This document shows, piece by piece, positions 1-64,000 of a stretch of 64,000 bases of DNA (within the stretch, counting starts at the first letter, position 1; every line of letters starts with the position of its first letter). Source of the stretch: Alphaproteobacteria bacterium. GTDB lineage: Bacteria; Pseudomonadota; Alphaproteobacteria; UBA828. Location of the stretch: positions 256,001 through 320,000 of the forward strand of contig CBDCQT010000012.1 in assembly GCA_965220745.1 (NCBI GenBank), given 5' to 3'. A model generated the notes under the pieces. The model had not been told where the DNA came from, searched no databases, and saw only the letters and a list, made by a program, of their open reading frames with translations. Made by a program: the position numbers and the translations under genes.

Positions 1-581
1 CCGAAGCCCGTGGTGCGGCTGGCGAGGACGTGGTGCTGGTGCGCCCGACCACCAGCCCGGAGGACGTGCACGGCATGGTCGCCGCCCGCGCCGTCGTGAC
101 GGCGACCGGTGGTGCGACCTCTCACGCCGCCGTGGTCAGTCGCTCCCTCGGCGTCCCCTGCGTCGTCGGCTGCGGCGAAGGCGTGGGCGCAGCGCTCGCG
201 GGCAGGGAAGTGACGGTGGACGGCAAGGCGGGACGGGTGTTCGACGGCGCATTGCCAGTGAGCGCACCCGCGGAGACGGACGATCCGCTCCTGTGCCGGA
301 TCGCGGACTGGGCTCGCGCGGCCACGCCGCTCGCGGTCTACCGTGCAGATGAGGCAGCGCCCAGCGACGCGCTCGAACTCGACCGCCTGCCGGGCGGCGA
401 AGACCCCGAGAGGTTGCCGGGACTGTTGCGGGGGGTATCGGCTGCCAGCGGCGGCGCACTCGCCAGCGATGCGGGCGTCGCGGCCGCCGTCGCCGCCGGC
501 CTCGACTTCATCGTCGTCCGCCACGCCCTGCCGGCACTGCTCGCGGCCTGTGGCGCTGCGCGCGCGGAGCCGCCCGCATGA
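1..581 (+). CDS. Pyruvate phosphate dikinase-like protein, C-terminal part with phospho-His mobile domain (5' end outside window; no pyruvate-binding TIM barrel)
   Basis: LVRPTTSPEDVHGM...GGATSHAAVVSRSLGVPCVVGC is the PEP-utiliser mobile domain. The protein stops about 110 aa after this domain. ATGA overlap with the next gene. Confidence 0.8.
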   Translation, partial: EARGAAGEDVVLVRPTTSPEDVHGMVAARAVVTATGGATSHAAVVSRSLGVPCVVGCGEGVGAALAGREVTVDGKAGRVFDGALPVSAPAETDDPLLCRIADWARAATPLAVYRADEAAPSDALELDRLPGGEDPERLPGLLRGVSAASGGALASDAGVAAAVAAGLDFIVVRHALPALLAACGAARAEPPA

Positions 582-1069
582 GCATCGACCGCAAGGAGGT
601 CGAGGCGCTGATCCGCCTCTTCGAGCGCTCGGACTGGCACGAGCTCCGGCTCGAGACCGACGGCTTGAAGCTGGTGCTGTCGAAGGACGCTGATGCGGCC
701 CCGATCGACTTGGCGGCGGAGGCTGCAGGAGCTTCGGCGGAGCAAGCCCAGCCGGACCCGGGACTCGACGCAACGACCGACGGGTACGACCCAATGCCGG
801 CCGACGGGCTGGTGCCGATCACCGCGCCTAATCTCGGCACCTTCTATCGCGCACCCAAGCCGGGAGTCGCGCCCTACGTGGAGGTCGGCCAGCAGATCGG
901 CGAAGCGACCGAAGTGTGCCTGATCGAGGTGATGAAGCTGTTCACGCCGGTGCGGGCCGGGATCAGCGGCCGCATCGCCAAAGCCTGCGTCGAGGACGGT
1001 GAGATGGTGGAGTTCGGCGTGCCGCTGTTTCTGGTCGAGCCGGAGGCAGAGACGGCCGAGCCTGCGTGA
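578..1069 (+). CDS. Biotin carboxyl carrier protein (AccB-like)
   Basis: GTFYRAPKPG and biotinylation motif EVMKL; AccB-like N-terminus. Confidence 0.92.
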   Translation: MSIDRKEVEALIRLFERSDWHELRLETDGLKLVLSKDADAAPIDLAAEAAGASAEQAQPDPGLDATTDGYDPMPADGLVPITAPNLGTFYRAPKPGVAPYVEVGQQIGEATEVCLIEVMKLFTPVRAGISGRIAKACVEDGEMVEFGVPLFLVEPEAETAEPA

Positions 1070-2427
1070 TGGCCCTCTCGCGGGTCTTCGTCGCCAACAG
1101 GGGCGAGATCGCCGTGCGCATCGTTCGCGCCTGCCGCGCGCTCGGGCTTGAGAGCGTCGTCGGCGTCTCCGACGCGGACCGCGAGAGCCTGGCGGCGGAG
1201 CTCGCGGACCGAGCGGTCGTGCTGGGTCCGGCGCCGGCGCGGGACAGCTATCTCAATGCCAATTTGGTGGTGCACGCGGCGAAGGCGACCGGGTGCGACG
1301 CATTGCATCCGGGCTACGGCTTCCTCTCCGAATCGGCGGCGCTTGCCGGGCTGAGCGAGCGGGAGGAGATCGCGTTCGTCGGACCGCGGGCCGAGACCAT
1401 CGAGCGGCTCGGCGACAAGCTCGCCGCCCGCGCTATCGCGGCCGAGGCGGGCGTTCCCATCGTCCCCGGTTCGGGTGAAATCCGCTCGGCGGCAGACGCC
1501 AGCAGGTTCGCCGCCTCCGCAGGCTATCCGGTGCTGTTGAAGGCGAGTGCCGGCGGCGGCGGGCGGGGCATGTTCGTTGCGCGAACGGACGCAGACATCA
1601 ACGACGGCTTCGAGCGCGCATCTGCGGAGGCCGAGGCTGCCTTCGGCGATGGGGCGCTCTTCGTCGAGCGCTTCGTCGAGGACGCGCGCCATGTCGAGGT
1701 GCAGATCATGGGGGACGGCGCCGGCGCAGTCGTCCACTTCGGCGAGCGCGACTGCTCGGTGCAGCGCCGCTTTCAGAAAATGGTGGAGGAAGCGCCGGCG
1801 GCGGCGCTGCCGGCCGAGGCGCGCGCGCAGATTCACGATGCGGCCTGCCGTCTCGCGCGGCACCTCGATTACCGAAGCGCGGGCACGGTGGAGTTCCTCT
1901 ACGATGTCGCGCGAGAGGAGGCCTATTTCATCGAGGCCAATGTCCGTATTCAGGTGGAGCATCCGGTGACAGAGGAAGTCACCGGCATCGACCTGATCGA
2001 GGAGCAGCTGCGCATCGCAAGCGGCGGCGGGCTCAGCGTCGCGCAAGAGGACATCGCGCTGAGCGGCCACGCCATCGAATGCCGAATCAACGCCGAGGCG
2101 CCGGAGCGGGACTTTGCGCCATCGCCCGGCCTGATCGACGCCTGGTGCCCGCCGAAGGGCCAGGGCATCCGCATCGACAGCCATTGCCGCGCGGGCGCCT
2201 TCGTGCCCCCCTTCTACGACAGCATGATCGCCAAGCTGATCGTGCGCGCCGACGATCGCGCCGAGGCGGTGATCCGCATGGGCGGTGCGTTGGAGAAGTT
2301 TCGGATCGACGGGATCGACACGAACCTTGCCTTCCAGGCGCGCCTGGTGCGGCACCCCGACTTCACGGCCAACAGACTCAACACACGCTGGCTGGAGGAT
2401 GTCTTCATGCCCTCGCTGGCGTCCTGA
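1066..2427 (+). CDS. Biotin carboxylase subunit (AccC-like)
   Basis: ANRGEIA, HPGYGFLSE, KASAGGGGRGM, ERDCSVQRR, RIQVEHPVTE, YDSMIAKLI. Confidence 0.95.
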   Translation: MMALSRVFVANRGEIAVRIVRACRALGLESVVGVSDADRESLAAELADRAVVLGPAPARDSYLNANLVVHAAKATGCDALHPGYGFLSESAALAGLSEREEIAFVGPRAETIERLGDKLAARAIAAEAGVPIVPGSGEIRSAADASRFAASAGYPVLLKASAGGGGRGMFVARTDADINDGFERASAEAEAAFGDGALFVERFVEDARHVEVQIMGDGAGAVVHFGERDCSVQRRFQKMVEEAPAAALPAEARAQIHDAACRLARHLDYRSAGTVEFLYDVAREEAYFIEANVRIQVEHPVTEEVTGIDLIEEQLRIASGGGLSVAQEDIALSGHAIECRINAEAPERDFAPSPGLIDAWCPPKGQGIRIDSHCRAGAFVPPFYDSMIAKLIVRADDRAEAVIRMGGALEKFRIDGIDTNLAFQARLVRHPDFTANRLNTRWLEDVFMPSLAS

Positions 2428-2438
2428 GGGGAGCAACG

Positions 2439-3899
2439 ATGGCGCACATCGAGTTCCTCGACGAGACCATGCGCGACGGGCAGCAGAGCCTGTGGGGCAT
2501 GCGCATGCAGGCCGGCATGGCGCTCCCCATTGCCCCGGTGATCGACCGCGTGGGCTACCGCGTAGTGGACCTCACCGGATCGAGCCTCTTCGAGGTGCTG
2601 ATCCGCCACTGCCGCGAGAACCCGTGGGAGGGGCTCGACCTCTTGGTCGACGCCATGCCCAACAGCACGATCCGGGGCGGCATGCGCAGCAACGCGAGCG
2701 TCACCTTCGGCGTCACGCCCGATGCGTTGATGGACGTCTGGATGCGGCAGCTCTGCGTGCACGGCTGCCGCAGCTTCTGGATTTACGACGTGCTCTTCAA
2801 CATCGACAAGACGCACCGCCTCGCCAGTGTGGCCAAGGAGTTCGGCGCGGAGGTGACAGGCGCCATCATGTTCACGCTGAGCCCTGTGCATACCGACGAC
2901 TACTACGCCGATAAGGTAGACAAGCTCTCGGCCTCGCCGGATATCGACACCATCCTGCTTTACGACACTGGCGGCGTGCTGGAGCCTGACCGCATGCGCA
3001 CGCTGGTGCCGGCGATCATGGCGAAGGCGCGCGGCAAGCCCATCGAGTTCCACTCGAATAACCTCCTGGGTGCCTCCGGCCGCGCCTACGTGGAGGCGAT
3101 CGAGCTCGGCATCCGCATCCTGCACACCGCGTGCGGGCCGATGGCGAACGGGCCCTCGGTGCCCTCGGTCGAGGTGATGACGCGGAACGTCGAGCATCTC
3201 GGCCACACCCACAACATCGACCGCGCGCTGCTGCCCGAGATCGCCGAGCACTTCGAGCGCGTTGCCGCGGCGGCCGGCTTCCCGGTCGGCGTGCCGCAGG
3301 AATACGACCTTTTTTCGGTGCGACATCAGGTGCCGGGCGGGATGATGGGCACGCTCAAGGCGCAGCTCGTCCAGCACGAGATGGCGGACCGGCTCGACGA
3401 CGTGCTGGAGGAGACCGGCCGCGTGCGCCGCGAGCTCGGCTACCCCGGTATGGCGACGCCCTTCTCCCAGCTCGTCGGCACCCTCGCTGTGCTCAACATC
3501 GTCAGCGGCGAGCGCTACGCCGTGATTCCCGACGAGGTGATCCAGTATGCCGGCGGGCACTACGGCGAGCCGGTAGCGCCCATCGACGAAGACGTGCTGG
3601 ACCGGATCATGGCCGCTCCGCGGGCGCGCGAGGTGCTGGCCGAGCCGCCGGAGCAGCCCACGCTCGCCGAGCTGCGCAAGCGCCACGGCACCGACGATGA
3701 CGACGAGCTGATCCTGCGCGCCTTGGTCCCGGCGGCGGATCTGGAGAGGATGCGGGCCGCTGGCCCGGTGAAGCGGGACTTCCCGATTCTGTCCACGCCG
3801 GAGCTCGAGCACGTGCGCAAACTCATGGCGCTGTCGACCTCGAAGTATGTCGAGGTGCAGACCGCGAAGCTCTCGGTCTCGCTGCGACGGGCGGGCTGA
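2439..3899 (+). CDS. Carboxyltransferase subunit, pyruvate carboxylase B/oxaloacetate decarboxylase alpha family (divergent active site)
   Basis: DETMRDGQQS, ENPWE, HQVPGGM, RRELGYPGMATPFSQ; ATG at 2439 after GGGGAG. Confidence 0.85.
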   Translation: MAHIEFLDETMRDGQQSLWGMRMQAGMALPIAPVIDRVGYRVVDLTGSSLFEVLIRHCRENPWEGLDLLVDAMPNSTIRGGMRSNASVTFGVTPDALMDVWMRQLCVHGCRSFWIYDVLFNIDKTHRLASVAKEFGAEVTGAIMFTLSPVHTDDYYADKVDKLSASPDIDTILLYDTGGVLEPDRMRTLVPAIMAKARGKPIEFHSNNLLGASGRAYVEAIELGIRILHTACGPMANGPSVPSVEVMTRNVEHLGHTHNIDRALLPEIAEHFERVAAAAGFPVGVPQEYDLFSVRHQVPGGMMGTLKAQLVQHEMADRLDDVLEETGRVRRELGYPGMATPFSQLVGTLAVLNIVSGERYAVIPDEVIQYAGGHYGEPVAPIDEDVLDRIMAAPRAREVLAEPPEQPTLAELRKRHGTDDDDELILRALVPAADLERMRAAGPVKRDFPILSTPELEHVRKLMALSTSKYVEVQTAKLSVSLRRAG

Positions 3900-3900
3900 C

Positions 3901-5070
3901 GTGCGCCGCGCCCTTGTCGTCGATGTCGTCCGCACCCCCTTCGCCAAGGGGCGCGAAGGGGGCGCGCTGAGCGCGGTTCACCCGGTGGACCTGCTCGCGA
4001 AGACGCTTGAGGGCCTGGTGACGCGCACGGGCATCGACCCCGGCGCGGTCGACGACGTGATTGCGGGTTGCGTCATTCAGGTCGGCGAGCAGGCCGCCAA
4101 CGTCGGCCGCCAGGCCTGGCTCGCCGCGGGCTTCCCCGAGGGTGTTCCCGCCGTCACCATCGACCGGAAGTGCGGCTCGGCCCAGCAGGCCATGGACTTT
4201 GCGGCCCAGGGCGTGATAGCGGGCGCCTACGATCTCGCCGTTGCCTGCGGGGTCGAGATGATGAGTCGCGTGCCGATGGGCAGCAACCGGCGGGGCAAGG
4301 ATCATCTGGGGCCGATGCTGCGCCGGCGCTACGCCGACGGCCTGGTGCACCAGGGCATCTCCGCCGAGCTGATTGCTGCCCACTGGGAACTCGCGCGGAA
4401 GGACCTCGATGCCTACGCGCTCCGCTCGCACCGGCACGCGGCGGCGGCCGAGGATCGCGGGCTGTTCGCCCGCGATATCGTGCCCATCGACGGGACCTCG
4501 ACGGACGAGGGCATCCGCCGCAACACGAGCGCCGAGAGGCTTGCCGCGCTGGAGCCCGCGTTCACAGACGTCAGCACGGGTGTGCGCTTTCCTGAGATCG
4601 GCTGGGTGGTGACGGCGGGGAATTCGAGCCAGGTCTCCGACGGCGCATCGGCGATGTTGATCGCATCGGAAGCGGCGACTGAGCGGCTGGACCTGACGCC
4701 GCGCGCGGCCATCACCCACTTCGCGGTCTGCGGCGACGACCCCGTGCTCATGCTGACCGGGATCATCCCGGCGACGGAAAAGCTGCTGGCGCGGAGCGGC
4801 CGGACCCTCGACGATATCGACTGCTTCGAGGTCAACGAGGCCTTCGCCTCCGTCGTCCTGGCCTGGGCAGAGGCGTTGGGGGCGGACCTCGACCGCGTTA
4901 ACGTCAATGGCGGCGCCATCGCCCTCGGTCATCCCGTCGGCGCCTCCGGCGGCCGGCTCACGGCGAACCTGATCGGCAGCTTGGAGGAAAGCGGCGGCCG
5001 GCTCGGCCTTCAGACCATGTGCGAGAGCGGCGGCATGGCAAACGCGACGCTGATCGAGCGGCTGGGCTGA
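3901..5070 (+). CDS. Thiolase (acetyl-CoA C-acyltransferase)
   Basis: RKCGSAQQA, NEAFA, GHPVGASG, CESGG; GTG start at 3901. Confidence 0.93.
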   Translation: MRRALVVDVVRTPFAKGREGGALSAVHPVDLLAKTLEGLVTRTGIDPGAVDDVIAGCVIQVGEQAANVGRQAWLAAGFPEGVPAVTIDRKCGSAQQAMDFAAQGVIAGAYDLAVACGVEMMSRVPMGSNRRGKDHLGPMLRRRYADGLVHQGISAELIAAHWELARKDLDAYALRSHRHAAAAEDRGLFARDIVPIDGTSTDEGIRRNTSAERLAALEPAFTDVSTGVRFPEIGWVVTAGNSSQVSDGASAMLIASEAATERLDLTPRAAITHFAVCGDDPVLMLTGIIPATEKLLARSGRTLDDIDCFEVNEAFASVVLAWAEALGADLDRVNVNGGAIALGHPVGASGGRLTANLIGSLEESGGRLGLQTMCESGGMANATLIERLG

Positions 5071-5076
5071 AGGCGC

Positions 5077-5817
5077 CTACGCCGCTAGGTAGTGACCGCC
5101 GTTGACGAAGATGGTCTGTCCCTGGACGAACGCGGCCTCCGGGCGCGCGAGGAAGCGAATCACGCTGGTGTAGTCCTCGTCCTGCACGCCGCGCCCGCTC
5201 GGGTTGGTCTCGGCGGCGTGCTTCACGATCTCGTCCGCCCGATCGCCGAACAGCGCCCGCACCGCATCGGTATGGACCACGCCCGGCGCGACGCAGTTGA
5301 TGCGGATGCCGCGCGGCGCGAGCTCGCTTGCGAGATAGCGCACCAGCGATTCCGCGAGTGCTTTGGCGACGCCGATGGCGGCGTAGTTGGGCACCACGGT
5401 GCGTCCGCCCCGGCTTGTGAGGAAGAAAACGGTGCTGCCGCGCACGAGCAGCGGATCGGCCGCCTGCACGAGGTAGAGCAGCGCCGTGCCGTTGAGGTTG
5501 ACGGCGGCGGTGAAGTCGTCCGCGTCGCAGTCGAGCGCGGGCTTGGGAATGGCCCGGACGGCGCAGTGCACGAGCTGATCCAGTCGCTCGACTCGTTCCG
5601 CGACGTGCGCCAGCACGCTCCGCGCGCCCTCCGGCGTCCCGACATCCTGCTTGATCAGATGACAGCGCGCGCCCGCCGATTCGACCAGGGACCGGGCCTC
5701 GCCCGCCGCATCGTCGTCGCCCGCATAGTTGAGAAACACGTCCACGCCCGGTTCGGCGAAGGCGAGCGCAATGGCGCGCCCGATGCCCTTGGTCCCGCCG
5801 GTAATCAGGATCGACAT
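5077..5817 (-). CDS. SDR oxidoreductase, FabL/enoyl-reductase-like
   Basis: ITGGTKGIG; YAAIGVAK (Yx6K) as in enoyl-ACP reductases. Confidence 0.82.
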   Translation of the reverse strand: MSILITGGTKGIGRAIALAFAEPGVDVFLNYAGDDDAAGEARSLVESAGARCHLIKQDVGTPEGARSVLAHVAERVERLDQLVHCAVRAIPKPALDCDADDFTAAVNLNGTALLYLVQAADPLLVRGSTVFFLTSRGGRTVVPNYAAIGVAKALAESLVRYLASELAPRGIRINCVAPGVVHTDAVRALFGDRADEIVKHAAETNPSGRGVQDEDYTSVIRFLARPEAAFVQGQTIFVNGGHYLAA

Positions 5818-6033
5818 GACGCCCTCGCTCCACGCTGCACCTTCGGACAAGCCGTCCATAAGTGCTTGATGCTACCACGCAATAGTATCGACTGCGCTGC
5901 TTGACGGAGGCCCTTCCGTCGATAGACTTCCGCCCTCTCGGCGAGTCGCTCAAGACCATCCCGCTGGTGGCGCCCGGCACACTGATCGGGCGCGGCGTGC
6001 GCTGGCGCTGGACCGCGTGAGGGGATTCGACAC

Positions 6034-6894
6034 ATGACCGTGAACACCATCGGCGTGGTCGGCGCCGGCATGATGGGCTCGGAGATCGCGCTGGTTATGG
6101 CGCTTGCAGGCAAGACAGTGCTGTTGAATGACCGCGACCGGGCGCTCCTCGACAAAGCCGTGGCCAAGCTCGATGGCGTGCTCGACAAGGGCATCGCCCG
6201 CGGCTTCTACAGCGAAGACGACAAGGCCAGGGCACAGGACAACATGCGCACGGCCCTCGACCTCGGCGACTTCGCACCTTGCGACATGGTGATCGAGGCG
6301 GTGTTCGAGGACGAGGAGGTGAAGGCTGGCGTCTATCGGGTGCTCGGCGAGATTCTGGCCCCCGACTGCCCGATCGCGAGCAACACGTCGAGCATCTCGA
6401 TCAGCGTGCTCGCCTCCTACCTGGAGGAGGCGCGGCGGCCCTTCTTCCTCGGCACCCATTTCTTCTCGCCGGTCTCGCGCATGAAGCTGGTCGAGGTGAT
6501 TCCGGGGCTGGAGACGGCGGACGAGACCGTTGCCGCCGTGATTGCCGTCTGCGAGGAGGCGGGCAAGACGCCGGTGCCGATCAAGGATGTCGTCGGCTTC
6601 GCGGTCAATCGGCTGATCCACATCTTCTGGATCGAGGCGATTCGCTTGGTGGAGGAAGGGGTGGCGACGCCGGAAGATATCGATACCGCCTGCAAGCTCG
6701 GCATGGGGCTCCCGGTCGGACCCTTTCGGCTTATGGATGCAGTGACCAACAACCTCAGCCTCGACGTGCAGGAGATCCTGCACGAGGCCTACGGGCCGCG
6801 CTTCATGCCCCGCCCCCTGCTGAAGCAAATGGTAAAGGCGGGCTACAATGGGCGGAGCGCGGGCAAGGGCTGGTATCGCTACGACGAGAGCTGA
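6034..6894 (+). CDS. 3-hydroxyacyl-CoA dehydrogenase family protein
   Basis: GVVGAGMMG, IEAVFE, ASNTSS, GTHFFSP, GFAVNR. Confidence 0.93.
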   Translation: MTVNTIGVVGAGMMGSEIALVMALAGKTVLLNDRDRALLDKAVAKLDGVLDKGIARGFYSEDDKARAQDNMRTALDLGDFAPCDMVIEAVFEDEEVKAGVYRVLGEILAPDCPIASNTSSISISVLASYLEEARRPFFLGTHFFSPVSRMKLVEVIPGLETADETVAAVIAVCEEAGKTPVPIKDVVGFAVNRLIHIFWIEAIRLVEEGVATPEDIDTACKLGMGLPVGPFRLMDAVTNNLSLDVQEILHEAYGPRFMPRPLLKQMVKAGYNGRSAGKGWYRYDES

Positions 6895-6938
6895 GCCGGG
6901 GCAGCGTGCGCGCTCGACCGGATCGAGGAGGGAGAGGC

Positions 6939-7970
6939 ATGGAAGCAGCGGTGTTCAAGGGCGTCGGCAATCCGCTATCGATCGAGCAGGTGGATGAGCC
7001 GTCCGTCCGCCCCGGCGACCTCCTGATCAAGGTCGAGTTCTGCGGCATCTGCGGCTCCGACCTGCACGCGACCGAGGCGGGCGCGCTGGTGGTGCCGGAC
7101 GGCCAAATCCTGGGCCATGAGTTTACCGGAACCGTCGTGGAGACGGGTGCAGAAGTGGGCGGGGACTGGAAGGTCGGCGACCACGTGACAGCCGTGCCGG
7201 TCAACGCCTGTGCGGAGTGCGGGCGCCAGTGCAAGCTCGGCATGGGCATCCACTGCCCCAACAACATCATCACCGGCTTCGGTGCGCCGGGGGCTTATGC
7301 CGAGTACATCCGCGTCGATGCCGGCAACGCGCTCAGGCTGCCGCAGGGCCTCGGCTTCCGCGAGGGTGCGACGGCGGAGCCGCTCTCGGTCGGCCATCAC
7401 GTGATCGACAAGGCAGGCATGCGGCCCGGCACCAACGTACTGGTGATCGGCGCGGGGCCTATCGGGCTCTCGTGCACGACCTTCGCGCGCTTTTCCGGCG
7501 CCCGCCACGTCGTGGTGAGCGAGTTCGCCGCGCACCGCCGCGAGCGCGCGCTCGCGATGGGCGCGACCGCGGTCATCGATCCCAACGCGGGCGATGTGGC
7601 CGAGCAGTATGCGGCAATCGCCGGCGGTCCGCCCGACCTGGTAATCGAATGCGTCGGCGTTCCCGGCATGCTCGGGCTCTGCATCGACCTGGTGAAACAC
7701 CAGGGCAAGGTCATGGTCTGCGGCGTCTGCACCAACGAGGAGAGCTTCATCCCGCTCGCCGCGCTGGCGAAGGAGGTGTGCCTACAGTGGGCGCTCGGCT
7801 ACAAGCCGCGGGATTTCGAGGTGGTGCTCGATCTGCTCGCGAACGGGCGGATCGACCCGGCGCCGCTTATTACCCACGTGATCGGCTTCGACGATCTCGC
7901 CGCGCGCTTCGAGAAGCTCAGGACGCCGACCGACGAGTGCAAGGTGCTTCTGCGCCCCCAGCGGGACTGA
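6939..7970 (+). CDS. Zinc-dependent (MDR) alcohol dehydrogenase
   Basis: CGICGSDLH, GHE, structural Zn cysteines, GAGPIG. Confidence 0.92.
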   Translation: MEAAVFKGVGNPLSIEQVDEPSVRPGDLLIKVEFCGICGSDLHATEAGALVVPDGQILGHEFTGTVVETGAEVGGDWKVGDHVTAVPVNACAECGRQCKLGMGIHCPNNIITGFGAPGAYAEYIRVDAGNALRLPQGLGFREGATAEPLSVGHHVIDKAGMRPGTNVLVIGAGPIGLSCTTFARFSGARHVVVSEFAAHRRERALAMGATAVIDPNAGDVAEQYAAIAGGPPDLVIECVGVPGMLGLCIDLVKHQGKVMVCGVCTNEESFIPLAALAKEVCLQWALGYKPRDFEVVLDLLANGRIDPAPLITHVIGFDDLAARFEKLRTPTDECKVLLRPQRD

Positions 7971-7983
7971 TGGGAGGAATTCG

Positions 7984-8769
7984 ATGACCGGACGGGTTGA
8001 CGGCAAGATCGCGCTGATCTCGGGCGCCGGCACGGGCGTCGGGCGCGCCTGCATGATTCTGTTCGCCTGCGAGGGCGCCAGGGTCGTCGGCTGCTCGCGC
8101 ACCCAGGCGAACCTGGACGAGACGCTGCGGCTCACGAAGGAAGCGGGCGGCGACGGCTTCGTGGTCGCGCACGATCTGGCGCAACCCGAAGGCGCCGAAG
8201 CGCTGATCCAGGCCTCCATGGATATATACGGGCGCATCGACATCCTCGTGAACTGCGCGAGCGTCGGCTACAGCTGGCTGGAGAAGAGCCCGGACTCCAT
8301 GGGCGACGTGGTCAACACCACGCCCGAGAAGTGGCAGGAGGTGATGGGGATCAACCTCGATTCCTACTTCTATCTCTGCCGCGGCGTGATCCCCATCATG
8401 CAGAAGCAGGGCGGGGGCGCGATCGTCAACGTGGCCAGCATCTCGGGCTTCCAGGGCCTCCCCGTCGCGCACACCTACACGGCGGCGAAAGGGGCGGCGA
8501 TCAACCTGACGCGCTCGCTCTGCGTGACCTATGCCAAGGACAATATCCGCGCGAACTGCGTCGCACCGGGCTTCACCGACACGCCGATGGTGGCGCCCGT
8601 CCTCAATCTCTTCGACGATCCGGATATGGCGGACCGCCTCACGCCGATGCTGCGCCCCGGCACGCCTGAGGAGATGGCCTACGGCTGCCTCTATCTCGGC
8701 TCCGACGAAGCGACCTACTGCAACGGCACCGTGCTTACCATAGACGGCGGCACCACGGCACGACAATAG
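7984..8769 (+). CDS. SDR family oxidoreductase
   Basis: SGAGTGVG, YTAAK, NCVAPG. Confidence 0.92.
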   Translation: MTGRVDGKIALISGAGTGVGRACMILFACEGARVVGCSRTQANLDETLRLTKEAGGDGFVVAHDLAQPEGAEALIQASMDIYGRIDILVNCASVGYSWLEKSPDSMGDVVNTTPEKWQEVMGINLDSYFYLCRGVIPIMQKQGGGAIVNVASISGFQGLPVAHTYTAAKGAAINLTRSLCVTYAKDNIRANCVAPGFTDTPMVAPVLNLFDDPDMADRLTPMLRPGTPEEMAYGCLYLGSDEATYCNGTVLTIDGGTTARQ

Positions 8770-9490
8770 GCGCTGGGGCCCATCCTTCGGCCACGGGTAA
8801 CCAGCCGCCGGCCTTGCGGACTCGGCGCTCTGGTCGATTCGATTCCACCCAACTGCCCGTCAACTGGGGCCCCACGCCACACCTCGGGGAAATCCGGCCA
8901 GGACGGGCAAGAGTCCGGACTACGAAGAGTCTCGACGGCCTTGAACTGCGCTTCCCTCGCCATTTCAACGTATTGACGTGAAGGTATCATCGCCGACCGC
9001 GCTGAGCCGGGCGGACGCGCGTCATCCAATCGTCAAGATTCAAGATACGGTCATGCCACCGCAAGTCGTTCCTCCCACAATGCCGCGCAACAGCGCGGGC
9101 GGCGGTCCCCGGCAGAAGTTGTTGTCCGCGACCTGACGAAGACATTCGGCTAGGACCGGACGGCGCTTGCGCGGGCCGACATCGCCCGGCGTGCGAGCCA
9201 GCGGGCGGCTGCTCTTCCACCTGATGAGAGACATCTGGCTTCGACCACTCCGAAAAGATTGGTAGCGAGCTCTCAACCGATGACATCATGCCTGTCCATC
9301 ACGGCGTGACCGAACAGATTCCTCCAGCCTGTGCTCTCCAATGGTCTGGAGTTTCCTTTTTTGTGCTTACTTGGTGTGTATTTTCCTCAATCCGGTGTCT
9401 CTGTCACGCTCGTGCGGTCTTCCAAGCTATTGAGTTGCAATGCATATTCGCGTCGGCGCAGCAGACCGTGCTAGTGGTGAGAAATGCGGG

Positions 9491-10489
9491 TTAGTACCGC
9501 AGGTGCGCCGCTCGGTGTGCCTCTTCTTCGAGGGCCGTTGGCAAACGAGGGTCGAGGATGATCGTTTCTTGCTCGAGCCACAGTCCCGAGTTCTTGAGTT
9601 CGTGAACGAGCTCAGGCGCGTCGGTGAGGTCCAGATCGCTGGACCACGGTCGCTTCAGCGCCCGTTTGGGCACGCATTCCTTCCAGAACTCCGGCACCAC
9701 CCATCGCAGTCGCGAGTAGTGCTTCTTGAGGTGGTTCACGATCCCGGCGCCCTGCGGGTCGAGGTCGCCGAAGTGGAGGAGAGGGATGTCTTCGAGCTGA
9801 TCCAGGACAAGCCTTGCGGTGGCGGTGTTCCACCCCGGGACGTGCATCACGATCCAGTCTTCGGGCACGCGCACGTCGATGTAGGAGCCGAGATTCTCGA
9901 CGAGTAGCGCGACGCTCGGTCGCCTCGCCGTGAGCCGCGTGCCGTCGCGTAGTGCTCTCTCGGTCAGTACCATCTCACCCGCGATGTCGACGAAGACGGA
10001 GGCATCGATGCACCGATCGGAGCCCTCCAGCATCAGCCCCTTGTTAGGGCGAAGCCGCGCAATCCCGTCGCGTGTGAGTTCGATTCCGGCGAGAGCCGTT
10101 CTACGCCCGTCGGTGAGGCCTGCCTTCGAATGCGGACCGACATATGCCGCCGCCGTCTTTTCGTTGAGCCTCTTGGGCAGGGCCTCCACCCGGCCTGCAC
10201 GTTCGGCGTCTTGAAACGCTTTCCAGCCCTCGCATGTCACCGGTAGGCCGGCTTCGACAAGTCGCGCTTGCGCATCGCGCCACTCCGGCCATCGCCGGTC
10301 GAGCATCTCCTCGACTTCGCTTTGCATGCCTGCTGCGAGTGCGAATTCACCGCGCCTACCTGTTGCCTTCGTCCATCGAAGCTGCTCAAGCCATTCCCAC
10401 GCTTTACGTTGGCTTTCTCTGCGAGTGAGCCTTCCTTCATGGACCAGCTCCAGGACCGCGAACCTGTTCGCGTCGCTGTCCCACATCAT
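9491..10489 (-). CDS. JetD/MksG-like Toprim-domain protein (DUF2220-like; Wadjet nuclease subunit homologue)
   Basis: 332 aa; C-terminal LLVEN...HVPGWN...LHFGDLDPQG...LEQE Toprim pattern; start overlaps the stop of the SMC fragment (ATGA). Confidence 0.75.
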   Translation of the reverse strand: MMWDSDANRFAVLELVHEGRLTRRESQRKAWEWLEQLRWTKATGRRGEFALAAGMQSEVEEMLDRRWPEWRDAQARLVEAGLPVTCEGWKAFQDAERAGRVEALPKRLNEKTAAAYVGPHSKAGLTDGRRTALAGIELTRDGIARLRPNKGLMLEGSDRCIDASVFVDIAGEMVLTERALRDGTRLTARRPSVALLVENLGSYIDVRVPEDWIVMHVPGWNTATARLVLDQLEDIPLLHFGDLDPQGAGIVNHLKKHYSRLRWVVPEFWKECVPKRALKRPWSSDLDLTDAPELVHELKNSGLWLEQETIILDPRLPTALEEEAHRAAHLRY

Positions 10490-11053
10490 GCGGTTGCCTC
10501 CGCGACCACCCGTCTCCCGGTCACGCGGACCTCTTCTTCTCCGTCGCCATCCGACACCCGCACGAGGCGATACGTCGTGTTGCCCTCGGCCTGTGCCACT
10601 TCGGGTGCTGCGACCATGAGCTGAAGTTGGAGGTTTCGGCAGAGATCGAAGAGCACCGCGAGGTTCTCGCGGTCGAGCCGGTTCGCTTCGTCGAGGAGGA
10701 GGAGCCTGAGCGTCCCCTGCGCGCTCTGCGCCCGCAACAGGCTTGCGCCCCGCTCCCATGCGGTGAGCACCACCATCATGAGTGCGGCGCCGATCCCAAT
10801 GCTCTCGCCGGTCGAGATCCGAATCGAATTCGCCGTCTCCCATCCCGTCCCGGCCTTCCTTCTCACTTCGACGCGCGGATCGACATACTCGCGGTAGTCG
10901 AGGAGTCGATGTCCCTGTGCCCGTCGGCCGGCAAACTTCCGGAACAGTTCGTTGAGCGCCTCTTCGAGGGGGAGGTCGGGGGTGAAGAGCCTGCCCTGTC
11001 CGTCTCCTGTTCGGAGCGCCTCGAGGACGTTCTCCATCTCAGGCACGCGGCCC
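10486..11053 (-). pseudogene. mukB: MukB-type SMC ATPase, C-terminal head fragment (truncated, IS-interrupted)
   Basis: LLDYREY, signature ISTGESIG, Walker B LLLLDEANRLD, LQLMVAAPE and GNTTYRLVR match the E. coli MukB C-terminus as I recall it (LLDYRNY, LSTGEAIG, LFLDEAARLD, MQLIIAAPE, GTTYKLVR). Confidence 0.8.
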
Positions 11054-12316
11054 TGACCTGCCCCCGTCGACTGGTCCAGGTCGAATGTTAGTGCATCGCG
11101 GGTTCCTCGGCCAAGCTGGGTGGCCGGCGGAGCGTAGCGGAGCCGGGCGGCCAGCTTGGCATGATGATCGTCTCCGGGGCCGGCGGCCGGTATCCCAGGC
11201 TGCCGTGTGGGCGGATCGCGTTGTAATGGCACCGCCACGATTCGATGAGAACCTGGGCTTCCTTCAGGGTGTAGAAGATCTCCCCGTTCAGGAGCTCGTC
11301 GCGCAGCCGCGCATTGAAGCTCTCGATGTAGCCGTTCTCCCAGGGTGAGCCCGGCTCGATGAAGGCGGTGCGGGCGCTGACCGCAGCGATCCACCGCCTG
11401 ACGGCCTCGGCGACGAACTCCGGACCGTTGTCGGAACGGATCCAGGTCGGAATGCCGCGCAGGATGAACAGGTCGGTCAGCACATCGATGACGTCGATCG
11501 AGGAAAGCCTCCTGCGCACCCGGATGACCAGGCTCTCGCGGGTGAACTCGTCCAGGACGTTGAGCATGCGGAAGGCCCTGCCGTCATACGTCCGGTGATG
11601 GACGAAGTCGTAGGACCAGACGTGATCCGCCCTCTCGGCGCGCAGCCGGATGCAGGAGCCGTCATTGAGCCAAAGCCGGCCCCGCTTCGGTTGCTTGCCG
11701 GGCACCTTCAGCCCCTCGCGCCGCCACAAGCGCTCGATCCGCTTGTCGTTGACCTGCCAGCCGGCATCGCGAAGCAGGGCCGCGATGCGGCGATAGCCGT
11801 AACGGCCGTACTGGCGGGCCAGCTCGATCATGTACGCGACCAGGCGGTCCTCGTCGTCGCGGCCGCGCGGGATGCGGCGCTGGGTCGAGCGGTGCTGCCC
11901 CAGCACCCGGCAAGCGCGGCGTTCCGAGACCCCGAGCCGGTCACAGACATGATCGATGCACTGGCGCCGGCGCGAGGGGCTTAGAAGTTTCCCCCTGCGG
12001 CCTCTTTGAGAATCTGCTTGTCCAGCGTCAGATCGGAGACCGCACGGCGCAGCCGCTCGTTCTCCTTCTCGAGCTCCTTCAAACGGCGGAGCTGATCGCC
12101 GCTCATCCCGGCATACTCCTTGCGCCAGCGGTAGAAGGTAACCTCGCTGATCCCAAGCTCGCGGATCGCGTCCGCCATCGACATGCCCTGGCCGTTCAGA
12201 ACCTCAGCCCGCCGCAGCAGGCTCACGATCTCCTCGGGCTTGTAACGCTTCCTTGCCATCGTCGGTCCTCCTCTTTCCATAACCTAAGGGTGGACCAACT
12301 CGATGGGGGAGGATCA
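11054..12316 (-). mobile_element. IS3-family insertion sequence (IS407-like group), copy 1, 1263 bp
   Basis: Imperfect TIRs TGATCCTCCCCCATCGAGTTGGTCCA / TGACCTGCCCCCGTCGACTGGTCCA; 4-bp target duplication GCCC (11050-11053, 12317-12320). Confidence 0.95.
11088..12259 (-). CDS. IS3 transposase OrfAB (programmed -1 frameshift)
   Basis: OrfA HTH (MARKRYKPEEIV); slippery G GGA AAC; OrfB DDE core (WSYDF, SDNGPEF, NGYIESFN). Confidence 0.92.
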
Positions 12317-12651
12317 GCCCAGTCGCGCGCCCATTTGGATGTTATCGGGTTAAGATGACCATTTGAGCGGATCACTTTCATCTGGAACGTGAGAATGAAG
12401 GTGATGTCAAGCTCAAGATCCCTCCGGCCTGGTAAAGGGTTTTCTCCAAGGGAATCGGCATGCCCAATGAGGGAGCTTGCCGACGGCATGACAGCGCATT
12501 ACAGCACGAAACAGGCTCGCTTGCGTTCCATCCGGGCTGCCCAAAAGACCCCAGTAGACAGCCCCCACGGTAACACCGTGGAGGCAACCACTGCCGGCAA
12601 CAGTTGCGGAAGAGACAGTGTGCCGAACAGGCCGCGAACCCGACATCGCCG

Positions 12652-12861
12652 CTATGCGTCAGAATGACAACCCTCTTCGTCAGTACACAACTCGAACATC
12701 TCTTTCTTGAGTGCATCCTCAAGGGGCTTCTTTTCGGGATCGCATATGGGAGGTCGCTCCGTGCATGAGCGGTCTCCCTGCAAGGTGACGGCATGGGACG
12801 TCGAAATCGACGCAACCATGATGGCTGCCGCAAAAGGCAGCAGAGCGAGGGGGGCTTTCAT
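12652..12861 (-). CDS. Putative small secreted Cys-containing protein (69 aa)
   Basis: MKAPLALLPFAAAIMVASISTSHA reads as a signal peptide (SHA cleavage site), followed by a 4-Cys mature part; no homology recognised. Confidence 0.45.
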   Translation of the reverse strand: MKAPLALLPFAAAIMVASISTSHAVTLQGDRSCTERPPICDPEKKPLEDALKKEMFELCTDEEGCHSDA

Positions 12862-13213
12862 CGGACAATTCTCCCGCCAGCTTTTGGATCGAGTCTTGAG
12901 GCAAGTATGACAGTAACCGATTTCAACCCGAGGCGTGTGCGCTGTAGAGCAATCATCTTCAGAATTCGATTGCAGTGATGTGCATCGACCCGCGAAGCGA
13001 GCACGGTGGCTCGGGACCCTCAAACTCCGCCCCTGCGGGACCGGCCGCCCGCCCCGGCTCGGCGTTTCGGTGCACGGCGTTGCGGGCGTCGACGGTCCCG
13101 GCCCTTCGGCGGGCGGCGGGACCGTGGCGCCCCCGCAGCGCGGGAGTCGGACGGGAAGCGCGCGGATTCGACAACAATTGCCGACGCCATGGCACCGATC
13201 TTCAGCAGCTTGA

Positions 13214-13618
13214 GGCGTCGAGATCGGGGGAATGACCTTTTGGGGCTCGCCCTGGCAACCATAGTTCTTTGACATGGCCTTCAATCATGAGCGCGGCGCA
13301 GAGCTTCGCGAGAAGTGGGACCCGATACCGGCGCACGTCGATGTCCTGATCACCCACGGCCCGCTCCATGGCGTGTTCGACCGGACCGAGACGGGCGAGA
13401 ATGTCGGTTGCGGGGAGCTTCGTGACGCAACTCAGCGCACGTGCCCGCGGCTTCACGTCTTCGGACACATTGTCCATGGCCGCGGCTGGCGGCGCCTTGG
13501 GAGCACGCTTCATGTCAACGCACCGAGTTGCGCCGGCCGCCATGAGCCCCTCAACCCGGTGCCGGTTGTCGACCTTCCGGCTGGCGGCGATGCCATTATC
13601 GCAACCCAGGTGTTGTAG
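13214..13618 (+). pseudogene. Metallophosphoesterase (MPPED-like) C-terminal remnant
   Basis: FWGSPWQP*FFDMAF with in-frame TAG at 13262; DVLITHGP, VGCGEL, LHVFGHI; N-terminal half missing. Confidence 0.75.
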
Positions 13619-13847
13619 CGGAGAGCCGAAACCGGCCACCTTGCGGAACTCTGCGCGGAGAGCGAAGGCGGCATCGCGTGCCCGCAAGCTCGGTTCCAGG
13701 AAGTAGGGCGCCAAGTGGTTCGAACCGGGTATGTCCAAAGGCGCTCCGAGGGAGCGGTGAGCCGCCGGCCCTTGTCAGTCGGCCTGCCCGCGCCGATATG
13801 CATTACAAAACGAGCTACGAACGATTGGTCCTTTGCGGGAGGCGATC

Positions 13848-14852
13848 ATGGGGCCGGAGGACAGGCGCGGCGGCCGGGGGTCGGCTGACGACGAATTGGA
13901 GGGGCGCGACCTGCTGGTCGGCCGGCCGCAAGGGGCGGAGATCAGGCCGGGCGCCGGGACCGAACAATCGCCGGCGGCTGCAACGTCTTCGCAACCAGGT
14001 GCGCACGCCGAGAACATCCGGGAGATCCTCGAGACGGTGCGGGCGACGGCAGCCAAGATTGACGCACTTGAGGCCGCGTCAGGATCGGACCCGGAGAACG
14101 AGAAGGGCGACGCGCTGGCTCGCGAAACGGCGGCGCTGGCCAACGAGAGAACGGCGCTGGCTCGCGAGACGGCGGCGCTGACCGGCGCGAGAATGGCGCT
14201 GGCCGACGAGAGAGCGGCGCTGGCCGGCGAGAGAGCGGCGTTGTCTCAGGCGCTAAAAGCAGCCCGCGGCTCGCTCGCGAAGGCGGAGGCGCTCGCCGCG
14301 CGGTGGGAGGAGAAGGCGTCGTCCGAAGCCAGCGTGCTGTCCCAGGATATCGCCGCGCTGAAGAAGGAGAATGCAGCGCTCGGCACGTACGTCGGGGAAG
14401 CGCACAAGCTGGCAAATAAGGTGAGTGAGCAAATGCATACGGCGATGTCGGAGAGGAAGGCCGTCTACGACAGCAAGATCGACTTTCAGGAAACGGCGAA
14501 GGGGATGGCCGACACTCTTCGCGTTCACGCCGAGAGTCTTGGCGTTCACGCCGAGAACATGCTCCGCATCAATCGGAATCATCGGTTGCGCCCCTTGCGG
14601 ATAGGCGTGGCCTTTGGGGCCGCGTCGCTCGTGTTCTTCCTGCTGGGCACGGTGCTGCAGGCGGAGGTCGACGTGCTGTCGTTGGGCGATGAGTACCGCG
14701 AGTGGAACGACCATGTCCTGGAGCACTACGGTCCGACACTCGCCCTTTGCGCGATGCGCGCGACTTCGGCCGAAACGACCGGCAGGTGCCCGATCGACAT
14801 CGAGCCGGTGCCGGAGATTACGATTCCTTTCTCCTATCCCGAGTTGCGGTAG
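13848..14852 (+). CDS. Hypothetical coiled-coil protein with C-terminal transmembrane helix, upstream of the relaxase
   Basis: RBS GGGAGG; heptad repeats; hydrophobic IGVAFGAASLVFFLLGTVL. Confidence 0.7.
   Translation: MGPEDRRGGRGSADDELEGRDLLVGRPQGAEIRPGAGTEQSPAAATSSQPGAHAENIREILETVRATAAKIDALEAASGSDPENEKGDALARETAALANERTALARETAALTGARMALADERAALAGERAALSQALKAARGSLAKAEALAARWEEKASSEASVLSQDIAALKKENAALGTYVGEAHKLANKVSEQMHTAMSERKAVYDSKIDFQETAKGMADTLRVHAESLGVHAENMLRINRNHRLRPLRIGVAFGAASLVFFLLGTVLQAEVDVLSLGDEYREWNDHVLEHYGPTLALCAMRATSAETTGRCPIDIEPVPEITIPFSYPELR
14112..14243 (+). repeat. 21-bp tandem repeat (about 6 units) encoding ALAxExx heptads
   Basis: gcgctggctcgcgaaacggcg / gcgctggccaacgagagaacg / gcgctggctcgcgagacggcg and following units. 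Confidence 0.85.
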
Positions 14853-15131
14853 CCGTGAAACAGTTTCGGTCGCGGCACGCGGGGAGGCTGTCCAGCCCCA
14901 TGGGCATGGAGTTGGCCGAGATCGCCAGCGGCGGCGCGGCGGAGACGAACGATGGACTTCCCCGATATGGCCAGAAGCTGTCTCTCGCGGCCGACTGGAG
15001 TGCGGCAGGGCCGTTCGGGCGGCCTTGAGTTCAGCGTCCACGCCACCGAGGTGCGTTGCGCTTGACCGTTCGGATTGACCACGGTGCCGCTTGAGGAGGA
15101 TGCTGACCCCACAACGGAGCCGTAGGCGCCC

Positions 15132-18100
15132 ATGGTCTCGACCGTCACACCCCTGAAGCCCGCCGCTGCGACGGTGCACTACTTCGAGGTGGACGGGTAC
15201 TACGCGAAGAACGACCCGGAGCACCGCAAGGCGAGCCGCTGGCACGGCGAGGCTGCGGCGTTGCTGGGCCTGCACGGGCGGGTCAACCCGAAGCGCTTCG
15301 AGGCGATCCTCGCCGGCTACGTGCCAGGCACCGAGCTTCGCCTGGGGCGGCTGCGCGACGGCGAGCACCAGCACAGGCCCGGCGTGGACGTGACCCTCTC
15401 GGCGCCCAAGTCGGTCTCGCTGGAGGCGCTGGTCTATGCGCCGCCGAAGACGGGGGCACGTGTGTTGCGTGCGCACGACGAGGCGGTGCGCGCCACGCTG
15501 GGCTTCATCGAGGCGGAGCTGCTCCAGACCCGGAGCTACGACCGGCAGACGGGTCGGCGGCCTCGGGTGCAGGCCGACGGCATGGTCGCGGCGACCTTCC
15601 GCCACCTGGCGAGCCGCAACCTCGACCCGCAGCTGCACACGCATGCGGTGATCGCCAACATTACGCGCGGCCGGGACGGGGACTGGCGCAGCGCCGAGTT
15701 CACCGCGGTGCAACGCTCGAAGCTCTTGATCGGCGCCTACTACCGCAACGAGCTTCGGACCCGGCTCGAAAAGATCGGATACGCGACAGTGCCGACCCTG
15801 GTGGGCCGGATGCCGGGGTTCGAGATCGCGGGCTACCAGCGGCCGATGCTGGACGCGTTCTCGACCCGGCGCCGTGAGCTTCTGGACTACATGCAGGAAC
15901 AGGGCTGGGAGAACAACCCCGCCAGGGCCCAGCAGGCGGCGCTCTACACGCGGCGGCGCAAGGCGGAGCCGGAGCGGCAGATCCTGCTTGGGACGTGGCA
16001 GGAGCGGGCCCGGGAGCTCGGCCCGGCACGGGACCGGGACATCGCAAGGGGCCGCAACGGGGTCAGCGCATCGGCACTTTCCCGGAGCGAGGCGCGAGCG
16101 CCTCCGTCGGCGCTGTCGGTGGTGAGGCGGGCCGTCGAGCATCTTGAGGAACGGCGCACAGTGTTCTCCGCCAACGACCTGCGCGCCTGGGCGCTGGCGC
16201 ACGGGGGCGGCCGGCACTCGCTCGAAGCGCTGGATGCCGGTATCGCGCAGTTGCGGCGTGACGGGCACCTGATCGAGGCGAAGGCGAGGCGAGCAGACCT
16301 GGCCTTCGTCACCGACCGGGCGCGCAATGCCGAGCGCGACATCCTCGCCGGCATGCGCGCGGGCCTGGGCGGGGGTCGAAAGCTGGCGCCGAAGGCTGCG
16401 GTCGAGGCCCGGCTGGAGGAGGCCGGACTCAACGAGGGCCAACGCGATGCAGCCAGCACGATCCTGCTCTCGCCCCACCGCACGGTGGGGGTGCAGGGCC
16501 ACGCGGGATCGGGCAAGACCACCATGCTGCGCGCGGTGGCGGCGCTGGCGGAGGAGCGGAAAATCATTGGCCTCGCCCCGTCGGCGAGCGCAGCCCATGT
16601 GCTGGCCGGAGAGGCCGACATTCCGGCCCGCACCCTGCAGGGGTTCCTCGCGCGCTACCGCGACGTGGGCGACGGCATCGCCCCGTCCGAGAAGATGGAA
16701 GAAGCGCGCAAGGCCCTGGGCGGTGCCGTGCTGATCCTCGACGAGGCCTCGATGGTGGGCACGGTGCAGATGCGGGCATTGACGCGGATCGCAGAGCAGA
16801 CCGGCGTGGCACGGCTGGCGCTGGTCGGCGACCGCCGGCAGTTGCGCTCAGTGGAGGCCGGCCAGCCCTTCGGCCTGTTGCAGGACGCGGGCATGCCGAC
16901 GGCGAAGATGAACGAGGTGATGCGCCAGCGCGACGCGGACCTGAAAGCTGCCGTGCTGCACATGGTGGCGGACAAGCCACGGCTGGCGGTGGAGGAGCTG
17001 GGCAACGGGGTCCTGGAGATGGAGAGCGACGAGCTCGGCCGCACGGCGGCCCAACTCTGGCTGGACCTCCATCCGTCCTTACGCGCCGGAACGGCGATCC
17101 TGGCGCCCACGCACGAGCTTAGGGCCGAGATCAACGAAGCCGTTCGCCACGGCCTGGAAGACGAAGGGTTGCTGCACGGCCCCGAACTGGAGATCGAGCG
17201 CTACGTCAACCTGCAGCTGACACGCCCGCAGAAGGGCGATGTCGCGAACTACCGGCCAGGCGACGTCGCGGTCTTCCATCACGACGTCTACGGCGTCAAG
17301 GCCAGGGCCGGCGATGCCTGCCGCGTTCTCGAGGCACAGGATGACGGGCGTGTGCTGCTGGCGCATCCCGACGGCAGGGAGCGGCGGATCGACCCGGCCG
17401 GCTACATCCGCTACCGGCTCGACCTCTATGAGACACAGCCGATTGTGCTCAGGGCCGGGGACCAGGTGCGCTGGACCCGCAACGATGCGTTGCGCGGCCT
17501 GATCAACGGCGAACACGCCGAGATCCTCGCTATCGGCCCGGCAAACGTGCACATGCGAACCCAGGACGGGCGCGAGATCGCCATGCGGCGCGACGACCCG
17601 CAGCTGCACCATCTGGACCACGCGTACTCCTCCACCGTGCACGCGGCCCAGGGCCTCACCTGCGACCGGGTGATCGCGGTGCTCGACACGGACCGGGGCG
17701 CGCCGGTCGACCAGGCGATGTTCTACGTGGAGCTCACCCGCGCCAGGGACAACGTGGTGCTGCTGACGGACGACCGCGAGGCGCTGATCGAGGCGCTGGA
17801 GACGGCGCCGGCGGAGGAGCTGTCGGCGCTGAAGGCGATCGGCGAGCAGTTCGAGGCGCCGGAGGAGACCGTTCAACGGCACCCGCTGCATCAGCGGCCT
17901 GCCGTTGTTGACGGTGCAACGAGGGAGCGGCGCAGGGCAGCGGAGCGCCTCGTCGATCAAACCCTGTCGGCGGGCGCGGCCTTGATCCGGGAGCGTGACG
18001 AGCACGCCCGCGAAGCCCATTCGCGTGACGCTCACGTCACCCTTGCGCCCGGCTATGACGAATGGCGGAAAGGCGCCGTGCAGACGCTGGCCGATTGCAA

Positions 18101-18506
18101 CAAGATCCTTGAAGACCGCGAGACGTTCGAGATCCACCTCGACCGCCGCCCCGGCGCGGAAGACGAATTGCGGGGGCTTTCCGCGCAGGTCGAGAGCGAC
18201 CTCGAAGAGGACGACACCGAGATCCAACGCCGCCGCCAGCAGCAGGAACGCCTGCAGAGACAGGAACAGCAGAAGCAGGAGCAACAAGAACAGGCGAAGC
18301 GAGAGCAGGAGAGGCGAGAACAGGAGAGGCGAGAGCAGAAGAGGCGAGAACAGGAGAGGCGAGAGCAGGAGACGCGAGAGCGGGAGACGCGAGAACAGGA
18401 GAGGCGAGAGCAAGAGAGGCGAGAGCAAGAGAGGCGAGAGCAAGAGACGCAAGAACAGTCGCACCGGAAAGGGATGACGCGCGGTCGGGGCGGCATCTCG
18501 ATGTGA
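15132..18506 (+). CDS. MOBF conjugative relaxase-helicase (TrwC/TraI-like)
   Basis: HYFEVDGYY catalytic tyrosines; DVTLSAPKSVS; HLASRNLDPQLHTH HUH motif; Walker A GHAGSGKTT; DEAS; HAYSSTVHAAQG. Confidence 0.95.
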   Translation: MVSTVTPLKPAAATVHYFEVDGYYAKNDPEHRKASRWHGEAAALLGLHGRVNPKRFEAILAGYVPGTELRLGRLRDGEHQHRPGVDVTLSAPKSVSLEALVYAPPKTGARVLRAHDEAVRATLGFIEAELLQTRSYDRQTGRRPRVQADGMVAATFRHLASRNLDPQLHTHAVIANITRGRDGDWRSAEFTAVQRSKLLIGAYYRNELRTRLEKIGYATVPTLVGRMPGFEIAGYQRPMLDAFSTRRRELLDYMQEQGWENNPARAQQAALYTRRRKAEPERQILLGTWQERARELGPARDRDIARGRNGVSASALSRSEARAPPSALSVVRRAVEHLEERRTVFSANDLRAWALAHGGGRHSLEALDAGIAQLRRDGHLIEAKARRADLAFVTDRARNAERDILAGMRAGLGGGRKLAPKAAVEARLEEAGLNEGQRDAASTILLSPHRTVGVQGHAGSGKTTMLRAVAALAEERKIIGLAPSASAAHVLAGEADIPARTLQGFLARYRDVGDGIAPSEKMEEARKALGGAVLILDEASMVGTVQMRALTRIAEQTGVARLALVGDRRQLRSVEAGQPFGLLQDAGMPTAKMNEVMRQRDADLKAAVLHMVADKPRLAVEELGNGVLEMESDELGRTAAQLWLDLHPSLRAGTAILAPTHELRAEINEAVRHGLEDEGLLHGPELEIERYVNLQLTRPQKGDVANYRPGDVAVFHHDVYGVKARAGDACRVLEAQDDGRVLLAHPDGRERRIDPAGYIRYRLDLYETQPIVLRAGDQVRWTRNDALRGLINGEHAEILAIGPANVHMRTQDGREIAMRRDDPQLHHLDHAYSSTVHAAQGLTCDRVIAVLDTDRGAPVDQAMFYVELTRARDNVVLLTDDREALIEALETAPAEELSALKAIGEQFEAPEETVQRHPLHQRPAVVDGATRERRRAAERLVDQTLSAGAALIRERDEHAREAHSRDAHVTLAPGYDEWRKGAVQTLADCNKILEDRETFEIHLDRRPGAEDELRGLSAQVESDLEEDDTEIQRRRQQQERLQRQEQQKQEQQEQAKREQERREQERREQKRREQERREQETRERETREQERREQERREQERREQETQEQSHRKGMTRGRGGISM
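18300..18458 (+). repeat. 15-bp tandem repeat (10 units plus a partial unit) encoding REQER/REQET in the relaxase tail
   Basis: Units of consensus cgagarcargagasg counted directly. Confidence 0.9.
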
Positions 18507-18700
18507 CCCGGCTCACGGGGCGCCCATTCGGTCACCCCAGGCTCGCCCGCCGCGGCAAACGATTGAGGCTCGACCAGCTCGTGACCTGCCTCACCGGCAA
18601 CATCCTGCAGTCTCGAGTCTGCCCTGGCCCGTCGCCACTGCCGCGCCCGGAGGCGACCCGGAACGCGCTGCAACGCGACAGGAAACACCCCTGCGGACGG

Positions 18701-19085
18701 TCAGATGCCACCCTCCACCCCGGCCAGAACCACGACATAGCCGTCCGGGTCCCGCAGCCAGCACTCTCGGTGGCGGGCATTGGGGTTTACATGCGGCTCC
18801 TCGAGAAACTCGACGCCCAGCCCGCGCGCCCGTTCGACCGCGGCGTCGAACGCGTCGGTCCGGAACCAGAGCAGCACGCCGTTGCCGTATGGCCGGGACT
18901 CGGGGTCGCCCATATGCGGATGGTCGTCCGCGTCCCAACGGTGAAGCTGGAGGATAATGCGGTCGCCGGACACGAGCCGCTCATAGTCCGGCCCCCCCGC
19001 GCCCGCTCTCGCAACCGAGAAGCTCCCGGCACCAGAGGCTGCCCGCCCCCACATCCCGGACGGCAACGAGCGGTTGCGGCTCCAT
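18701..19085 (-). pseudogene. VOC/glyoxalase family protein, frameshifted
   Basis: MEPQPLVAVRDV...LLGCESG and PDYERL...WLRDPDGYVVVLA lie in different frames; the shift is near the C7 run at 18992-18998. Confidence 0.75.
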
Positions 19086-19265
19086 GCGCCGGCTTCCTCC
19101 GATCATGTCCCAGCGGCTGGCGTAAGAACCTTGTGCTCTGCGCGGCGTCCGGCGGCGTATGTCATTTTCCACCAGACCCCGCATGAAAGTCTGTCCGGTG
19201 GCTGCGAATCCGTTGCCCTTCCGACTCCTCTGAACCCTGTCTGCCGAGCCGGCCTTCCGCCATGA

Positions 19266-19706
19266 TCAATCCAGCCCGTCCGCGGCCATGCGCGTGTGGA
19301 GACGCTCGACTGTGGCCGCTGCTGCCCGCTCCCCGAACAGATCGGTGAGAAGCGACTTCAACTCGTACTCACGCGCGTCGCGCACCATCTCCCGCATCCT
19401 CGCCTCCACCAGAAAGTTGAGGGCGTTACGGATGCGCGTCATCACAGCTTCCTCCGATTCCGTCTCCGCCGTGCGATTCGCGATCTTCACCACACTGTCG
19501 TGAAGGCGTCGCTGTTCCGCCTCGTCCAGCACCAGGCGAGGTGGCTTTGGCGCCTCCGTCGTCGGGTCCACGTTGAGCCCGCACTCCACGAGATAGCGCG
19601 AGATGGACATCTCCCGACGGTCGGCCAGCACGCGCGCACGCTCCCACTCGGCGTCGGTGCAGGATATCGAATGAACCTTCGACTGTGACCGGCGCTTGCG
19701 CCTCAT
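19266..19706 (-). CDS. Ribbon-helix-helix protein (MobC/NikA-like relaxosome accessory), paralogue 3
   Basis: HSISCTDAEWERARVLADRREMSISRYLV. Confidence 0.7.
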   Translation of the reverse strand: MRRKRRSQSKVHSISCTDAEWERARVLADRREMSISRYLVECGLNVDPTTEAPKPPRLVLDEAEQRRLHDSVVKIANRTAETESEEAVMTRIRNALNFLVEARMREMVRDAREYELKSLLTDLFGERAAAATVERLHTRMAADGLD

Positions 19707-20065
19707 CCTCGACCCTCGCCGCTGTCATCGGCACGGCTCTGTGCCTCCCTCACCAGGAAGGCGAGCGCCCCGAGCGCCGACATCTCCGTTCCTTGCAACC
19801 GCGTCAGCAACGCCTCGTTGCAGCGGTCCAGGAGCGCTATCCGCTCGTAAAGAATCCGCTGTTCGTCCTCGCTCAGCACCAGGCTCGGATCCTCCGACTC
19901 GTCCTCCTCGTCCCTGCCATGCAGCGCGCAGGCGATCATGAAACGCGAGAAGTTCATCCCCGCTTCCTCGGCGCGCCGTGCAATCAGCGCTCGGTCCGCC
20001 GCCGAGCAATAGATGCTGTGCTGCCGTACCCTGTCTCGCTTGCCGCTCTCCCCGTCCGCCGTCAT
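19703..20065 (-). CDS. Ribbon-helix-helix protein (MobC/NikA-like), paralogue 2
   Basis: HSIYCSAADRALIARRAEEAGMNFSRFMI; ATGA overlaps on both sides. Confidence 0.7.
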   Translation of the reverse strand: MTADGESGKRDRVRQHSIYCSAADRALIARRAEEAGMNFSRFMIACALHGRDEEDESEDPSLVLSEDEQRILYERIALLDRCNEALLTRLQGTEMSALGALAFLVREAQSRADDSGEGRG

Positions 20066-20385
20066 CCGAGTGCCTCCTCGGCATCGACACGCGCCCCGGC
20101 ACGGCGGACAAGAGCCTCCCAGGTCTCCGCCCCCGCGCTGTCTTCGACGCGTTGTTTCTCGACCTCGTAGAGGACCCGCACCGCCCGTTCGATCCGCGCT
20201 ACGGCTCCGGCAAGCTCACGTGTCGCTACGCTGTCTTCCTGCACCGGAGACGGCGCGGTCAGGCGTTCGACGACGTAGCGCGAGACGTCCATGCCTGCTG
20301 CGTCTGCCCGCTCCTGCACCGTCTGCCAGTCGCTGTCCGTCGCCATCACGGCGCGCTGTCGCTTGCGTGCCTTTGCCCCGCTCAT
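20062..20385 (-). CDS. Ribbon-helix-helix protein (MobC/NikA-like), paralogue 1
   Basis: RAVMATDSDWQTVQERADAAGMDVSRYVV. Confidence 0.7.
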   Translation of the reverse strand: MSGAKARKRQRAVMATDSDWQTVQERADAAGMDVSRYVVERLTAPSPVQEDSVATRELAGAVARIERAVRVLYEVEKQRVEDSAGAETWEALVRRAGARVDAEEALG

Positions 20386-20469
20386 GCCTTCCCCCTTGCG
20401 TCGTTGCGGTCGAACCGCGATCATCCGATCAATTATACAGATTTAGAAGCTTGTTGAGAGGACTGCGCC

Positions 20470-20770
20470 CCGTGTCGAACCGATTCGACCTACGGTTTAC
20501 CCATGTGCACTATAGCGGTAGCCGTATATCTTGTATATATTATATAGTCTCTATACTCCACGCAAAATGCCCCACTCACGTGACCGCCATCGACCGCCAC
20601 CACCTGCATCACACGTCAGAAACACTTCCCCCGATGCAATAGCCCAAACTTGCGATGTCTCAGTTTATAGTATCTGAAATCGCTACGAATTTCGTTGACA
20701 CTCAGCACAACCAACTGTAAAAGCGTCATTATCAGGAGGTCCAAGCAACTCTACCTAGGTTTACCCATAT
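20470..20770 (-). promoter_or_regulatory. Candidate origin of transfer (oriT) with MOBF-type nic site at 20551-20567
   Basis: Minus strand TTTTGCGTGGAGTAT-AG resembles F nic TTTTGCGTGGGGTGT-GG; AT-rich; direct repeat ACCTA(C)GGTTTACCCAT at 20488 and 20753; hairpin GTCGAA-CCGA-TTCGAC at 20474. Confidence 0.55.
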
Positions 20771-20897
20771 AGTCTATTTTTCTGTCTTGTTGTCACACCC
20801 GACGAATGCCAAAACTACTTCGCTGCTGCAGGATATGACCGCGTATGATCGGAACCTGCTCTAGCCACGCGCCTGCGAAGCCTGGCGCGCGTCTGGG

Positions 20898-21710
20898 CTA
20901 GGTGTTCGACGTATCTTCGGCGGTCCCGATGACGTATTGGTCGTAGTCGACGATCGCGCCGGTCATGATCCCGGAGTCATCGGCGCTCAAGAAAGCGACG
21001 GCCTGCGCCACCTCCTCCGGCTGGATGAGCCGGCCGAAAGGCTGGAGCGCGTTCGCCTCGTCGATCCAGTTTTCGTCGAGGCCGTGGTAGCCCGTCCGTT
21101 GTACATGCTCGCCGGGCGTATCGGTCCAGCCGTTGTTGAGGCCGTTCACGCGAATGCGGTGGCGCGCGAGAGAACAGGCCACGTTCTTCGTGAGCGTTAC
21201 CATCGCGCCTTTCGACCCGCTGTACGCCGATATGTAAGGGAGGCCGCCGTAGCTCGCCGTGCTGAGAATATTGACGATCGCGCCTTCGATCTTTTCGCGG
21301 ATCATGATTTTCGCGGCATCCTGCATCAGCAGGAAGGGCGCGCGGACGTTGAGTGCAAAAATTCGGTCGAATAGTTCGGCCGACGTGTCGAGAAGCGTGC
21401 CGCGATCCGACGTTGCGGCCACGTTGACCAGGACATCGACCTTGCCGAACGCCTCATCGGCTGCCGCGACGACCGCACGACAATCCGCCACGCGGGTCAG
21501 ATCGGCCGGAACGAAACGTGTCTCGCAGCCGCTATCGCTCAACGAGCGTGCAACCGTGCTTCCACGATCGGCACTGCGGCCGCAAATCACCTGGCCCGCC
21601 ATCCCGCGTTCGGCGAAGAGACGCGCCGTCGCTTCGCCGATACCCATGGTGCCGCCGGTTACGACTGCGTGCTTGCCTGTGAACTGACCTGCGTAGTCGA
21701 CCTGCGCCAT
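20898..21710 (-). CDS. SDR family oxidoreductase
   Basis: VTGGTMGIG, YSGSK. Confidence 0.9.
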   Translation of the reverse strand: MAQVDYAGQFTGKHAVVTGGTMGIGEATARLFAERGMAGQVICGRSADRGSTVARSLSDSGCETRFVPADLTRVADCRAVVAAADEAFGKVDVLVNVAATSDRGTLLDTSAELFDRIFALNVRAPFLLMQDAAKIMIREKIEGAIVNILSTASYGGLPYISAYSGSKGAMVTLTKNVACSLARHRIRVNGLNNGWTDTPGEHVQRTGYHGLDENWIDEANALQPFGRLIQPEEVAQAVAFLSADDSGIMTGAIVDYDQYVIGTAEDTSNT

Positions 21711-21739
21711 CCGTCAGCGTCTCCCGACTGGACCAGCGA

Positions 21740-22585
21740 TCACGACGCGAAGTCGGAACGCCGATGCTCGCCAATACTGATATCGGCGTCCGGATCCATG
21801 AATACCCGGTCATCGCCTGCAAGCGTCAGGCCGCTCTCCTTGATTGCCGTGTCGGGGAGCATCTCCAGCGGCGTGTATTGCGGATGGTGGTGCTGCTTGA
21901 AGGGATTGTTCGATACGCGATTGTAGCAACAGATCAGAATGTCCCGCGCCGTGTCGGACAGATTCGGATCCGAGCTATGAAGCATGTTGCTATGGAAGAA
22001 GAAGGCATCGCCCGGCTGTGTTTCCACATAGACGTGCTCTAGCTGTTTCATCGCTTGCGTGACGCGCTCCATGTCTGCGCCATTCTGGCCACCATGAATC
22101 ACGTGTTCGATCCGGCCCATCTTGTGACTGCCCTTGAGGACCTGAAGGCAGCCGTTCTCACGGGTCGCCGGGTTGACCGAGATCGCAACGCTCAACAGGT
22201 CGGGAAACAAGCAGCCGTTCTTGTACCAATAGCCGTAATCTTGATGCCAATCCCAGGTGCCGCCGCCACCGGGACGCTTGAGCGTCACCTTCGAATGGTA
22301 GTGGTAAACCTCGCCGCCGAGGAGGCGCGCCGCGCCCTCGACCATGCGCCGACACCGTGCAACGGCGCCGAATAAATCGTCCCCTGGATGATTCCAGACC
22401 GCGACGTCCGTCGCGCCGCCTTTGCTGTCCTCCAGCGCATAGGCGCGTTGCCGGATCGCCGGATCTTCCGCGATGCCCCGCCGGAGCAGCGCCATCTCCT
22501 CATCGTCGAAGAAGGCGCGCTTGAACACGTAACCGTCGTCTTGAAATGCTCTGACGTCCTGTTCCGTTATCGATGGAATCCCCAT
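21740..22585 (-). CDS. PhyH-family Fe(II)/2-oxoglutarate dioxygenase
   Basis: WHQDYGYW (HxD), NGCLQVLKGSH, FFHSNMLHSS..N. Confidence 0.9.
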   Translation of the reverse strand: MGIPSITEQDVRAFQDDGYVFKRAFFDDEEMALLRRGIAEDPAIRQRAYALEDSKGGATDVAVWNHPGDDLFGAVARCRRMVEGAARLLGGEVYHYHSKVTLKRPGGGGTWDWHQDYGYWYKNGCLFPDLLSVAISVNPATRENGCLQVLKGSHKMGRIEHVIHGGQNGADMERVTQAMKQLEHVYVETQPGDAFFFHSNMLHSSDPNLSDTARDILICCYNRVSNNPFKQHHHPQYTPLEMLPDTAIKESGLTLAGDDRVFMDPDADISIGEHRRSDFAS

Positions 22586-22637
22586 GATGTCGCCCCTGTC
22601 GTGTCCGGCCGCTTCGTTTGCGGCGCGGCACCCGGCG

Positions 22638-23423
22638 TCAATAAGAAACGATAATTCTTGTAACTTCTTCGAGCGTCGTGTCCTCGCGCTTGACGTTCGT
22701 AATGACCTCACCGTGCGCCATTACGACGAAACGATCGCAGACCTGAAACGCGTGATAGAGGTTGTGCGTGACGAAAACACAGGACACGCCGTCAGCCCGT
22801 AGTTGGGTGACGTACGTGAGAACCTTCTCCGTTTCGCGGACGGAGAGAGCGCTGGTGGGCTCATCGAGCAGGAGCATCTTGTTCTTGAAATATACCGCAC
22901 GCGCGATTGCAACCGCCTGCTGTTGGCCTCCGGAAAGGCCTTCGACTGCCTGATCGGGTGATGTGATCCCGGCGATCTCGACAGTGTGCTCGAGAACGTC
23001 CATCGCGATCCTGCGCATCTCGCGCAGGCGCAAGCCGCCGAACCTGTCGGTAATTTCCCGGCCGCAGAAGATATTGCGCATCACGGACATGGAACCGACG
23101 AGGGCTATGTCCTGGTAGATTGTCTCGATTCCCAGCTTCTCAGAGTCGCGGCGCGAGCGGAGCGGGACCTGCTTGCCGTCGTAAAAGAACTCGCCACGAT
23201 CCGGCTGCACCACCCCCGACATGATCTTGATTAACGTCGACTTGCCGGCTCCATTGTCGCCGACCAAGCCCACGACCTCGTTGCGGTTCAACGAAAAATC
23301 GACGCCCTTGAGCGCGTCGACATGGCCATAGGATTTCACCACACTGCGGCAGGCAAAAAGAGCCTGACCATCGTCGTCGTGGGTGGCAGGGGGTGTGTCG
23401 TGCCTCTCTTCAGTCGCCGCCAT
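22638..23423 (-). CDS. Sugar ABC transporter ATP-binding protein
   Basis: GDNGAGKS, LSGGQ, LLLDEPT. Confidence 0.93.
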   Translation of the reverse strand: MAATEERHDTPPATHDDDGQALFACRSVVKSYGHVDALKGVDFSLNRNEVVGLVGDNGAGKSTLIKIMSGVVQPDRGEFFYDGKQVPLRSRRDSEKLGIETIYQDIALVGSMSVMRNIFCGREITDRFGGLRLREMRRIAMDVLEHTVEIAGITSPDQAVEGLSGGQQQAVAIARAVYFKNKMLLLDEPTSALSVRETEKVLTYVTQLRADGVSCVFVTHNLYHAFQVCDRFVVMAHGEVITNVKREDTTLEEVTRIIVSY

Positions 23424-23426
23424 TTC

Positions 23427-24389
23427 TCAGTCTCGTTTGGCCACCACTTGGTTCATCAGCACCGCGATGATGATGATCGCACCCACGAAGGTCTCGTGGT
23501 AATAGCCCGGCGCGCGGGATAGCAGGAGGATGTCTTCGACCAGATGGATCAGGGCCGCTCCCAGCATGATGCCGATTAAAGTGCCGCGGCCGCCCATAAG
23601 GAACAATGCGCCGATAACGCACGCCGCAATTGCTTCAAGCTCGAGTCCCGTTCCCTGAGTGACGACCGCCGAATTGACGCGTGTCGCGCCGATGATGCCG
23701 GCAAATCCCGCTAGCAACCCCGAAATCGTGAACGCAATCATCTTGGTCCGGTTGACGTTGATTCCGGTCGCCGTGGCGGCTTGCCGGTTGCCGCCGACGG
23801 CGTACAGGTGATTGCCGTACCGATGAAGGTGCAGGAAATAGAAGGCGACCGCACCGATAAACAAGAACCAGAGAAACTGAGATTTCATCAGGCCTAACGA
23901 TCCAGTCAGCACCGCCTCAAATGTCTCTCCCGGATAAAAGGATACCGGTCGACTGTCATTAAGCGCCCGAATTAGTCCGCGCACGACCAACATGCTGCCG
24001 AGCGTCGCGATGAACGATGGAATCGCCGTTCGCGTGACGATGAGGCCGTTGACAAAGCCGATGGTCCCACCGGCGGCAAGGCCGATGATGATGGCCAGCC
24101 AGAGCGGCCACTCCTCGCGAAAGAGCATGGCCGCCACTAGCGCGCTGAAACCGAACACCGAGCCGACGGAGAGGTCGAACTCGCCTGTGATCATCAGCAA
24201 GCCGACACCGATGGCGAGGATCCCGAGGAGCGGGATCGTGCGCAGCAGGATGGCGACGTTCGCGCTGTGCAGAAAACGGAAATCGTCGGGGATGATGAGG
24301 CCGGCAATAATGCAGCCGGCCAACACCACCGTGAAAACCACGGCGATGTTGCCGGCTGGATGGCGTCGAATGCGTTCTATCGCATTCAC
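23427..24389 (-). CDS. Sugar ABC transporter permease (RbsC-like)
   Basis: GEFDLSVGS, IPSFIATLG, YAVGGN, ELEAIAACVIG. Confidence 0.93.
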   Translation of the reverse strand: MNAIERIRRHPAGNIAVVFTVVLAGCIIAGLIIPDDFRFLHSANVAILLRTIPLLGILAIGVGLLMITGEFDLSVGSVFGFSALVAAMLFREEWPLWLAIIIGLAAGGTIGFVNGLIVTRTAIPSFIATLGSMLVVRGLIRALNDSRPVSFYPGETFEAVLTGSLGLMKSQFLWFLFIGAVAFYFLHLHRYGNHLYAVGGNRQAATATGINVNRTKMIAFTISGLLAGFAGIIGATRVNSAVVTQGTGLELEAIAACVIGALFLMGGRGTLIGIMLGAALIHLVEDILLLSRAPGYYHETFVGAIIIIAVLMNQVVAKRD

Positions 24390-24486
24390 GTTGTTGCTGC
24401 CCCTTCTCTCAGGCTCCGCGCAAGTTCACACCGCACGCCCGCGATAGTGGCAGGTCTTTATATCAGGAAACCGGGGCAACCGCCGA

Positions 24487-25461
24487 CTAGCGGTATTCGC
24501 CGGACCACTCTTCCGCGTATTGAACGTTGTCCTGAGTGACGATCGCGTTGCCCGCGTAGTAGGTGCTGGGCTGGATACCATAGAGCTTCCACAGGTGCGC
24601 CCACAGCACCGGCATGAAGCCCTGGATGTAGAACTGCTGATCCACGGTGCCGAAGGTCTTGCCCTCCTTGATCGCTCTGAGCACCCGCGTGTTGATATCG
24701 AACGTTCCGTTAGGAATGTTCTCAAGCCCCGCCTCTTCGATGGCCTGGGCGGCGATGCCACCGGGTGTTCCGCCGAGCGAGATGACGAAGTCGGTCTCCG
24801 GGTGGCCGATCAAGTACTGTGTCACCACCGGCAACGCGTTCTCGAACGAGGCCGTCGTTCCCAGGCGCTCAGTCGTCACTTCGAGGCCGGCTTCCGCGAC
24901 GGCGCGCAGCACGCCGTCATGCCGCAGCTGGGCATAAGCCGCCTCCGGATATTCGACCGGCATGAAGATGTGATCGCCGTTCTCCATGCCGTACTTCTTG
25001 ATCATGGCTTTACCCATGAGATAGCCGGCAAGCTCAAGGTCTTGGCCGACAAACGTCGGATGCATCGCTTCCGCGTTGGCCACCGGATCATTGATATTGT
25101 TGTTGATGAAGAGAATCCCGGCCTCGGTCATTTGACGGATGCTGTCGATGAACGCGTCCGAAACGAAAAGCGAGCCCGTAACGGCATCAACTTCGTTCGC
25201 GACCGCCGTCTGCATGATGCTGTTCTGCTTTTCGGGATCCGCGTCACCATACTGAATATCGACGTCGGCGCAGGTGTACTCAGCGGCTTCTTCGACTCCC
25301 TTGATCATCGGCGCCCATGCCGCGTTGGACGATTCCGTCCAAATGATATGGGTTACTCTGACTGGATCTTCGGGACAGTCTTTGGCGTCGGCGTAGGACG
25401 GAATTGCCGCGACAATCGCGAGCGCGATCCCTGCCCCCAACATGGTCTTGAAGATGTTCAT
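24487..25461 (-). CDS. Sugar ABC transporter substrate-binding protein
   Basis: Signal peptide; class I periplasmic-binding features (FVGQD, TFD, VDQQFYIQG). Confidence 0.88.
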   Translation of the reverse strand: MNIFKTMLGAGIALAIVAAIPSYADAKDCPEDPVRVTHIIWTESSNAAWAPMIKGVEEAAEYTCADVDIQYGDADPEKQNSIMQTAVANEVDAVTGSLFVSDAFIDSIRQMTEAGILFINNNINDPVANAEAMHPTFVGQDLELAGYLMGKAMIKKYGMENGDHIFMPVEYPEAAYAQLRHDGVLRAVAEAGLEVTTERLGTTASFENALPVVTQYLIGHPETDFVISLGGTPGGIAAQAIEEAGLENIPNGTFDINTRVLRAIKEGKTFGTVDQQFYIQGFMPVLWAHLWKLYGIQPSTYYAGNAIVTQDNVQYAEEWSGEYR

Positions 25462-25677
25462 TGCTTCCTCCCCTGTGCGCAGACCCAACTCGCGCTCCCA
25501 TTATTGTCGTTGGGCTCCGCGAGACGGCTGTCAATTCTGTGTTGCGCGCATATCGCACATTCGAAGACATGCCGCACAATGCTACTGGCCAAGTCGAAGC
25601 GGTGTCAAGCACAGCAGGCCATGAGCGCGTGAGTCGCTTTCGCGTTCTGGCTACCCAAACACGCGGCGGCTAACGCA

Positions 25678-26481
25678 TTAGCGGCGCCGCAGGCCGCCGC
25701 TCGATTCAAGCATGCTGACTGTTTCGTCGATCCGCTCGGCCGCCCGCCGCAGCTTGGGAAGCATGCGCGACACGAGTTCGTCCAACGACATCCTGGATGT
25801 GTGGGAGGACAGGTTGATCGCGGCGATCACCTCGCCGGTCGAAACGTGTATCGGGACAGCGATCGAAATCAGGCCATCCTCCATTTCTTCGTCGGCGATC
25901 GCGTAGTCCTTGCTTCGCACCTGGCTCAGGGCCCGGCGCAACGCCTGTTTCGACGTGATGGTTTTCTTCGTTCGGCGAGGGAGAGTTTCTATCTCGAAGT
26001 AGCGCTCGAGCTCCGGTTCCGGCAACGCGGCCAGAAGAACCTTCCCCAACGATGCGGCGTAAGCCGGCAGCCGCTCTCCCGGCGAAACGTGGGTCGAAAT
26101 GATCCGGCGCGTCGAATCCCGTATGACATAGAGAATGTCGGTGCCGTCGAGCACGGCGACGGCGCAGGGTTCGTTGACCTCCTGGGCAAGCGCACGCACG
26201 TCGTCCGCGATCACGGACCAAATCGATTGGGACGAGAAGAACGCGAAACCCAGCCTCAGGACCTTTGGCGTGAGGCGCCAATAGTGGGTCGTCACCTCCT
26301 CCACATAGCCCAGTTCCCGGAGCGTCAGGAGGATACGTCGCGCCGCAGCCCGGCTGATCCCCGCAATCTCTGCGACCTGTGTGGTGGTGGCGTGCGGCCG
26401 CTCGACGTTGAAGGCTTGCAGGACCTCCAGGCCGCGGGCAAGGGTTTGGGCGAAATCGCGTTTCTGAATACTCGTGCTCAC
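25678..26481 (-). CDS. IclR-family transcriptional regulator (PcaR/PobR-like)
   Basis: QTLARGLEVL HTH, RLPAYAASLGK, ISIAVP; start uncertain. Confidence 0.9.
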   Translation of the reverse strand: MSTSIQKRDFAQTLARGLEVLQAFNVERPHATTTQVAEIAGISRAAARRILLTLRELGYVEEVTTHYWRLTPKVLRLGFAFFSSQSIWSVIADDVRALAQEVNEPCAVAVLDGTDILYVIRDSTRRIISTHVSPGERLPAYAASLGKVLLAALPEPELERYFEIETLPRRTKKTITSKQALRRALSQVRSKDYAIADEEMEDGLISIAVPIHVSTGEVIAAINLSSHTSRMSLDELVSRMLPKLRRAAERIDETVSMLESSGGLRRR

Positions 26482-26734
26482 AGCAGCACCGTATCGCCTG
26501 TGCGTCTGCGCGGGCTCGCGCCGCTCGGCGCCGTTGGGCGGGGTCGGGTTGACGTGTTGCGCACCGTAAGCCAGACTGCGTGCGATATAACTCCAAGCGT
26601 GCGAATATCGCACGCTTGGAGGGCCCCGATCAAGTCCCAGTGCGTGAACTGCAGGCGTCCCGCTGCTCGACTAAATACGCGGGACGCGGCCCGTTACACC
26701 GCTTGGGCCCAGGCTCGACATAGGAACGAGCGAC

Positions 26735-27808
26735 ATGCCGGTCGTCATTGCAGCCGCCTGCTTGCAAACGTTTCTCGAGCGTGTGTTCGAGCGAGCGGGC
26801 TGTAGTACGAATGAAGCGACGACGGTCGCGCGGCACTTCGTCCTATCCGACATGAGCGGACATTCATCCCACGGCACCATCCGGCTTCGGGTTTACCTGG
26901 AAAGACTGCGCGACCGCGAGATTATCCCCGGCAACCGGGGCGAGCCTGTGATCGACACCGAGACCCTGCTCGTCCTCGATGGGCACCTGGGATTCGGCCA
27001 GGTCGTCGCCGAACACGGGATCGCGCGGGGGGTCGAGAAGGCACGGCAGTGTGGGGTGGCGCTGATCGCAATGCGCAACATGTCGCATTGCGGGCGACTG
27101 GGACACTACGCCGAGCTCGCGGCGGACGCTGGTCAGGCATCGATCCATTTCGTCAATACCGGCGGGTATGGACTATGGGTCGCGCCATTCGGCGGTACGG
27201 ATCGGAGGCTCTCGACCAACCCGGTTTGCATCGGCATACCGCGCGAGAACGCACCGCCTGTCATATGGGATGCTGCGACATCGGTCATCGCGGTTGGCAA
27301 GATTTGGGTCGCCGCCAACAAGGGCGTTGATCTCCCGCCCGGCTGTCTGCTCGACAGGGATGGCGCACCGACCACCGATCCCAATGCGCTGCTGGCGGGC
27401 GGTGCGGTGGTGCCTTTCGGCGGCTACAAGGGCTACGGTCTGGCGATCGTTACGGATCTCCTAGCGGGCGCCCTCATCGGTGGCGCGTGCTCCAAGCCGG
27501 GCGTCGACGTGTTGGTGAACAATCAGCTGAGCATCCTAATGGATCCGGAATCGATCGGCGATGCCGGTGCCGTCGAGGCGGAGGCGCGGCGCTTCATTGA
27601 TTGGGTCAAGGCTTCGCCACCGGTGGAGAGCGACGAGGTCCTGGTGCCCGGCGAGGTGGAAGCTCGAAGCCGGCGGCAAGCCTCTGAGGCCGGGCTCTCC
27701 TTCGACGATACGACCTGGGCCCAGTGCATCGACGCCGCCAAGAGTGTTGGCATGAGCGCGGTCGAGATCGAGGCGCTCACGGCCACTCCGGCTGCGACGG
27801 GCGGATGA
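26735..27808 (+). CDS. Ldh_2 family (malate/L-lactate/ureidoglycolate dehydrogenase-like) oxidoreductase
   Basis: GHSSHG, GFGQ, SHCGRLG, STNP, GYKGYGL. Confidence 0.9.
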   Translation: MPVVIAAACLQTFLERVFERAGCSTNEATTVARHFVLSDMSGHSSHGTIRLRVYLERLRDREIIPGNRGEPVIDTETLLVLDGHLGFGQVVAEHGIARGVEKARQCGVALIAMRNMSHCGRLGHYAELAADAGQASIHFVNTGGYGLWVAPFGGTDRRLSTNPVCIGIPRENAPPVIWDAATSVIAVGKIWVAANKGVDLPPGCLLDRDGAPTTDPNALLAGGAVVPFGGYKGYGLAIVTDLLAGALIGGACSKPGVDVLVNNQLSILMDPESIGDAGAVEAEARRFIDWVKASPPVESDEVLVPGEVEARSRRQASEAGLSFDDTTWAQCIDAAKSVGMSAVEIEALTATPAATGG

Positions 27809-28716
27809 GCGGGACTGCCTGGCCGGTCGGTGCGGTACGCGCGATCGTCGGCGAGAGCCCAGTCTGGTCCGAGGCCGATCGCTGCATCTATTGGGTCGAC
27901 ATATTTGGCGGCCTTGTCCACCGCTACGAGACGGACTCAGGCTCCAATCGCCATTGGCGGATGCCCGAGCAGGTCGGCAACCTCGTGCTCGTCGATGGCG
28001 GTGGTTTGCTTGTCGCGCTGGAAGGAGGGCTGCATCACTTCGTGCCCGAGACAGGCGCGCTGAGTACCCTCTGCGACATCAAGGCGGACATCGTGGGCCA
28101 GCGCTTCAATGACGGTACCTGCGATCCGCGCGGCCGGCTGTGGATCGGTTCGATGGCGATGGAGGAGCCGGTTCGGGACGCGGTGGGGGCCCTGTTCCGC
28201 TTCTCCGCAGACGGCACGATCGCCCGCGTGCTGGATGGACTTCTCGTTCCGAACGGAATGGCCTTCTGCCCCGATGGAGGGACGTTCTACGTCTCGGACT
28301 CCCACCCGTCCGTGCAAACGATCTGGGCCTTCGACTACGATCTGGACGATGGCGCACTATCGAATCGGCGGGTCTTCGCGACCACTCACGATCTCCCCGG
28401 GCGCCCCGACGGCGGCACGGTGGACGCGGACGGATTCTACTGGTCGGCCAATGTGGGCGGGGGCTGCCTCGTGCGCTTCGACCCCGAGGGGCAAATCGAT
28501 CGGACAATCGAGGTCCCGACGGAAAAGCCCTCAAAGGTCGCATTCGGCGGGCCATCGCTGGACGTGATGTACATGACGTCGATCAATCACAGGCTTCAGA
28601 ACCGCGATGAGCGGGGGTTGGCTGGCAGCCTCTTTCGCCTCGACAAAGGAATCAGGGGCTTGCCGCCCAACCGTTTCGGCCCGCTCGAACAATCATCAAT
28701 CGGTCAAGGAACATGA
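27805..28716 (+). CDS. SMP-30/gluconolactonase family sugar lactonase
   Basis: GESPVW, RFNDG, PNGMAF, PDG. Confidence 0.9.
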   Translation: MSGTAWPVGAVRAIVGESPVWSEADRCIYWVDIFGGLVHRYETDSGSNRHWRMPEQVGNLVLVDGGGLLVALEGGLHHFVPETGALSTLCDIKADIVGQRFNDGTCDPRGRLWIGSMAMEEPVRDAVGALFRFSADGTIARVLDGLLVPNGMAFCPDGGTFYVSDSHPSVQTIWAFDYDLDDGALSNRRVFATTHDLPGRPDGGTVDADGFYWSANVGGGCLVRFDPEGQIDRTIEVPTEKPSKVAFGGPSLDVMYMTSINHRLQNRDERGLAGSLFRLDKGIRGLPPNRFGPLEQSSIGQGT

Positions 28717-29483
28717 GAACAAATCGCCTCAAGACACTGTGGAGAGAGGGTCGGCCGGCCGTGAGTGGCTGGCTCTCCATCTCTGCGCCGTTTTCGGCAG
28801 AGATCATGGCGCACCAGGGGTGGGATGCGCTCACCGTCGATCTTCAACACGGCCTGATCGACTATCAGACCGCCGTCGACATGCTGACAGCGATTTCGAC
28901 CACCGAGACCGTGCCGCTCGCCCGCGTCCCGTGGCTGGAGTTCGGCCTGATCATGAAGCTGCTCGACGCCGGCGCCTACGGCATCATCTGCCCGATGGTG
29001 AACACCCGGGAAGACGCGGAGAACCTGGTCCGCGCGGGGCGCTATCCGCCGGCCGGCACAAGGAGCTTCGGGCCGATCAGGGCCGCGATCTACGGCGGCG
29101 CCGACTATGTCGAGAACGCCAACGACGAGATCGTCCTGATGGCCATGATTGAGACCGAGGAGGCGCTCGACAATGTTAAGGAGATCGCGGCCGTTCCCGG
29201 TCTCGACGGTCTCTTCATCGGCCCGAACGACCTTGCAAAGTCGCTCGGCCGAACGCCGCGCCTCGACACAGACGACCCGGTGGTCGCGCCGGCGATTGCG
29301 CACATCATCGAGACTGCGAGAGCGGCCGACATCGCGTGCGGCATTTTCACGGGCATGCCGGACTATGCCGCGCAAATTGTTCGGCAAGGGGCCCGCTTCG
29401 TCGCGATTTCATCCGACGCACGGTTGCTCGCCGCCTCGGCGGCTGATGCGGTGGCACGCTTTCGTGAAGTGAGCGGTACGTAG
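28713..29483 (+). CDS. HpcH/HpaI class II aldolase
   Basis: VDLQHG, LDAGAYGIICPMV, MIET, FIGPNDL. Confidence 0.92.
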   Translation: MRTNRLKTLWREGRPAVSGWLSISAPFSAEIMAHQGWDALTVDLQHGLIDYQTAVDMLTAISTTETVPLARVPWLEFGLIMKLLDAGAYGIICPMVNTREDAENLVRAGRYPPAGTRSFGPIRAAIYGGADYVENANDEIVLMAMIETEEALDNVKEIAAVPGLDGLFIGPNDLAKSLGRTPRLDTDDPVVAPAIAHIIETARAADIACGIFTGMPDYAAQIVRQGARFVAISSDARLLAASAADAVARFREVSGT

Positions 29484-29588
29484 GCGGCTTGTCCGGCCCC
29501 TTCGCGGTGCCCGCCACCGCCGCCGGCGTGACACGGCAGGCGTTCCATATAGACTTCGCCGCGCAACGACGCAGCGGGAAGGACGGCG

Positions 29589-29888
29589 ATGAAGGCAGTC
29601 TATTTCGAGCAGCATGGCGGACCCGAGGTCATCCGCTACGGCGACCTGCCGGACCCGGAGGCCGGGCCGGGCGAGATCGTCGTCGACGTCCACGCCGCCA
29701 GCGTCAACGGCGCGGACTGCAAGGTGCTGTCAGGTCGCTACAGCCGGATCACCGACTTCCCCTATGTGCTCGGGCGCGACTTTTCGGGCGTGGTCGCATC
29801 GCTCGGAGGCGGCGTCGACGAGTTCGCGCCCGGCGATCCGGTATTCGGCGTCCGCGAAGTGGGCTGGAGCAATATCCGACCTGAGTGA
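29589..29888 (+). pseudogene. NADP-dependent MDR (quinone reductase-like) oxidoreductase, 3'-truncated
   Basis: GroES-like N-terminal domain only; homology stops where the MITE begins (29864). Confidence 0.8.
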
Positions 29889-30034
29889 ATCTTATTAGTT
29901 TCCAAAGACTTAATGCCCCACGGTCAGATGAACGCGGTTTGTGCCGAAAGCTTGGTTAATGCGCCTGTAATGATTGTCAAGCTGCTTCGCCTTCAAAGTA
30001 GGCTGTGATCCAGGCAGATCGGATATTGCTCTAG
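29864..30034. mobile_element. MITE / internally deleted IS remnant, 171 bp
   Basis: Left CTGGAGCAATATCCGACCTGAGTGAATC versus reverse complement of right CTAGAGCAATATCCGATCTGCCTGGATC; AT-rich non-coding interior. Confidence 0.7.
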
Positions 30035-30601
30035 CTGTTTATCGCGCCTGCAGATGGTCTGGAACGGTCTCTAAGTTTCTTTCTTGAAGCACCTATAAGG
30101 TACCTGCTGATGGGCACCGCGTGGTGGTGTCCTCAGATGTTGTGCAATCGGCCGCCGCGGGAAGGGGCAGTGGTGCGAGCGCCGCCGCCCGTTTCACTCC
30201 GCTCTCATTTGATCGCAGCGGCTGCCCATCGGGCGTGCGCCGACCATATCATACCCGATACGGATATTCGCAGTTTGGCGCGTCACGGGCCGGACATCGC
30301 ATCTGCAGGCTTGCACGTCCCAAGTCGCATGCCTTTCGTGGTGTTCGCTGAGCGAGTTAAAGTAAAGAGAATCCGAATTCCAGGATTCAAGACAGAATAG
30401 TCGTAGGAGTCTTCGGGTCATCGGTCTTCATCGGGAAGAATTTGACGTCTTTCATTGTATCATTGTATGAGTTCATAACGTATTGGACAATTGAACGCGG
30501 AAGATGGGCCAAAATTCATTGCCGATTGTTGCGACGATACAACTATTCATCCAGCTGGTACACATGGCTACTGTATGCTCTAACTTGCAATTCATAACAT
30601 T

Positions 30602-31495
30602 GCCATCACGCCGGCGTCGAGCCACCGTGCGCGGGCGTCCCTGTCGGAGTGGCTGGAGTTGCGCGGGATGACGGGTATCGCCGGCGTCGACACGCGTGAG
30701 ATCACCCGTCTTCTGCGCGAGAAGGGAGCGCAGAACTGCGTGGTCGCCTACGACAGCAGCGGTGTCTTCGATATGGATGCCCTGCTCGCTGCTGCTGCCC
30801 GTGAGACCGGCCCTCTCGGGCAGGACATGGCCTGCGGCGCGACGGTCACGGAGAGTTTCGACATACCGGGCGCCGGAACCGGCGACACGGCACCGAACCC
30901 GCGCGTGGTCGTGGTGGACTACGGGGTCAAGGGCAACATCGTCGCCAGCCTTGTTCGCAGGGGGATCGACGTCACGGTCGTGCCGGCGGACTCCTCCTCA
31001 AAGGATATTCTGGCGCACGATCCCGACGGTATTCTGCTGTCCAACGGTCCCGGCGATCCGATGGCCGTGGCGCCCTATACCGTTCCCATGATCGAGACCC
31101 TGCTCGAGCGGAAGCTGCCGTTCTTCGGCATCTGCCTGGGGCATCAGCTCCTGGCCCTGGCGCTCGGCGGAAGGGTGACCAAGATGCATTTCGGCCATCA
31201 CGGCGCCAATCACCCTGTTCTGGAGACCGCCAGCGGCCGCGTGGCGATCACCAGCCAGAATCACGGTTTCGTCGTTGATCGCGAGAGCTTGCCGGAGAAG
31301 GCGTGGGTCACGCACGTGTCGCTGTTCGACGGATCGCTGGCGGGTTTCGAAACCGTCGATCGGCAGATTATGTCCGTGCAGTACCATCCCGAGGCGTCGC
31401 CGGGCCCCCATGACGCGGAGCCGCTCTTCGATCGCTTCGCCGCTCGTGTGAAGAACCACCGCGCCGCCGCGCGACGGGCTCCACTTGCCGCTTGA
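30602..31495 (+). pseudogene. carA: Second, 5'-truncated carbamoyl-phosphate synthase small subunit
   Basis: [39 protein letters not shown]; about the first 80 aa are replaced by AT-rich sequence. Confidence 0.82.
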
Positions 31496-31644
31496 TCGCG
31501 TGCCAGATTCTATCCGTCAAGATCGCACATGCCGAACAACGGACAGGCGACTAAAGGCAGCCATGCATCGAATTCGCCACGCGAGATTTGGAACGGCGGT
31601 CCCGACTCTCCTTGTGCTGGTGGGCGATGACGGGGGAGGCAGCC

Positions 31645-32778
31645 GTGGATAACCTGGAAAGACTCGATTCTCTTCTTCGAGAATTCGACGAGTTGAGCCG
31701 GCATTCCGTTGGCTATCCCTGCAATCTGGATTTCGACTACGCGGCGCTGCTGCCCTTTATGCAGTACGCTCTCAACAACGTCGGCGACCCCTTCCACGAC
31801 AGCAACTTCCAGAGCAACACACACGAGATCGAGCGCGAGGTCATCGGCATCTTCGCTGATTTGATGCACATTTCGCGCGAACAGGTGTGGGGCTATGTCA
31901 CCTCGGGCGGCACCGAGGGCAACATGTACGGCCTCTATCTCGGGCGGGAACTCCATCCCGACGGCGTGGTCTATTTCTCCCAGGATACCCACTACAGCGT
32001 CGTCAAGATCATGAGCGTGCTGAAGGTGCGCAACATCATGATCAGGAGCCAGGACAACGGAGAGATCGATTACGACGACCTCCACGAGACGCTTCGCATT
32101 AACCGGGACGTGCCCGCAATCGTGATGGCGAACATCGGCACGACGATGAAGGGCGCGATCGACGACGTAGGTAAGATCCGCGGCATCCTGGACGACCTCG
32201 CGGTGACAAGGTCCTACCTGCACGCGGACGCTGCCCTGAGCGGCATGATACTTCCGTTCGTGGACGACCCGCAGCCCTACGGGTTCGACGCAGGCTTCGA
32301 CAGCGTTGCGATCAGCGGGCACAAGATGGTGGGTTGTCCTCTGCCCTGCGGCGTCGCGCTGACCCGGCGCGAATACGTCTCACGCATCGCGCGCGCCGTC
32401 GAGTACGTGGGCGTGCTGGACACCACGCTCACGGGCTCGCGCAACGCGCTGACGCCGCTGATGATGTGGTACGCGTTCGAGCAGAAGGGGCTGGACGGCT
32501 TCAGGCGCATCGTGAACGGATGCCTCGAGACGGCTGACTACGCGGTCAGGCGCTTCAACGACGGCGGCATCCCCGCGTGGCGCAACAGGAACTCGGTCAC
32601 CGTCGTGTTTCCCAGGCCACCAGCGGATGTCGTGCGCAAGTGGCAGCTAGCGCCCTACGAGGACATCGCGCATCTCATCGCGATGCCGCACGTGACCCGC
32701 GAGACCATCGACGCCGTGGTGGACGACTGCATGCGTGGAGCAACGGCACCAGGAGACGAAACGGGGACAACCGCATGA
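31645..32778 (+). CDS. hdc: PLP-dependent histidine decarboxylase (group II; serine decarboxylase-related)
   Basis: GYPCNLDFDY, NNVGDPF, GYVTSGGTEGN, HADAALSG, SGHK; 377 aa from GTG after GGAGG. Confidence 0.85.
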   Translation: MDNLERLDSLLREFDELSRHSVGYPCNLDFDYAALLPFMQYALNNVGDPFHDSNFQSNTHEIEREVIGIFADLMHISREQVWGYVTSGGTEGNMYGLYLGRELHPDGVVYFSQDTHYSVVKIMSVLKVRNIMIRSQDNGEIDYDDLHETLRINRDVPAIVMANIGTTMKGAIDDVGKIRGILDDLAVTRSYLHADAALSGMILPFVDDPQPYGFDAGFDSVAISGHKMVGCPLPCGVALTRREYVSRIARAVEYVGVLDTTLTGSRNALTPLMMWYAFEQKGLDGFRRIVNGCLETADYAVRRFNDGGIPAWRNRNSVTVVFPRPPADVVRKWQLAPYEDIAHLIAMPHVTRETIDAVVDDCMRGATAPGDETGTTA

Positions 32779-33167
32779 CCAGGATCGTCGTCATCGCCAA
32801 CAACGAGGCGGGCGTCATCGCCGACATCGCCGGAGCCTTGGCCGAGCGCAACATCAATATCGAAACCATCAGCGCAGAGGCGCTGGGGGAGAAGGGCGCG
32901 ATAACGCTCACCGCGGACGATCACGACGGCGCCCTGCGCGCGCTGACGGACGCGGGATTCAAGACTGTATCCGACGAATCGCTGGTCCTGAGACTGCGCG
33001 ACGAGCCGGGCGCGCTGGCCAGGCTGGCGGAGAAGTTCAAGCAGGCCGGCGTGAATATTCGGAGCCTGCACTTTCTGGACCGCCGAAACGGCTACGCCAC
33101 GGTCGCCATATCCGCCGACGACCGCGCCAAGGTGGAGTCGCTGGTGGAGCCGGAGGCGGCGGTATGA
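32775..33167 (+). CDS. Tandem ACT-domain protein
   Basis: NNEAGVIADIAGALAERNINI and RDEPGALARLAEKFKQAGVNI; ATGA overlap with hdc. Confidence 0.85.
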   Translation: MTRIVVIANNEAGVIADIAGALAERNINIETISAEALGEKGAITLTADDHDGALRALTDAGFKTVSDESLVLRLRDEPGALARLAEKFKQAGVNIRSLHFLDRRNGYATVAISADDRAKVESLVEPEAAV

Positions 33168-33673
33168 GGAGGACACGGGACACACAATGTATGGCAGTGC
33201 AAATGCAGCAATCCGCCCTACCACTATGCTCTCGGATCGCTGCACGATTCGGCGGCGTCGTTCGATCCTTCCGAATCGAGGTACATCGATGGGTAGCTGC
33301 AGCGACCGGCGCCCGCTGTGCGCGCCGAATAACTGCTCGTTCCGAGGCCTATCCAACACGGCACGACCTTGGTCAGGAGCAGCCGGTGCGAAACGGCGGA
33401 AGCCATGGCCGCAGACACAGGCCGCGGGCTTCCGGAAGAGGCTGTCGGGCAGAAGGCCGGGATCGCCTCGGCTGGCGGTTACACGCCGACCCGCGACCGC
33501 GGTCTCTCGGTCTGCGCCGCCAGCTCCCTGCCGTGGCTCGCCCCCGGCGCGGCGGCGAACGCCTTACCCCGGCCGGGCACCGCGCGTCAGGCCAAGCCCG
33601 ATAGTGGCTCGGACACAGAAGGGAATGTTGAGCGGGACAAGAGCCATGTTCGGCCCGCACGGAAACGGGGTAG

Positions 33674-35968
<2,295 letters not shown>

Positions 35969-36529
35969 CTGCAGGGCCGGAGCCGGCTTCCCCGCTCCAA
36001 AGCCTCCGAAAGACGGTCCAGAGGCAAACGGCGGCAACGAGAGTGTCGTCATTTCCTGCCGTTGCCCGCGTACCTCGCTATACGCCTCCGGTACGACCGG
36101 GCGAGGATGCCGCTTTGCGGCGAGCCCCCGAAGCTGTTGCTCGGCGTGCAATTTTGACCTCCCAGTATCGAGCCACTTCAATAGCTTATCGCGCCGATCG
36201 GCGCGCAACCGACGTGCCGATCAACATGTTGCGCGGCGGGCATGCCGCGAAGGGCGCCGGAAACGCGGATTGGCGCATGCCCCGGACGCGCAGTCGGGTC
36301 CTCGATTTGAGCCGCACCGCGAAATCCCTTCTGAATCTAGTGCTCGGCCAAGTCGGCGACGGTCGGGCCGCCGTTCAGCATAGTGGCAAGCAGTAGCCTT
36401 CGGGTCTGTTCGGCTCTTCCTCTCCGCATCGCGCAACGCGGCACCGAGACAACGGTGCTTGTCGTCCGAGAGGGAATCCGCTCGTGCCTGTGCCTGGGGT
36501 ACTTCTTGACGTGCCGGTGCGGGGCGCGT

Positions 36530-36954
36530 CTACCCCTCGAGGACGCTGCGCTGCACCCTCGCGACCGTCTCCACCATGTGCACGGGGATGCGGATCGTGG
36601 GACCGGTCTCGGAGATCGCCCGCGCCAACGACTGCCGGATCCACCAGGTCGCATAGGTCGAGAACTTGAAGCCCGGTGACAGTCGAACTTGTCCACCGCC
36701 CTCATCAGGCGGGCGTTGCCCTCCTGGATCAGGTCGGGGAGAGCCAGGCCCCTATTCCGGTACTTCTTCGTGATCGAGACCACGAGGCGCAAGTTGGCCC
36801 CGATTATCTCGTCGGTGGCTTGCTGCGCCTCGCGCTCGCCGCCTAGAAGCATCTCCGCGGTCCGCCTGAGTTCCGCGGGCTCCGTCGCCGTCTCTCGGGC
36901 AAGCGCCAGGATCTCGCGGCGCAGCTCGAGAACCTCGGTGCGGTTCTCCCTGCG
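36530..36954 (-). pseudogene. rpoD: RpoD (sigma-70) region 2 fragment, frameshifted
   Basis: [34 protein letters not shown], frameshift, then [25 protein letters not shown]. Confidence 0.85.
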
Positions 36955-37421
36955 CTACGTGTTCTGACCTCGAATCCGTCTTGGCGGACCCGGTAAGGTG
37001 AGAGGCTCAGAGCATGCGCCATGCAGGCTTCGGATGAGCCGCCATTTTGTTGGGAGCCCTGAACAGGCAGCAACCGACTACTGGCGAAGTGACCGGTTTT
37101 CTGTTGCCATTGCCGATGGCGATGGGGGCCGGCTGCTTGTGCGATGACGATCGCGCCCCTGCGGACAGAGGCCCACCAAGACATTGCGGTGTGATGGCGG
37201 GCGACCCTGTCACGGTCATCGTGTGCGCGCAGCCGACCGTGACAAGAAGTGAGCCGAGGATGTTCGACAGCGATGTCCCGAGGCACGGTGACGGAAACGG
37301 ACGCGGACGCACCGGGGTGCAGCAGCCGGAAGCCCGCCGCGAGTTCGTGTCCGATTGACTGCCGACGCTCAAGGATTGACGGTACGGCAGCCAGGACCAC
37401 TCGGGTAGCCTCGATACGGCC

Positions 37422-40298
37422 ATGAAGCCCTCGGCACCGCCGGCCGACGATGCGGAAGCCGACCATTCGGCCCATCTGCTTCGCCTGATTGAGAGCCTGT
37501 ACCGGGAGGTCCACCCCGGACGCGCTCCGCCGCCAGTCTCTCTCGAGAGCAGGCTGACCGAGGATCTGGGCTTCGACAGCCTGGGACGCACGGAATTGCT
37601 GCTGCGCGTCGAACGGGAGTTTTCTGTCTCGCTGCCCGCAGAGACGCTGGCCGGGGTGGAGACCGCGGCCGATCTCTGGCGCGCCATCGAGGCGGCCGCT
37701 CCCCGGCGCGAACGCCGGACCGCACAATCTGCAGCCGCCGCGCTTCCGGATCCGGTCGAATCGATACCGCGAGACGCCGGGACCCTGACCGAGACGCTCG
37801 ACTGGCAGGCGGCGGTCCACCCGGATCGTACCCACGTCTGGCTGATGGAACGGGAAGGCGACTGCGAGACCATCAGCTACGCGCAGCTTCGCGAGCGGGC
37901 ACTCGCCGTCGCGGGCGGGCTTCTGGAAGCCGGACTGATGCCGGGCGCCCGCGTTGCCCTGATGCTGCCCACGTGCGCCGGATTCCTCCATGCCTTCATC
38001 GGGATTCTCTATGCCGGGTGCGTCCCGGTTCCGATCTATCCGCCTGCACGGCTGTCGCAGCTCGAAGATCATCTGCGCCGTCAGGCTGCGATCCTCGCGA
38101 ATGCAGAGGCCGAACTGCTGATCACGGTGCGCGAGGGCCTCGCGCTGGCGCATTTCCTGCGCTCGACGGTCGAGAGCATGCGGTCGATCGAGACCGTGGA
38201 CAGCCTGGTGGCCGCCGGCGGTTCGGAACGGGGTCCGACCCGCACAGCGGAGGACGTGGCCCTTGTTCAATACACCTCCGGCAGCACGGGGGATCCCAAA
38301 GGCGTGGTGCTCAGCCACGCCAACCTGCTCGCCAATATCCGCGCCATGGGCCAGGCCATGGCCGTCGAGCCCGACCGCGACGTCTTCGTCAGCTGGCTGC
38401 CGCTCTACCACGACATGGGACTGATCGGCGCGTGGCTCGGCAGCCTCTATTTCGCGGTTCCGGTGTCGATCATGTCGCCATTGTTGTTTCTGGCCCGGCC
38501 GGAGAGCTGGCTGTGGGAGATACATGCGCGCCGGGGAACCCTGTCGGGAGCGCCGAACTTCGCCTATGACCTCTGCGCCCACCGCATCGACGACCGAGCG
38601 ATCGAGGGTCTCGATCTGAGTTCGGCGCGGATGGTGGTGAACGGCGCGGAGCCCGTGCGGGCCTCTTCGGTTCGTGCCTTCTGCGAACGCTTCGCCGCCT
38701 ACGGATTCGACCCCGGGGCGCTGTCCCCGGTCTACGGCCTGGCCGAGAACAGCGTGGGTCTGGCGTTTCCGCCGCCCGGCCGGGGGCTGCTGTGCGACCG
38801 CATCGATCGAAGCGCGCTGGCGGCGCGCTCCGAAGCGGTGCCGGTGCCGGCCGGTCACGGCGATGCGCTGGAAGTGGTGGCGTGCGGCTCCCCGATCCCC
38901 GGACATCAGTTCCGGGTCGTCGACGAGAGCGGCCGCGAAGTGGCGGAACGTCGCCAGGGGCGGCTGCAATTCATGGGTCCCTCCGCGACCCGCGGCTACC
39001 GGCTCAACGAGAGGGCGACGCGGGAGCTGTTCGACGGGGAGTGGCTGGAGACCGGCGATCTGGCCTACGTCGCCGGGGGCGACGTCTATCTCACGGGCAG
39101 GATCAAGGACGTCATCATTCGGGGCGGCCGCAACATCCACCCGCACGAGGTGGAGGCCGCCGTCGGGGACCTCACGGGCGTTCGGCGGGGATGCGTCGCG
39201 GTGTTCGCTGCCTCTGTTGCGGACGAGGCCGAAAAGCTGGTGGTGGTCGCGGAGACGCGCGAGGAGTCCGGCGAGACCCGTGCGCGGCTGCGACGCGACG
39301 TCGAGGCGGCGGCCTTGGACGTTGCGGGAGTGGCGCCGGACGAGGTCGTGCTGGCGCCGCCGCGTTCCGTGCTCAAGACCTCGAGCGGCAAGGTGAGGCG
39401 CGGCGCCACCCGCGCGTGCTACCTGGAAGGGCGTCTGGAGCGACCCGGTGCCGCACTGTGGTGGCAGCTCGTTCGCCTGGCGCTGTCGGGGGTGATGGCC
39501 AGGGTTTCCGCGGCGCACCGCGCGACCTTGGACCGTGCGTTCGCCGCCTACTGGTGGGCGGTGCTGGCCGCGCTGGCGCTGGTCGTGTGGCCTTCGGCGG
39601 TCGCATTGCCGCGGCGCGCCTGGCGCTGGTGGGCGCTCCGCGTCGCCGCTCACCTGATGTTGACGCTCACGGGCACGCGCTTGACGGTGGATGGCGCGAT
39701 CGTGGCGGAGCGAGGCGTGATCGTCGTGGCCAATCACAGCAGCTACTTCGACAGTCTGGCGCTGGTGGCGGCCCTGCCCGGCGAGACCGCGTTCGTCGCC
39801 AAGGCGGAGCTCGCGCCGCAGCTCTTTGCGGGGACGCTGCTACGGCGCATCGGCACGCTGTTCGTGGAGCGGTTCGACGAGGCGCGCGGGGTCAGCGATC
39901 TGGACGTCGTGGTCGAGGCGGCCCGCGCGGGGCGGCGGGTGGCGGTCTACCCGGAAGGGACCCTGACCCGACGCCCCGGCCTCCTCGCTTTCAAGCTCGG
40001 CGCGTTCGCTGCAGCAGCAGCCGCAGACGTTCCCGTGGTGCCGGTGACGCTGCGCGGTACCCGGTCGATACTGCGGGGCGGGCAATGGTTTCCCCGCCCC
40101 GGAAACGTGCATGTGACGATCGGCCCTCCGGTCGCTGCGAGGGGATCCGGCTTCGACGCGGCGATCCGGCTGCGGGACGAGGCGCGGGCGGCGATCCTGC
40201 CCAGCTGCGGAGAGCCGGATCTCGCCGAGGAAGCGACCCTGCTGGCGGATCGCAGGAAGAGGCGGCCATCGCCGGCCGGCGGTGCCGCCCCGTCCTGA
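37422..40298 (+). CDS. ACP + fatty acyl-AMP ligase-like adenylation domain + PlsC-type acyltransferase fusion
   Basis: LGFDSL, QYTSGSTGDPKG, SWLPLYHDMGLIG, KTSSGK, ANHSSYFD, YPEGT. Confidence 0.9.
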   Translation: MKPSAPPADDAEADHSAHLLRLIESLYREVHPGRAPPPVSLESRLTEDLGFDSLGRTELLLRVEREFSVSLPAETLAGVETAADLWRAIEAAAPRRERRTAQSAAAALPDPVESIPRDAGTLTETLDWQAAVHPDRTHVWLMEREGDCETISYAQLRERALAVAGGLLEAGLMPGARVALMLPTCAGFLHAFIGILYAGCVPVPIYPPARLSQLEDHLRRQAAILANAEAELLITVREGLALAHFLRSTVESMRSIETVDSLVAAGGSERGPTRTAEDVALVQYTSGSTGDPKGVVLSHANLLANIRAMGQAMAVEPDRDVFVSWLPLYHDMGLIGAWLGSLYFAVPVSIMSPLLFLARPESWLWEIHARRGTLSGAPNFAYDLCAHRIDDRAIEGLDLSSARMVVNGAEPVRASSVRAFCERFAAYGFDPGALSPVYGLAENSVGLAFPPPGRGLLCDRIDRSALAARSEAVPVPAGHGDALEVVACGSPIPGHQFRVVDESGREVAERRQGRLQFMGPSATRGYRLNERATRELFDGEWLETGDLAYVAGGDVYLTGRIKDVIIRGGRNIHPHEVEAAVGDLTGVRRGCVAVFAASVADEAEKLVVVAETREESGETRARLRRDVEAAALDVAGVAPDEVVLAPPRSVLKTSSGKVRRGATRACYLEGRLERPGAALWWQLVRLALSGVMARVSAAHRATLDRAFAAYWWAVLAALALVVWPSAVALPRRAWRWWALRVAAHLMLTLTGTRLTVDGAIVAERGVIVVANHSSYFDSLALVAALPGETAFVAKAELAPQLFAGTLLRRIGTLFVERFDEARGVSDLDVVVEAARAGRRVAVYPEGTLTRRPGLLAFKLGAFAAAAAADVPVVPVTLRGTRSILRGGQWFPRPGNVHVTIGPPVAARGSGFDAAIRLRDEARAAILPSCGEPDLAEEATLLADRRKRRPSPAGGAAPS

Positions 40299-40396
40299 CG
40301 GCGCGGTTTGCCGCGAGTGGAGCTGCCGGCAGATCGACACCCAGACCGCGTGTCCCTACAGTGTCGTGGACAGGGCGGGCTGCCGGGGGGAACGGC

Positions 40397-41752
40397 ATGC
40401 CGGGCAAGCGCAAGGCCATTTGGGGGTGGATGTTCTTCGACTGGGCGGCCCAGCCCTTCTACACGCTCGTCCTCACGTTCGTCTTCGGTCCCTATTTCGT
40501 GTCCGAAGTGGTTGCCGATCCAGCGCAGGGCCAGGCCTTGTGGGGTCTTGCGATCGCGGTGGGCTCGATCGTCGTCGCGCTGACGGCTCCGTTGCTGGGC
40601 GCCGTCGCTGACGCGAGAGGACCGCGCAAGCCGTGGATCGTCGGTTTTTCCGTCCTCTATGTCGTCGGCGCCGCCGGGCTTTGGGGAGCAGTGCCGGGAT
40701 CGGCCGATCTCACGGCGATCCTGGCCTTCCTCGTTCTCGCCCTGATCGGGGCCGAGTTCACGGGAGTGTTCACCAACGCTGCCTTGCCGTCGCTCGGCGG
40801 CAGGAACGAAATCGGCCGCATTTCCGGCTCCGGCTGGGCGCTGGGATACTGGGGAGGGTTGGCGAGCCTCGTGATCGTGCTCGGTCTGATGGCGCCGGTG
40901 CCGGGATCGGAGAGAACCGTGACCGGCCTCGTCCCGATCTTCGGCCTCGACCCCGCGCTAGGCGAGGGCGCTCGCGCCGCCGGCCCGCTGTCGGCCGTCT
41001 GGTACATCGTCTTCATCGTCCCGTTCTTTCTCTGGACCCCCGACGCGAAGCGCGAGGCCCCGGCCACGAACACCGTCATTCGGGGGCTGAAGGACCTGAA
41101 GGACACCCTGGCTTCCCTGCCCTCGCGGGGCAGCTTCCTCGCCTATCTCGCCTCCTCGATGTTCTACCGCGACGCGCTCGGCGGGCTCTTCATCTTCGGC
41201 GGCATCTACGCGGCGGGCGTTCTGGAATGGGGCATGTTCGAGCTCGGCGTGTTCGGGGTGGTCGGCCTCGTCGCCGGCGCGGCGGGAGCCTGGATCGGTG
41301 GCCGTGCCGACGTGCGGTTCGGACCGAAACCCGTGATCGTCGCCACCATCCTCGCCTTGATGATCTTCTCCTTCATCATCATCACCACCGGCCCGGACGA
41401 GGTTCTGTTCATCGGCGTCGGCACCGCCGAGGCGCCATCGAGCCTGCCGACCATCGTGTTCTACATCTGCGGTGCGGTCATCGGGGCGGCCGGAGGGCCG
41501 CTCCAGGCGGCGTCGCGAACCATGCTCGTGCGGCAGGCCGGAGAGGAGAGAATGACGGAGGCGTTCGGGCTCTACGCGCTGGCCGGCAAGGTGACCTCTT
41601 TCGTGGCCCCCCTTCTGGTCGCATTCGCCACCGACGCAAGCGGCAGCCAGCGCGTCGGCGTCACGCCGATACTGGCCCTCTTCCTCGTCGGCCTGGTCCT
41701 CATGGTCTGGGTGCACGCCGACGGCGCGGAAGGCCGCCGCCAGCAGGCTTGA
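40397..41752 (+). CDS. MFS transporter (UMF1/ATG22-like)
   Basis: WMFFDWAAQP, GRISGSGWALGYWGG, EAFGLYALAGK; about 12 TM segments. Confidence 0.88.
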   Translation: MPGKRKAIWGWMFFDWAAQPFYTLVLTFVFGPYFVSEVVADPAQGQALWGLAIAVGSIVVALTAPLLGAVADARGPRKPWIVGFSVLYVVGAAGLWGAVPGSADLTAILAFLVLALIGAEFTGVFTNAALPSLGGRNEIGRISGSGWALGYWGGLASLVIVLGLMAPVPGSERTVTGLVPIFGLDPALGEGARAAGPLSAVWYIVFIVPFFLWTPDAKREAPATNTVIRGLKDLKDTLASLPSRGSFLAYLASSMFYRDALGGLFIFGGIYAAGVLEWGMFELGVFGVVGLVAGAAGAWIGGRADVRFGPKPVIVATILALMIFSFIIITTGPDEVLFIGVGTAEAPSSLPTIVFYICGAVIGAAGGPLQAASRTMLVRQAGEERMTEAFGLYALAGKVTSFVAPLLVAFATDASGSQRVGVTPILALFLVGLVLMVWVHADGAEGRRQQA

Positions 41753-42042
41753 ATGAAGAGAATCCAATGGGCGATGACGGCAACGGTTTCGGACAGAGTT
41801 GAGCGCAAGGTGATGTCCGCAGGACCTCCTGCAGCTCGACGTCCACCTCGAGCACAGTCTTGGTCGCCGGCGGTGTCCCGCAGGTCGGGCACGCGGGCTT
41901 GCGGGCGGGGTAGACCGTGGCGCTGTTGCGAGCGCCGCGGGTGCGAGCTAAGTTATTTGCGGTCTCGTGCCGATTTTGAGATCCGCCGCGCCCGTCCCGG
42001 ACCCTGCATCCAGGCGGGCGCGTTCCTTTTCGAACCATAGGA

Positions 42043-42288
42043 TCATGACTTGCCCGCGTGCTGGCGCTTCGCGTCGGGGAGATCTGCCAGCCACCTCTGG
42101 ATGTCGGAGAGACGCCACGCGACGGCGCCGTTTGACCCAGGCCCGATACGCTTTGGCAGCGGAAAGCGCCCCTCTCGCATTGCGGCGTAGAGTCGCGAGG
42201 TGCTCATGCAGGTTATCTCCTAGACCTCGGGCCGGCGTAGCAGCCTGTCCGACATCAGGTCGATTTCTGGTGTGCCATTTGTGGCCAT
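42043..42288 (-). pseudogene. alpA: AlpA-family regulator/excisionase with premature stop
   Basis: DRLLRRPEV*EITCMSTSRLYAAMREGRFPLPKRIG...AVAWRLSDIQRWL; TAG at 42220-42222; not in the ORF track. Confidence 0.8.
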
Positions 42289-43550
42289 GATCCTCCCCCA
42301 TCGAGTTGGTCCACCCTTAGGTTATGGAAAGAGGAGGACCGACGATGGCAAGGAAGCGTTACAAGCCCGAGGAGATCGTGAGCCTGCTGCGGCGGGCTGA
42401 GGTTCTGAACGGCCAGGGCATGTCGATGGCGGACGCGATCCGCGAGCTTGGGATCAGCGAGGTTACCTTCTACCGCTGGCGCAAGGAGTATGCCGGGATG
42501 AGCGGCGATCAGCTCCGCCGTTTGAAGGAGCTCGAGAAGGAGAACGAGCGGCTGCGCCGTGCGGTCTCCGATCTGACGCTGGACAAGCAGATTCTCAAAG
42601 AGGCCGCAGGGGGAAACTTCTAAGCCCCTCGCGCCGGCGCCAGTGCATCGATCATGTCTGTGACCGGCTCGGGGTCTCGGAACGCCGCGCTTGCCGGGTG
42701 CTGGGGCAGCACCGCTCGACCCAGCGCCGCATCCCGCGCGGCCGCGACGACGAGGACCGCCTGGTCGCGTACATGATCGAGCTGGCCCGCCAGTACGGCC
42801 GTTACGGCTATCGCCGCATCGCGGCCCTGCTTCGCGATGCCGGCTGGCAGGTCAACGACAAGCGGATCGAGCGCTTGTGGCGGCGCGAGGGGCTGAAGGT
42901 GCCCGGCAAGCAACCGAAGCGGGGCCGGCTTTGGCTCAATGACGGCTCCTGCATCCGGCTGCGCGCCGAGAGGGCGGATCACGTCTGGTCCTACGACTTC
43001 GTCCATCACCGGACGTATGACGGCAGGGCCTTCCGCATGCTCAACGTCCTGGACGAGTTCACCCGCGAGAGCCTGGTCATCCGGGTGCGCAGGAGGCTTT
43101 CCTCGATCGACGTCATCGATGTGCTGACCGACCTGTTCATCCTGCGCGGCATTCCGACCTGGATCCGTTCCGACAACGGTCCGGAGTTCGTCGCCGAGGC
43201 CGTCAGGCGGTGGATCGCTGCGGTCAGCGCCCGCACCGCCTTCATCGAGCCGGGCTCACCCTGGGAGAACGGCTACATCGAGAGCTTCAATGCGCGGCTG
43301 CGCGACGAGCTCCTGAACGGGGAGATCTTCTACACCCTGAAGGAAGCCCAGGTTCTCATCGAATCGTGGCGGTGCCATTACAACGCGATCCGCCCACACG
43401 GCAGCCTGGGATACCGGCCGCCCGCCCCGGAGACGATCATCATGCCAAGCTGGCCGCCCGGCTCCGCTACGCTCCGCCGGCCACCCAGCTTGGCCGAGGA
43501 ACCCGCGATGCACTAACATTCGACCTGGACCAGTCGACGGGGGCAGGTCA
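42288..43550 (+). mobile_element. IS3-family insertion sequence, copy 2, 1263 bp
   Basis: Same TIRs as copy 1; 4-bp target duplication GCCA (42284-42287, 43551-43554). Confidence 0.95.
42345..43516 (+). CDS. IS3 transposase OrfAB (programmed -1 frameshift at GGGAAAC 42611-42617)
   Basis: OrfA ends GNF*; the -1 frame continues KLLSPSRRRQCID... into the DDE domain. Confidence 0.92.
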
Positions 43551-43642
43551 GCCATGGGGCTACTCCTGTCATCGGAATTGCCCAGGAATAGGTAATAATT
43601 GCTGCCCACACGAGAGACAGAATTCGCGGAATTGTGTCCCTG

Positions 43643-44383
43643 TTAGGAGACCGCGTCTGCCTTCGCCTCCCTCTTCTTCGCCTTCTTCCTCACCCGGTCC
43701 CGTATTTTCTTGATGGTCTCCGGGTCCGCATCGATGAGGCCTTCCTTTCGACACGCCTCTGCAACTATCTCCAGCGCATCCTTCAGTTTCGAGTTTGTCA
43801 GATTGGTCAAGATATCGATTGCCAAAGTAATCTTCTGGTCGCGCCTCCACTTCATCGGTTTCGGTCCCCGTCGGCGCTCCAGACGATCAGTGAACAGTGC
43901 GGCACTCGCCCAATTTCGTAGACTGGGCGGAATCGGCTCCCCCAAACTGACAATCAGAGCCACGAGATGACGCAATAAACTGTCGGCTCGCGGGTCGGTC
44001 TTGGCCTGTTCCACCCACTTTCGGCATCGCAGACATGCACCAAACCGGTAGTAGACATCGAGCATGCCGAAAGCCTTGTAGCGCACAATGGCGTCTTGGT
44101 AGGTCAATCCGGCTAGCGTTCCGTCCTCGACATTCAAGATGTGCCTGGCCATCAACTCGCGCCGAGAGTCGATCTTCTCCGCTGCCTCTCTATCTCTCGA
44201 CGCAGGCTCCAAGAATGGACTAAAGCGCTTCTCTTCAGTGGCCGCTACATTCCAGCCCCGATCAAACTCTGGATCATCATCCCCTCCGTCATCAGGTTTT
44301 GGATTATCAACGACCAAGCTTTGGCACGCTTTGAAGTGGTCGATCCGATCTTTCTCACTCAGATATTTCTTCAGGTCCGCCAA
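43643..44383 (-). CDS. Hypothetical protein between integrase and alpA (possible C-terminal HTH); start uncertain
   Basis: Lower-GC open frame; position typical of P4-like island regulators. Confidence 0.55.
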   Translation of the reverse strand: MADLKKYLSEKDRIDHFKACQSLVVDNPKPDDGGDDDPEFDRGWNVAATEEKRFSPFLEPASRDREAAEKIDSRRELMARHILNVEDGTLAGLTYQDAIVRYKAFGMLDVYYRFGACLRCRKWVEQAKTDPRADSLLRHLVALIVSLGEPIPPSLRNWASAALFTDRLERRRGPKPMKWRRDQKITLAIDILTNLTNSKLKDALEIVAEACRKEGLIDADPETIKKIRDRVRKKAKKREAKADAVS

Positions 44384-44480
44384 GCTGTGTTCGATCAGGA
44401 AGGGGCCATCCTGATCGACGAGGGCGTGGAGGCTAGGAGGGACAGGGGGCGAGCGCCCTTCCAGGCAGGGGCAACGTAGC

Positions 44481-45674
44481 CTATCCAAGGTGGTGCACCA
44501 TCGGCACGACGCGTCCTTCCTCGCTCTCCAGGTAGGCCGCCCATTGCTCCATAAGCGCGCGGCGCTTCTCGAGCAGCGTAGACCGCGCGTAGGCCGCCTC
44601 GACGGCACTGCCCACCGCGTGGGCCAGGCAGAGTTCCATGACCGCGTGCGGCGCGTTCGTGCACTCGCCTGCCCAGTCCCGGAAGCTCGACCGGAAGCCG
44701 TGGACGGTGGTGCGATCGGCGAACTCGAGGTCCCGCAACAGCTTGGTCAGGGTCATGTCGCTCATCGGCTTGCCCGGCCGCAGAGGCGACGGGAACACGA
44801 GGTCGCTCGCCAAATGGTGGATGGACTTGGCCTCCGCCAGGACCGCCACGGCGCGAGGCGAGAGCGGCACACGGTGCTCGACCTTGGCCTTCATGCGCTC
44901 GGCCGGGACGGTCCAAGTGGCGGTGTCCGTATCCATCTCTGACCAGCCAGCGCCGCGCGCCTCGCCTGACCGCGCGGCTGTCAGGATCAGGAACTCGAGA
45001 CACCACTTTGACGCCAGGGAGGCTCTCGATCCCCTTACGGCCTCGATCACCTCATGCACCTCGCCGTAAGGCATCGCTCGAAAATGGTTCTTGACCCTCG
45101 GCATGGTCGGTAACGCGCCGTCGATCGTCTCGCCCGCGACGTTGTTCTCGACATATCCGTGAGCCATGGCCCACTTGAGGATCGTGCGGATGCGCTGCCT
45201 GACGCGCCGCGCGGTCTCCATGCGTACATGCCAAATTGGTGTAAGGATGCGCAGCACGTCCTCTCGGCCGATCTGGTCAACGGGCAAGTCGCCGATGACC
45301 GGGAAGGCGTGCCGCTCCAGTGACTGCCACCAGCCCACCGTGTGCTTGCCGTTTCGCCAGCGCGGCTTGTTCGCTTCGAACGTCCGTTCCGCGGCCTCGC
45401 GAAACGTGGGTGTAGCGACCTTGCGTCTCTCGGCGAGCGGGTCGCCGCCGGCCGCGATCAACCTGCGGTCGTGGGCTACAGCCTCGCGAGCCTGGGCAAG
45501 TCCGACATCTGGGAACCGCCCCAGACCGATATCTCGCCGCTTGCCTGCGACCACCACGCGCTGGATCCAAGACCGTGCGCCGGTGCGTGAGATCTTGAGG
45601 TAGAGTCCGGCTCCGTCGCCGTGCATGCTGGGCGTCTTCAGGCTCCGTATCCCCGCTGCTGTCAGTTTCGGCAT
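44481..45674 (-). CDS. P4-like tyrosine integrase with arm-binding domain
   Basis: DGAGLYL, LGRFPDVGL; catalytic ARSGE, ERMK, HGFR, LAH, AY; adjacent to the tRNA 3' end. Confidence 0.95.
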   Translation of the reverse strand: MPKLTAAGIRSLKTPSMHGDGAGLYLKISRTGARSWIQRVVVAGKRRDIGLGRFPDVGLAQAREAVAHDRRLIAAGGDPLAERRKVATPTFREAAERTFEANKPRWRNGKHTVGWWQSLERHAFPVIGDLPVDQIGREDVLRILTPIWHVRMETARRVRQRIRTILKWAMAHGYVENNVAGETIDGALPTMPRVKNHFRAMPYGEVHEVIEAVRGSRASLASKWCLEFLILTAARSGEARGAGWSEMDTDTATWTVPAERMKAKVEHRVPLSPRAVAVLAEAKSIHHLASDLVFPSPLRPGKPMSDMTLTKLLRDLEFADRTTVHGFRSSFRDWAGECTNAPHAVMELCLAHAVGSAVEAAYARSTLLEKRRALMEQWAAYLESEEGRVVPMVHHLG

Positions 45675-45813
45675 TTCCCATCCCCACATTCGTGCCAACA
45701 TCAATGTTGGGAATATATGTAAAGCGCTGAGAACACGCGGGAGAGATTGTCTCTATAAGATACTAAAGTAGGGGAGTTTTTAGTACTTCCTGAAAGCACT
45801 TGGGGAAGGAGAC

Positions 45814-45901
45814 TGGCGGAGGGACGGGGATTCGAACCCCGGACACCTCTCGGTGAACACGCTTTCCAGGCGTGCGCCTTAAACCACTCGGCCATCCCTC
45901 C
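45814..45901 (-). tRNA. tRNA-Ser(GGA)
   Basis: GGAGGGATGGCCGAGTGGTTTAAGG...CTGGAAA...GGTTCGAATCC...CCTCCGCCA; long variable arm; encoded CCA. Confidence 0.97.
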
Positions 45902-45977
45902 GCGGGGGCGGAACAATAGCAACAACCCCTGGCGCTGCAATATCGGAGACACCATATAGGCCGAAAGGAGGCGTCAT

Positions 45978-46280
45978 ATGGTGATCCTTCGGCTTGTCGG
46001 GGTCGTGCTCTGCCTGGTGTTCCTCGCGGTGCTCGGCCATGAGATCTACGGCTGGGCAACGGGCAGTGGCTATCGCCTGATTTCGGGTGGTGAGCTGTGG
46101 TTCCGCTTCGACGGGAACAGCCTCGTCGGCTTCCAGGCCCTGATCGAGAAGAATATCGCCCCCTGGCTCTGGTCGGACATCGTGCTGCCGGTGCTGCGCG
46201 GGCCGGCCTGGGCGATTCCCCTGGTGCCGGCGGCGCTGATGCTCGTGTTCGCGAGGCTCCGGCGCCGTCAATACGCCTGA
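45978..46280 (+). CDS. Small hypothetical membrane protein
   Basis: RBS AGGAGG; two hydrophobic segments. Confidence 0.7.
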   Translation: MVILRLVGVVLCLVFLAVLGHEIYGWATGSGYRLISGGELWFRFDGNSLVGFQALIEKNIAPWLWSDIVLPVLRGPAWAIPLVPAALMLVFARLRRRQYA

Positions 46281-46292
46281 TCCGGCAGCGGC

Positions 46293-48095
46293 CTATGACT
46301 CGCCCATCTTGAGCGCGGCGAGAAAGGCTTCCTGTGGAATCTCGACGTTGCCGATCTGGCGCATTCGCTTCTTGCCCCTCTTTTGCTTCTCCAGAAGCTT
46401 GCGCTTGCGCGTCACGTCGCCGCCGTAACACTTCGCCAACACGTCCTTGCGCAAGGGGCTCACGGTCTCGCGCGCGATGATCTTGCCGCCGATGGCGGCC
46501 TGGATCGCGATCTTGAAGAGCTGGCGCGGAATCAGCTCCTTGAGGCGGACGCAGAGCGCCCGGCCGCGCCGCTCGGCCTGGCTCCGGTGGGCGATGAGCG
46601 CCAAAGCGTCCACGGGCTCGCCATTGATCATGATGGCGAGCTTGACCAGGTCGCTCTCCAGGTAGTCCTCGAGCCGGTAGTCGAAGCTCGCATAGCCGCG
46701 CGAGACCGACTTGAGACGGTCGTAGAAGTCGAAGACGACCTCGTTGAGCGGTAGCCGGTAGATCACCATCGCCCGGTTGCCCGCGTAGGTGAGGTCGAGC
46801 TGCTCGCCGCGCTTCTCCTCGCAGAGCGCGAGCACGCCGCCGAGATGCTCGTCGGGCACCAGAATCGTGGCGTGAATCCAGGGCTCGTCGATCCGCTTGA
46901 TCCGCGAGGGGTCGGGCATGTCCGCCGGGTTGTGGAGCGAAAGTTCCTGCCCGTCGGTGAGCGTCACGCGGTAGACCACGCTCGGCGCCGTCGCCACGAG
47001 GTCGAGGCCGAACTCGCGCTCCAGCCGCTCCTGCACGATCTCCAGATGGAGCAGGCCGAGAAAGCCGCAGCGGAAGCCGAAACCCAGAGCCGGCGAGCTC
47101 TCGGCGTCGTAATGAAAACTCGAATCGTTGAGGCGGAGCTTGGCGAGGCTCTCGCGCAGCCGCTCGTAGTCGTTCGAATCGACCGGGAAGAGGCCGCAGA
47201 AGACCACGGGCACGCTGGGGCGAAAGCCCGGCAGCGCCTCCGCCGCAGGCCGTCTCACCGCCGTGATCGTGTCGCCCACCTCGCAGTCGGCCACGTCCTT
47301 GATGGCGGCTGTGATGAAGCCGATCTCGCCGGGACCGAGGCTCTGCACCAGCGTCTTCTTCGGCGTGAATACGCCGACTCGCTCGACCTCGTGCTCCGCG
47401 CCCGAGGCCATCATCCTGATCTTCGTGCGCGGCGTGAGGCGGCCGTGCACCACGCGCACCAGGATCACCACGCCGAGATAGGGATCGTACCAGCTATCGA
47501 CCAGCAGGGCCGTGAGCGGCGTGTCGGCGTCGCCTGCGGGCGGCGGCAGTCGGGCGATGAGCGCGTCGAGGACAGTCTCGATGCCCTGGCCGGTCTTGGC
47601 GGAGACCTCCAGCGCGCCTGACGCGTCGATGCCGATGACGTCCTCGATCTGCTGCTTCACGCGCTCCGGTTCGGCTGACGCGAGGTCCATCTTGTTGAGC
47701 ACAGGAACGATTTCGTGATCGTGGTCCACCGCCTGGTAGGCGTTGGCGAGAGTTTGCGCCTCCACGCCCTGGGTGGCATCGACCACCAGCAGCGAGCCTT
47801 CGCAGGCCGCGAGCGAGCGGCTCACCTCGTAGGAGAAATCCACGTGGCCGGGGGTGTCCACGAGATTGACCACGTGCTCGGCACCGTCGGCGCCGCGGTG
47901 GGCGAGGCGCACGGTCTGCGCCTTGATCGTGATGCCGCGCTCGCGCTCGAGCTCCATCGAGTCGAGCACCTGGCTGGTCATCTCGCGCTTCTGCAGGCCG
48001 CCGCAGCGCTCGATCAGCCGGTCGGCGAGGGTCGACTTGCCGTGGTCGATGTGGGCGATAATCGCGACGTTGCGGATGCGCGCGAGATCGGTCAT
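46293..48095 (-). CDS. lepA: Elongation factor 4 (LepA)
   Basis: [31 protein letters not shown]. Confidence 0.98.
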
Positions 48096-48132
48096 GGCCG
48101 CGTCTCCACGCGTCGGCCGGCGCTCGGGCGGG

Positions 48133-50541
48133 TCAGCCGCGCAGCACGCCGCCGGTCATCTTCGCCACGTTGGCGACGATCTTCGCGGCCGCCGCGTCGA
48201 TTTCCGGGTCGGTCAACGTGCGGTTCGGCGCCTCCAGGCGAACGGTGATCGCGAGGGACTTCTTGTCCGCCTCGATGCCGGGGCCGGCGTAGACATCGAA
48301 CACCGTTACCGCCTTGATCAGCGCCTTCTCGGCATTGCGGGCCGCGCGCTCGACCTCCGACGCGGGCACGCCGCCATCGAGGATGAACGCGAAGTCGCGC
48401 TCGGCCGCCGGATAGTCAGAGGCCGCGAGCGAGGGCTTGGCGCGTGTGGCTTTCGCCTTGGGCCGGGGCAGGGCGTCGATCATCACCTCAAAGCCCACCA
48501 TCGGCCCTTCGGCCCCAAGCTCCGCGAGGACGCCGGGATGCAGCTCGCCGAAGGTGGCGAGCACGTTGCGGCCGAGGCCGAGCGTGCCGACCCGGCCGGG
48601 GTGGTACCAAGACGGACCTTCCGCCCTGGTCTGAAGGTTGCCGAGCGAGACGCCGGCTGCGCTGAGCGCGGCGAGCGCATCGGCCTTGGCATCGAAGGGG
48701 TCCACCGGCCGCGCCGGCCCGTGCCAATTGCGCGGCACTGCCGCTACGGCCCGAACGCCTGCCACCACCGTCTGTTGCTCCTCCGGCGCCGTGCCAGCGT
48801 AGACCGGCCCGGTCTCGAACAGCGCCGCGTCGGCGAAGCCGCGATCCGCGTTGCGCCGGCAGGCCTCGATCAGATTGGGCAGGATCGAGGGGCGCATGGC
48901 ATCGAGCTCGGCATTGATCGGGTTCGCCAGCACCAGCGCGTCGGGCGCATCGCCGAAAAGCGCGGCGTGCTGTCTCGGTATGAACGACCAGGTCACCGCC
49001 TCGAACATGCCGCGCGCCGTGAGCGAGCGGCGTACCGCGCCGAGCTTCCGGCGTGTGGGCGAGAGCGCCGGCCGCGCCCGCTCAACTGCCGTCGGGTTGA
49101 GGGAGACTGCGGGGATCTGGTCGAAACCCGCAATCCGCAGCACTTCCTCGACAAGGTCCGCCTCGCCGAGGATGTCGCCCCGCCAGGGCGGTGGCTCGAC
49201 CGAAACCGCGTCATTGCCTTGTTCCTCGCAAGCGAAGCCCAGAGCCGAGAGGATGCCGAGCGACTCCTCCCGCTCGCAGTCGACGCCGCCGAGCGCCTTG
49301 ACCCTGGAGGGGCGGAAGGCGATCTCGCGCCGCCACGCGGGCTCCGCGCCGGCGACCACGACCTCGCTCGCCTCACCGCCGCAGAGTTCCATCACGAGCC
49401 GCGTCATCAGCTCCATGCCCGGTCCCGCGAAAGCGGGATCGACCCCGCGCTCGAAGCGGTAGCGCGCGTCGCTTTCCAGGTTGAAGGTGCGCCCGGTTGC
49501 GGCGGTGCGGACGGGATCGAAGAGCGCGATCTCGATGAAGACATCGGTCGTTTCCATCGTGCATCCCGTGGGCTCGCCGCCCATCACGCCGGCGAGACTG
49601 ATGACGCCGCTCTCGTCGCCGATCCCGGTCATGCTGTCGTCGAGCACGTACTCCTTGCCGTTGAGCGCGGCGAATTTCGCGCCGCCTTGACCCAGCCTCA
49701 GCCAGATGTCGCCCTTCACCTTGCCGGCGTCGAAGACGTGCACGGGGCGGTTGCGGTCGATGGTTAGGAAGTTGGTGAGGTCGACCAGCGCAGAGATCGG
49801 GCGCAGGCCGACCGAGGCGAGCCTCTCCTTGAGCCAGCGCGGGCTCTCGCAGTTGCGCACGCCTCGGATATAGCGGCCGAGAAACAGCGGGCAGGGGCTC
49901 GGCCCGTCTCCAGGAAAGTCCAGCACCACGTTGATGGGGCTCGTGAACGTGCCGGCGACGGGCTCGATGTCGGCGCTCTTGAGGCGGCCGAGGCCGGCTG
50001 CCGCAAGGTCGCGGGCGATACCGTAAACGCCGAGGCAATCGGCGCGGTTGGGCGTGATCGCAATGTCGAACAACGGGTCGTCCAGGCCCATCACTTCGGC
50101 GAAGGGCGCGCCTACCGGGGCCTCCGGGTCGAGCTCGATGATTCCCTCGTGCTCGTCGCTCAGGCCCATCTCGCGCTCGGAGCAGAGCATGCCGCAGCTC
50201 TCGATGCCCCTGATCTTCGCCTTCTTGAGCACGACGCCGGTGCCGGGGATGGTGGTGCCGGGCGGAGCGAAGACGCCCTTCATTCCCGTTCGCGCATTGG
50301 GCGCGCCGCACACCACCTCGACCCGTTCGGTGCCGGTATCGACCGTGCAAAGCCTCAGCTTGTCGGCGTTGGGATGCTGACGCGCCTCGACCACGTAGGC
50401 GACGGTGAAGGGCGCGAGCTCGTCGCCGGGCCGGCGGACCTCCTCCACCTCGAGCCCGACGGCGGTGAGCTTGGCCGCGATGTCGTCCAGCGACGCATCG
50501 GTCTCCAGATGCGTCTTCAGCCAGGAGAAAGTGAACTTCAC
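48133..50541 (-). CDS. pheT: Phenylalanine-tRNA ligase beta subunit
   Basis: [28 protein letters not shown]. Confidence 0.98.
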
Positions 50542-51614
50542 GCGCTCAGCCCCGCGGCCAGGCTCGGCACGTCGAAGGGCGCGAAGCCGTAGTGGCGCAG
50601 CCAGCGCAGGTCGGCGTCGAAGAAGCTGCGCAGGTCGGGAATGCCGTACTTCAGCATGGCCGGGCGCTCGACCCCGAGGCCGAAGGCAAAGCCCTGGTAG
50701 CGCGCAGGATCAAGCCCCACGATCTCCAGCACCTTCGGGTGCACCATGCCGCAGCCCAGAATCTCCATCCAGTCGGCGCCATGGCCGATACGAAGGCCTC
50801 CGCCTTCCCGCGAGCAGCCGATGTCCATCTCGGCGGACGGCTCGGTGAAGGGAAAGTAGCTCGGCCGGAAGCGCACCGGCAGGTCTTCGACCTCGAAGAA
50901 CGCCCGCGCCAGATCGATCAGGCAACCCTTGAGATGGCCCATGTGGGTGCTCTCGTCGATCACCAGCCCCTCGATCTGATGGAACATGGGCGTGTGGGTC
51001 ATGTCGTAGTCGCAGCGGTAGGTGCGACCCGGTGCGATGATGCGGTGCGGCGGCGGCTCGGCCTGCATGTGGCGGATCTGCACCGGCGAGGTGTGGGTCC
51101 TGAGCAGCATGCGTTCGCCCGCCTCGTCGGCGCCGAAATAGAAGGTGTCGTGCATCTGGCGCGCCGGGTGTTCCGGCGGGATGTTGAGCGCGGTGAAATT
51201 GTGGAAGTCGTCCTCGATGTCGGGCCCCTCGACAACCCGGAAGCCCATGTCGGCGAGGATCGCGATCAGCTCGTCCAGCACCTGGCTGATGGGATGAACC
51301 GTGCCCTCCGCCTCAGGCCGGGTCGGCAGGGTGACGTCCACACGCTCCGTCGCGAGGCGCTGGTCCAGGGCGGCGCGCTCTAGCGCCGCGCGGCGCACGT
51401 CGACGGCGTCGGCGAGCTTGCGCTTGATCTGGTTGAGCCTGACTCCCGCTTCCTTGCGGGCGTCAATATCGAGCACGCCCAGGCCCTTCATCGCCTGACT
51501 GAGCGGCGACTTCTTGCCGAGCGCGGCGACGCGCGCCTGCTCCAGTGCGGGCAGGTCGCCGGCCGCCTCGATCCCGGCCAGCATCTGCTCTTCCAGGGCG
51601 TGAAGGTCTTCCAA
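50538..51614 (-). CDS. pheS: Phenylalanine-tRNA ligase alpha subunit
   Basis: HPARQMHDTF, RTHTSPVQ, FPFTEPS; probable TTG start. Confidence 0.97.
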   Translation of the reverse strand: MEDLHALEEQMLAGIEAAGDLPALEQARVAALGKKSPLSQAMKGLGVLDIDARKEAGVRLNQIKRKLADAVDVRRAALERAALDQRLATERVDVTLPTRPEAEGTVHPISQVLDELIAILADMGFRVVEGPDIEDDFHNFTALNIPPEHPARQMHDTFYFGADEAGERMLLRTHTSPVQIRHMQAEPPPHRIIAPGRTYRCDYDMTHTPMFHQIEGLVIDESTHMGHLKGCLIDLARAFFEVEDLPVRFRPSYFPFTEPSAEMDIGCSREGGGLRIGHGADWMEILGCGMVHPKVLEIVGLDPARYQGFAFGLGVERPAMLKYGIPDLRSFFDADLRWLRHYGFAPFDVPSLAAGLSA

Positions 51615-51657
51615 GGACCCTACTCCGACGGCCGTGCCGCGATGGCCCGGCGGCCGA

Positions 51658-52023
51658 TCAGCCGGTCGCGCCGTGCGCGCTCCGCGCCTGCTCCACGACG
51701 GCCGCGAACGCTGCCGGCTCACGGACGGCGAGGTCCGCCAGCACCTTGCGGTCGATATCCACCTTGGCGAGTGCGAGTCCGTGCATCAGCTGCGAATAGG
51801 TGAGCCCGTGCTCGCGGGCCGCGGCGTTGATCCGCTGGATCCAGAGCGCGCGGAAGCGGCGCTTGCGGGTGCGGCGATCGCGGTAGGCGTATTGCAGCGC
51901 CTTCTCGACCCGCCCGAGGGCCACCCGGTAGCTGGAATGGCCGCGCCCGCGATAGCCGCGGGCCAGCTTCAGCACCTTCTTGTGCCGGGCGTGGTTGGTC
52001 ACGCCCCGCTTTACCCGTGCCAT
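51658..52023 (-). CDS. rplT: 50S ribosomal protein L20
   Basis: MARVKRGV...WIQRINAA. Confidence 0.98.
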
Positions 52024-52044
52024 GGGGATGTTCCTCCGACGCGC

Positions 52045-52242
52045 TCAGAGATAAGGCAGAAACTGCCGCACGATCGCCGCATCCGGCGCGGAAAGCACCT
52101 GGGCGCCGCGCTGGTTGCGCTTCACCTTCTTCTCGCGCTTGGTCAGATTGTGGCGGTGGTAGGCGGCACGCCGGCGCAGCTTGCCGCGCCCCGTGGCGGA
52201 GAACCGCTTCTTCGCGCTGCTCTTGGTCTTGAGCTTGGACAT
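52045..52242 (-). CDS. rpmI: 50S ribosomal protein L35
   Basis: [14 protein letters not shown]. Confidence 0.97.
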
Positions 52243-52423
52243 AAGCGTCTCGCGATCGTCGTCGTTTCTCGAAAGGGTGGGGCACGCCGGGCGCGCGCCC
52301 TTGTACTCGCAGTGCTGGCCGGATTCAAGAGTAGATGCGCTGGCGCGGCGTTCACGCCAGGGCGTTGCAAAATGGAGGCAGTCGCTGTGCTCGGCTACGA
52401 GGCGCCGGTGCAGTGCCCGGCGG

Positions 52424-52960
52424 CTACTTGCAGGTCATCACCATGGTCATCTGGCGGCCCTCCATCTTCGGCATCTGCTCCACCTTCGCCAAATCCTCGA
52501 GATCGTCGCGCACGCGCATCAGCACGTTCATGCCGATGTTCTGGTGCACCATCTCGCGTCCCCGGAAGCGCATGGTCACCTTGACCTTGTCGCCTTCGTC
52601 GAGGAAACGGCGAATGTTGCGCAGCTTCACGTCGTAGTCAGCCGCGTCGATGCCGGGCCGGAATTTGACCTCTTTGATATCGATCGTTTTTTGCTTCTTG
52701 CGGGCTTCGCTGGCCTTCTTCTGGGCCTCGTACTTGTACTTGCCGAAGTCGAGGAGCTTGCACACCGGCGGCTCCGCGTCCGGCGCAACCTCGACCAGGT
52801 CGAGCCCCGTCTCGTCCGCGAGCTCTAGAGCCCGCTCCACGGCGACGACGCCGACCTGTCCTCCGTTTTGATCGATGAGGCGGACACTTGCCGCCTGAAT
52901 GTCATCATTGACGCGCGGTCCTTCACGCGTCGGTGGTGCCGCGACCGGATGTCTCGCTAT
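52424..52960 (-). CDS. infC: Translation initiation factor IF-3 (probable non-canonical ATA start)
   Basis: Frame extends upstream to (I)[20 protein letters not shown], with GGAG before ATA; [15 protein letters not shown]. Confidence 0.95.
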
Positions 52961-53025
52961 CCCCCGTCTCCCTTCATCGTGGCGCTAGACGGGCCGACGG
53001 CATCGTCATGGATAGTGTCGCTTCG

Positions 53026-54966
53026 TCAACCCGTTCCCTCCTGGGCGGCTCGCCGGCTGAGCGGACTGGCCGCTTGGTGGCAAAGTGTAGTGACGGCCTC
53101 GTCCAGCGCAAGAATTTCTTGATCCCTGGAGCCCAGGCGGCGCAGGGAGACTGTGCCCTGCTCGGCCTCCCGCGCGCCGACGGCGAGGATCAGTGGGATC
53201 TTGGCCGCGCTGTGCTCGCGTACCTTGTAGCCGATCTTCTCGTTGCGCAGGTCGGCGTCGACGCGCAGCCCGGCGCCCTGCAGGCGTGCCGCCACTGTCT
53301 TTGCGTAAGCAGCGTGCTGATCGGTGATGCTCGCCACCACGGCATGCGTGGGCGAGAGCCAGAGCGGCAGGTGGCCGCTGTAATGCTCCAGCAGGATGCC
53401 GATGAAGCGCTCCAGCGAGCCGAACAGCGCCCGGTGCAGCATCACCGGCCGATGCCGCGCGCCGTCCTCGCCGATGTAGCCGGCGTCGAGGCGCTCGGGC
53501 AGGTTCAGGTCGACCTGGAGCGTACCGCACTGCCACTCCCGTCCGATAGCGTCGCGCAGCACGAACTCGAGCTTCGGTCCGTAGAACGCGCCCTCGCCGG
53601 GATTGTGGCTGTAGTCGATCCCCATGCTCTCCAGCGCACCCTGGAGCGCAGCTTCCAGCTGGTCCCAGACCTCGTCGGAGCCGATCCGCTTGGGCGGCCG
53701 GTCGGCGAACTTGATCTCCACGTCGTCGAAGCCGAAGTCGCGATAGATATCGAGGCAGAGCTCGGTCACGCCCCGGCATTCCTCCTCGGTCTGCTCCGGC
53801 GTGCAGAAGATGTGGGCATCGTCCTGGCTGAAGGCGCGCACTCTGAGCAGGCCGTGCAACGCGCCCGACGGCTCGTAGCGGTGGACCTTGCCGAACTCCG
53901 AGATTCTGAGCGGCAGGTCGCGGTAGCTCTTGATGCCGCGCTTGTAGACCTGCACGTGCCCCGGGCAGTTCATCGGCTTGATGGCATAGTGCCGGCCGTC
54001 CTCGGTCTGGGAAACGAACATGTGCTCGCGGAAGGTCTGCCAGTGGCCGGAGGCCTCCCAGAGCACGCTGTCCATCATGTCGGGCGTGCTGACCTCGTGG
54101 TAGCCGGCGGCGTCCTGCCGCGCGCGCATGTAGTCGACGAGGGAGCGGAAGAGCGTCCAGCCCTTGGGGTGCCAGAACGCCGCGCCCGGCGCCTCCTCCT
54201 GAAAGTGGAAGAGGCCCATCTCGCGCCCGAGCCGCCGGTGGTCGCGCTTCTCGGCCTCCTCGAGCCGGTGCAGGTAGGCCTTGAGCTGCTTGTCGTCCGG
54301 CCAGGCGGTGCCGTAGATGCGCTGGAGCATCTCGTTCCGCGCATCGCCCCGCCAGTAGGCGCCGGCGACCTTGAGCAGCTTGAAGGCGCCGACCCTGCCG
54401 GTGGACGGCAGGTGCGGCCCGCGGCAGAGATCGACGAAGTCTCCCTGCCGGTAGAGGGTGATGGCCTCGCCCTCCGGGATCGCGGCGATCAGCTCCGCCT
54501 TGTAGAGCTCGCCCATGTCCTGAAACATCTCGACCGCATCGTCGCGCGACCAGACCTCGCGCTTCACCGTCTCGTCCCGGCTCTTGATCTCGGCCATGCG
54601 CGCCTCGATCTTCTCGAGGTCGGCGGGCGTGAAGGGCTCGTTGCGGGCGAAGTCGTAATAGAACCCGTCCTCGATGGCGGGGCCGATGGTCACCTGGACG
54701 TCGGGATAGAGCTCCTTGACCGCCTCCGCCAGAAGGTGCGCCGCGTCATGGCGGATGACCTCGAGCGCGTCCTCATCGCGCGCGGTGACCACGCGCACCG
54801 CCGCATCGTCTTCGATAGGCCGGGAGAGGTCACGCAGCTCGCCGTCGACCTCGACCAGAAGGGCCGCCTTGGCGAGTCCGGGTCCGATCGACGCCGCGAG
54901 GTCGGCGCCTGTCACAGGGGCGTCGAACGAGCGCGCCGCGCCGTCCGGCAACGAGAGTGTCGGCAT
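53026..54966 (-). CDS. thrS: Threonine-tRNA ligase
   Basis: [33 protein letters not shown]. Confidence 0.98.
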
Positions 54967-55223
54967 GGCGGCGGCGTCGAATCCCTGCTTGCTCGGTGAA
55001 AGTCGCGGCACTCTATCCGCGGCGCTTCGCCTGTCAAGGAAGGCTTGTTGATGCTGTATCTTGTTTTCCCACAGGCGCCGCGCGCTTGTTCCGCTCGATC
55101 GCGCGACGCTACGCGCCTTGCGGCGCTCTGGCGCTCGACAAGGCTTTCCGTTGGGGACTATATCCTTAGTTGATGGCGCGATGGTGCTGGAGTTGGGGCG
55201 CTGGAGCTGGGTGTGAGCGAGAC

Positions 55224-56486
55224 TGATCCTCCCCCATCGAGTTGGTCCACCCTTAGGTTATGGAAAGAGGAGGACCGACGATGGCAAGGAAGCGTTACAA
55301 GCCCGAGGAGATCGTGAGCCTGCTGCGGCGGGCTGAGGTTCTGAACGGCCAGGGCATGTCGATGGCGGACGCGATCCGCGAGCTTGGGATCAGCGAGGTT
55401 ACCTTCTACCGCTGGCGCAAGGAGTATGCCGGGATGAGCGGCGATCAGCTCCGCCGTTTGAAGGAGCTCGAGAAGGAGAACGAGCGGCTGCGCCGTGCGG
55501 TCTCCGATCTGACGCTGGACAAGCAGATTCTCAAAGAGGCCGCAGGGGGAAACTTCTAAGCCCCTCGCGCCGGCGCCAGTGCATCGATCATGTCTGTGAC
55601 CGGCTCGGGGTCTCGGAACGCCGCGCTTGCCGGGTGCTGGGGCAGCACCGCTCGACCCAGCGCCGCATCCCGCGCGGCCGCGACGACGAGGACCGCCTGG
55701 TCGCGTACATGATCGAGCTGGCCCGCCAGTACGGCCGTTACGGCTATCGCCGCATCGCGGCCCTGCTTCGCGATGCCGGCTGGCAGGTCAACGACAAGCG
55801 GATCGAGCGCTTGTGGCGGCGCGAGGGGCTGAAGGTGCCCGGCAAGCAACCGAAGCGGGGCCGGCTTTGGCTCAATGACGGCTCCTGCATCCGGCTGCGC
55901 GCCGAGAGGGCGGATCACGTCTGGTCCTACGACTTCGTCCATCACCGGACGTATGACGGCAGGGCCTTCCGCATGCTCAACGTCCTGGACGAGTTCACCC
56001 GCGAGAGCCTGGTCATCCGGGTGCGCAGGAGGCTTTCCTCGATCGACGTCATCGATGTGCTGACCGACCTGTTCATCCTGCGCGGCATTCCGACCTGGAT
56101 CCGTTCCGACAACGGTCCGGAGTTCGTCGCCGAGGCCGTCAGGCGGTGGATCGCTGCGGTCAGCGCCCGCACCGCCTTCATCGAGCCGGGCTCACCCTGG
56201 GAGAACGGCTACATCGAGAGCTTCAATGCGCGGCTGCGCGACGAGCTCCTGAACGGGGAGATCTTCTACACCCTGAAGGAAGCCCAGGTTCTCATCGAAT
56301 CGTGGCGGTGCCATTACAACGCGATCCGCCCACACGGCAGCCTGGGATACCGGCCGCCCGCCCCGGAGACGATCATCATGCCAAGCTGGCCGCCCGGCTC
56401 CGCTACGCTCCGCCGGCCACCCAGCTTGGCCGAGGAACCCGCGATGCACTAACATTCGACCTGGACCAGTCGACGGGGGCAGGTCA
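55224..56486 (+). mobile_element. IS3-family insertion sequence, copy 3, 1263 bp, no target duplication
   Basis: Same TIRs; flanks AGAC / ACAT do not match. Confidence 0.95.
55281..56452 (+). CDS. IS3 transposase OrfAB (programmed -1 frameshift)
   Basis: Translations identical to copy 2. Confidence 0.92.
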
Positions 56487-56720
56487 ACATCGCCCTCTCG
56501 GTTGACGCCCCATCGAATCCGGGCTTAACGCGTGAGAGGATGGAGACCGTACACACCAAGATACGGGCGGCTGCAATCCCCCTGACGGCGGAATCCCACG
56601 CCAGACATGTCGAGTTTGTCCAGTCTGCAAAAGAGAAGCGCGCGACGCGACGCTAACGGTTGCCTGACTCTGCCCGGTCGGATGAGAGACGGGGCACTTG
56701 GGAATGGGGCGGAAAGCACG

Positions 56721-56805
56721 ATGTCAGACAGCTACAGAGCACTCGTCGTCGACAAGCAGGAGGACGGCGTCGGCGCCGAGATCAGGACACTCACCGAGGT
56801 CGCGT
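56721..56805 (+). pseudogene. N-terminal remnant of an AcuI/YhdH-like MDR reductase
   Basis: MSDSYRALVVDKQEDGVGAEIRTLT resembles the YhdH/AcuI start, then homology is lost. Confidence 0.45.
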
Positions 56806-56953
56806 CGTCGTCGACGTCAACGCCTGACCCCGACGTAAGGGCGAGAAGTGGGCCGGGCCGCAGCGCGGCCCGGAGCGCGCGACTGCGCGCCGCGCCATTG
56901 GCGCGTAGCCAAGCGAACGGAGTGAGCGCCCGGCGCCTGAGGGAAACTGAAAG

Positions 56954-57424
56954 TTAACCGTAAAGGACGGCGGTGATCTCGTAAGTGTGGCGGCCGCCGG
57001 GGGTTTCGAGCTCGACGGAATCCCCAGTCGAGCGGCCGACCAGCGCCCGCGCCAACGGTGAGGTTATGGAGAGCCGGCCCTCGCTCGCGTCGGCCTCGTC
57101 AGCGCCGACGAGCTGGTAGGTGCTCTCGGCCTCGGTGTCCTCATCGACGATGGAGACCGTCGCGCCGAACTGCACGCGATCGCCGGAAAGCGTGCTGGTG
57201 TCGATCACCTCCGCGCCGCCGAGCTTCGCTTCCAGCTCTAGGATGCGCGCTTCGGTGAGGCCCTGGCGGTCCTTCGCGGCATGATACTCGGCGTTTTCCG
57301 ACAGATCGCCGTGCTCGCGGGCCGCAGCGATCTCGCGCACGATACGGGGACGCTCGGCCTTCAGCCGGCTAAGCTCCTCCTTGAGGCGCTTGTGCCCCTC
57401 GGGCGTCATCAAATGTCTGTCCAT
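56954..57424 (-). CDS. greA: Transcription elongation factor GreA
   Basis: AREHGDLSENAEYHAAK, SPLARAL. Confidence 0.97.
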   Translation of the reverse strand: MDRHLMTPEGHKRLKEELSRLKAERPRIVREIAAAREHGDLSENAEYHAAKDRQGLTEARILELEAKLGGAEVIDTSTLSGDRVQFGATVSIVDEDTEAESTYQLVGADEADASEGRLSITSPLARALVGRSTGDSVELETPGGRHTYEITAVLYG

Positions 57425-57498
57425 CGTCGGACTGCCGCGCACCCGCGTTCGGGGCCGCGTCCCCTCCCGAGCCTTTCGATGATCTCCCGCTGCCGGCG

Positions 57499-60765
<3,267 letters not shown>

Positions 60766-60782
60766 GACGCGGGAGCCGGCCG

Positions 60783-61934
60783 TCAGTCCATCAGCGCGAC
60801 GAACCGGTCGAAGAGATGCTGGGCATCCTGCGGGCCGGGCGACGCTTCCGGGTGGTACTGGACAGAGAAGATGGGACGATCGTCGACGGCGAGGCCTTCG
60901 AGCGTGCCGTCGAAGAGAGAGACGTGGGTGGCGGTGACGCCGGCAGGCAGCGAATCCGCCATGACCTCGAAGCCGTGGTTCTGGCTCGTGATCTCGACTC
61001 GCCCCGTCGCCAGCTCTTTGACTGGATGGTTGGCGCCGCGATGGCCGAAGGGCATCTTCTTGGTCTCGGCGCCGAGAGCCAAGGCGAGCAGCTGATGGCC
61101 GAGGCAGATGCCGAAGATGGGCAGTCCGCTCTCGATCAGCGACTGGATCACGGGCACCGCATATTCGCCTGTCGCGGCCGGGTCGCCCGGCCCGTTCGAG
61201 AGGAAGATGCCATCCGGCTCGTGGGCGAGAATCGTGTCTGCGTCCGCCGTGGCGGGCACGACGGTCACGTCACAGCCGGCGGCGGCGAGCGAGCGCAGGA
61301 TGTTGCGCTTGGCGCCATAATCGACCGCGACCACGCGGTGGCGCGGCGCATCGAGAGAGCCGTAGGCGCCGGTCTCGACATCCCAGGTGGTCTCGGTCCA
61401 GCCGTAGGCCTGACGGCAGCAGACCTCCTTGGCGAGGTCCATGCCCTCGAGCCCCGGCCATGCGCGGGCCTTGGCGGTGAGCGCGGCCTCGTCGATGGCC
61501 GCGGGCTCGGATGTGTGGATCAGCGCGCCGTCCTGCGCACCGCCGGTACGGAGCAGGCGGGTCAGCCGCCGGGTATCGATACCGGCGATGCCGATGAGGC
61601 CGCGCCGTTCAAGCCAGCTTTCGAGGTGCTGGACCGCGCGCCAGTTCGAGGGCTCGGAGACATCCGCGCGCAGCACCAGCCCGAGCGCAGCCGGCGTTCC
61701 CGCCTCCAGGTCGTCCTCGTTGGTCCCGACATTGCCGATATGGGGGAAAGTGAAGGTGATGATCTGCCCGGCATATGACGGATCGGTAAGAATTTCCTGA
61801 TAGCCGCTCATCGCGGTGTTGAAGCAGATTTCGCCCACGGCCTCGCCCCGCGCGCCGAGGCCGCGGCCGCGAAAAACCGTTCCGTCGGCGAGCGCGAGCG
61901 CCGCAGTTGCGGTAGGCGATCCAGACCCTGACAT
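60783..61934 (-). CDS. carA: Carbamoyl-phosphate synthase small subunit
   Basis: [32 protein letters not shown]. Confidence 0.98.
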
Positions 61935-62219
61935 CGAAGTTCCTGCGGACGGGCCACGCGTCCTCGCCGCCCGGTCCGACTCGTGGTGCGCGCGGAGTCG
62001 AAGGTGCGCGCAGTGTAGTCGGGGCCATGTCGCGGTCAAGCATCGACCCGTCGCGGTCGAGCATCGACGACAATTGCCAAGTGCAAGGTACGCAAAGCGC
62101 CCAATTCCATCGCCGGAAGGCCCCGTCCGGAAACGAGATTCTTGTCAAGGGAGAATCGTCGTTGATCGGCGTTGCCGGGCCTCTATAGTCCTCGGCATTC
62201 CAAATGACGGGGGATGCCC

Positions 62220-62678
62220 ATGCTGCGACCGCAGCTGGAGGAGGCGCTCAAGCGTGCCATGAAGGCGCGCGAGCAGTGCCGGGTGGCGACCATCAGGCTT
62301 ATTCTTGCGGCGCTCAAGGATCGCGACATTGCAGAGCGCGGCAAGGGCAACGGCGAATTGGATGACAACCAGATTCTGGCTCTGTTGCAGACGATGATTC
62401 GCCAACGGCGCGAGAGTATCGAGCAGTATGAACGGGGCGGCCGCATCGACCTCGCGGAGCGGGAAGCAGAAGAAATCGCCGTGATACAGACCTTCCTGCC
62501 GCCGGCGATCGAAGGCGACGATCTGGTCTCGGCCGTGCGCGGCGTCGTGAACGACTTAAATGCGAGCACAATCAAGGATATGGGCCGCACGATGGCGTGC
62601 CTGAAGCAAAAGTATTCGGGCCGCATGGACTTCGCCAAGGCGAGCGGGCTGGTGAGGGAGCTGCTCGCTTCCGGTTGA
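62220..62678 (+). CDS. GatB/YqeY domain protein
   Basis: AMKAR..TIRLILAALKD..QRRESIEQY..KDMGR. Confidence 0.92.
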   Translation: MLRPQLEEALKRAMKAREQCRVATIRLILAALKDRDIAERGKGNGELDDNQILALLQTMIRQRRESIEQYERGGRIDLAEREAEEIAVIQTFLPPAIEGDDLVSAVRGVVNDLNASTIKDMGRTMACLKQKYSGRMDFAKASGLVRELLASG

Positions 62679-62799
62679 TCCGCCGGGATCACCCGCTGCG
62701 GCGACGGCAGGCGGGGAGGGACCCGCCCTGAGAGGTCTACAAGGGCTGGGAAACGGGCGCTGACCGCGCCATGATGAGCGCTCAGCCGGGCGTGAGAGG

Positions 62800-64000
62800 A
62801 TGACGTTCCCACCGAGTTTTCTGGACGAGATTCGCGCGCGTGTTCCGCTGGAAGGCGTGATCGGCAAGCGCGTGCGGCTGGTGCGCCGCGGGCGCGAAAT
62901 GATCGGCCTCTGCCCCTTCCACAAGGAGAAGACGCCCTCCTTCACCGTGAACGAGGAGAAGGGCTTCTTCCACTGCTTCGGCTGCGGCGCCCACGGCGAC
63001 GTCATCGGCTTCCTCATGCGCGACGAGGGCCTCCCCTTCCCGGAGGCGGTGGAGCGCCTGGCAGGCGATGCGGGCCTGGCACTGCCCGCGCGCGACCCGC
63101 GCGCCGAGGCGCGGGAGAAGGAGCGGCACTCGCTCTACGGTGTGACCGAGGCTGCGGCCGCCTGGTTTGAGTCCGAGCTGGCGGGGCAGCGCGGCGCGGC
63201 GGCGCGGCGCTATCTCGACGCCCGCGGCGTGGATGAGGAAACCCGCGCGCACTTCCGTATCGGCTTCGCGCCCGATAGCCGCACCGCACTCCGCACCAAG
63301 CTGGAGGGCGACGGCGTGCCCGAAGCCATGATGCTGTCGGCCGGTCTCGTCATCGCGCCGGAGGATGGCGGCACGCCCTACGATCGCTTTCGGGGTCGGA
63401 TCATCTTCCCCATCTGCGACCGGCGCGGCCGGGTCATTGCCTTCGGCGGCCGGGCGTTGGGCGAGCGCCAGCCCAAGTATCTCAACTCGCCGGAGACGCC
63501 GCTCTTCGCCAAGGGCAGCCTGCTGTATGGCCACCATCTCGCCGCGCCTGCCGCCCGCAAGGCGAACCGGGTGATCGCGGTCGAGGGCTACATGGACGTG
63601 ATCGCGCTGCACCAGGCGGGCATCGCCGAGGCCGTGGCGCCGCTCGGCACCGCGCTTACCGAACAGCAGCTGGAAGCACTCTGGCGGCTCGCGGAGGATC
63701 CGGTGCTCTGCTTCGACGGCGACGAGGCCGGCGCCCGTGCCGCGGCACGTGCCGTCGAGCGGGCCTTGCCTCAGCTCAGCGCAAAGCGCTCGCTGCGGTT
63801 CGCGACGCTTCCCACCGGCCAGGACCCCGACACGATGGTGCGCGATCGCGGCCGCCGGGCGATGGCCGAGATCGTCGCAGCTGCGATCCCGCTCTCCGAC
63901 CAGCTCTGGAAGATGGCGGCGGGCGGACGCACGCTCGAAACGCCCGAGGCGCGGGCCCGGGTCAACAAGCAGCTCCAGGACCAGGTCGCGCGAATTCCCG
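62800..64000 (+). CDS. dnaG: DNA primase (runs off the window end)
   Basis: MTFPPSFLDEIR, CPFHKEKT..HCFGC zinc finger, KYLNSPET, VEGYMDV, FDGDEAG; absent from the ORF track because it has no stop in the window. Confidence 0.97.
   Translation, partial: MTFPPSFLDEIRARVPLEGVIGKRVRLVRRGREMIGLCPFHKEKTPSFTVNEEKGFFHCFGCGAHGDVIGFLMRDEGLPFPEAVERLAGDAGLALPARDPRAEAREKERHSLYGVTEAAAAWFESELAGQRGAAARRYLDARGVDEETRAHFRIGFAPDSRTALRTKLEGDGVPEAMMLSAGLVIAPEDGGTPYDRFRGRIIFPICDRRGRVIAFGGRALGERQPKYLNSPETPLFAKGSLLYGHHLAAPAARKANRVIAVEGYMDVIALHQAGIAEAVAPLGTALTEQQLEALWRLAEDPVLCFDGDEAGARAAARAVERALPQLSAKRSLRFATLPTGQDPDTMVRDRGRRAMAEIVAAAIPLSDQLWKMAAGGRTLETPEARARVNKQLQDQVARIP

Follow-up and report, generated by a model that had tools for sequence, protein, structure and literature searches.

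A 64,000-nucleotide stretch of an alphaproteobacterial genome assembly (GCA_965220745.1, contig CBDCQT010000012.1; the whole stretch is hereafter called the window) carries what we consider, with a probability of about 85%, to be the decayed and likely inert 3′ end of a mukF-mukE-mukB-jetD-like operon of the Wadjet/Mks group. The operon type itself is real and widespread, and is already listed among the entries of a published Wadjet-group dataset (PMC7617805). In the following, the kleisin, KITE, SMC and Toprim nuclease components are abbreviated as F, E, B and D, respectively, and operons that carry the nuclease gene are called D-linked.

MukB-type SMC fragment

The 3′ fragment of the SMC gene, comprising 188 codons and the stop codon, is located at positions 10486–11053 of the window on the minus strand. 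It represents the C-terminal half of the head, in which the signature motif (ISTGE) and Walker B (LLLLDEA) are kept, while the N-terminal half with Walker A is gone. The motifs quoted in the original prediction were read directly in the minus-strand translation of 10486–11100, and every one of them was present (LLDYREY, ISTGESIG, DEANRLD, AAPE and TTYRLVR). SMC homology begins at approximately 11052, and the predicted end of the fragment at 11053 was correct, coinciding with the outer end of an IS3-family element.

The original prediction had also called this piece MukB-type and proposed a comparison of MukB with JetC profiles, which bore out the call. The NCBIfam MukB profile (NF003422) matched the fragment with 200.9 bits (E 2.7e-59, profile positions 1281–1471 of 1486), a 188-aa fragment being too short to reach the MukB cut-off of 699 bits, versus 35 bits for the best PADLOC JetC model, JetC1. 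A sequence search of the entire PDB with the fragment matched MukB only (three distinct sequences, 96–102 bits, best 101.8). By BLASTP, the fragment showed 41% identity to E. coli MukB (E 9e-31) and 75% identity to the B protein of a related locus, L002, and no significant match to one JetC1, one JetC2 and two JetC3 proteins from typed operons. As judged from these sequence comparisons, the SMC fragment is of the MukB type and not of the JetC I–III type.

JetD-like Toprim nuclease

An intact gene for a 332-aa JetD/MksG-like Toprim nuclease (P0001) is located at 9491–10489 on the minus strand, identified by its stop-free frame, a Pfam JetD_C match and its predicted fold. As had been predicted, the TGA of the mukB fragment (10488–10486) and the ATG of the jetD-like gene (10489–10487) overlap as ATGA at 10486–10489 on the minus strand, and the residues of the E...DLD pattern are present as E198, D242 and D244. 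This ATGA-type layout, in which the B gene ends 4 nt past the start of the D gene, recurs in many related loci, for example L018, L020 and L025. A 450-aa ORF (9491–10843) was regarded as a mere upstream extension of the Toprim frame. All homologues share an MW(D/E) start that matches 10486–10489.

The Pfam JetD_C profile matched P0001 with 30.5 bits (cut-off, 22 bits) and PADLOC JetD1 matched with 31 bits, these two profiles detecting only the C-terminal part of the approximately 330-aa nuclease. No NCBIfam profile matched P0001, phmmer gave no match between P0001 and solved JetD or MksG, and a family profile of the P0001 homologues reached MksG at only 23 bits. With the AlphaFold2 model of P0001 (pLDDT 89), the top Foldseek matches were C. 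glutamicum MksG (8b7f, E 4.3e-07) and P. aeruginosa JetD (7til). VIA-align gave Z 15.9 for MksG (254 residues, rmsd 8.5, model residues 8–326), Z 14.9 for topoisomerase VI-A (1d3y; 210 residues, rmsd 5.7) and Z 13.2 for JetD. The 332-aa Toprim protein is thus a divergent JetD/MksG, which passes the profile cut-off and aligns to MksG in its predicted fold, in agreement with the JetD-like partner originally proposed. The Toprim-containing fold is common to topoisomerase VI subunit A and Spo11 as well; the likeness to P0001 is in fold only, at 12–15% identity, and P0001 differs in having no B subunit partner and in sitting in an SMC operon.

The ENLG (E198), HFGDLDP (D242 and D244) and WLEQE motifs are conserved without exception in all 21 aligned homologues. 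An intact nuclease that keeps all family-invariant residues fits a very recent truncation, and also a retained function of its own.

IS3-family element at the break and remnant status

An IS3-family insertion sequence of 1263 bp with imperfect terminal inverted repeats (11054–12316, minus strand; orfA, 11981–12280; orfB, 11088–11906; Pfam HTH_Tnp_1, rve and rve_3) immediately adjoins the 5′ break of the mukB fragment, with GCCC on both flanks (11050–11053 and 12317–12320). The genome contains 14 full-length copies of this element with 98.8–100% identity, 8 of them on the contig of the window, and matching 4-bp target duplications were also found at four other copies. Together with these duplications, the matching GCCC flanks look like a target-site duplication and suggest a simple IS insertion. 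However, MukB homology ends exactly at the end of the IS, which is at odds with a simple insertion into an intact mukB. The DNA past the IS is single-copy, and no MukB, MukE or MukF signal was found there (window 8–20 kb). Insertion accompanied by an adjacent deletion was also considered and does not fit the matching GCCC flanks, and a chance GCCC match after IS–IS recombination is possible and unlikely, at about 0.6% from base composition. A TrwC-type conjugative relaxase gene (15132–18506, plus strand; Pfam TrwC, 252.7 bits; AAA_30, 160.1 bits) lies 2.8 kb beyond the IS, and the GC content is 0.57–0.66 between approximately 8.5 and 13 kb, compared with 0.68–0.72 on both sides.

In the whole 4.8-Mb assembly, no other MukB, MukE or MukF signal was detected, which supports the remnant status assigned to the locus in the original prediction. 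The genome lacks mukF, mukE and about 80–87% of mukB, a figure that depends on which kind of B protein, 1012 aa or 1473 aa long, was originally present. With these genes and most of mukB gone, the system in this genome is almost certainly inactive. The Wadjet/Mks group has been defined operationally as MksF-MksE-MksB with optional MksG (Methods of PMC7617805). The window copy possesses the MukB/MksB-type SMC with Walker B and the flanking MksG/JetD Toprim gene, and lacks a co-directional kleisin (MksF) and KITE (MksE) beside the SMC gene. The related loci have these two genes in 52 of 54 cases, so that the family falls within the definition and the window copy falls outside it. The same genome encodes a canonical Smc above the cut-off.

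One alternative is that the nuclease outlived the motor because it has a role by itself, as a free-standing nuclease for instance, or together with the remaining stub of the MukB head. The intact gene with all family-invariant residues, a nearest homologue of 95% identity (E 9.3e-209) and the ATGA coupling still present to the mukB stub are compatible with this alternative. Nonetheless, we regard it as unlikely, given that a near-full D gene without an adjacent MukB-like frame was found in none of the 64 loci carrying such a gene, and that D was only partial in the five loci with sufficient upstream DNA and no B signal (L041, L057, L060, L076 and L080). Furthermore, the near-identity of the IS copies indicates a recent IS expansion, so that the nuclease gene may not have had time to decay.

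Operon family in other genomes

Relatives of the nuclease were collected by a word-indexed search (510 among 8000 scored candidates), by exhaustively scanning 1.84 billion cluster representatives (282 relatives at E ≤ 0.001, 85 of them at E ≤ 1e-30), and by using an alignment to scan a single genome for each species, which gave 79 related loci that were mapped with local profiles. A D match was present in 78 of the 79 loci and was near-full in 64, in every one of which (64/64) a MukB-like frame was located directly upstream. Where at least 6.7 kb of upstream sequence was available, the E and F genes were also present in 52 of 54 loci, and in the two loci without the full operon, L044 and L063, the B genes were 5′-truncated. 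The check for mukF and mukE upstream of homologues that accompanied the original prediction was thus answered in the affirmative. Further decayed copies comprised L044, L057, L060, L063, L068, L076 and L080.

The Walker A sequence GANGAGKTT is invariant in the full-length B homologues, which are MukB-like in length (approximately 1473 aa) or, in alphaproteobacteria, of a short-armed version of approximately 1012 aa. Across 53 loci, the pairwise identities among the B heads tracked those among the D proteins (r 0.946; Mantel test, reached by 0 of 999 permutations). Since the two sets of identities correlate, the nuclease appears to have long travelled with the motor, and the suggestion that the operon is a hybrid was not supported. 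Judged by this co-divergence, the four genes are an old co-evolving unit, in which the nuclease has accompanied the motor over the whole depth of the clade.

Canonical Smc was found above the cut-off in all five carrier genomes tested, and the D-linked gene was the only MukB match in each of them. The trees of the family mix phyla: a Pseudomonas ulcerans protein is placed with Polyangiaceae, and that of a Spirochaetales MAG with Gammaproteobacteria. One intact operon, annotated as MukB, MukE and 'DUF2220 domain-containing protein', resides on an 880-kb plasmid of Burkholderia pyrrocinia, where its neighbours are a SAVED-domain gene and an IS21 element. Among 60 relatives of the genome of the window, only four, all of the same genus, showed a JetD_C match, and the two of these that were typed were both Wadjet type III. 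No MukB, even canonical, was found in 200 + 60 further genomes, counts that say little given the few candidates scored per genome. Such a patchy and mobile distribution is more in keeping with a defence system than with a housekeeping condensin, and we infer, by analogy with Wadjet, that the D-linked operons may have an anti-plasmid function.

The family could instead represent a housekeeping MukBEF condensin, with the Toprim protein as a topoisomerase-like accessory of chromosome maintenance rather than a defence nuclease. The B proteins of four of five loci indeed pass the NCBI MukB equivalog cut-off, with the RefSeq label of chromosome partition proteins, E. coli MukB falls beside or inside the D-linked group in trees, and the D fold also resembles topoisomerase VI-A, as described above. 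This view is nevertheless distinctly unlikely, considering the canonical Smc in five of five carriers and in the genome of the window itself, the patchy, cross-phylum distribution with plasmid-borne and decayed copies, and the defence nucleases MksG and JetD as the proteins that D matches best in structure and profile searches.

Comparison with known Wadjet and MukBEF systems

As models of canonical MukBEF, we used the NCBIfam equivalogs NF003422, NF003602 and NF003615. The MukB cut-off of 699 bits was exceeded by the B proteins of L004 (870 bits), L022 (1126 bits), L071 (872 bits) and L078 (from Lamprocystis purpurea, 783 bits), and the short L002 B protein gave 658 bits. In all five loci, the F proteins scored 230–381 bits on MukF, below the cut-off of 407, and the E proteins scored 113–141 bits on MukE, below the cut-off of 250. 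With the Jet models of PADLOC-DB v2.0.0, none of the 10 F and E proteins from the five intact loci was matched at E ≤ 0.001, and the B proteins gave only 25–72 bits on JetC. Control operons of Sorangium (type II) and of two same-genus genomes (type III) gave 246–1337 bits for JetC and JetD, together with matches to JetA2 (590 bits), JetB2 (441 bits) and JetA3 (316 bits); two type III control subunits, protein 1 of L099 and protein 6 of L101, had no Jet match. The E. coli control behaved like the D-linked set, with no Jet match for MukF and MukE and 57 bits for MukB. On these profile scores, the D-linked operons show neither the JetA/JetB matches nor the strong JetC/JetD matches of the PADLOC Wadjet types I–III.

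It is accordingly very improbable that the window holds an ordinary remnant of Wadjet I, II or III whose MukB look reflects a general JetC/MukB resemblance: JetC itself is MukB-like, weak PADLOC matches exist (JetC1 for the fragment and JetD1 for the nuclease) and type III Wadjet is carried by same-genus genomes, but the fragment scored far higher on MukB than on any JetC model, matched only MukB in the PDB and resembled E. coli MukB with nothing significant to JetC1, JetC2 or JetC3, and the partner genes of its homologues are matched by the MukF and MukE profiles and by none of the JetA or JetB models.

The D-linked operons share with Wadjet/MksBEFG (JetABCD) the order kleisin, KITE, SMC and Toprim nuclease, and the JetD/MksG fold of the nuclease, but differ in that their subunits match MukF, MukE and MukB and not the PADLOC JetA, JetB and JetC models of types I–III. 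By these matches, their SMC, kleisin and KITE resemble those of housekeeping MukBEF more than those of Wadjet I–III. With the characterised systems, type I JetABCD (E. coli GF4-3 and P. aeruginosa PA14) and C. glutamicum MksBEFG, they share a presumed working principle, while the sequences are very distant. E. coli MukBEF provides the closest sequence relative of the SMC, the homologues of which are MukB-like with approximately 1473 aa. In contrast to E. coli MukBEF, where ldtD is located downstream of mukB, the D-linked operon contains a translationally coupled nuclease and coexists with Smc, its F and E proteins remain below the MukF and MukE cut-offs, and the family is patchy and partly plasmid-borne. 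Canonical MukBEF has been described as the sole condensin, replacing Smc-ScpAB, and as having no nuclease partner (PMC10586767, PMC7617805). The D-linked operons depart from this description on both points, with Smc in 5/5 carriers and the nuclease coupled in 64/64 loci.

Three of our loci, L034, L040 and L069, correspond to 'FEBG' entries of the Wadjet group in Data S1 of Bürmann et al. 2025 (PMC7617805). Data S1 gives 'FEBG' for Sorangium cellulosum So ce56 (intact operon at 8010124–8017521) and So0157-2 and for Plasticicumulans lactativorans, and enters E. coli K-12 as 'FEB'. The branch is a real and conserved, MukBEF-proximal part of the Wadjet group and is untyped by PADLOC I–III. The text consulted in PMC7617805 and its preprint, figures aside, contains no description of a MukB-proximal, nuclease-bearing subclade. 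At the level of titles and abstracts, a literature search returned no relevant 'type IV' or 'Wadjet-like' system and no paper on the subclade.

Phylogenetic position of canonical MukB

In three tree builds, E. coli MukB grouped with the D-linked proteins of Kistimonas and Endozoicomonas (SH-aLRT 85, 97 and 99), and this grouping falls inside the D-linked set. In the AU test (22 rows, LG+G4), a topology holding all D-linked proteins together was not rejected (p-AU 0.215), and for this reason we claim only that canonical MukB, represented in the trees by the E. coli K-12 sequence only, is placed as sister to, or nested within, the nuclease-bearing group. The root is not established, since the outgroups JetC1 and JetC2, at a branch length of 10, were saturated and shifted their position in the trees, and long-branch warnings were raised in the tree builds. 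Near-duplicates (L021, L066, L070, L072 and L073) and frame-broken B genes were left out before the first tree, 19 further rows were left out of the second, and L046, L058, JetC1 and JetC2 were among those left out of the third.

It is conceivable, at somewhat less than even odds, that the mukFEB-jetD operons are the living stem of housekeeping MukBEF, from which the nuclease was lost, and that they are active anti-plasmid systems with a true MukB-type motor. If so, these operons would be direct material for testing the descent of MukBEF from a defence system, and also for examining how the choice of DNA circles for cutting depends on arm length; the short-armed alphaproteobacterial version of approximately 1012 aa would then be the kind that the window once held. 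The origin of Wadjet has been described as unresolved, and that Wadjet gave rise to MukBEF as 'tempting to speculate' (PMC10586767). Operons that score as MukB, MukE and MukF and carry a JetD-like nuclease are natural test material for this idea.

Proposed mechanism and implications

Wadjet I has been reported to extrude small circles totally, followed by cleavage by a Toprim dimer; JetD attaches to the JetC head by its aCAP domain and cuts the kinked DNA with its Toprim domains (10.1101/2023.11.03.565488). By homology with Wadjet I, the MukFEB-type motor of an intact D-linked operon probably extrudes DNA loops, and on a fully extruded small circle, two motor units would probably stall and hold a bent residual segment. 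The aCAP domain of the JetD-like dimer would then probably attach it to the SMC heads, and the DNA would probably be cut by the Toprim E...DxD site of the dimer. In a complex prediction that combined the N-head (residues 1–270) and the C-head (residues 730–1012) of the L002 B protein with D, a control in which chain 2 was replaced scored nearly as high, and we give this prediction no weight either way. As for the decayed operon end in the window, the motor is missing and the nuclease is left without an activator, so that this end is most likely without activity; transcription reading through from the IS genes, which run in the same direction, may still reach it.

Because the JetA and JetB profiles of PADLOC miss the D-linked operons, censuses of defence systems probably report too few of them. 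What the window contributes to the family is no more than a dead copy, an example of such systems being gained and lost in IS-rich, conjugative-element-like DNA. In public annotation, the D-linked operons are entered as chromosome partition proteins and a DUF2220 protein.

Boundary between the mukB fragment and the IS element

The mukB homology of the truncated gene (10486–11053, minus strand) stops precisely at the end of the 1263 bp IS3-family element at 11054–12316, and nothing MukB-like was detected in the window DNA on the far side of this element (8–20 kb scanned). The IS is flanked on either side by GCCC (11050–11053 and 12317–12320), resembling the 4 bp target duplications observed at four other IS copies. 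The genome carries 14 full-length copies of the same 1263 bp IS and several partial ones. Eight of the full-length copies lie on the contig of the window (C12), including those at window positions 42288–43550 (C12:298288–299550) and 55224–56486 (C12:311224–312486). This suggests that the IS expanded recently.

Beyond the IS, the segment at 12317–15100 is single-copy in the genome and gave no Pfam matches. It is followed by a gene (15132–18506, plus strand) whose product was identified with Pfam as a relaxase of the TrwC type that also carries a helicase domain; the C-terminal tail of this protein is a long stretch of E/R/Q-rich repeats.

Relatives of the MukB-like and JetD-like proteins

The nearest relatives of the mukB fragment were found at two loci in Alphaproteobacteria MAGs, L002 (6966–10004) and L009 (6969–10004), the fragment being 75 % identical to the protein of L002. 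These MukB-like proteins are only 1011–1012 aa long, and profile mapping showed that they lack profile positions of about 349–613 and 819–1030, so that the two coiled-coil arms have been shortened together. The heads and the hinge are retained.

In the operons of Kistimonas and Endozoicomonas (loci L070–L073 and L079), the JetD profile matched over the C-terminal ~225 positions only, the nuclease thus being divergent in its N-terminal part. The MukB-like proteins of these operons were the closest to Escherichia coli MukB in the trees built here. Two long proteins, P0191 (1052 aa) and P0216 (975 aa), carry the JetD-like region at the C-terminus, and may represent fusions or gene calls running through a stop.

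Decayed, intact and type III operons in other genomes

Further decayed copies of the operon were identified at eight loci. The mukB-like gene is 5′-truncated at L044 and L063, where neither mukE-like nor mukF-like genes are present; L048 and L068 contain numerous frame breaks; and L057, L060, L076 and L080 retain jetD-like fragments without the mukB-like gene.

Wadjet type III operons were detected in two genomes from the genus to which that of the window belongs, at G269:C1:6136000–6149500 (L099; JetC3, 538 bits; JetD3, 253 bits) and G276:C1:2696500–2709500 (L101; JetC3, 749 bits; JetD3, 246 bits). Therefore, another Wadjet type is present elsewhere in the genus of the window.

An intact operon is carried by the Burkholderia pyrrocinia plasmid pBPJTT (L104; NZ_CP091309.1, 69508–85764), where the annotation of its genes reads hypothetical protein, MukE, MukB and DUF2220 protein. 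On the plasmid, this operon neighbours an IS21 element and a gene with a SAVED domain.
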